The notes beneath the pieces were generated by a model, which did not search any database, had not been told where the DNA came from, and saw only the letters and a program-made list of their open reading frames with translations. Shown here piece by piece: positions 1 through 64,000 of a stretch of DNA of 64,000 bases (the first letter of the stretch is position 1; the number at the start of each line of letters is the position of its first letter). Both the position numbers and the translations under genes were made by a program. The DNA is from Scyliorhinus canicula. Lineage: Eukaryota. The DNA is taken from the NCBI RefSeq assembly GCF_902713615.1, contig NC_052151.1, forward strand, positions 85,301,073 to 85,365,072, read 5' to 3'.

Positions 1-427
1 CTCAGCCGCCCCGCGTATTGATACTGCGGGGCGGCGGAAGGACAAATAGTGCGCGGGCATCGGGCCCGCTGCCCGCGATCGGTGCCCACCGATCGCGGGC
101 CCATGGCACCCTTGGCACGGCCGTGGTACTGCCGTGCCAATCGGTGCCATGGTTATTTTTTGCGAGTTTGTCACGACGTTTTTACGAACGGCAGGACCAG
201 GTGTGTTTGCCGTTCGTAAAAAGGTCGTAAAGGGCTGGGACTTCGGCCCATCTAACAGCTGAGAATCGCTGCCGGCCGTAAAAAAACGGCGGCAGCGATT
301 CTTGTCGGGATTTCGGCGGGGGGGGGGGGGGGGGGGGGGGGGAATAGCGGGAGGGCGTCAAAAAAGTCGGGAAGGCCCTCCCCCTATTCTCCCACCCGTC
401 GTGGGGGGGGGGGGGAGAATTTCGCCC
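1..427. mobile_element. GC-rich Harbinger-like MITE, left end outside window
   Basis: Ends ggagaatttcgccc, the same TIR type as 1247-1911. Confidence 0.65.
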
Positions 428-1246
428 TATTTGCTTTCCATGTTATATTGAAGGAAGTCAACTCATCCATTGCTTGAAGCCACAAAACAAATTATAGCGG
501 ACAAAGCTGCGGAAACCGGAGTAATGCTAGCTCAATAAATAAATAACCATGATCATATGTTTATGTAATGTATTACTTTGAAATTAGTCTGAAAGATATG
601 TACAGCTTATTGTTCCATCAGGTTTCAGGAATTATTTTGATACAAACTTGCCAGACTAATTGCAATTACTTCAAAAAGTGTATTTTCCAAATAGGAATTT
701 ACAATAAGATTCAAATAGAAATACCAAATAAAACAAATGATAGGAATAACAGTTTTGTTAGATAAAATCTCTGAAGCACAAGTCCAAGCTGGTTCTGTGT
801 CACTCAAATATCAATGACTTCCACTTTTCACTGCAATATTCCAGTGGACTTTTAGAAGCGTGTGCCCAGCTTTCATTAGTCAAATTGTAGACCATGACTA
901 GCTGTGGAAAAATATTGTTATTTCTGTGTTCTACGAATGTTTTCAAAGGACTGGTCCAATAAAAATAATTTCTTGAAATTTCAGTAAGTGTTCGAACACC
1001 ACCACCCAGTTCCACTCTCACGCCCTCTTCTTCCACCCCCACGCCCTCTTCTTCCACCCCCCCCCCCACCCCCCAACCCATCCATGGCTCAAGTCAGGAT
1101 TTCACCTTTGAAGCAGGTTAAGGTTGCACCACACCAAAATTGCACACCAATTGTACAATAGTGGAAAATCTAAGGTATTATCTATAACATATTTATAGAT
1201 TAATAGGTGTCTACCAAAGTTAAAGACAATGTAATATAAAAACATT

Positions 1247-1911
1247 GGGCGTAATTCTCCGCAAGGCCCGACGCCGTCGTGAAACCTGGAGAGGTTCACG
1301 ATGGCGTCGGAAGCCTCTCCCGGCCCCTATTCTCCCCTACCCGGGGGGATAGGCGGGCCTTACCGGGAAACTCGGCGGCCGGGCCTTGTCCCTGGCTTCA
1401 AGGCCCGCACGCCGAGAATGATGCCGTGGCGGAGCCTGACATCAGCCGCGCATGCGCGGGTTGGACAGCTCAAACCCGCGCATGCGCGGTTGCCGTCTTT
1501 CCCCTCAGCCGCCCCGCAAGACGTGGCGGCTTGATCTTGCGGGGGGGCGGAGGGGAACGAGTGCGTCCCCTTGGACACCGATCACGGGCCAGCCCCCAGG
1601 CGAGCACGTTCGTGGTGCTCGATCCCCAATCCACCCCCCCCAGGCCCCACACTTACCTGGCGCGCCATGTTCACGACGACAGCGGCCAGGTGTGGTTGCT
1701 GCCGTCGTGAACAGGTCGGGAACGGCAGGCCGCTCGGCCCATCCGGGTCGGAGAATCGCGGGCGGCTGTGAAAAACGGCGGCCCACGTTTCTCCGAGCGG
1801 CGTGTCGGAAAAGCGGACACGCCATTTGGGGGGGGTGGAGGAATAGCGGGAGGTGCGGGAGCGGACTTTCCGCTATTCTCCCACCCATTGTGGTTGCGGA
1901 GAATCGCGGCC
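1247..1911. mobile_element. GC-rich non-autonomous DNA transposon (PIF/Harbinger-like MITE)
   Basis: TIRs gggcgtaattctccgcaa / ttgcggagaatcgcggcc; 3-bp TSD ATT. Confidence 0.75.
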
Positions 1912-3314
1912 ATTATCTGTTAAGTATGTGGGACAAATGTTAAGTATTTCCATCCATAACAATTTATCCTGCCTTCATTATCTTTGGCCACAATATACAT
2001 TGTGAACTTTGGCTTATGTTTCTGCAAGGTACAGCACTATATGTTGTGCCAATCAATGAATATAGCAATTGTTTCAATGGCCAAGCTTTCCATTTTAGGC
2101 TTTTGAGTCACAGATGGTTCCAGGCTCGTGTCTCAAGAAAATGTTTGGAGGTGGAGCTGATTCCATGTTTCTTTCCAAAGATGACTCAGCCTGGCCGAGG
2201 TTCTGTTGCTGTCAGAGTTCTGTCCAAGCCATATTGCAATGAAATATTATACCCAGGAACTTCTCTCTGTTGGCCCCGATTAGTTTTGACAACAGCTCAA
2301 TTCTCACATCCCGTTTCTTGTGCTTGATTCTTTTGGAGAATGGCTGAAATGTAACTTTTGGGGGGCTAATTAGAGCCGAGTACAGGGATATTGGTTCCTC
2401 TGGATCATCCAGACACCAATGGCTCTTTCCTGAGGCTTTTCCAGAACTCAGGGGATATCAATGGTGATGTCCTCAGAAAACTCAGAGTAAACCCCTGCCC
2501 TTTTTTCAAGTATTGATATTTCATTGGCATAAATGAGGAAGAGAGGGCTGAGTATCAAGCCATGGACAAACCCTGGCAGAAATTGCTGTTCACTACTCTG
2601 GCACCATTCTTGTGCAATGCTAGGAGATTCCACTCACTGAGAATGTCAAGGTGGATTATGGCAATCCAAACCTCAATATTTCAGGTAATGATGTATTTGT
2701 TTATGGTACCAGTTAAAAATTAAGGAATGTATATTGTTTCACAGGTGCTTTCGCAGAGGGCTTAATTCATGATAAAAGTTCAAAATGTGATTCACCTCTG
2801 GCAAGCAATGAAAGGTGAGAAAAGAGAACTCAGATTGAAAGTACAGGTTCAGTATAAAATGCAGCAAACTCTAGTTAGGAGGATAGTGTCATTTTATTTT
2901 AACATTTCCCTTCACCTGCGATCGATAACTGATCAGTTCCTTCTTTGAGCTGCTTTTTAATTGTCTGACAATGAATACAGTATAAACTCCCTGAATGCGA
3001 TTAAGAGATATTTGAGTGGGCTATTACAGCACAGAGCAACCTATGAAAATAAGAAAATTAATATTTGATTTGTCCAGTGTTACCCGTTGAAACTTGATGG
3101 GGAATAATAATCTTGAGACTGCAGATTGTGAATTCAGACTTTCAAATAGGACGATGTATTTTTTAATATATGTTTGTTTACATTTTAATATTGATGGTAC
3201 ATCATGTCGTGTGAATACACTATGACATTATGTGTTTCCCAATCAGGACTCCCACCACAGCATGTTTCCAATCAAATTATAACAGAAAGCAGTGTAGAGA
3301 TAAATAGAAACGGG

Positions 3315-3650
3315 TGACGGTGAAGGAGTGGAATGTCACTGGACTAGTAATCCAGAAACCATTGTCCTGGGAAAACAGGTTCACATTCTTGTGGCTGGTG
3401 GAAATTAAATTCAATTACTTAATTGAAATCTAATCTTAGTAATGGTGCCATGGAAACTATCGGTCATCATAAAGCCGTGTCTGTTCACTAATGCCCATTA
3501 GGGAAAAAAAATCTGACCGACATGTGACTACTGACCCACAGAAATGTGGTTGAATCTTAATTGTCCTCTGAAATAGCCTAGAAAGCCCATGGATTAGAGA
3601 TGGCCAACAACAATGGTTGGTCGTGCCAGCAACACCAACGTCTGAAAAAT
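3315..3650 (+). mobile_element. Old tRNA-derived SINE (copies 46560-46830, minus 35690-35825)
   Basis: tcactggactagtaatccagag head shared among three copies. Confidence 0.65.
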
Positions 3651-4825
3651 AATTTTTAAAACTGTCAATACTGGAAGTCTGAAATAAAACCAGAAATGAA
3701 TGGAAATAGAGCGGATCCAATAATATTGACAGGCCTGCTGGGTATTTTCAACACTACTTTATTTTGGAGTAGGATCAGCATTTAATCAGGCTCTCATTCA
3801 CTACATGATAAGTTCATGATTTAGCTACTTATTTAGAGTGGAAGCCAAGTAATGGCTCAATATTTCCCACAGAAACGAGCAATTTATCATCCAGATAGAG
3901 AGCGGTGTGGCAGGAAATAACAATTTTTCATCCATACAAACAGGACTATGCTCTTTGTTTTAAATAGGTGCTTACTTCCTAGTTGATTCTGGCATAATAA
4001 ATCATGTTTTATTTCTAAAGAGGGTACAAAATTAATATATCAAAACTCTAAAACCACCAGCTGCAAAACAGGTTGCATAACTGGAAAGAAGGTCATGTCT
4101 GCTTAGTCCTTGTATCAAGTCTGGCACACTCGCATAATAAACAGCGATGTACCTCATTTCCTTTTTCATGAGTGGTGTTTAGAAATTAAAACCTGGTTAA
4201 AGTTGTGAATTTTCAAGTTATTAATTGTGGTTTTAATAAATTGAACTTGAGTGTTATCTAGTACAAAAAAATCCCTCTGTCAATGATCTGCTATTAATAA
4301 AAAATTGATTTTGATTACTCCTATTTTTTAAAGGCAGCAATTTTTAAAAAAAATACAGCACCATGCACATTGAATTTCATCCAAGCTGCTGCATTGGTCA
4401 TTTTATAAAGAGTGAAAGATCTACACGGATCCAGAGGGCTAGGGAAAAAGGAGTGAAAGTTTTGTTAATTTTAACTATAAACAATTTATTCTACCTGGAT
4501 GGTGTTCAGTATTACATTTGTATGCATAGAAAAATAGAACTTTAGATAAGTTCCCCCACCAAAAAAATCCATGCTGCCTTTATTGTCTGCAGTGCCCAGA
4601 AACTAGGTCTTTGGTGCCAGGCATCACCATCTCTACAAAGACTAAGAACCAAGATTCAAGAATCTTCCTTAGTGGACATCCACAAAGAAGAACAATCCCA
4701 CAAGTCTCTATTGTAGACTAATATAGTCAAAGTGGTAAGTATATTATTGTGCAGCCAATTATATGTTACAGTCTTGGTAAGCATGCAATGAGTTTAGATA
4801 TCCTTGATAGAATATTTTTGGGTTT

Positions 4826-5040
4826 TTAAAAAAATTTAAAGTACCCAATTCTATTTTTTCCCCCAATTAAGGGGCAATTTAGCATGGCCAATTCGCCTGC
4901 CCTGCACATCTTTGGGTTGTGGGGCGAGGCCCAAGCAGACACAGGGAGAATGTGCAGACTTCCACACGGACGGTGACCTGGGGCCAGGATCGAACCCATG
5001 TCCTCAGCGCCATGAGGCAGCAGTGTGCCACCATACCGCC
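4826..5040 (-). mobile_element. V-SINE, A-tailed subfamily (further copies ~6683-6860, 18180-18355, 61920-62115)
   Basis: ccaattaaggggcaatttagcatggccaat...cacatctttgggttgtgggg shared. Confidence 0.85.
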
Positions 5041-6949
5041 CATAGATTGAATTTTTAAAATATCTAAGATCTAAGTCTTTGTAATGCATTTGATTTACTT
5101 CTCCATTTGCAGTTAATTTTATTATAACCTTCCAGGTGGTTGTTGATGTAAAGTGCTCTGAAAACATCAGGGGCACTCAGGACAAGTTCCTCTACACACC
5201 TCAACATGTCTATCTTCAAAAGCAACAAAGCTTCGTGATCTCTGCAAATGCATTTGAAGAATGCCAGCAAATATCACATTTGTCGTAATTAATTATGATG
5301 GTCTTTAAAAAAAATCAAAAGTACCAGTGATGGCTTTGTTAAAGACGTAGAATATTATAATGCTGAGTTAATTCATTTGCAAGATAGGATCAGACAATGA
5401 AGATCCTTTAACCTATTTGATCTCATTTCAGAATACCAATCATGCTGTTTTCCAATTACACCATCTAGTTACTTTGCTGAATGAATCTTGTGCTGTCTTT
5501 AATTGCATTTCCTGGCAACGTGGTCCATCTATTTAACACCCTATAAAAAGAAACACCTTTTGACATCTGCTCTACATTTTTGTTCTCTTGCTTGGTGTCT
5601 AAAGCATTGTTTCAGAATTTCATTCTCTAATTGATTAGGTGGCCTATATAACTGTACAAGATCATCTTTAAGACGTGTTGTGAAAAGCCGGTTGGTTTAA
5701 GTTGTTCTTCATAGGTCATCTTGCTGACAGTTGAGGGTCTTCTTACTGACACTGGAGACAAGTTCCTGGAGACAAGTTCCTGGATCTTCTCTGGCCTTGG
5801 AAGCCAGTTTCTATTATAGATTATTACAAATTTAACATGGAGCGAATGGGCAAACTGTAAAAAACTTTAAACTACAACTTAAAATTATACAGCACCATGA
5901 ATGTAATCACCTTAAGACACGCCATCTTCACGGTCAGAGAAAGAAAACTTAAAAGTTTGCAACATATTTTGAATATTAGAACACCCAAGATAATCTCAAG
6001 AGTGACTGTTTGAAAAGAAGAACTGCAATTGCACCATGTGGTGAACTATCAAGACTCCAAATTTATATTGGCAACTTGTTCGATCACCTAGCACCAAGCC
6101 ATTGCAAGACTCAAAGTCCAACAGTAAGGAGATCAAGCTTTAAAGCAGGCTGACTGAAGAAAGGAATTCCAAGTATAATTCACACAAACCTGGAAAATGA
6201 CAAATCCAACTTCATTCCATAACAGTGGGATCAAATAAAAATCAGATAAACTAAGAGTCCTGTATCCAGGTCATTAGGTTTGAGCATCATCATCACCAGG
6301 ACTGATTTGGTGGAAACGATGCAGAAAGAGCAGAAAGACGTGACTTCCTATACCAAAATCAAGCAGCCTTCCTTGCCAGGTAGAACAATCCAAGGTTTGC
6401 AGTCAACGTGGCAGCATTCTAACAGCTCAAGGCTGACACCCAAAAGCGAGTTTGGAAGACGTGAGAAGAGAAAGCCCAAGAGGTCCGTCAATATTCTGAC
6501 CATCATGACACGCAAACCTTTTTTGGAAGCCATCTATAAACAAAGTTGGTGTGCTTTTTTCTCAGATCAAGACTCCAAATGCACATCCTATGATTGAGGA
6601 GGAAAAGACCTCCTGGCCTTCTGATGTCAGGATTGTTGTGAGAGATAAATCATACTTTGGCAACAAATCAAAATATTTTGTCTTTTTAAAAATAAATTTA
6701 GAGTGCCCAATTCTTTTTCCAATTAAGGGGCAATTTAGTGTGGCCAATCCACCTACCCTGCAAATCTTTGGGTTGTGGGGGTGAACACACGCAGACACGG
6801 AGAGAATGTACAAACTCCACATGGACAGTGACCCAGAGCCAGGAACGAACCTAGGATCTGGATGTCAAGAAGGTATTTAGTCTTATCTATAGCAGGGAAA
6901 CTCCTGACATTCTCCTGAATTGCCTACTTCCTGTGAGTGACAGAACCTG

Positions 6950-8700
6950 GTATTCCTTGTACAAGGAAACCTGCCCAGCTTCTGTTGCGACACGACGGAC
7001 TTCCTACAGAAACTAAACACCCATGGACCAGTTGAACCAGGAACGTTCCTCGTCACAGTGGACATCTCGGCACTCTACACCAGCATCCCCCAGGAAGACG
7101 TTATTGCTGCAACAGCCTCAGTACTCAACACCGACAAATGGAAATCTCCAGAAGCAATTCTGAAACTCATCCGCTTCATTCTGGATCACAACGTCTTCAC
7201 CTTCGACAACAAGTTCTTCATCCAGACGCACGGAACAGCCATGGGGACCAAATTCGCACCTCAATACGGCAACATCTTCATGCACAAGTTTTAACAAGAC
7301 CTCCTCACCGCACAGGACCTTCAACCGATGTTATACACCAGATACATCGATGACACTTTTTTTTCCTTTGAACCCACGGTGAAGAATCATTGAAACGACT
7401 ACACGATGACATCAATAAATTCCATCCCACCATCAGACTCACCATAGACGACTCTCCAAATCGGTTGCATTCTTGGACACACATCTCCATCAAGGACGGT
7501 CACCTCAGCACTTCGCTTTATCTCAAGCCCACGGATAACCTCACAATGCTCCACTTCTCCAGCTTCCACCCTAAACACATTAAAGAAGCCATCCCCTATG
7601 GACAAGCCCTCCGTATACACAGGATCTGCTCAGATGAGGAGCGTAACAGACATCTACAGGCGCTGAAAGATGCCCTCGTACGAACGGGATATGGCGCTCA
7701 ACTCATCGATCGACAGTTCCGACTTGCCACAGCAAAAAACCGCACCGACCTCCTGAAGACCAACACTGGGCACAAGCGACAGAGTACCATTCGTCGTTGG
7801 AGAAACTACGACATCTTCTTTGCAGCCTTCAACATGCCATCGATGAAGATGAACATCTTGCCAAGGTCATCCCCACACCCCCACTACTTGCCTTCAAACA
7901 ACCGCACAACCTCAAACAAACCATTGTTTGCAGCAAACTACCCTGCCTTCAGGAACAATGACCATGACACCACACAACCCTGCCATGGCAAGACGTGCCA
8001 GATCATCGACATTGGTACCACCATTACTCATGAGAACACCACCCACCAGGTAGGCGGTACATACTCGTGTGACTCGGTCAACGTTGTCTACCTCATACGC
8101 TGCAGGAAAGGATGTCCTGAAGCGTGGTACATTGGAGAGACCATGCAGACGCTGCGATAATGGATGAACGGACATCACGCGACAATCTCCAGGCAGGAAT
8201 GTTACCTTCCAGTCGGGGAACACTTCAGCAAAGGCATTCAACCTCTGATTCGCTGGGTAAGCATTCTCCAAGCGTTCTTCATGACGTGCGACAACGCAAA
8301 ATCAGCGAGCAGAAACTTATAGCCAAGTTCTGCACACGCGTATGGCCTCAACCAGGACCTTGGATGCATGTCCTATTACATTCATCCCCTACCATCTAGC
8401 CTGGGCTTGCAAAATCCTATAACTTGCTGTGGATAATTCACACCTCTTTAACCTGGGGTTACCCTATCTCTGGATATGTAAAGACTTAATTACCTGCAAA
8501 TGCTTGCATTCAACGCATTGTCTGGCATCTTTGACTTTGTCTATATATATATGTTTCTGGAACCTAGCTCTTCATTCACCTGAGGAAGGAGCAGTGCTCC
8601 GAAAGCTAGTGATTTGAAACAAACCTGTTGGACTTTAACTTGGTGTTGTAAGACTTCTTACTGTGCTCACCCCAGTCCAAAGTCGATATCTCCACATCAC
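6950..8700 (+). mobile_element. 5'-truncated, frameshifted Penelope-like retroelement (RT + GIY-YIG + terminal repeat)
   Basis: RT motifs DISALYTSIP, GTAMGTKFAP, RYIDD; GIY-YIG VVYLIRC...WYIGET; stops and frameshifts. Confidence 0.9.
8576..8612 (+). ncRNA. Minimal type I hammerhead ribozyme motif in Penelope terminus
   Basis: TCAC-CTGAGGA-A-GGAGC(AGT)GCTCC-GAAA-GCTA-GTGA: catalytic core, stem II, stem I, palindromic AGCT stem III. Confidence 0.7.
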
Positions 8701-9099
8701 CATTAATAAACCCACACCTCAAGAAATCATCTTTATACTGCTTTGTTCCCGATTTCAGCTTCTTCTTAATTCACCACAGGCCCTGGAGCTCACACCAGCA
8801 CTGCTAACAGCTACAAAATGGACCAATCTCTCTTTCGCCCAGAGCATGAGGCATTAGTGTATGGGGCATGCAACTTGCTCTCTGCCGCATTTCTTGAGAA
8901 GACTCCATCAATTTATTTTTTTTTATATAAAAGAATCTTTTCCCGGGTTAGCACTGACATCAGGAGGTGGTGGTCTGCCTCCCTGGGCTCCAGCCCTGTG
9001 CACTGCCGAGGGGACACGCATGCATGAGAAAGCTGGCATTCTGAAAGCCGGTCGCAGCCACCATTATTAAAAGCTGATTGCGGCCATTAGGCACCTCAA

Positions 9100-9390
9100 T
9101 AATAATAATCTTTATTGTCACAAGTAGGCTTACATTAACACTGCAAAGAAGTTACCGTGAAAAGCCCCTAGTCACCACTTTCCGACACCTGTTCAGGTAC
9201 ATGGAGGGAGAATTTAGAATGTCCAAATTACCTAACAGCACGTCTTTCGGGATGTGGGAGGAAACCGGAGCACCCGGAGGAGACCCACGCAGACATGGAG
9301 AGAACATGAAGACTCTGTACAGCGACCTAAGCCAAGAATCGAACCTGGGACCCTGGTGCTGTGAAGCAACAATGCTAACCACTGTGCTAC
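9100..9390 (-). mobile_element. V-SINE with (TTA)n-type tail (copies 26221-26525, 52410-52620, 53407-53722, 55728-55925)
   Basis: V-domain plus tail ggcgactaggggcttttcacagtaacttcattgc. Confidence 0.85.
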
Positions 9391-10169
9391 CATGGGGCTC
9401 ACCCGTGACCAGGAACACTGCAACCCTCCCCACACCACCCGTGACCCCGAGTTTGAAAATGACTGATCTAGACAGATCTGGTAATGGATGGCTAACCTAC
9501 TTGGGTGTCAGAATCATGCAAGCGTTTGAACTAATCGGGGCCATACACTGGAACAAATCGGAATGCAAGTAAAGAATTTATTGGGACAAGAGCATCAAAA
9601 GTTGAAGAATGGTCGAGCAGGTAAACAGCTGAATCAGTATTGTGGCTAAACAGCATTTAGAAATGTCAATTTCAAAAGAACCTGAAGAGAGGAGTGGGGT
9701 TGGAAGGAGGGATCAAAGGTGAGGAAGTGATTGAAAATGACAATCTGCCATCAAGATCAAAAACATGCAAGCTTGAGGAGTGCCCAAAAATATGGGCCGA
9801 GTGGGGTTATAGGGAGGGACAGGTGTAGAGAGATAGGAATAGTGAAAAATCAGACCAGAGTGGGCAAGGTTAATTGCGATAGAGATAGCATTCACTCAGT
9901 GACAATTTAAAAAATAACTGCAAATACTGATGTAAAGCTTTACTAGGGAAGGAAATCCTGGTTTTGAATCAATCCACAGGTGGAAATATCTTTCCACAGG
10001 TCTTTAAGAAACAGGCTGATTGTACAAATATATAATAGTTTAATAGATCGCTTTTGCCATTAGCTAATGGCTACCACATGGTTTTGATTTCTGATAGAAA
10101 TTTCAGATATTTCAAAATCTTACACCTTGACCATCCATAGGCCGGTACCCCATTAGTTCCCTGCAATCA

Positions 10170-10670
10170 TTTCATAGGCGTTTAAAGCACAGGAGACAGC
10201 CATTTGACCCATCATATCCATGCACTAATCCCATTTTCGAGCACTTGGCCCATTGCCCTAGAGGTTATGGCGATGCAAGTGAATATCAAAGTACTTCTTA
10301 AATGTTACAAGTTTCTGATTCAACCACTCTTTCAGGCAGTGAGTTCCATACCCCCACCACCCTCTGGGTGAAAAAAGTTTCTCAATTTCCCTCTTAGCCC
10401 CCTGGTTATTGGCCCATCTACTAATGGAAAAGTGCTTTCCTATTCACCCTATCTATGTCCCTCAATTTTATGCACCTCAAACTTCTCAACCTTTGCTGAT
10501 CCAAGGAAAACAGCCCCAGCCTATCCAATCTTTCCTTTCAGATTAGATCCTTCAGCCCAGGCAGCCTCCAATAAATCTCCTCTGCAAACACATCCGTCCT
10601 ATAATGGGATGACCAGAACTGTATGCAGTACTCCAGTTGTGGCTTAACCAGCATCTATACAGTTCCAGCA
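10170..10670 (-). mobile_element. CR1 LINE 3' fragment
   Basis: Reverse complement of CR1 3' region (ttttcacccagagggtggtgg). Confidence 0.7.
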
Positions 10671-11465
10671 GGAAATTGGGTCAAACAACGATTTGAACAA
10701 GGTAACCTTTTAAGACACAAAATCATCTAGCTCATGAATGCTTACCCTGTGCTAAACATGAATTAAATGTGCCAAATGAACTTTCAATGTTCAGCTATAG
10801 ATATATGAAATGAAAGCCGCCATAGTCGCCAGAGGACTATATGCTGGTCTCACCTTTGAGAGAGACCACACCTCAGGTGAGGGTCAAGACTGAGAATGGT
10901 AACCTCAGCTAGTACAGGAATTGAGCCCACACTGTTGCCGTCACTCTGCATCACAAACAAGCGTCCAGCTAATAGTTAACCGACCTCCCCACGAATCACC
11001 AAATCAAGGCTCACTGAATAATTGAAAATGAATTCAAACAATCTTACTGATGCTCAAAATCCAGAACGTTTTCCCCAGACTCGAGTTGGGCTTCCTAATA
11101 ATTTACTCAACTAGTCCATGAAAAATGGTTGTTTTTAAAATCAGCATTTGGGAATGCAAATTATGGAGGAAAGCCAAAAAAAACCCACACCCAATCAAAA
11201 CCAGAAAATGATTCATACATGGCCAAATGTATTGTTTATTCTTCTCACCATCGTTCTGGATAAGGTTCAACAGCTCAAAAACAAAATTTACAGTATGTCT
11301 TAGCATGTGGTTACACCAGAATGTACATCAGAACACCTCTTACTGTCTGTCTAGGCCTTCTTTCCAAGATCCAAGTCACATATCTAGTTTGGAGGGGATG
11401 GGGATGAGAAGAAACACAGCAAGTGTATTACATAAAACCTGAAATCCTAGCTCAATAACACACGT

Positions 11466-11540
11466 TTAGGGGTAGCACCCACATAAAATCAGAGTCATAA
11501 CCACAATCTTAAGAAAAGGAATTAGCAAATGACAATTTTG
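11466..11540 (-). other. Diverged duplicate of CCDC25 terminal exon plus acceptor region
   Basis: atcagagtcataaccacaatc is identical at 11488-11508 and 12187-12207; flanking ggaattag(a)caaatga is also shared. Confidence 0.85.
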
Positions 11541-11874
11541 TATGTGGATCAGCATCTCTAATTCAAACATGGGTCAACATTTCACCTACGGGACTCATCC
11601 ATACTTTAGCTTCAAGTATTCTTATTTCATTATTTTCTAATTATATACACTAGGGTGCATTAATACTGTAGTTTTACACAAATGCCACGTGGTTTCAATA
11701 CAAAGTGTAACAGTATAATTCAGAGTTGCTAATTTGACTTTTAAACACAAAGTAAGAGATGAGAGACTTCACACGCAAGTAATCTCACACTGCTTAAACA
11801 TTGCCTGTTGCAATATAAATTAAACCAACTCTTGCGAACAATATACAAGTAATCTACATATTTTTGGATGAGAT

Positions 11875-11880
11875 TTTATT
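11875..11880 (-). terminator. Candidate CCDC25 polyadenylation signal AATAAA
   Basis: tttatt on + strand about 295 nt after the stop; a second one at 11235-11240. Confidence 0.5.
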
Positions 11881-12174
11881 TTAATAGACTCCCTTAATGT
11901 TTTAAGTATTTTAAAAATTCCAGCGATAATGGTCATTCTTTCAAACAAGCACTCGTGAAGCTAAAGTCAAAATTGCATTTTCAAGTTCAAAAAAAGCAAA
12001 TGGGAGAAAAGTTTACAAATGTCATTTTCCGCTTGGTTGATCGCAGGGGAAGGCAGAAATCTTGTAACTCAAAAAGGTACTGATACAGCCCTCAAATATA
12101 TTCAAAAGCAGAAGTAATTTTGGCAGGCTTGCACCCCCATTTCAAAATGTCAATGGCTTAATATCCAGTGGACT

Positions 12175-12207
12175 TTACATGAAATCATCAGAGTCATAAC
12201 CACAATC
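12175..12207 (-). CDS. CCDC25: CCDC25 terminal coding exon 9 ([10 protein letters not shown])
   Basis: CTAAT branch point, long pyrimidine tract, TTTAG acceptor; resembles human C-terminus DGNDSDEFM; TAA at 12177-12175. Confidence 0.93.
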   Translation of the reverse strand, partial: DCGYDSDDFM

Positions 12208-27200: not shown

Positions 27201-29668
27201 TAAACCCATTGGGGCTTTAACCTGGTGGTTTAAGACTTCTTACTATGCTCACCCCAGTCCAATGCCGGCATTTCCACAACATGGCAAAAAAGTCCAGGTT
27301 AGGCGGGGTTACAGTTATGGTGCCTTTTGAGAGGGTCAGTGCAGACTCGATGGGCAGAATGGCCTCCTGCCGCACTGTTGATTCTAATATTCCAATGGGG
27401 AGAGGGAATAACATCGTTATCAGGTTTCCTGATTCTGATAAACAGGTTGCCGACCTGGACGTTAACACATGTTTCTCTTTCCACAGGTGTTGCCCGACCT
27501 GCTGAGCATTTCCTGCATTTGGTTTTCATGTTAACCTTCCAGTATGTTTTTAAACCATACACGAACGGGGCAGCACGGTTAACCACTACTACTAGTGGTT
27601 AGCACAACTGCCTCACGGCACTGAGGTCCCAGGTTCGATCCCGGCTCTGGGTCACTGTCCGTGTGCAGTTTGCACATTCTCCCTGTGTCTGCGTGGGTTT
27701 CGCCCCCACAACCCAAAAATGTGCAGAGTAGGTGGATTGGCCATGCTAAATTGCCCCTTAATTGGAAAAAATAATTGGGTAATCTAAATTTTTTTTAAAA
27801 ACCATACACGAACTATGCTCCTCTGGAAGATCGGTTTTAAAAAAGTATTCAAAAACAAGCCATGCGAAACATAAAACAATTGTTACCAGAATGAAAGAAA
27901 AATTTGCCCAAAAGAAAAAAAACACATGGAAAGGTCCAATTCCTGCAGAGCTGGGTCAGAGGGGTTGATTCCCAATGGGTCAGAACGGAGGAGAGTCTGT
28001 GCAGTGGGTCGGGATTGAAAGCACTAGCAACAGCGCCGCTCCCGATAGCCCCGGGGAAGTACTCAGGGAGTCCGGTAATAATAGCTTCATTGAGAATTTG
28101 GAGGCAGTTTCGCCAACACTTTGGGTTGGGGGCTGGGTCAAGGGAAGTGCCGATTCGAGGGAACCACAGATTTGAGCCAGGGAGGTGGAATGGAAATTTT
28201 CAGAAATGGGAGAAGGGGATTAAGACAGTAAAAGATTTGTTTCTTAAGGGTCGGTTTGCAGGGCTGAAGGAGCTGGAAGCGAAGTATGGGCTGGAGCAGG
28301 GGGAAATGTTTAGATACAGGCAGGTTCGAGATTTTGCCAGAAAGGAGAAACAGAGCTTCCCAGTTGAGCCGGCATCTACATTCCTGGAGGAGGTGCTGAC
28401 GACAGGGGGACGAGAAGGCACCAATGGAAGGGATCAAAGCAAAGTGGGAGGAAGAGTTGGGAGAGGATATGGAGGAGGGGTTCTGGTGTGAGGTGCACCG
28501 GAGAGTGAATGCTTCCACCTTGTGCGCGAGGTTGGAGCTGATACAGCTGAAGGTGGTATACAGCACACCTTACGAGGACGAGGATGAGCCGATTCTTTGA
28601 AGGAGTAGAAGATGCGTGTGAACGTTGCCGGGGTTTGGGGGCGGGGGGGGGGGGGGGGGGGGCACTAATCACGTTCATATGTTTTGCTCCTGTCCAAAGC
28701 TAGAGGATTACTGGAAGGAGATTCTCTAAAGGTAAACTTGCAGGTTGAGTCCGTAATTAAGAAAGCAAATGTAATGTTGTCATTTATCTCAAGAGGCTTG
28801 GAATATAAAAGCAGGGATGTACTTCTGAGGCTTTATAAAGCACTAGTTAGGCCCCATTTAGAATACTGTGAGCAATTTTGGGCCCCATACCTCAGGTAGG
28901 ACATACTGGCACTGGAGCGGGTCCAGCGGAGATTCACACGGATGATCCCAGGAATGGTAGGCCTAACATACGATGAACGTCTGAGGATCGTGGGATTATA
29001 TTCATTGGAGTTTAGGAGGTTGAGGGGAGATCTAATAGAAACGTACAAGATAATGAATGGCTTGGATAGGATGGACGTAGGGAAGTTGTTTCCATTAGCA
29101 GGGGAGACTAGGACGTGGGGGCACAGCCTTAGAATAAAAGGGAGTCACTTTAGAACAGAGATGAGGAGAAATTTCTTCAGCCAGAGAGTGGTAGGTCTGT
29201 GGAATTCTTTGCCACAGAGGGCGGTGGAGGCCGGGACATTGAGTGTCTTTCTAAGACAGAAATTGATAAATTCTTGATTTCTCGAGGAATTAAGGGCTAT
29301 GGGGAGAGAGCGGGTAAATGGAGTTGAAATCAACCATGATTGAATGGTGGAGTGGACTCGATGGGCCGAATGGCCTGACTTCCACTCCTATGTCTTATGG
29401 TCTTAGGTTTTTAGGGTAGTTTCTAAAGTGGTGCATGTGAAACTGGACCTGGGCCCCCGGGTGGCCATATTCAGGGTGTCAGACCAGCAAGGGTTGGAAA
29501 CGGGTGCAGAGGTAGATGTTGTAGCCTTCGCCTTATTGATCCCCCGAAGGTGGATCCTGATGGGATGGGGTGCAACCTCTCCACCCTAGTGAACTGAGGG
29601 GAAGGATGGAGGGGGTTCTACAATCCATGGGCATTATTTATCATGCACCTTCAAGAACTGGATAACAT

Positions 29669-29710
<42 letters not shown>

Positions 29711-30104
29711 GTTGGCGACTATGGATGATTCCTTTTTGTCATTTGTTTATGTGAACATGCGGGCTAATGTTTGGGGTTTGGTGGGAGGATGGGATCATTA
29801 TTGATATGGGGATTGACATTTTGTTACTGATTATGTTTGTTGTTGGTGGGTGTAAATTTGGGAGAAAATGTGAAAAAGGAAGAGAATAAAAAATATTTTT
29901 AAAAAAAGAAAGGTCCAATTCCAGTTAGTAACGAGCTGTTGAAAGGCAGGTTAGGCCGTGCTCGATGCCGAGTCCTCTCCCGCCCGATCGGGGAGAATAT
30001 AAATGTTTTGAACCGCTTCCAAAACACTTGTCAATACAAGATGATGATGATTTCAGTGGGTTCAGGCCGCTATACTTACCATTGCTGGTGAAGTAGTAAA
30101 CCAT
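12175..30104 (-). CDS. CCDC25: Coiled-coil domain-containing protein 25, complete 9-exon CDS: join(30104-30080, 24834-24787, 23081-23042, 22829-22778, 20472-20397, 18132-18029, 17665-17463, 15302-15257, 12207-12175), 627 nt, 208 aa
   Basis: Spliced translation [86 protein letters not shown]...[10 protein letters not shown] closely matches vertebrate CCDC25. All introns are GT-AG with consistent phases. Head-to-head with ESCO2 as in human. Confidence 0.97.
12820..13190 (+). mobile_element. CR1 LINE 3' end
   Basis: [21 protein letters not shown]; (tatg)n tail. Confidence 0.85.
13250..13460 (+). mobile_element. Deu-domain SINE (SacSINE1-like) remnant; another on minus strand ~25325-25465
   Basis: ctgccctctcag...ctattt.aagaa.ag.agg.gagt Deu-domain-like core. 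Confidence 0.6.
15257..15302 (-). CDS. CCDC25: CCDC25 exon 8 ([16 protein letters not shown])
   Basis: TAG acceptor, GTAAGG donor, 46 nt. Confidence 0.95.
15702..15896 (+). mobile_element. Penelope terminal-repeat fragment with short inverted 3' end
   Basis: Homologous to 8480-8660; 14-bp TSD cttattatatacat (15688-15701, 15897-15910). Confidence 0.85.
16265..17330 (-). mobile_element. L2-like LINE 3' fragment
   Basis: L2-type 3' end acaacttacatttatataa..ccttt on + strand; [11 protein letters not shown] motif. Confidence 0.65.
17463..17665 (-). CDS. CCDC25: CCDC25 exon 7 (coiled coil, [21 protein letters not shown]...EVEDL)
   Basis: Matches ORF 17447-17665; TAG acceptor, GTTTG donor, 203 nt. 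Confidence 0.96.
18029..18132 (-). CDS. CCDC25: CCDC25 exon 6 ([35 protein letters not shown])
   Basis: TAG acceptor, GTAAGT donor, 104 nt. Confidence 0.96.
19391..19445. repeat. (CCT)n plus poly-C low-complexity tract
   Basis: Seen directly. Confidence 0.9.
19470..20170 (+). mobile_element. Old CR1 LINE fragment
   Basis: MLRGDLIEV motif, degenerate. Confidence 0.65.
20397..20472 (-). CDS. CCDC25: CCDC25 exon 5 ([25 protein letters not shown])
   Basis: TAG acceptor, GTAATG donor, 76 nt. Confidence 0.96.
20800..21990 (-). mobile_element. CR1 LINE fragment
   Basis: [25 protein letters not shown] motif; CR1 3' tail. Confidence 0.8.
22778..22829 (-). CDS. CCDC25: CCDC25 exon 4 ([17 protein letters not shown])
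   Basis: TAG acceptor, GTATG donor, 52 nt. Confidence 0.96.
23042..23081 (-). CDS. CCDC25: CCDC25 exon 3 ([14 protein letters not shown])
   Basis: TAG acceptor, GTATG donor, 40 nt. Confidence 0.96.
23210..23980 (+). mobile_element. L1-clade LINE ORF2 3' end
   Basis: CDGC...HTHKFWSCP motif, [13 protein letters not shown]; A-rich tail. Confidence 0.75.
24240..24418 (+). mobile_element. Short tRNA-derived SINE without V-domain (copies 34530-34718 and minus 36905-37078)
   Basis: ggggctggtttagcac...ggttcaattcccgta head joined directly to the shared tail. Confidence 0.8.
24787..24834 (-). CDS. CCDC25: CCDC25 exon 2 ([16 protein letters not shown])
   Basis: TTGCAG acceptor, GTAAGT donor, 48 nt. 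Confidence 0.96.
27092..27278. mobile_element. Fold-back pair of Penelope terminal fragments inserted in a V-SINE
   Basis: Inverted arms homologous to 8580-8698. Confidence 0.8.
27567..27798 (+). mobile_element. tRNA-derived V-SINE (HE1-like), A-tailed subfamily
   Basis: tRNA-like A/B boxes, V-domain; 15-bp TSD aaaccatacacgaac; duplicated at 32266-32487. Confidence 0.88.
28720..29405 (+). mobile_element. CR1 LINE 3' fragment nested in L1-clade element
   Basis: [32 protein letters not shown]; tail tcttatggtctta. Confidence 0.9.
29669..29709. repeat. Poly-G run (~40 nt) in L1-clade 3' UTR
   Basis: Homopolymer seen directly. Confidence 0.9.
30080..30104 (-). CDS. CCDC25: CCDC25 coding exon 1 (MVYYFTSN)
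   Basis: ATG at 30104-30102; donor G|GTAAGT. Confidence 0.95.
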
Positions 30105-30864
30105 CGTGGAGCAGCAGCTGGAAGAGGCTCAGGCTCCGGGTGACCGGGAAGTCAATGGCGGAGCCGGCGCGGCTGCGGCCACGTGATCACTGCAAGCGGC
30201 TCTGGGAGTCCAGCTAAGATTTATTTTACAGGCAATCCAAGAGGAAGGAAATAAAACAATGCAGCAAAGCCCAACCCCGATCAGTCCGGTGTCTTGCAAT
30301 TATCAATATGCATCTATGCCGTGTTTCTTTTTTGGAGGTTAACAACTAAGCAAGTTGAAGCAATGCACAGCAGCTCGGCGGTTAACCTTTCATCTACGTT
30401 AACGTGCGTACTTCCAGGAGTTTAACTTCATCAATACCTCACCCTCCGCCCAATATTAATTCAAACCTTTCCAGCTGCAATTAAAAACTAATGGTCTGAG
30501 GAGCCCGGTCATATGGGGCCTTGAGAATTGATTCCGTTCCAATACTGCCATTGGCGATTTCTAATGTGACCGCCCCTCCCCGGTTCTGTATTTTCGACCC
30601 CGGCTCCCTTTCAGCGTCGGTTTGGACTTGGCAAGAGGGCGGGGACTTCACGTTGGTCCAATCCGATCGGGAGACTTCGCCAGATTGACTGGCTGTATAT
30701 CCAATGGGAGGGGTCTGCGTTCGGGGTCAATCAGCGCGGCTGGTGGGAGGGCCCAGGCGGAGCGCGCGCGGGGTTTGGAAGCCGCCAGTGCGCGGGACGG
30801 CAGTGGCGGTTTGAATCTCCTCTCCTGAGTGGAGGAGGTGAGGATCCAGCTGAACAACCCTGGG
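30105..30864. promoter_or_regulatory. CpG-rich bidirectional promoter / 5' UTRs of CCDC25 and ESCO2
   Basis: Non-repetitive CpG-rich block. E-box CACGTG 30180-30185, ETS/YY1-like GGAAGT..ATGGCGG ~30148-30162, GC boxes ~30570 and ~30638, CCAAT at 30658 and 30701, CHR-like TTTGAA 30810-30815 preceded by GGCGG. Confidence 0.8.
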
Positions 30865-30887
30865 ATGATTCCGTCTGTGCCGGACAA
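30865..30887 (+). CDS. ESCO2: Putative coding end of ESCO2 exon 1 (MIPSVPD), phase 2
   Basis: gggATG context; donor AA|GTGAGT at 30888; in frame with exon at 38616 if spliced directly. Confidence 0.45.
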
Positions 30888-33800
30888 GTGAGTGGATGAG
30901 GGGGGCGGACAGGTTAGTTCGTTGGTCGGAGCCCGCTCGACAGAGAAGAGCCACCTTTCTGAAACAACAAGTTGGATTCGTATATCCGGGAGGGACTTTT
31001 CAAACAAAAATTCGGTCTTGACTTTATGTTGCCTCCTAAATCCTCCGATCAGGATTCCAACCATGCCACATCATTGCAAAAGTGTTAACTAAAGTCAAAG
31101 ATTATATTTAGGGGCAAGGTTTATTCATAGAATTTACAGTGCAGGAGGCCATTCGGCCCATTGAGTCTGCACTTAAGCCCTCACTTCCACCCTATCCCCG
31201 TAACCCAATAACTCCATCTAACCTTTTTTGGTCACTAAAGGCAATTTATCATGGCTAGTCCACCTAACCTGCACGTCTTTGGACTGTGGGAGGAAGCCGG
31301 AACACCGGGAGGAAACCCACGCAGACATGGGGAGAATGTGCAGACTCTGCACAGACAGTGACCCAGCGGGGAATCGAACCTGGGACCCTGGTGCTGTGAA
31401 GCCACAGTGCTATCCACTTGTGCTACCGTGCTGCCCCTTTTGAGTGTTGGCCTTCGTGACGGCTTTGCTGATTTTTAAGGTGGTTGGTCGCACCGTCCTT
31501 CTATAGGGCCCTTCTTTGTTCCTGTCCAATTAACCTTGCTTGGTTACATTATTATCGTCAAAACATCCAACAATGGCTTCTCTTCTCACGCTACAGCCAG
31601 GTTCAGTCAGCAGTTAGGAAGGCAAATGCAATGTTAGCATTCATGTCAAGAGGGCTAGAATACAAGGCCAGGGATGTACTTCTGAGGCTGCACAAGGCTT
31701 TGGTCAGACCCCATTTGGAGTATTGTGAGCAGTTATTTTTTAGAACAGTACAGCACAGAACAGGCCCTTCGGCCCTCGATGTTGTGCCGAGCAATGATCA
31801 CCCTACTCAAACCCACGTATCCACCCTATACCCGTAACCCAACAACACCCCCCTTAGCCTTACTTATTAGGACACTACGGGCAATTTAGCGTGGCCAATC
31901 CACCTAACCCGCACATCTTTGGACTGTGGGAGGAAACCGGAGCACCCGGAGGAAACCCACGCACACACTGGGAGGACGTGCAGACTCCTCACAGTCAGTG
32001 AGCCAGCCGGGAACTGAACCTGGGACCCTGGAGCTGTGAAGCATTTATGCTAACCACCATGCTACCGTGCTGCCCAAACCTCTAATATTCCAATGGGGAG
32101 AGGGAATAACATCGTTATCAGGTTTCCTGATTCTGATAAACAGGTTGCCGACCTGGACGTTAACACATGTTTCTCTTTCCACAGGTGTTGCCCGACCTGC
32201 TGAGCATTTCCTGCATTTGGTTTTCATGTTAACCTTCCAGTATGTTTTTAAACCATACACGAACGGGGCAGCACGGTGGCCTAGTGGTTAGCACAACCGC
32301 CTCACGGCGCTGAGGTCCCAGGTTCAATCCCGGCTCTGGGTCACTGTCCGTGTGCAGTTTGCACATTCTCCCTGTGTCTGCGTGGGTTTCGCTCCCACAA
32401 CCCAAAAATGTGCAGAGTAGGTGGATTGGCCATGCTAAATTGCCCCTTAATTGGAAAAAATAATAGGGTAATCTAAATTTTTTAAAAAACCATACACGAA
32501 CTATGCTCCTCTGGAAGATCGGTTTTAAAAAAGTATTCAAAAACAAGCCATGCGAAACATAAAACAATTGTTACCAGAATGAAAGAAAAACTTGCCCAAA
32601 AGAAAAAAAACACATGGAAAGGTCCAATTCCTGCAGAGCTGGGTCAGAGGGGTTGATTCCCAGTGGGTCAGAACGGAGGAGAGTCTGTGCAGTGGGTCGG
32701 GATTGAAAGCACTAGCAACAGCGCCGCTCCCGATAGCCCCGGGGAAGTACTCAGGGAGTCCGGTAATAATAGCTTCATTGAGAATTTGGAGGCAGTTTCG
32801 CCAACACTTTGGGTTGGGGGCTGGGTCAGGGGAAGTGCCGATTCGGGGGAACCACAGATTTGAGCCAGGGAGGTGGAATGGAAATTTTCAGAAATGGGAG
32901 AAGGGGAATTAAGACAGTAAAAGATTTGTTTCTTAGGGGTCGGTTTGCAGGGCTGAAGGAGCTGGAAGCGAAGTATGGGCTGGAGCAGGGGGAAATGTTT
33001 AGATACAGGCAGGTTCGAGATTTTGCCAGAAAGGAGAAACAGAGCTTCCCAGTTGAGCCCCGTATCTATGGAAAGATGTGCTGACCTTGGAAGGGGTCTA
33101 GAGCAGTGTTAATATAGAAAATACAGCACAGAGCAGGTCCGTCGGCCCATGATGTTGTGCCGAGCTTTTGTCCTAGATTAAGAACAAATTAATCTGCACC
33201 CCATCATTCTACTGTAATCCATGTACCTATCCAATAGCCGCTTGAAGGTCCCTAATGTTTCTGACTCAACTACTTCCACAGGTAGTACATTCCATGCCCC
33301 GCTACTCTCTGGGTAAAGAGCCTACCTCTAACATCCCCCCTATATCTTCCACCGTTCACCTTAAATTTATGTCCCCTTGTAATTGTTTGTTCTACCTGGA
33401 AAAAGTCTCTGACTGCCTACTCTATCTATTCCCCTGATCATCTTATAAACCTCTATCAAGTCGCCCCTCATCCTTCTCCGTTCTAATGGGAAAAGGTCTA
33501 GCACACTCAACCTTTCCTCGTAAGACCTACACTCCATTCCAGGCAACGTCCTGGGTTTTGTACAGCTGCATCATCACCTCACGGCTCTTAAACTCAATCC
33601 CTCTGCTAATGAACGCTAGCAAACCATAGGCCTTCATCACAGCTCTATCCACCTGAGTGGCAACTTTCAAAGATCTATGAACATAGACCCCAAGATCTCT
33701 GCTCCTCCAGATTGCCAAGAACCCTACCGTTAACCTTGTATTCCACATTTATATTTGTCCTTGCAAATGGACAACCTCACACTTTTCAGGGTTAAATTCC

Positions 33801-36800
33801 ATCTGCCACTTCTCAGCCCAGCTCTGCATCCTATCTATGTATCTTTGCAGCCGACAATAGCCCTCCTCACTATCCACAACTCCACCAATCTTCGTATCAA
33901 TCTGTTGCGACGCTCCTGATCGCGCATATCTGGCATGTGCACCGATAATCGGGCATGCATGCGCAGTGCGGCCGAATTTGTTTTATCTGTTCCTTGTCAT
34001 TTTGAAGGCCGCTCGCAACCGGCATTATTAAAAACCGGCTGTTGCCCTTCCGATTTGCGCGATCAGGAGGGTCGAAATGGACGGCTCCGCGATCCTCCTG
34101 ACACCCGCCCCACGATCCACCTGTGGGTCGTGCCCACGAGTTTGACAATGCCTGGTCTAGAGGAGGTTCACATGAATGATCATTGGAGTGAACAGTTTGT
34201 CATATGAGGAGCGGTTGAGGACTCTGCGTCTGTACCCGTTGGAATTTAGAAGGACGAGGGGGGATCTTATTGAAACTTACAGGATTCTGTGTGGCCTGGA
34301 TAGAGTGGACGTGGAGAGGATGTTGCCACTTGTTGGAAAAACTAGAACCAGAGAACACAATCTCCGACTATAGGGACGATCCTTTAAAGCAGAGATGAGG
34401 AGGAATTTCTTCAGCCAGAGCGGGTGAATCTGTGGTATTCTTTGCTGTAGAAGGCTGTGGAGGCCAAATCACTGAATGTCTTTAAGACAGAGATAGATAG
34501 ATCCTTGATTAATACGGGGATCAGGGGATGGGGCTGTTTAGCAAAGGGCTAAATCGCTGGCTTTGAAAGCAGACCAAGGCAGGCCAGCAGCACGGTTCAA
34601 TTCCCGTATCAGCCTCCCCGAACAGCTGCCAGAATGTGGCGACTAGGGGCTTTTCACAGTAACTTCATTTGAAGCCTACTTGTGACAATAAGCGATTTTC
34701 ATTTCATTTCATTTCATTCTGGGGAGAAGGCAGGAGAATGGGGATGAGAAAAATATCAGCCATGATTGAATGGCGGAGCAGACTCGATGGGCCAAGTGGC
34801 CTAATTCTGCTCCTTATGTCTTATTATCTTGTGGTCTTCGGCTCTGCACCCAGGTCCTGATATATTCAAAGTTCACTGCTCTCCCAGGTGCAGCGCCTAG
34901 TCTGCCTGGCCCACCTCATGATCCACTCCTTGTCCAGGAAATGGTGCAAACGCATCACCATCGCCCTCTGCAGCTCGTTTCCCTGGGGCTTCCTCATTCG
35001 CGCCCTATGCGCTAGATCCACTTCCAGAGGCCGTGCGAATACTGCCTCTGCCAGCAGCTTCTCCAGCATCCTCCCCACACGTGCGCCAGTGACGCTGCCT
35101 CACTTCCCTCCGGCAGACCCACAATCATAATATTCTGCCTGCATGACAGGTTCTCCAGGTCTTTGACTTTCTCCTGGAGCCGCTTCTGCTGATCCCGTAT
35201 CAGCCCCATCTCTGCTGCCATTGAGGCGAATTGCTCCTCATGTTCCTCCTCCATCTTCTGGATCGCCTGACCCTGGGCCTCCAGCCTTGTCTCCACGCGG
35301 TCATCACCGCCTTAATCGAATCCACCACCCGGGCCAGCTCCTCCAGATCCTCCTTGCTTTGGTGGGTGAACATCCCCTTCAGGAAGCCCACCAGCTGCTT
35401 TGTTGACCACTGAGCCGGCAGAGCTCCCTGACCCTCTGCCATCTCCACATGACACCACACCAAATTTTGCAGTCTGTTCCCCTCTTTTGCGACCACTTTT
35501 GGCCCTCGGCTCCATACACCAGTGGGTCACTCTCTTCCACTAACTCCCCTGCACCTTTTTGCCTCCTCACATCCACCTGTTAACCGGGGAAAGGGTCCGA
35601 GAAAAACGCCACAAGTGGGTGCAACCAAATATGCGACCACTCACACCATGGGCGCCCCCAGAAGTACCAAAAAGATTTTTACAACGATATAGGAGTTTTA
35701 TGGTCACCATTGATTCATTCTAAATTAATTGAATTTAAATTTGTCAGCTGCCATTGTGGAGTTTAAATTCCTGTTTCCAGAGTAATAGTCTGGCCCTCTG
35801 AATTACTAGTCCAGTAACATTGCACATAAACCATAGAAGAACTCAAACATTGCTGATGAGACAGCATTTTTTTGCCCATCGCTAATTGCCCATTAGGTGA
35901 TGGTTAGTTGCCTTCTTGAACTGCTGCAGTCCATATACTGTTTGGGTCGGAGCTCCAGATTTTGACTCGCCAACAGTGATTTGGTTTCAAGTCAGGATTG
36001 TGTGGCTTGGCGGGGAACTTGCTTAGGTGGATTGGCCATTAGAACATAAGAACTAGGAGCAGGAGTAGGCCATCTGGCCCCTCGAGCCTGCTCCGCTATC
36101 CAAAAGGTTAGGCGGGATACTGGGTTACGGGGATGGGGTGGGCTTAAGTAGGGTGCACTTTCCAAGGGCTGATGCAGACTCGATGGTCCGAATAGCCTCC
36201 TCCTTCACTGTAAATTCTATGATTCTAAGTCTTGTTAAGTTGCGGCAGTGCCTCTTGCGAATGGTTCACACAGCTGTCATTGTGGGTTGGTGGTGGATGA
36301 GAAGCCAATCATGCGGGCTGCTTTGTTCTGGATGGTGTCAAGCTTCTTGAGTGTTGCTGGACTTGCACTCATCCAGGCAAGTGGAGAGTATTCCATCATA
36401 CTTGAGTCTTGAAGAGTCAGGGGGTGAGTTACTTTCACTCAAGAATTCCCAGCTTCTGGCCTGCTCTTGCAGCTGCAGTATTTAATATGGCTGGTCCTGT
36501 CCAGTGTCTGGACAATGGTAATCCCCCCAGGATGTTGATGGTGGGGAGTCAGCGATGGCAATACCATTGAATATCAAGGGGAATTGTTAGCACCATGTTG
36601 CTGTACCCAGTGGACAAATTGATCCTGCTGTAACACATGCCTTGGAATGGAAGGATAATTTTAAGATCGTGAACCTAACCTCCTCAGCATTTTCTTTCAT
36701 ATGGACCATAAATGTCCCAAGTAGCCCATCAAGATTTATTAATTTATGCAACAAAGAAAACGTGGTGAAAACCTTTAATAAATCTGCCAAATATTAGGTA

Positions 36801-39800
36801 GGATGTAGTACACAGTAAATTTAAGGTGTTTAGTGGCAGTAAATCATGTTAGAATAAGTAATGTGTACTCCCTGACTGCTTTTGTTTATTAATAATAATA
36901 ATAATAATAATGATCGCTTATTGTCACAAGTAAGCTTCAATTAAGTTACTGTGAAAGCCCCTAGTCGCCACATTCCGCGCGCTTGTTCGGGGAGGCCGGT
37001 ACGGGGATTGAACCTGTGCTGCTGGCATTGTTCTGCATTACAAACCAGCTAATTAGCCCACTGTGCTAAACCAGCCCCTATGTAGCATATTTATGTAGCA
37101 TATTTAGTTTCTATTCAATTTCTTTTCTAACTTGGAGGAAAAATGTCAGCAATTCCTTGAAGGAAGAGGAAGCATAGCTCTCTAAAATATGATTGGTAAA
37201 TTGTGACATTTTATTCTTTATATAATTGAATATAGGTTAACTCATTCCTAAAAATATTTTGGCTGGATTCTCCTTTCCTGAGTCTAAGTGTTGACACCGG
37301 GGCAGAATTCGTGGACTTTCATGACCGCAACTCAGGTGGCCAAACCCAGATCGGAGGGACTAGCACCATGTGGACACAATTGATTCCAATGAAAAACTGC
37401 CAAATTCACCGGGTTGGTGATTGACACTCGGGAGGCTAAGCTACAACCACATAAACACATTATAATGCCCACACACACTCATCCCAGCCAACAAGATGGC
37501 ACTGGTTGTGCTAGAGCGCATCCATACAGCTGATAGGTTGGCTGGGGCCAGAGGGCATCTGGGGGGGACACGCCTATACGACCCATGACCCGAAGTTCTC
37601 AGTGGGCTGTCAGCCACATGCGCAGCTATTTGATTGCCTTTCCAGCTGTGGCAATGGTGCTCCATGCCCGTCCAACCTGACCCCACAGCCCACCTCCTGG
37701 TCACCTCTCGCCACTCCCGGCCCTGGCAGACGTGCCCCCCCGGCCAGTGGCACAACTGTCAGCAAACTATGATGGTGTTGGACACCTTTCTTGCTCTCTC
37801 AGCAGCCACGACACGGGTTTCATGATTTCTAAAAATGCAAGTGAACGCCGCTGTCGGGAACTCGGCCCATCGGAGGCGGAGAATCGCAGAGGCCCGGGAG
37901 AATACCGCTAATAATATGCAAACGGTGTTTACTGTATGTGCGTTCTGGACCGCATTGACGCTGCTGTCGAGGTGATGGAGAATTGTGATTTGCCGTCAAA
38001 TCGGCACCTGCCACGCATTTGCCATCAAGAACCTATTCTCCACCTAATCGTGTGTCCCAACTTCGGCGTCAGCCAACAGAGAATCCCGTCCCTTGTTTTA
38101 GAGGTATCTCTGCTCCATTCTGAATGAAAATATTTATTGCCTTTCCCAGGTAGCCATAGTCTATTAATACAAGGCATTCAAAACAGAGACTAATAAATTC
38201 CTTAAACCGTTATTCTAATTTAATGGGAACCTGGTGTTTTAATTCTGTGAAGTGTTCCAAATACATTTTCAGCGAGACTAGAGATTCATGGGTTGAGTTT
38301 TTAAAAAGACATGGTTGCTAGAAAAAGAAGCTAGTTGCTTTTATCCATATGTTAAGTGGACTAAAACATTTCAATTATACACAGTTTATAATGATGAACT
38401 GTAATTGGTCCAGGATATATGCGATAGAAATGTGATGGTCCTTTCAATTGATTCTTGTTCCATTGTTGCAGCTCTGATTTATTACTGTGCCAAATTGGTG
38501 CTAGGAATTATGTATGTGCATAAATCACTGAATTCACACTGAAGTAAAGTTCAAGTGTAAAATATTGATTTTTCTATGATTTAACTGTCACTAAGTAATG
38601 TTTTATTTTCAACAGTCCGGATTACACCCCCATCAACGTAGCGATATCTGAAGCATTAACAAAGAAAACAATCCTTGATTTTGTTCATTTTTCTGGTTCA
38701 AGAATATCATCCCCTGAAATAACTTCTTCGACAATGTTAAGGCAGTCGCAACATATTTTTAATTTTGATAAAGAAAATCTTGACAACTGTGCTTCACCAC
38801 AAAAATTGTTGGTTAATCAATGTCGAGATGATTCACAGGAGAAAGTCTCTAGGCTGTCTCTCAACAGAAAGGGCAATCTGCACAGGGCTGCAAGTTCTTT
38901 CTATCGGAAGCGGGAACAGCTTTATCTCGCCCCTCTTGAGAGAAAATTGTTTTTTGAAAACAAGCTTTCCAAATGCGCCAATGTCGATGAACAACATGAT
39001 GTGAAAAGTGCAAAGTCTCAAATGAAGAAACAAACTGAAGCAAAAGTAAAGCTGCCGGTCGGTTCCAGTTCTAAAGCTCCATTAAATTCAAAAGAAACCC
39101 GAATTAAACAAAAAGTCAGAAATAATGGCACTACAGGAATGACCCATCAGAACAAAAGTGCATATTATGGATCTGTAACCAAGACACTTCTTTTCACTTC
39201 AAAGGTGAATGGCCTAAAGGTGCAGCAAAAACCTCGAATCCAATTAGGTGCAGCTTTCTTTTCCACAGGCAGAAAATCCCAGTTTTTGCTGAACCAGAAA
39301 TTGCCAGACCCCAGTGCCAAATCATTTCCATCAAATCGCGGCTTCCAGCATTATCACAGTAAAAGCAACACGAACGATGTCAAGAAAGCTATTAAGGAAG
39401 CTCTTCAGGTAGTTAATGACAGTGAAATGACTAATGAGATTCGAGAGAGCACTTATAATATGAGAGCGGAACCAAAAGTGGGAAGAAAAGCTGCAAAATA
39501 TGCACAACTGCCTGCGAAACTGGTTGAACGTTTGCTTACGCGAGAGGTGAAAATAGTACTTCAGCGAATTGAAGTGGCACGACATCCAGTATCGATAACC
39601 AAGGAGAAGACATTGCAAAAGGATGATTTGACAACAAAAGTAAGATAAAAGAATTTTATTAACTTTTTAACTACTCTCCTCCCATCAATATTTAATTAAA
39701 TGTGCTGCTTGGGATATTTAATGAATGCCCTAGCATAATTAGTGACGACTTAATTTTTTTGTAGCGCTCTTATTTGAAGATGTAAATCCAAATGTGTGGA

Positions 39801-42800
39801 ATGTTGTTTTCCTGTGCTGTGCAGCGTCGAACCCTGTTAAGTCGATTCTCAGAATGGTTGCAACACAAATTCGCCCATTGTATCCATTCTGGCTCTGCAA
39901 AAGTATTTCAGCTCCTCTCATTGCCCTCCCCTTTCTCAGTAGCCCTGCAATTTCTTTTCCCTTCAGTTATTTATCCAATTTCTTTTGAAACCCACATTGG
40001 TAGCACTGCTGCCTCCGCGCCAGAGACCCAGGTTCAATTCCTACTTAGGGTGACTGTGGAGTTTTCACTTTCTCCCTATGTCTCTGTGGGTTTCCTCCGG
40101 GTGCTCCGATTTTCCCCCCACAGTCCAAATATATGCAGGTTAGATGAGGTTATGTAGGTAGGGTGCTCTTTCAGAGGGTCGGTGCAGACTCAATTTACCC
40201 AATGGCCTGCACTGTTGAAATTCTAAATCTGCCTCCACCACACTGTTTCTTCCAGATGCTAACCACTCACAGTATAAAAATATTTTTTCTCGTGTCTCCT
40301 TTGGTTCTTTTGCCAATCGTCTTAAATCTGTGTCTTCTGGTTCTCGATTATTCTGCCAGTGAAAGTTATTTCCACCTTCCTTATGTCAGTATCCTTAGCT
40401 ACCCTGGTGATTTATCGACTTTAGCTGGCAGCCTTTCCGATACCTATTCTTTATCAATTTTAGCCCATCTAGTATCTCGGCTGTCTACTTTTTCATTGAC
40501 GTCAGAGGCATCTTCATCCTTGGTAGCACCGTACTGTTTATGTCTCTAGTGCTATCTGTCTCTCCCAATTATTTGTGAAACTATTTTATCCTTTCTAATG
40601 TTCCATCCAGTTTCTATTCCCTCTGTCCCACCCATCCGACCTGTATAGCTCCCACGTCTCCCAGAACCAGTCCCAATTTCCTGGGCATCTAAAATCCTCC
40701 CTCTTCTGCTATCTCTCTTGCCATGTAATCATCCGCGCATTCCTATTTCTATGCTCACCACTGGGAGTCAATCAGGTCCAGCACACAAGATCTCATCCCT
40801 CTTTCTACCAGTATCATTGGCATTGACACAGACCATGACCTCTGGTTGTCATCCCCTCCTTCAGCATGTTCAGTAGCAACCATGACCTTGGTATCTGGAA
40901 GGCAACACTGTCCTGGAATTACAGCTGTAGAATCACCTGTCTGTTAGACTGACTGTAGAATCCTCTAATACTGCTGCTTTCCTAATCTGAGTGTTGTTGA
41001 TGATAAAGATGTGCTGTTGAATCTTTTGATCTTGCACTCATCAGGACAGGCAAGAATGCCAAATGTTCCTATTTTCATTTAACTCGGTTTTGTTTTCCTT
41101 GGAGCAGAGGAAACTGATAGGGCACATGATTGAGCTGTATAACATTAAGGGGTATAGATAGAGAAGACAGGAAGACAATTTTCCCCTTCGTGGAGGGATC
41201 AATGACCAGGGAGCATAGATGTAAGGTAAGGAGCAAGAGGTTCAGAGGGGATGTGAGGAAAAAGTTTTTTACCCAGAGGGTGATGGAAGTTTGGAACTCA
41301 CTGCTTGAAAGGTTGGTGGAGGCAGAGACTCTGATAACATTTAAGAAGTATTTAGATGTGCTCTTGTGATCCCAGGGCATACAAGGCTCTTGGCCAAGTG
41401 CTAGAAAATAAGATTAGAATAGTTAGGTGGTTATTTGTGACCGGCGCAAAAGTGATGGGCCGAAGGGCCTTTCCTGTACTGTATGACTGTGAGCTGCAGT
41501 TTGAACACACCGCATGCAACTGAACTAATTTTTCAGAACTATAATACGTTTCGGCTGTATAAATTGGATTTCATTGTGTAAGTGATGATTCAGCTGAAGC
41601 TTTACTATTAATTAAATGTTTATAGAAATTCAACCTGATGTAGAGCTTCACGGGATTTTATTGTGAGAGATAAGAGTGAGCACATGTGCATGTATGTGAT
41701 TTTATGTAGTTTGGCAACCTTCCTAGATTTTTTTGAGGAACTATAGCTTTCAACTTTCATATAACTGACCCTAAAATCGGTGTCGACCCCTCGCCGATTC
41801 TGCGACCGGTGAAGGGCTAGCAGCCGTGCTAAGTAAAACTCCTGGCTCCCACGATAAAAACAGCTGGCGAATGGCTGGGCCGTGGCCGCGCATGCGCAGG
41901 GGGACGACCTGCAGCGGTCGCATCATAAAACATGGTGCCAGCCATGCGCGGACCCGACCTGCCAGGTAGTGTCCCCCTGGCCACCCCCCTACCCCCCCCC
42001 GGACAGCTGCACGGCTCCCGCCCGACTGGCGACGCTGGACACAGTCCACAGTGGCCACTTCAGTTTCTCGACCGCTGAGAACACAGGTCAACCGCGCGGT
42101 TGGGAACTCAGCCCATCGGGGGAGAGGCCTTCAGGTGACGTGCTAACCCCGTCCCAACGGAGGGGGCGGAGGATACGAAACCTGCGGTAAACGGGCGCTG
42201 CCCCCGATTCCGGTGTCAGAAGAGATTCACTGGCCAATCGCCAATTACGAAATCGCCATCTGAACGGTGAATCCCACCCCATATCTGTCCATTGATTGTT
42301 GATTTTCTTCCTTTTTAACCCATCTTTTCTTTTCTCTTCCAAATGTAAATTTATCAAACTGTTGCTGTACTGTAAGGTATTTTCTGTACTAAAATTCATT
42401 ATCATTGTTAACACTTAATAAGCAGAAAAGGATTTTTTAAAAAAGAGGAGACTGCCTCCGATTGCACACATGCTAAACTAGCTGGGTCTGAATGAAATCT
42501 TTTTAGAACTGAGATGAGGACAATTTTTTTGTTGCTGGTGTGTGAAATTCTCTTCTCCAGAAAGTAGTGGAAGTTGGGTCATTGAATTTATTCAGCGCAG
42601 TTAGTCACAGTCTGGTTAGGCAAGGGAGTTGAAGGTTATGGGAGAAGACAGGAAAGTGAAGCTGAGACCACAATCGCAAGACCATAAGAAATAGGAACAG
42701 GAGTAGACCTTTCGGCCCCTCTAGCTCCGCAATTCAATAGGATCGTGGCTGATCCGACATTCCTCACGTCCACTTTCCTGCCCTTTCCCTGTAACCCTTG

Positions 42801-45800
42801 ATTCCCTTACAGACCAATAATCTATCTCTCGGGCATAAATATAAGGACTCTGCCCCCACAGCTTTCTGTAGCAAGGAATTCCAAAGACTCAACCTTCTGA
42901 GAAAATAAATTCCTACATATTAGTCCTAATTGAAATTAAGCCTCTCTCATGGGTTCTCTCCCATGAGGATAAACATCCTCTCAGCATTTACCACGTCAAG
43001 CCCCTTAAGAATCCCATATGTTTCAATGAGATCACCTCTCAATACTCTAAATTCATAAGACAATCCCTCCATACTGGGAATCATACTAGTGAACCTTTTC
43101 TGAACCACTTCAATAAAATAATATCTTTCCTTAAGTGAGGGGACAAAAACTGCTCAATGTACTCCAGATGTGGTCTCATCAGTATGTTATACAGTGGCAG
43201 CAAGACTTCCCTACTCTTGTGCTCCAACCCCCTTGAAATAAGGGCCAACATTCCATTAGCCTTCCTGATTACCTGCCGCTCCTGTGTGCTAGCTTTGTGT
43301 TTCGTGCACAGGTGCCCCCAAATTCCTTTGTGTTGCAGCTTTCTGCTTTCTCCAGATCAACCACCATCTTATTGAATAGTGGAGCAGGGCCAAATGCCCA
43401 CTCCTGCTTCTATGTTCCTATGACCTGTGGTTCATAACCCCTCTTGAGTAGTTGTGAACCGTAGTATTGATTAAGTGTTCAAAAGTAAGGTCAAATGGTC
43501 TTATCTAAGCCCCCAACTTCAGCCCATTTTCTGTTATACGCTGCATTTCCATGCCCAAGCATCCAATATACATTCTGTACAGGACCAGTGAACCCAATGG
43601 TAATAATAGGCTACCAAGGCAGGTCAAAGGCTAGGACTCCTATGGCGAGTAACTCACCATCTGACCCCACCCCCCAAAGCCTGTCCACCATCTACAAGGT
43701 ACAAGTCAGGTGTGTATTGGAATACTCTTCACTTGCCTGGATATGTGCAGCTCCAACAACACTCGAGAAGCTTGATACCATCCAGGACAAAGCAGCCCAC
43801 TTGATTGTTCATCCTTCCACAAGCATTCAAACCCTCCACCACCAACGAACAGTGGCAGCCATGTGTACCATCTACAAGATGCACTGCAGTAACTCACCAA
43901 GCTTCCTTCGACAGCACCTTCCAGACCCACAACCACTACCATCGAGAAGGACAAGAGCAGCAGATATCTGTGAACCACACCACCTGAAGGTTCCCCTCTC
44001 AAGTCCCTCACCACCCTGACTTGGAAATATATCGCCTTTCCTTCACTGTCGCTGGGGCAAAATCCTGGAACTCCCTCCCTAACAGCATAGTGGATGTATC
44101 TACACCCGAAGAACTGCAGCGGTTCAATAAGGCAACTCATCACCACCCTCTGAAGGACAACTAGGGATGGGCAATATATGCTGGCCTAACCAGCGACACG
44201 CACATCCCATAAATGAATTTTTTTAAAAAGCATCTGTGAAACTGCTTAAAAAAACACCTATTCATAATTTTCTGGAAAAACTGCTAGAAAAATATTAATG
44301 AACTAGACCTTTAATTATCAATAACAAAGGCTATAAGCACTTAACACCTCATTGTCTTGTACAAATAGATATTGAGCCATTGACAAAAGAGATCACAGAA
44401 AAATAACTTTTTATACCATCATACAACTGTCAGTCGAGCAAAATTTTCTCTTCCCTGCATTTTTGCCAATAAAGTAAATCCTTCCATGGGAATCTTGTTA
44501 CGGGCCAGGGTTTAGAAAACTCCAAAGTATATCATGGAGTTCACCTCACCCACGACGTTTAATAGATTTTGGTTATGGGGAGAACAAGGGTTCACTCTCC
44601 TGATGTTATGCAACAGAGACCTTAAGTATTTTGAAAACAAAACAATGTTTATTCTATGAACCCAGTTAACATTTTGTAAACACAGTGAACATCTTATCAA
44701 CTACCAACCCATGTAATCTCACAGATACAAAACTATAGGTAACCCTTAATACTTTTCCGAGCAACATCCATAAGTTAAACCCTTTTTTAACAAAGACAGC
44801 AGGTTTACATTCTCTACAGAAACAGGTATTACTTTGAAATCATCAAGTGAACTGAAGACATTCTTTAGCTTGTAGAGAGAGAGATCATTACACATCTTCT
44901 TGCTTTGAATACAGCTCTTCAACTCTGAAAACGAAACCAAAAACAGAGCCACAAAGCAGCTTTTCAGCTCAAAACGAAAGTGAAAGACAGCCAGGCTCCA
45001 CCCACACACTGACATTGCAGCTATTTGATAAACACCCATTTCTTAAAGGTATATCCACCTGACCGTCTGGACCCGTGCAGTTACCACTAATCTGTTTTCG
45101 AGCTTTATTGCCCCTGCCTTTCTAAAGCAAAAATTGTTTCTGACTGGGCATTTCCTATTGAGTCAGGAAATTTCCCAACTTAAACTACCTGCCTCGATAA
45201 TGAAAATCCGGCCCTAAACAGTTTGGTGCTGATATAAAGGGGTTTACCTTGCTGTATTCGATTTGTGTACAAGACACCCTGTTGCACGTTTTACTTGAGT
45301 GTATTACGCGTTTATTGGAGTGTATTAACACGCCTCCGTTTAAAGGCCGTGTGCTTAACACTACTACAGCTCTGTGTATGTATTTTCAGCTCGGAGTCGC
45401 CAGGTGTCGTATTTAGACACCTCCCAAGTATTTCAAGGTCAGGTTCAAAGTAATAAAACTATACACCGATTAGTAAGTTCAAACGATCAATATTTATTAT
45501 ACAAATAAATACGCATGCATACGCTAAAGACTAATACCTATTTCTACTATTAAACGACTAAATACTTATCTAAGTAGGAACCAGCAAGGTCAGGGGACAA
45601 GGCCTTTGTTCCTTTCTGGGCTGCACCTTCTGTTCTCTACTAGTCGAATAATGTATAAGCAATGCCGGGTTCACGTAGCGAGCGTCGTTTTGGCACTTAC
45701 TGAACGATGGCTGGTGCTCAACGGCCGGTGATGGAAGACAGGATCTGGAGTCGGAGTCAAAACAGCAGTCCAAGCCGGAGCACAAAAACAGCAACGGAGC

Positions 45801-48800
45801 CGGAGCACAACAGACCTGAGCCGGAGTCAACAGACAGAACCATGTGCGGGGTCTATCTTTATAGGTCCCCCAAAGTCCGTGCCTCTTCGGGGCGGGCCTT
45901 TACCTGCCATGTATCGATTGGGTCATTTCCCAATCGATGTCTTACAAATCCCCCAATCTGAGGGTCTCTTCTCGATGGGTGGGGCGGTCTCTAGGGTCTT
46001 TTGTGATGGATACTTCTGGTGCCGCTTCGTCTGGGCGTCCACACAAAGTATCCATTCAAACCCAAATGTTGCTATTGTGTGTGCCCAGATCTGGATCGCC
46101 TCATTACTATGCAAAGCGTTTTGCTATTTACACCTTTGGTTGAGATCTTTCACCTGGCCATAAACTAGTTTCGATACGTGCAGAATGCTAATTAGCCTTT
46201 GCAGACTGCTTGTCCTGGCTAAGACTGTTTTCTCCCTACAGTCTTAGCAGTTCTCCATTTTGTTAGCCCAGTGTCCATCTTGGGTGGCTACACCCCCCCT
46301 CCCCCAGGAATTTTGGGGCCTACAAGAAGTAATTTTACTTCCTTGAGATGCATTTCCTCTGCAACATTAGCAAACAGTAATCTGCTTAAAACAAATATTT
46401 CAAACATTTATAATTTGGGCACCATTTGTGTGGATTTTTAAAAACTTTACCTTCAAAGATGCAATGAAAATGTGGTTTATACACCGAGGCTGCCACCAAA
46501 AAGACAATTTGTTTCAACTGCTGGACCTTCAGCTGCTGTTACGGGCAGATTATGGCAGATTGGTGACATCACTGGGCTAGTAATCCAGAGGCCAAGACTA
46601 ATGCTCTGGAGACATTGCTTCAGATTCCACCAAGACAGTTGGTGGAATAAGTTCAATGAATGAATCTGGAATTGAAAGCTAGCCTCAGTAACAGTGACAA
46701 TGAAACTCAGTAATTGTTGTACAAACCTATCTGCTTTACTAGGGAAAGAAACCGAGCCTGGTCTGTGTGGGTGACCAATGGGGATGGGCAACAAATGCTG
46801 GCCTATCCAGCAAAACCATTTCCCATTAAAAAAAAATGTGACCAGGCAGCACAGTGGCTAGCACTGCTGCATCACAGTGCCAGGGACCCCGTTTCAATTC
46901 CGACCTAGGGTGACTGTGTGGAGTTTGCACTTTCTCCTCTCTGTTGGTTTCCTCCGGGTGCTTCGGTTTCCTCCCACAGTCCAAAGATGTGCAGGTTAGT
47001 GGATTGGCCGTGCTAAATTGCACCTTGCTGTCCAAAAGGCTGGGTGAGGTGATGGGTATGGGGCAGGGGTGTGGGCCTAGGTAGGGTGCTATTTTGGCTG
47101 GTCGGTGCAAACTTGATGGAGCGAATGGCCTCCTCCTGCACTTCAGCAATTCTATGATTAGAGCATTTGCTATATGCTTCAGAAGTTGTGGACACGCCAA
47201 TATCCAATGATTCATCTTTAAAGGCTCCAGATTTGAGTAATGAGATTATCTTTGCCAATTTTCATGTGATAGAAACAATTTTAGTAGTGTCCCATCCCTA
47301 GAATAGAATGTGGGATTCAGACACTTGAAAGGAAAGGTTGCAAACCTAAATAGAATGAATGGGAAGAAAGGAACAAAAAAAGATATTCAAACTTATTTCA
47401 ACTTTGATTTGTTTGGAATGAATATTCTGATATCAGAGTGCCTTTCTTGCTGATAATTAGTGTTTGCATTAATAGTAAATAGTCCAGAGAGCCCAGTAAA
47501 GCTGCTAATTGACTAAAGGAATGCCTTTTGGTTTGGATGCCAGGTTGTTTTGTCTTTCCCAGTAATGCACCGTAGGATGTCTTTGTGTTTAAAAAATGCT
47601 ATATAAATTCAGTTATTATTGAAACCATGCATTTAAATAACATAAAAGTAAATTACCGTGAATGCTGGAATTTGAAACAAAAACGGAAAACACTGGACAA
47701 TCTCAGCAGGTCTGACCGCACCTATGGAGAGAGAAGAGAGCTAACGTTTCGAATCTGGCTGACTTTGACAAAGAGTCATCCAGACTCGAAATTGTAGCTT
47801 TCTACTTTCCACAGATGCTGTCAGACCTGCTGAGATTGTCCAGTATTTTCTGTTTTGTTGCATTTAAATAACACTTGCAAGAGATGTGAACAATAGTGAA
47901 TGAACTGCACAAACCAAAATGTTAATTTTACTGGTTGATTTTGTATATTTGCTTTGGCAGTGTTGCTAGTAATGGGGCAAGCAATGTTGTTGATCCAGAT
48001 TAATCTGACTTTAGAAGGTGCTCTCTCAAAAGAAAACTGTTTCAGTTACATCACATGAAGCAGATAAATAGCCAAACAAGCTGCTTGTTTTAATTTTGAA
48101 CGGCTGATATGTTCTGAATTCCTGTCAAAATAGTGGCATGAATAATGAAGTTATGATGTTGAATAATTTTTCTTGACCTTGGAATATGACCGATGAATTA
48201 CGAAAAATACAGAGGGTAAGGTAAAAGCTAAAGTCACCATAAGACATAGGAGCAGAATTAGGCCATTCGGCCCATCAAGTCTGCTCCGCCTCAAACCTGA
48301 CACGTTTCTCATTCCCATTCTCCTGCCTTCTCCCCATAACTCCTGATTCCCTTATTAATCAAGAACCTAGCCATCACTATCTTAAAGACACTCGGTGATT
48401 TGGCCTCCACAGCCTTCTGTGGCAAAAAGTTCCACAGATTCACTACCCTCTGGCTGAAGAAATTCATCTCGATTTGAAAGGATTGGCCCTTCAGTCTGAG
48501 GCTGTGCCCTCTGGTTATAGTTTTTCCTACTAGTGGAAACATCCTCTCCACTTCCACTCTATCCATCTCGGCGTCTCAGTATTCTGTAAGTTTCAATAGG
48601 ATCCCCCCCTCATTCTTCTAAACTCCCAACGAGTACAGACCCAGAGTCCTCGAGCGTTCCTCATACGACAAGCTGTTCATTCCAGGGATCATTCTTGTGA
48701 ACCTCCTCTGTACCCTTTCCAAGGACCGCACACCCTTCCTTAGATACATACCCCAAAACTACTCTCAATATTCCAAATGGGGTCTGACCAGAGCCTTATA

Positions 48801-51800
48801 CAGCCTCAGAGGTACATCCCTGGTCTTGTATTCTAGCCCTCTCGACCTAAATGCTAACGTTGCATTTGCCTTCCTAACTGCTACCTGAACCTGCATGTTA
48901 ACCTTTAGAGAATCTTTGACTAGGCGTCCCAAGTCCCTTTGTGCTTCTGATAAGCCTTTTCCCATTCAGCAAATAGTCTATGCCTCCATTCTTCCTCCCA
49001 AAGTGCATAACCTCTCACCTTTCCACATTGTACTCCATCTGCCCATTCCCCTAACCTGTCCTGGTCCTTCTGCAGCCCCCTGCTTTCTCAATACTACCTG
49101 TTCCTCTGCATATCTTTGTGTCATCTGCAAACTTAGTTACAGTGCCCTCAGTTCTTTCTTCCAGATCCTGAGGCACACACTAACCACCAGCGGCCACCCT
49201 GAAAAATACCCCTTTATCGCCACTCTCTGCCTTCTGCCAGTCAGCCAATCCTCTATCCATGCCAGTATCTTACCCTTAACACCATGGGTTCTTAACTTAT
49301 TTAACAGTCTCCTATACTGCACCTTGTCAAAGGCCTTCTGGAAATCTAAATAGATCATGCCCATTGGTTCATCTTTGTCTAACTTCCTTGTTACATCCTC
49401 AAAGAGCTCTTATCAGATTTGTCAGACATGACCTTGACAAAGCCTTGCTAGCTCAGTCCTATTTTATCATGCACTTCCAGGTACTCTGCAATCTCATCTT
49501 TAATAATGGATTCTAAAATCATACTAATGACCAAAGTCAGACTAACTGGCCTATAATTCCCTGTCTTCTGCCTCCCTCCCTTCTTAAACAGCAGTGTTAC
49601 ATTCACCACTTTTCAGTCCACTGGGACCCTTCCTGCCTCCAATGATTCCTGAAAGATCACCACCAATGCCTGCATAATCTCCTCCGTTATCTCCTTTAGA
49701 ACCCTGGGGTGTAGTCCATCCGGTCCAGGTGATTTATCCACATTCAGACCTTTCAGTTTTCCCAGAACCTTCTCCTTCGTGATGGTCACTACATTTAGCT
49801 CTGCCCCATGACTCCTGAAGTTCTGGTATCCCACGAGTGTCTTTCACCATGTAGACTGATGCAAAGTAACTCTTCAGTTCCTCTTCCATTTTTTTTGTTT
49901 CCTATTACTACTTCTCCAAGCCTCATTTTCCTGTGGTCCAGTGTCTATTCTTGCCCTCACTTACCTTTTATATATTAAAAAAAACTCTTCCTATCTTCTT
50001 TTATATTACTAGCTAACATACTCATATTTCATCTTCCCTCCCCTTGTTGCTTTTTTAGTTGTCCTCTGCTCATTTTAAAGGCTTCCTAATCCTCTGGCTT
50101 CCCACTAATCCTCGCCACATTTTATGCCTTTTATTTTGCTTAATGCTGTCCTTGACTTCCCTCCTTAGCCATGGATGCCTCGTCCTCCCCTTAGCATGTT
50201 TCCTCCTCCTTGGGATGAATTTCTGTTGTGCTTCTTGAATAATCCCCAAAACTCCTGACATTGCTGTTCCATCATCTTCCCTCCTAGGCTTCCCTTCCGA
50301 TCAACTCTGGCCAGCTCCTCCCTCAAGTCTTTGTAGCTATCTTTATTTAATTGTAAAACCACTACATCTGATTCCAGCGTCTTCCTCAAACTGCAGGGTA
50401 AATTCTGTTATATTGTGGTCACTGCTCCCTAAGGGTTCCTTCACCTCAAGTTCCCTAATCAAGTCTGCCTCATTACACATCACCAAATCCAAAATTGCTT
50501 GTTCCTAGAGGGCTCTACCACAAGCTGCTCCAAAAAACATCTCTTAGACATTCCACAAATTGCTTTTCTCGGGATCTGCTACCAACCTCATTTTCCTAGT
50601 CTGCCTGCATATTGAAGTCCCCCATGATTATTGTAATATTGCCTTTTTTACATGCATTTTCTATCTCTTGATTTATTTTCTGCCCCACATCCTGATGACT
50701 GCTAGGGGGCCTGTACATAACTCCCATCAGTGACATTTTTCCTTTGCAATTCCTGAACTCTACCCACACAGATCCTATGCCTTTTGACCCTATATCGCTT
50801 CTGGCTATTGATTTAATTAAATTTCTTACTAACAATTGTTGCTCGTTCTGGATGAGTGTGCTTAACACTCAATTTGGCTCTGTTTCTTGTTCTAAGCTCT
50901 GGAGTCGTCAGGTGCCGTTAAGACACCGCCACAAGCTTCAAGGTGAAGTTCAAAGCAATAAAACCGTACACCAATTAGTAAGTCCAAACAACTAGAGTTT
51001 ATTATAATACAATTATAATAACTACCCATGCACACGCTAAAGGGTTAAACTTACTCCTACCGCTAAACAACTAATACTTATCTCGAAGGAACTGCTGGGT
51101 CAGGGAACAAGGCCTCTCGCTCTGCTCTGGTCCGCAGACTTCAGGTTGTTATCAATTGAAAAGGGGATCAGGAGTGCCTATTTCTGGTAGCGGTCGTCGT
51201 TAGGCACTCACTTGTTGGTGACTGCTGCTCGACGGCTGGTAGGAGACAGGAGACTGAACCATGTGTGGGACCTGCCTTTTATATGTCCCAGGGGATCCGT
51301 GCCCCTTTGGGCGGACTCCTTTACCTGCTTGGAATCGATTGGGTCTCTTCCCGATCGATTATGTTTGAACCCCCCAATCATGGGGCAGTTCCTCAGTCGC
51401 TGGGGCGGTTCTTGGGACTTATTGTTTTGGGCTTCTCTGGCTCCAACGGGTCTGACCTTCCATAGAATGTATCGATCTATGTTTTACTTGCCCTTCGGCC
51501 CAACTTGTCCATGCCGCCCCGTTTTTAACCACTAAAATAATCCCAATTAACCACATTTGGCCCATATCCTTCTATAGACAGCTTTCCCATATATCTATCT
51601 AAATCAGGGGTGGGCAAACTACGGCCCGCGGGCTGCATGCGGCCCGCCAAAGGTCTTTATGCGGCCCACCAAGATCAAGTCATTAATTTTTTTCTTTTTA
51701 AATTTTAAGGTTAATATGGGGGGGCTGTTGGGTTACTGGTATAGGGTGGATACGTTGACTTGAGTAGGGTGATCATTGCTCGGCACAACATGTGTTTAAT

Positions 51801-54800
51801 GTGAAGTTTCTACTTTAAAATATTAATTAATACAAATTAATTGCTTTTTTTTTCTTTAAAAACCTTTTATTTTGGCTATTTTAAATATTAATTATTTTAC
51901 TTAATATACTATGTGGCCCTTTAAAATTGTGAATTTCTGAATGTGGCCCTTGTTCGGAAAAGTTTGCCCACCCCTGATCTAAATGCTTTTTAAAAGACAA
52001 ATTTGTACCCCCTCTACTACTGCCTCTGGTTCCAGACACTATCCACCCTCTGCATGAAAAAACTATCCCTCTGGACATTTTGTATCTCTTCCCTCTTACT
52101 TTAAACCTATGCCCTCTAATTTTAGACTTCCCTACCTTTGGGAAAAGATGTTGACTACCTTATCTGCGCCCTTCGTTATTTTATGGACTTCTATAAGATC
52201 ATCCCTAAGCCTCCCACGCTCCAGGAAAAAAGTCCCAGTCTATCCAGCCTCTCCGTGGGGGCAGAAACAGTTAACATTTTAGGTTTATGACTTTTCATCA
52301 GAGCGGAAAAAAGGGTTTCAAGAATTTTCTGTTTTTAATTTCAGATTTCCAGCATTTGCAATAGTTTGCTTTGGTGTCTCTCTCTCTCAGTTGAATCACT
52401 GTTTCGCTGTTCGCCTTTTCCCCATGTCTGCGTGGGTTTACTCCAGGTGCTCCGGTTTCCTCCCACAAGTCCCGAAAGACATGCTGTTAGGTAATTTGAA
52501 CGTTCTGAATTCTCACTGTGTACCCGAACAGGCGCCGGAATGTGGCGGCTAGGGGATTTTCACAGTAACTTCATTGCAGTGTTAATGTAAGCCTACTTGT
52601 GACACTAATAAAGAAGATTATTCATAGAATTTACAGTGCAGAAGAAGGCTATTTGGCCTTCACCGGCCCTTAGAAAGAGCACCCACGACTCCACCCTAGC
52701 CCAATAACCTCACCTACCCTTTTTGGACACTGAGGGCAATTTATCATGGCCAATCCATGCAATAACCTGCACATCTTTGGACTTGTGGGAGGAAACCGGA
52801 GCGCCCGGAGGAAACTCATGCAGACACAAGGAGAATGTGCAGACTCCGCACAGACAGTGACCCAAGCCGGGAATCGAACCTTGGATCCTGGAGCTGTGAG
52901 GCAACTGTTCTAACCACTGTGCCACCGTGCTGCCGTTGTTATTAAATAGTAATTCTGCTTGTCTGATATCCAGTACTGGGTGACCAGAAATATCCTTCGG
53001 TAAAATATTGGGACTGTGAAAGCCATTGTCTTTAGTCCTTGTTACAAGGTCTTGCTTAACCATGGGTTTTGTACCATCTTGGCAATTATCTGAGGCTGAA
53101 GCAGACTGTATCCTTGGCATAATGCTTGAGCCCTACGACGAACTTATGGTCTTACATCCATGCCACCATTAACACTGCCGGTTCTCTCTCTCTCTCTCTC
53201 TCTGCCCCACCCTCTAATATTACCAGACGCTGCGCTGCCTTGGCTTATCTGCTGCAGAAGCGCTTATCCACACTTTAATTATCTTTAGACTTGACAATTT
53301 AAACACAGCCGCGCACCTTGAGTGTTGCCTCGGAGAGACATAATAGAGTCATAAAACACAGAAAAGGCCCATCGGTAAGTCCTTCCAACATGCCTACGGC
53401 AAGCAGTAATAATAATAATCTTTTATTATTGTCACAAGTAGGCTTACATTAATATTGCAATGAAGTTACTGTGAAAAGTTCCTAGTCGGCACACTCTGGC
53501 GCCTGTTTGGGTACACTGAGGGAAAATTCGGAATGTCCAATTCACCTAACAGCACTTCTTTCTGGACTTGTGGGAGGAAACCAGAGCACCCGGAGGAAAC
53601 CCACGCAGACACGAGAAGAACATGCAGACTCCACACGACGGTGACCAAGCCGGGAATCGAACCTGGGACCTTGGCATTGTGAAGCAACAGTGCTTGCTAA
53701 TCACTGTGTTACCGTGCTGCCCTGGAGCTGCTGGGTCTCCTCGTCAGTCAGAACCTGTCGAGGGCAATTGCAAAACTACTGCAGTTTCTTGCCAAATATA
53801 ACCAAGGACTATAACCAAGATGGATGTTTACGGTTGCCACCGCCCTCTTGTGCATGGTATCTGAAGAGAGAGGGAAATGCCTTTGGACTTTTTTATTACG
53901 TTAAAGATACTCTATAAATAAAAGTGAAGGAGAAGGTGCAGTGCTTTTGTTTGATAGATGTTAAAAAATATATTGTTGGAGCAGCAGATGAATATTTATT
54001 GTGCACCTGGCCTATGTTTATATCTGACTTTAGAATGCTTGATACCATCACTGGTATCTTTATTGATATTAAGTCCCTTCACGGTATCCCCTTCAAATCA
54101 TACGTTACCTTTTGTCTATTTCAGGCTCTCTAAATTAAAAGTGGACTGCTATGCCTTGACAACAATAATTAAGTATTTTTCAGGAGAAGAGACACTCATT
54201 CTTGGGAGTCTTAGTGCCATTCTAGGCATTTGATAGGGTTTGGCCTTCCATTGTCATGAGCTGAAGTTTAGTAAATAGGTCTTGGAAGAAGAGTTTCTTA
54301 AATTGCATTCCATGTACAATCTGGGGTCTTCTGAACATTTAAGATACTTTGGCATTCTCATGTCAAATATAAGTGAATATGGAACTGATATATGCCTTTA
54401 TCAGTAGGTACTACATTTGTGACAGTTCACTTAATTTGTCACAAAAATAGTTAACAATTTGCCATGATTTGTCCTTTTTCTTGTTTGCACTAAAGGGCAT
54501 TTTTATTGTGTGGTTTTTGTGCTTTAATATTTATTATGAGTTGAATTTCAGCCAGTATCGGTCTTTAAATTAAACTGAATTCCATGTAAGTTTTATCTTT
54601 GTGTTTTTGTGAAAATAGTTATGTTAATGGCTCCAATGCATTCCTCATTAATATTTGAGTGAAGAAAATTGCTTTTTATATTCTCTAGATATCCTGATTT
54701 GTTTCATAGATACTGCACTTGATGATGCTCAAATAACATCTATTTTGGAACTTCTAAACATGAGAGTTTAAGTTAATTTACTTAAAAAAGAAAATTATTG

Positions 54801-57800
54801 CTTTATCATATTTCATTTTTCTTTTCATCTTAAGAGCTTTAATACTCGAGAAACTGGTTTGGCATTTGAAGATGGAAGCACCCCTGAAGGAAATAATGAC
54901 AAAAATGAAGGTAACCGAGTCAGTCATGACTAGGGCTCAATACGGAATGAGAACTTGTCGTGGTCCATTTTATACTAATTTTGGATTGGAACGTACTGAT
55001 GCCCACTTTTTAAAGAGTCTTATCTATTCTTCATTTAGATCTATCGATATCTTCCTGTAAAATAGACGTGTATGGTTACTTGAGTGAAAATGTGTCTGTA
55101 CTCCGCTATGATGCCCGGAACTGCCCAATTTCTTAAATAATGTCCATTTAAGAAAGATGACAAAAAATAACATATGAATCAGTGCCTTTAAGGGAGGTGA
55201 TGACAAAATATATCGGTGGAATAGATCAGATTGTATCTCAAATTACCAGTTGGTATTCAGAGTACAACTGAAAATGGTAGACAAAGCGTCACCGGACTCG
55301 AAACGTTAGCTCTTTTCTCTCCCTACAGATGCTGCCAGACCTGCTGAGATTTTCCAGCATTTTCTCTTTCGTTTCAGATTCCAGCATCCGCACTAATTTG
55401 CTTTTATTTTAGATTCACAATCAAAATTGGCAGAGTAAGATGGTATGTTTTCAATAGCCTGTTGAAAACTGACAGCAACTTTGGGATTTAGTGTAGGGAA
55501 AGATTATGATGGAAATCCAGAATGTTCCTGTCTGTCTCTCTCTGTTTTGCCACAGGTGGAACAGAGTCTACACTGTAGACTCCCATTCCCCATCATCTCC
55601 CTCACAAAAACTTTGAGCCAGCAGTCAAGGAAATCAGTTGATGTGATGACAACTTCCCCCTGTTCCACTCTCATTGGAACACCGTAAAATGTTGCACCTT
55701 GTTCAGTCAGGTGTAAGTAGGTTAATAGCGGGTTTCCTCCGGGTGCTCCTGTTTCCTCCCACAAATCCTGCAAGGCACGCTGTTAGGTAATTTGGACATT
55801 CTGAAGTCTCCCTCTGTGTATCTGAACAGGCGCCAGAATGTGGCGACTAGAGGCTTTTCATAGTAACTTCATTGCAGTGTTAATGTAAGCTGACTTGTGA
55901 CAACAAAGATTATTATTATTATTATTAAATGAGTAGTAACTTTGTAGAACAACAACCTGGACCAAAAAAATAATTTTATATTGTTGCAGTGTTTTTAAAT
56001 ATCTCCATTGTGATTTTTTTTCAACTAGTTTCAATTTTTTTCATGCTATTTTAGCTTTAGTATCTATGACCATAAATAGGAGCTGACCCTTTAACCGCTC
56101 TGTCATTCAATCAGATTTAACCCAACTGCTACCTTACGCTAGTTCTCCAATATATGTCCCAATCTTTCTTTCACTCTGTTAAATTAAAAAAAAGTGATTT
56201 AGTACTTTCCATTCCTGGCTAGCGATCTGTGAGAATTAATTAACGTGATTAGCTGATTGATCGACATGATGAGGCGATGGTACTCTGTGCTGGGAATATT
56301 CATTAAGGAATGTTGCAATACTCTTCTTGGCAAGAGAGATAAAGTTCTCATCACAGAGATCATGAGATCTCTCCGTGCCACTGAGCTCAACCCTTGTTTT
56401 GTTGCTGATTGTAAAGTCCAGTTTGTAAATATACAGACAAATGTTTAGTATTTGTAGCAATTATAATTAAAATAAAGTGTTGGGTTTTGTGATAGGGCCA
56501 CTTTCCTTAGTTAAGAATTCTTTTAGAAATGTAATGAGCATGTTTGTCTCTTTCAGGCTCATCCGCAGCTGGTGCTATCTATCCCATCTTTAATACTCCT
56601 TGCACAAGCAGTAAAAGGTACAAACTTATGAATGTGTGTTTCGTATGCATAAGGTTTATGGTATGATATACTACCATATACATAATTCCTGTCTATTGTT
56701 TTTGGGAAGCATTAGTTTTCAGCAGGTTACTAAAGTTGCAGGAACTGGAGACAAATATGAGTGACTAAAACCGAGTATCCTATTGTGCAATTAGGCAATG
56801 TTCTTTCCAGGTTAAATCAATGTAAATAGTGTAAGGTAATGACTATCTATTTGCCTTAGAGAAGCAAAGGCATCTGGGGGTACCCACAACCTGCATTACT
56901 ACTTTTAGTGATCTGTGTTACAAGGCCAAAAAGCAAACATTAACTATCTTAAAATTCAAAGTACTAGGAAGTCTGAAGCTTGCTTCTTAAAATAGACTGA
57001 TGTGCAGACTACTAACGCAATACTAAATATAAAATGGTCATTATACAGTTTGCATGGATTTTTTTCATTCCTTAAACTTCAAATTGTCTGATGTAGCAGG
57101 TGTTGAATTCATTTTCAGGATAGAAGCCTTTTTTATTCGTAGTGTCTATTCAAAGGCGGTATCAAGATTTGTCTAAATACTTCCGGTGGCGGTCATGGAG
57201 GAGTAGGTCTCACATTTGATAGCTCCCGTTTGTGACGGAATTTTTGGACCTTTTCTCCTGTTTTTTCCCCCAATTTTATTGGATAAATCGGTGGAGAGTA
57301 AGACGGTGAGGAGAAATCCCCCACTACTGTATGTAGAATTAGACTAGAAGTGGCCGTGTAAGAAGACAAAGTTCAGCAAGAAAGACGCGGGCAGAACCGG
57401 CCACGCAGGAAAACATGGCAGAGAAGCAGGCCCGCAGGGAGGCGGCACAGTGGTCGACGGAGCAGCTGGTGAAATTTTTTGATGAATGTTTCGCCAAGCT
57501 TAAGAAAGACATGTTGAACCCGATTAAGGTATCAATTGATCAGGTGGCGCAGGGTCAAGAAACTCGTGGGCGTGCGATTCAGGAGGTGGAGAAAAAGGTG
57601 TCTGAGCACGAGAAATATATAACCGTGGTGGAGGCCAAGGTGGAGATGATGAATGACCTCCAGAAAAGAATACAGGAGAAGCTGGAGGACTTGGAGAACA
57701 GATCCAGGAGACAGAACTTGAGAATCGTCAGCCTCCCTGAGAGCAGTGAAGGATCGGGTGTGAGGGCTTATGTGGCAAGCATGTTGGAAAAGTTGATGGG

Positions 57801-60800
57801 GCTGGGGTGTTCCACAGCCCCTGGAAGTGGATATGGACAGGTTAAATGTGATTTGAAACAAACCTGTTCAACCTTAACCTGGTACTGTAAGACTTCTTAT
57901 TGTTTTTTGCTCACCATTGTTTCTCTCTCTTCTCTTCTCTTTCCCCCCACTCCACTTAGGCCAACTGTTCCTAGTTCCCCTTTAGCACACTGCTCAACTT
58001 TGTTCTGTCATTCACATTTTAATCTCTTTAAGTGCCACTATCAGCACCCTTCTTAGCTTTAATCACCTCCATTTACATTCCTTTTGTCTTCTGTCCTCGA
58101 CACCTTTGTCAATCACCGCCTATCGCTGGCCCCCTATCCAGCCCACCACCCCCACCCGCTACAGTATAAATCTGGCTCCTTCTCTCCCCTCAGATGCTGT
58201 CAGACCTGCTGAAATTATCCAGTATTTTCTGTTTTTGTTTCAGATTCCAGCATCTACGATTATTCTATATTTAATGATAGGTGGAAGAATAGCAAATGAC
58301 TAGAGTATGTTAGTGGCAGTTTGGCGGTGAAGAAAAATGAAAACAGCAAAAAAGTTTTGACATTTAAAAGAAAGTCCATGGGCTAGATTCTATGATTGCC
58401 GACACCAAAATCGCATTCGGCAATCGGCCGGAGAATCTGTGTTTACGCTGGAATCGGGCTGCGCAGTTTTTGCAATGTTCCACCCCCTTAAAAAGGGCGC
58501 GCATGCCGAATGGACGGCCTCTGTCATCTGAGGCCTTCTCCTGATGGGCCGAGTCCCCAACGGCATCACAGTCCAGTGCCGCTGCCAAAGTCGGGGGGGG
58601 GGGCAGGGGGAGCCGTTCCCTGGCAGGGGAGAGGGGGGTTCCCGGAAGTGGCAGAGTGCAGTTTTTGGCAGGCTGGGTCCACATGCGGCCGACGCCATGT
58701 TGCACGATGCGGCCCCCTGCATGCATGGCCATGGACCCAGCCATTCAGCAGCCGTATCCGCCGGTAAAGCCAGGGGCTTTACGCTATACAGCTGCTAGCC
58801 CCCCGCCCCCCCCCCCCGGCACGTCTTTGGACTATGGGAGGAAACCAGAAGGAACCCTCGCAGCCATGGGGAGATGAGGAGAATGTGCAGACTCTGCACA
58901 GACGGTGACCCAACAGGGAATCAAACCTAGGACCCTGGCGCTGTAAAGCCACAGTGCTATCTACTTGTGCCGCCGTACTGGCCCCTACCTTACCCTGTGC
59001 TAATTATCTAGTTGCACCATGAAGGTAAGAACAATTTCTGCAAGATAAGTGTCTCACGTGATTTCTTTTCCTTGTTTAGACATGAGCTGTCGAAAGGCGA
59101 GACTACTTTTGTTGGATCAAGTGACCCTTTTGCTGCTGACCCTGGGATGCCCTGCCTTGCACCTCTACAGAAGAACAAAAGAAAAGATTTTGACAAAATA
59201 TTCAGTGACCAGCTTATAATAGTAAGCCTTAGCATGATGTAAAGAGTGCCTGCAAGTGATTTATATTTTCAAATGAGCTAAAATGATAATTTAAGGTACA
59301 TTAAGTTTCTAACAAAGCCAAAGTGAAAACTCTTACATCTTCAGATTTTAAATCAATTTGCAGAAAATCTGCCATCATTTCGTACTTTTAATTGGATCAC
59401 CTGGTATAGTTAAAATAGATTTTAGCTAACATTATATCACACACAGGTTGATGTAGAGCAGAATAACTTTGAAAGAGCTGGTGAATTAAATCATGGCCCA
59501 AATTTGTTGGCTCCCAGAATTCCCATGGAACAATTTCTTTGGGACTGTCGAGGGGTCATGTAATGCTTCATGGGATCTGAGTCCATTTTCTGACCACCTG
59601 GACATGGGAAGATATGAGCCTTTGCCTTTAAAGTTACTGCTCACAGACCTCAAGGTTTTTCACTGGAATTCAAAGTTAAGAGGAAACCTTTCATTATTAA
59701 AAATAGGAAAACATTAATGATTTGCACTGGTGAATGGGTGGCCAGATGGCATAAACTCAGGATTATCATTAGAAGATGAAGGAGTAACTTAATTTTTATA
59801 ATTGGTTAGAAGTAGAAACCCAAGTAGCTATTGTAACAGATCCATAAACCATGTTAAGGAAAAGCGAATGGGTGGGATTCTTTGTTAGCTGATGCCAAAA
59901 TCGGGAAGGGCAATTGGGCGGAGAATCGGTTCTAAATCGCAATACTCCAGCACCTCGACAGTGGTGTCAATACGTCCCGGAACGCACGTACGGTCAACAC
60001 CGTTTGCATATCATTAGCGGGCCCAACCCAATATTCCCCAGGGTCTCCGCCAAATGGGCTGAGTTCCCAACGGTATGGTTCACTTGTGCTTTTAAAAATC
60101 GTGAAACCGGCATGGCGGCTGCTGAAGGAAAGAGAGGGGGTACGAGAAGTGTCCAACATCGTCATAGTTTGCTGACAGTCGTGAGGAAGGGGGGGGGGGG
60201 TTGGCCAGGAGGTGGGTCGGGTGGACAGGTACAGAAAACCATTGCTGCAGCCAGCAAGACAGCCATGCAGCTGCACACACCGCTAACAGCCCACTTTGAA
60301 CGGAGTGTCACAAGTCGTATAGGTGTCTCTCCAGGCCATCCCTCTAGATGCCCTCTGGTCCCAGCCGACCCATTAGCTGGATGGGCGCGCCCCAGCACAA
60401 CCAGTGCCAATTTGTTGTCTGGGATGAGTGTATCTGGGGATTATAATGTGTATGTGCAGCTTGTCAGCCTCCCGAGTATCAATCACGGACCCAACGAATC
60501 CCGCACCGTTTTTCGTTGGAATCGTTTGTGTTCCACGTGGCACCGGTGCTAGTCTCTCCATAGAAGCGAATCGGTCCAGGTGTGGCTCCAGTTTTTGTGT
60601 TGTGAAAATCCATGAATTCTGCGATGACGTCAACACTTAGTCTCAGAAATGGAGAATCCCGCCCAATGTGTTTGAAAAGTTAACAATCTGAGATATTATA
60701 GAAGGGCAAAAATCAGGATTAGAATAGATAGCACCTGCTAATTAGTAAGTAGGAACTCTAGTGCATAGGACCAAATGGCCTCCTCCATGTTGTAATTCCC

Positions 60801-63077
60801 CAAAGTGTAAAATAAACAAACCCCATTTCTTGTGGAACCCTTCGTCTGCCCCTCTCAGAGCAAATTTCACCTTCCCCAAGTATAGGAACTCCATTACATA
60901 CCCCAGTCACCCAGAGGCACATCAAGGGAAAAGCTGACCACCCCTACAGAACCCGCCTGCGAGCGATCAACAAGGCTAAGACGAGGGCAGCACGTTGGCC
61001 TTGTGGTTAGCACTGCTGCCTCACAGCACTTGAGGTCCCAGGTTCAATCCCGGCTCTGGGTCACTGTTTGTGTGGAGTTTGCATATTCTCCCCGTGTCTG
61101 CGTAGGTTTCGCCCCCACAACCCAAAAATGTGCAGAGAGGTGGATTGGCCACACTAAATTGCCCCTTATTTGGAAAAAATTATTGGGTAACCTAAATTTA
61201 AAATAAAAAAACAAGGCCAAGGCACCCATCTGCAACCTCGGCAAGTTTGACACTCCGAATATGGTTTCCAGGGACCAGGCTACAAATGTCACCTGTCGGA
61301 CCTCTGGTGCTGAAAACTAGGCCTCTTCCGCAACGCTTGCAGCTATTCTCTACCCCATCAAACAGCCGGCTCATCCTCGCCTTCGCTAAGTGTGCCTAGT
61401 GCACCACTTTTAATTGAATCAATCCCAGCCTCGTCCACGAGGTTGAGGCGTTAACCCTCTGCAGCGCCTCGCACCATAGCCCCTCCTCCAATACCATCCC
61501 AGCTCCTCTTCCCACCTGTCTGTAATCCATTCCATGGACACCTTATCTTCCTCCATGATCCTCTTGTAAATCGTGGAAATGACTCTAACCTCCAGCCCCA
61601 TCACCGACAGCCCCTCCTCCAGGAACAAAGAGGAGTGCCGCTGGAAAGCTCGGATGTTCCACACTTGCATGTATCTAAAGCCCTCCTCACAGTGGAGCCC
61701 AGACTCATCCTCTTCGCTAACCCCCCCCCCCCCCCCCCCCACCACACTCCAAGCTCGCAACCCGCCCCTCAAAAATAAATCCTTACCCCTCTCCTGGCAT
61801 CCATTCTCCCCGGCTCAAATCCACTGTTCCCTTCAATCAGCTTCATTCTCAAGCCTGCCCTCAACTTAAAGTACTGTGGGAATTGCCTCCAAATCATCAG
61901 CGTGGCTACCACAACAGGACAACAGCCTCACGGCGACGAGGTCCCAGGTTCAATCCCGGCTTTGGGTCACTGTCCGTGTGGAGTTTGCACATTCTCCCCG
62001 TGTTTGTGTGGGTTTTGCCCCCACAACCCAAATATGTGCAGGGTAGGTGGATTGGCCAGGCTAAATTGCCCCTTAGTTGCAAAATAATGAATTGGGTACT
62101 CTAAATAAAAAAAAAAGAGAGTTGGGAGAGGAGGTGGGAGCCGGGATATGGGCTGAGGCTTTGCGGAGGGTGAATGCGTCCTTGTTATGTGCAAGTCGCC
62201 CCTCCTCCACCTTGGGAAACTCGAACCCATCCAGGAATCCTCATCCCCTCATCCAGTTTAAAGTGGTGCATATGATGGTGGCAAGGATGAGCAGGTTTCT
62301 TTGTGGAAGTGAAGGATAGGTGTTTGGGGGGGGGGGGGTCTGTGATTCACGTCCACATGTTTTTGGCATGTCCAGGGTGAAGGGGAGTTCTCAGATATTA
62401 TGTCCAAGGTTCTGGGGGTGAAGGTGTCCCCGAGTCAAAGGTCTCTATATTTGGTGTGTCAGAAGACCCGGCAGTGCAGGGGGGAGAGGGAGAGGGACTG
62501 ATGTATTGGCGTTTGCTCCTTGATAGCCCGGAGACGGATTTTGTAATGTTGAAGGGACTTTGAGCCGCCAAAGGCAGGGAGGTGAGTGAGCAACCTGGCA
62601 GAATTGCTGTGGTTAGAGAAGATCAAGTTCACCCTGCTGGAAGTGAAGGGTTCACTTGGTGGTGGAAACCGTTCATCGATTTCTTCAAGGAGGAATGAGG
62701 GGTCAACGAGGGGGAGGGTGGCTTTCGGGGGGGGGGGGGGGATTAAAAGGGGAAGGCGGGACGTGGCACAGTGTCAGGGGGCTGGAGTTTGTTGGATTGG
62801 TGTTCTTATGCTCTTTGGTTGTTCTTTTGATATTTTGTATATTTATATTTTGTTGAAAAGCCTTGAATAAAAGAGTAATGCTGATGACCACTTGTGGTAT
62901 TTACCTTGGTCATTTATTGGTATTCTTTTTGTTGCCATTTTTCAGGATGCAGGTCAAAAACATTTTGGAGCTGTGATGTGCAAGTCCTGTGGAATGATTT
63001 ATACAGCGGCCAGCCCTGAGGATGAAGCACAACATATTCAGCATCACCAAAGATTTCTAGAAGGACTCCGTTACGTG
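30865..63077 (+). CDS. ESCO2: N-acetyltransferase ESCO2 (establishment of sister chromatid cohesion 2), 5' partial. Secure exons: 38616-39639, 54835-54910, 56557-56617, 59080-59221, 62946-63077. Start uncertain (ATG 30865 in exon 1, stop-interrupted exon 37143-37195, or ATG 38734)
   Basis: ESCO2-specific motifs [20 protein letters not shown] and IYPIF, PIP-like [13 protein letters not shown], and zinc finger CKSCGMIY...HIQHH; consistent splice phases; synteny with CCDC25. Confidence 0.95.
31125..31437 (-). mobile_element. V-SINE (HE1-like)
   Basis: Full head ggggcagcacggtagc and V-domain. Confidence 0.85.
31740..32075 (-). mobile_element. V-SINE (HE1-like) inserted in a CR1 fragment
   Basis: Head, V-domain and CR1-like tail. 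Confidence 0.85.
32081..33059 (+). repeat. ~980-bp direct duplicate of 27383-28370
   Basis: Near-identical sequence including unique DNA, SINE with TSD and L1 5' junction. Confidence 0.95.
33110..33897 (-). mobile_element. CR1 LINE fragment
   Basis: [36 protein letters not shown]. Confidence 0.85.
34145..34830 (+). mobile_element. CR1 LINE 3' fragment with nested short SINE (34530-34718)
   Basis: [25 protein letters not shown]. Confidence 0.85.
34835..35666 (-). mobile_element. L1-clade 5' UTR plus ORF1 remnant
   Basis: [21 protein letters not shown] (L1 ORF1p motif); homologous to 57180-57845. Confidence 0.8.
37143..37195 (+). other. ESCO2: Ancestral ESCO2 first coding exon ([16 protein letters not shown]) with in-frame TGA
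   Basis: Aligns with human N-terminus MAALTPRKRKQDSLKCD; 53 coding nt, phase-2 donor TG|GTAAAT; TGA at 37158-37160. Confidence 0.85.
37260..38091. mobile_element. Harbinger-like MITE
   Basis: ggctggattctc...gagaatcccgtcc termini; homologous in inverted orientation to 59870-60664. Confidence 0.7.
38616..39639 (+). CDS. ESCO2: ESCO2 large exon 3 (1024 nt; KEN box, Box A, Box B)
   Basis: ttttcaacag acceptor; open frame including ORF 38734-39648; KEN at 38770-38778; donor AAA|GTAAGA, phase 0. Confidence 0.95.
41090..41490 (+). mobile_element. CR1 LINE 3' end
   Basis: [22 protein letters not shown]. Confidence 0.85.
41771..42280. mobile_element. Harbinger-like MITE fragment
   Basis: CpG-rich; right TIR gaatcccaccc. 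Confidence 0.6.
42683..43350 (-). mobile_element. CR1 LINE 3' fragment
   Basis: Typical cataagaaatagga tail on + strand; RPHLEY-like region. Confidence 0.75.
43640..44220 (+). mobile_element. CR1/L2-group LINE 3' fragment (second copy on minus strand ~35860-36585)
   Basis: [17 protein letters not shown]...[12 protein letters not shown] thumb-region motif. Confidence 0.75.
44496..45064. mobile_element. Solo LTR-like element
   Basis: Starts TGTTA, ends TGACC; flanks atct/gtct (imperfect 4-bp TSD); no coding content. Confidence 0.5.
45280..46292 (-). mobile_element. Solo LTR (~1 kb)
   Basis: TG...CA termini, flanks accc/cccc, TATAAA and AATAAA on minus strand; homologous to 50837-51490. Confidence 0.7.
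46844..47160 (+). mobile_element. V-SINE (copies 13463-13745, 25052-25310, 39995-40225, 52622-52935)
   Basis: Head, V-domain and CR1-type tail ggcctcctcctgcact. Confidence 0.82.
47643..47858. mobile_element. Palindromic element, probably Penelope-terminus derived (second family)
   Basis: About 85-bp inverted arms; 15-bp TSD tgcatttaaataaca (47628-47642, 47859-47873); single-arm relatives at 55280-55410, ~58180-58260, ~27430-27530, ~52260-52370. Confidence 0.75.
48237..50836 (-). mobile_element. CR1 LINE (endonuclease and RT remnants)
   Basis: [39 protein letters not shown] motifs in minus-strand ORFs. Confidence 0.92.
50837..51490 (-). mobile_element. Truncated LTR related to 45280-46292
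   Basis: Shared blocks gtgtgcttaacact, ggagtcg.caggtg, aataaaac..tacacc.attagtaagt. Confidence 0.65.
51605..51976. mobile_element. hAT (Charlie-like) non-autonomous element
   Basis: Perfect 16-bp TIR caggggtgggcaaact; 8-bp TSD atctaaat; inserted in a CR1 fragment. Confidence 0.92.
54835..54910 (+). CDS. ESCO2: ESCO2 exon 4 ([25 protein letters not shown])
   Basis: Long pyrimidine tract and AG; donor G|GTAACC; phase 0 to 1 bridges exons 3 and 5; poorly conserved at protein level. Confidence 0.75.
56257..56390 (+). ncRNA. Candidate intronic C/D-box snoRNA-like RNA
   Basis: ATGATGA 56266-56272, CTGA 56381-56384, TTGA/TCAA ends, 14/15-bp internal stem. Confidence 0.3.
56557..56617 (+). CDS. 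ESCO2: ESCO2 exon 5 ([21 protein letters not shown], Box C)
   Basis: tttcag acceptor, AG|GTACAA donor, YPIF motif. Confidence 0.93.
57180..57845 (+). mobile_element. L1-clade 5' UTR plus ORF1 N-terminal remnant
   Basis: Coiled coil followed by [20 protein letters not shown] in ORF 57415; truncated at ~57845. Confidence 0.85.
58380..58800. mobile_element. Harbinger-like MITE fragment
   Basis: Left TIR gggctagattct; CpG-rich; truncated by a SINE fragment. Confidence 0.6.
59080..59221 (+). CDS. ESCO2: ESCO2 exon 6 (...KIFSDQLII)
   Basis: tttag acceptor, GTAAGC donor, ends in conserved DQLII. Confidence 0.93.
59870..60664. mobile_element. Harbinger-like MITE
   Basis: TIRs gggtgggattct / agaatcccgccc; 3-bp TSD AAT. 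Confidence 0.78.
60800..61920 (-). mobile_element. L1-clade ORF2 3' fragment with nested V-SINE (60984-61210)
   Basis: FRYMQV...IYKRIMEE...WEEELG homologous to the 28.3-28.5 kb element. Confidence 0.75.
62116..62875 (+). mobile_element. L1-clade ORF2 3' end
   Basis: [35 protein letters not shown]; AATAAA 62866-62871. Confidence 0.75.
62946..63077 (+). CDS. ESCO2: ESCO2 exon 7 (C2H2 zinc finger)
   Basis: [44 protein letters not shown]; 132 nt, phase 0-0. Confidence 0.97.
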
Positions 63078-63179
63078 GTATGAGAGGTTTTATTAAATAT
63101 AATCTTTGTCCAAAATAAAGGTTTTGAATTTCTCTAAAATATATCTGAAATGTAACATTCTACTAGTTGATCTCCCATG

Positions 63180-64000
63180 GTTTTAGCATTTAACATTTTA
63201 CAAAATAAAAACATTACACCCCCAGATACAATAACCCCTGTACTACCCCACACAGTTGACGGTAACTAACTCTCCGTAATGCAAAATAAACAGGCCCCAT
63301 ATCTTGCGGACCTCCTCATTTGCCCCTCCCCAGAGCAAATTTCAGCTTCTCAAGATGAAAGCACTCATTGGATCCTCAGCTACGCCGAGGCACAGGGTGG
63401 AGCAGCTGACCTCCACCACAACAGAACTTGCCTGTGAGCGATCAACAAAGGGAAGGCTAAAATAGCTGTCCTCGCCGCTCCCGTCTGCAACTGGGGCAGG
63501 TTTGACACCCCGAGTATGGCCCGCATAGGATCCAGCTCCAAATCCACATGCAAGATCGTCAACATGATGCTGAAAAACGACCCCCAAAATTTCTCCAACT
63601 TCAGGCAGGACCAGCACATGATTAGCTGGGACCCTCCCACACCGTTAGCAAGTATCATCTACCCCCCTTAAACAGCCGGTTCATCCTTGACTTCTTCAAA
63701 TGCGCCCTGTGCACTACCTTCAACTGTATCAACCTCAGTCTGAAGCCGAGGTTGAGGAATTCATTCTCCGCAACGCCTCACCACAGTCCAACCTCCAGCA
63801 CCATCCCCAACTTCTCCCGCTTGGCCTTGAACTCCTCCATAGACACCTTATGCTCCTCCAAAATACTCAGAAATCTCAGAGGACCCTACCCTCTGAATCT
63901 ATTACCGACAGCACCTCCAACAACAAGGAGGCAGGCAGGCACTATCAGAACCTTTCTAGCAAAGTCCCGCACCTGCATATACCAAAAGTTCTCGTGCAGA
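63180..64000 (-). mobile_element. L1-clade ORF2 3' end, continues beyond window
   Basis: IMCWSCLKLEKFW...ILLWWRSAAPP-like in minus ORF. Confidence 0.75.

Follow-up and report, generated by a model that had tools for sequence, protein, structure and literature searches.

Exon death is a known course of gene evolution, in which a constitutive exon decays through splice-site mutations into an intronic relic and an AUG of the former leader comes to serve as the start. ESCO2 is an essential gene of sister-chromatid cohesion, and its cartilaginous-fish protein begins with a T-P-R-K-R-K patch. From its sequence, we take this patch to resemble a signal for nuclear targeting, short and basic, with a T-P-x-K kinase site overlapping it. 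Here we describe a start exon of ESCO2 that very probably died on the branch of the small-spotted catshark, Scyliorhinus canicula, with the mRNA bypassing it by joining exon 1 to exon 3.

The ESCO2 N-terminus has been dissected into Box A/PBM-A, which binds MCM, Box B/PBM-B, Box C, a PIP box, and the CDK2 site S75 (10.1101/666115; PMC10656103; PMC12903202). The extreme N-terminal T-P-R-K-R-K patch was not put to the test in the ESCO2 literature consulted (10.1101/666115, PMC10656103, PMC12903202, and PMC9884251), and a literature search found no mention of ESCO2 together with Scyliorhinus.

The window, that is, the whole 64,000-nucleotide stretch of NC_052151.1 analysed, is the ESCO2 locus of S. 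canicula. ESCO2 isoform X1 (XP_038655533.1) matched it at 99-100% along exon 3 and the four exons identified after it (residues 7-486). The long open reading frame at 38734-39648, together with the frame running from 38617, encodes the N-terminal half of the protein, and the catalytic exons are located past base 64000, outside the window. Regarding family membership, XP_038655533.1 carries the zinc finger PF13878 and the acetyltransferase PF13880 in its C-terminal part (precomputed Pfam hits), which places it in the ESCO2 family. It also contains the Box A/PBM-A, PBM-B (GAAFF), Box C, and PIP box strings at residues 103, 219, 382, and 439, conserved across all sharks compared, and the catshark protein retains, intact, every ESCO2 motif tested in the literature. 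No second copy of ESCO2 turned up in the S. canicula proteins searched. The features of the gene within the window are the following:

30738-30912, forward strand: ESCO2 exon 1, from RNA contigs; its 5' end is a minimum, its main donor is GTTAGT after 30912, and it holds ATG 30865 and ATG 30896.
30865-30887, forward strand: start of RefSeq isoform X1, with ATG 30865 and an alternative donor GTGAGT after 30887; MIPSVPDN is joined to PDYTP.
30896-30905, forward strand: ATG 30896 and the G run at 30900-30905; the six G of the reference put this ATG in frame, so that isoform X2 starts MRGADS.
37108-37129, forward strand: conserved polypyrimidine tract and dead acceptor, with TA in place of the ancestral AG at 37128-29.
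37130-37195, forward strand: relic of ancestral exon 2, with a 13-nt leader and, from ATG 37143 on, 53 coding nt; zero RNA depth.
37196-37201, forward strand: weakened donor GTAAAT, which is GTAAG(T/C) in four other species; the change at 37200 is G>A at position +5.
38616-39639, forward strand: ESCO2 exon 3, the first exon common to all mRNAs, with the DYTPIN block, ATG 38734, Box A, and PBM-B.
54832-63077, forward strand: later intact ESCO2 exons at about 54832-54915, 56553-56627, 59078-59221, and 62913-63077 (tblastn of XP_038655533.1; boundaries approximate).

To place the start exon in its family, we used the proteins of other vertebrates. A full-library protein search with exon 3 gave four relatives, and a second search from the best match gave the cartilaginous-fish ESCO2 set. 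In this set, the protein starts with close variants of M-x-x-x-T-P-R-K-R-K-H-S-S-x-K-D-D-C, followed by (Q/P)DYTPIN. This start is conserved in white, horn, and sevengill sharks, smooth-hound, two carpet sharks, sawshark, devil ray, skates, numbfish, stingray, and elephant fish; besides Scyliorhinus torazame, 13 cartilaginous-fish proteins keep the start exon. Moreover, a TP[RQ]KR core begins the ESCO2 of coelacanth, sturgeon, amphibian, caecilian, turtle, bird, and monotreme, so the match to a conserved vertebrate N-terminus proposed by a first-pass annotation of this DNA is borne out by protein comparison. In S. canicula, the M-x-x-x-T-P-[RQ]-K-R patch is absent from both isoforms and survives only as an untranscribed relic. 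This absence is the finding itself and no reason to doubt orthology.

Re-reading the sequence gave the same relic exon letters that had been reported: ATG at 37143-45, an in-frame TGA at 37158-60 as codon 6, the exon end at 37195, and GTAAAT after it. The reading frame also continues as described, since the TG at 37194-95 and T38616 make up a Cys codon that runs into the exon-3 frame; the S. torazame protein likewise has Cys at the exon 2/exon 3 junction. Within the window, the stretch 37080-37260 is single-copy. Positions 37143-37195 are the orthologue of the ancestral start-codon exon of ESCO2.

For the splice signals, we aligned 200 nt around the start codon of S. canicula with genomic DNA of two carpet sharks (Stegostoma and Chiloscyllium), a sevengill shark (Heptranchias), and a skate (Rhinoraja). 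The relic exon and both flanking intron blocks align unambiguously across the four species. Their acceptor reads TTTTCAG, followed by T, 13-16 nt ahead of the ancestral ATG. In S. canicula the conserved CAG is C-T-A (37127-29), the tract ends C-T-A-A at 37127-30, and the acceptor changes at 37128-37130 are unique to this species. The good acceptor is thus lost, as had been claimed; the ancestral site was not a TAG ending at 37130, since the four-species alignment puts its AG at 37128-29. The weak GAG remnant was also found: up to 60 nt upstream of the ATG, the only AGs are at 37136-37 (GAG) and 37106-07. At the level of the alignment, the relic has lost its splice signals, both the acceptor AG and the donor +5 G.

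Transcripts agree with this loss. Exon 3 is held by 20 S. canicula RNA runs, and we compared the contigs of four of them, from four studies, with 36000-39700. Depth on 37116-37239 was zero in all four runs, with an exon-3 word depth of 10 to about 174; these are assembled contigs, which drop rare variants. The exon-3 match begins at 38612 in each of the four contigs, ACAG being common to both sides of the junction. The letters that precede exon 3 in two runs (X1 and X13) are those of 30879-30908, and the contig of a third (X3) reaches 170 nt further into exon 1. The mRNA junction therefore runs from ...GGACAG, with the donor GTTAGT after 30912, to T38616. The first-pass annotation had proposed to count 30887>38616 against 37195>38616 junctions: the relic is skipped, and the donor is 30912 in the RNA contigs, donor 30887 being implied by RefSeq isoform X1 and not among the RNA contig rows shown for the four runs. 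The relic is absent from the mature mRNA in these contigs, exon 1 being joined to exon 3, so the case in which most transcripts include the exon does not hold.

Both RefSeq isoforms begin in exon 1, skip the relic, and lack the RKRK patch, in line with the earlier proposal that this lineage makes ESCO2 without it; isoform X2 (XP_038655534.1) corresponds to ATG 30896 with donor 30912, reading MRGADS-PDYTP. The stop codon, the loss of the acceptor AG and of the donor +5 G, and the absence from RNA contigs of four studies together uphold the idea of a decaying exon.

A minor or tissue-specific mRNA that still takes in the relic, by way of the GAG at 37135-37 or the AG at 37106-07, is improbable; in it, the exon would act as a non-coding "poison" leader whose short upstream ORFs lower ESCO2 translation. 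The pyrimidine tract and a GT donor persist, inclusion would place a chain of short ORFs ahead of ATG 38734, and contigs cannot prove absence. However, the relic has lost the conserved AG and has only a weakened donor, no isoform that contains it is annotated, and the zero depth in four RNA runs includes one with about 174x on exon 3.

DNA from other catsharks bears on whether the defects belong to the species. A 190-nt contig of DNA run X25 covers 37115-37304 with no gaps and 189/190 identity; the position of its mismatch is not listed and could fall at T37158 of the reference TGA. This run has a TCT insertion at 38777 that is lacking in the reference and in run X27, and it therefore comes from another individual or haplotype. 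Because the X25 contig has a single mismatch, at most one disabling change can be private to the reference. In the reference-sample run, X27, there was no DNA contig on the relic.

We consider it still less probable that the TGA, and perhaps other defects, are assembly errors or private to the reference individual, with an intact exon 2 in most catsharks. The reference does differ from the four RNA runs at 38777 (the TCT indel) and 38905, and from RNA contigs in the G run at 30900-05, and the X25 mismatch is unplaced. Against this, the RNA of four other studies skips the exon, and at 189/190 X25 cannot lack all three of the dead acceptor, the altered donor, and the stop. A rare null allele or an assembly error, both raised earlier as alternatives, is accordingly unlikely. 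Decoding of the TGA as selenocysteine or by readthrough, with the exon still the start of the protein, has next to no chance: nothing beyond the codon being TGA speaks for it, the exon is missing from the RNA contigs, which makes readthrough moot, its splice sites are lost, and relatives have Pro or Arg at codon 6, not Cys or Sec.

Exon death on the S. canicula branch thus stands as the preferred reading, and S. torazame helps to date it. In two assemblies, each with an annotation of its own, this congener encodes MSAITRRKRKHSSPKDDC-PDFTP (XP_072355572.1; GCB60987.1). Ser2 and Ile4 are common to both species, and Pro5, the stop at codon 6, Leu14, and Tyr16 are found only in S. canicula, each one base away from the S. 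torazame residue. The changes specific to S. canicula (T5P, R6*, P14L, and D16Y) map to 37155 (Thr>Pro), 37158-59, 37183 (Pro>Leu), and 37188 (Asp>Tyr).

The relic has changed faster than the rest of the gene. Over its 18 codons, derived residues number 4 in S. canicula vs. 0 in S. torazame; over the 651 columns outside it they number 12 vs. 14, at 94% identity. The excess in the relic was significant both against the rest of the protein (4/18 vs. 12/651; Fisher p = 5e-4) and against the start of exon 3 (4/18 vs. 4/90; Fisher p = 0.025). At the DNA level, changes unique to S. canicula occupy 21/135 ungapped columns of the relic block vs. 85/955 of an exon-3 control (p = 0.02), and the ratio of unique changes between S. 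canicula and Heptranchias is 21:6 in the relic block vs. 85:69 in the control (p = 0.03). The relaxed constraint is confined to the relic. The gene as a whole is under normal constraint and catshark ESCO2 is not a pseudogene, as had been argued from its intact downstream exons; the 94% identity to S. torazame and the even balance of derived changes between both species point the same way.

An origin of the TGA from CGA, suggested in the first-pass annotation, is favoured by parsimony. Codon 6 is CCA in three aligned sharks and TGA in S. canicula. Because the outgroups have Pro (CCA) and the S. torazame protein has Arg, the two steps CCA>CGA>TGA are the shortest path, with CGA as the probable intermediate, and this path agrees with the CpG idea. 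By the time of the ancestor shared by both Scyliorhinus species, Pro6>Arg had already taken the T-P out of the motif. It is the annotated S. torazame protein, and it only, that would date to the S. canicula branch the loss of the acceptor, the altered donor, and the SINE described below. Among S. torazame-like DNA contigs (88% likeness), the flanks were covered at about 5-6% divergence and no contig lay on 37129-37209.

Altogether, we propose the following course. Ancestrally, exon 2 would have carried the ESCO2 start codon and the basic patch, as in other cartilaginous fishes. After the split from S. torazame, the S. canicula branch would have lost the acceptor AG and the donor +5 G, and gained the codon 6 stop through CCA>CGA>TGA plus three further missense changes. 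The spliceosome now joins exon 1 directly to exon 3, and another AUG would take over. The resulting protein keeps Box A, PBM-B, Box C, the PIP box, and the catalytic domain, and lacks 18 ancestral N-terminal residues, including the T-P-R-K-R-K patch.

Since the relic is skipped, translation must start at an AUG of exon 1, the former leader, or at the next in-frame AUG, in exon 3. The candidates would be ATG 30865 with donor 30887, ATG 30896 with donor 30912, and ATG 38734 in exon 3; whichever is used, the RKRK patch is missing. On the 30912-donor mRNA, ATG 30865 opens an 8-codon upstream ORF. The two RNA contigs with exon-1 letters shown have 5 G in the G run, vs. 6 G in the reference. With 5 G, ATG 30896 opens a 13-codon upstream ORF, and with donor 30912 the first in-frame AUG is then 38734, so that initiation at ATG 38734 is a live possibility for this mRNA. 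As a warning on annotation, RefSeq isoform X2 rests on a homopolymer length that the RNA contigs do not share. In the weak alignment of exon 1 with Heptranchias and Chiloscyllium, a block at about 30876-30899 is perhaps old, and ATG 30865 had no aligned counterpart.

More tentatively, and with the balance tilted against it, the N-terminus of catshark ESCO2 could be shorter than in either RefSeq model, or polymorphic, with the length of the G run switching the long form on and off. If true, most ESCO2 would lack 57 ancestral residues, including the DYTPIN block, which is kept in nearly all cartilaginous fishes compared.

Regarding the surroundings of the relic, three features were located in the introns:

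36886-37079, probably reverse strand (from the position of its tail): SINE-like repeat lying 49 nt ahead of the old acceptor; its (TAA)n tail occupies 36890-36911.
37079-37106, forward strand: 13-bp tandem duplication, 2.2 copies with 100% matches, single-copy in other sharks.
37261-37991, no strand assigned: downstream intronic repeat of at least 730 bp, with a 69% identical inverted copy at 59934-60663.

The upstream SINE had been noted before and is a 165-bp interspersed repeat that ends at 37079 and has seven further copies in the window; over it the summed DNA-contig depth is very high, and hundreds of contigs diverge at 37078/37079. At the place of the catshark SINE and its (TAA)n tail, Stegostoma has an empty site with contiguous flanks: the block 36815-36849 aligns to Stegostoma 1863-1897, about 100 nt from the ATG there vs. 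294 nt in the catshark. The 13-bp duplication, exact as reported, lies 22 nt upstream of the old acceptor. Because of the empty site in Stegostoma, the SINE and the duplication are derived.

The downstream repeat had been called a MITE. We rejected this label for 37261-37991, which has a length of at least 730 bp and lacks terminal inverted repeats; none were found in 37200-38150. The intron measures about 610-670 nt in Stegostoma, Heptranchias, and Chiloscyllium vs. 1420 nt in S. canicula, and this repeat makes up most of the extra catshark length. An Rfam scan of 36500-38600 gave no match.

At the functional level, shark ESCO2 had no run of four basic residues other than the patch. The catshark protein still has a conserved KNKRK near residue 428, which might cover nuclear import. 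The patch would be dispensable or compensated in S. canicula. The catshark offers a natural deletion of a patch that is conserved yet untested, while the gene is otherwise well conserved and a congener keeps the patch, and this makes the question of whether the patch is dispensable or compensated a testable one. Besides, the locus offers a clean, datable exon death with start-codon replacement in a lineage of very slow sequence change.

Finally, this locus can be set beside four known systems. The RefSeq models of S. canicula (XP_038655533.1 and XP_038655534.1) skip the relic and start in exon 1, like the RNA contigs. However, they are silent on the relic, and X2 needs 6 G at 30900-05, where the 5 G of two RNA contigs break the frame. 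In S. torazame, ESCO2 exon 2 is an orthologous 18-codon start exon with 14/18 residues identical and the same Cys junction. It is open there and annotated as used, whereas the S. canicula exon is skipped and carries a stop, with three missense changes besides.

Human Roberts syndrome alleles affect the same gene and share an early stop in the ancestral frame. These alleles remove the enzyme, whereas the catshark mRNA bypasses the stop and keeps the motifs (10.1101/666115) and the catalytic domain. As for exon death in general, this kind of event, with start-codon turnover, has precedents, and the new starts are already part of the RefSeq models. What sets the catshark apart is that the loss concerns a motif kept throughout jawed-vertebrate history, in an essential gene, and on one species branch within a genus.

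In Scyliorhinus torazame, residue 6 of the ESCO2 proteins (P0123 and P0124) is already Arg, replacing Pro. With this Arg, the conserved T-P-R-K motif has lost its T-P, and the basic run is extended to RRKRK. Skates have an additional in-frame ATG inside exon 2, 9 nt upstream, giving MRKMSKHTPKKRK (Rhinoraja locus L001, 2001-2012; also the protein P0014). This upstream segment lines up with the catshark leader GGAGGAAAA.

Downstream of exon 2, the intron opens with ~50 nt (GTAAGTTGTGACATTTTGCAG...ATTGAATATAGGATAATT) that are near-identical in the sevengill and carpet sharks (alignment A1 around the ancestral ATG, columns 174-222; loci L002-L004), and their catshark counterpart at window 37196-37243 is still recognisably similar in the same alignment. 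This likeness may reflect a conserved intronic element, or merely very slow change. The ESCO2 introns also contain a ~730 bp interspersed repeat, with two copies in opposite orientations and 69% identity (window 37261-37991 and 59934-60663). Because of the first copy, the intron after the dead start exon measures ~1.4 kb here; in three other sharks its length is ~0.6-0.7 kb.

The end of exon 1 (window 30876-30899, TGTGCCGGA.AAGTGA.TGGATGA) presented 92% identity to positions 3779-3802 of the sevengill locus L003, although the alignment is weak. GGATGA of the ATG at 30896 falls inside this weakly aligned block, and the same weak exon 1 comparison with L003 displayed no aligned sevengill counterpart of the ATG at 30865. 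The reference contains six G at window 30900-30905, the number needed for the in-frame RefSeq isoform X2 (MRGADS...), whereas the contigs of RNA runs X1 and X13 contain five. Either a polymorphism or an assembly error in the homopolymer could account for this difference.

Within exon 3, the reference is the odd haplotype at 38777, 38905, and 39600. An in-frame TCT insertion after window 38777 was present in all four S. canicula RNA runs and in the DNA run X25; the reference and the DNA run X27, from the reference sample, lack it. Window 39600 was T in three of the four RNA runs. All four carried G at window 38905, which changes Arg to Gly directly before Box A and thus converts FYRKREQ to FYGKREQ, the form that S. 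torazame shares with them.
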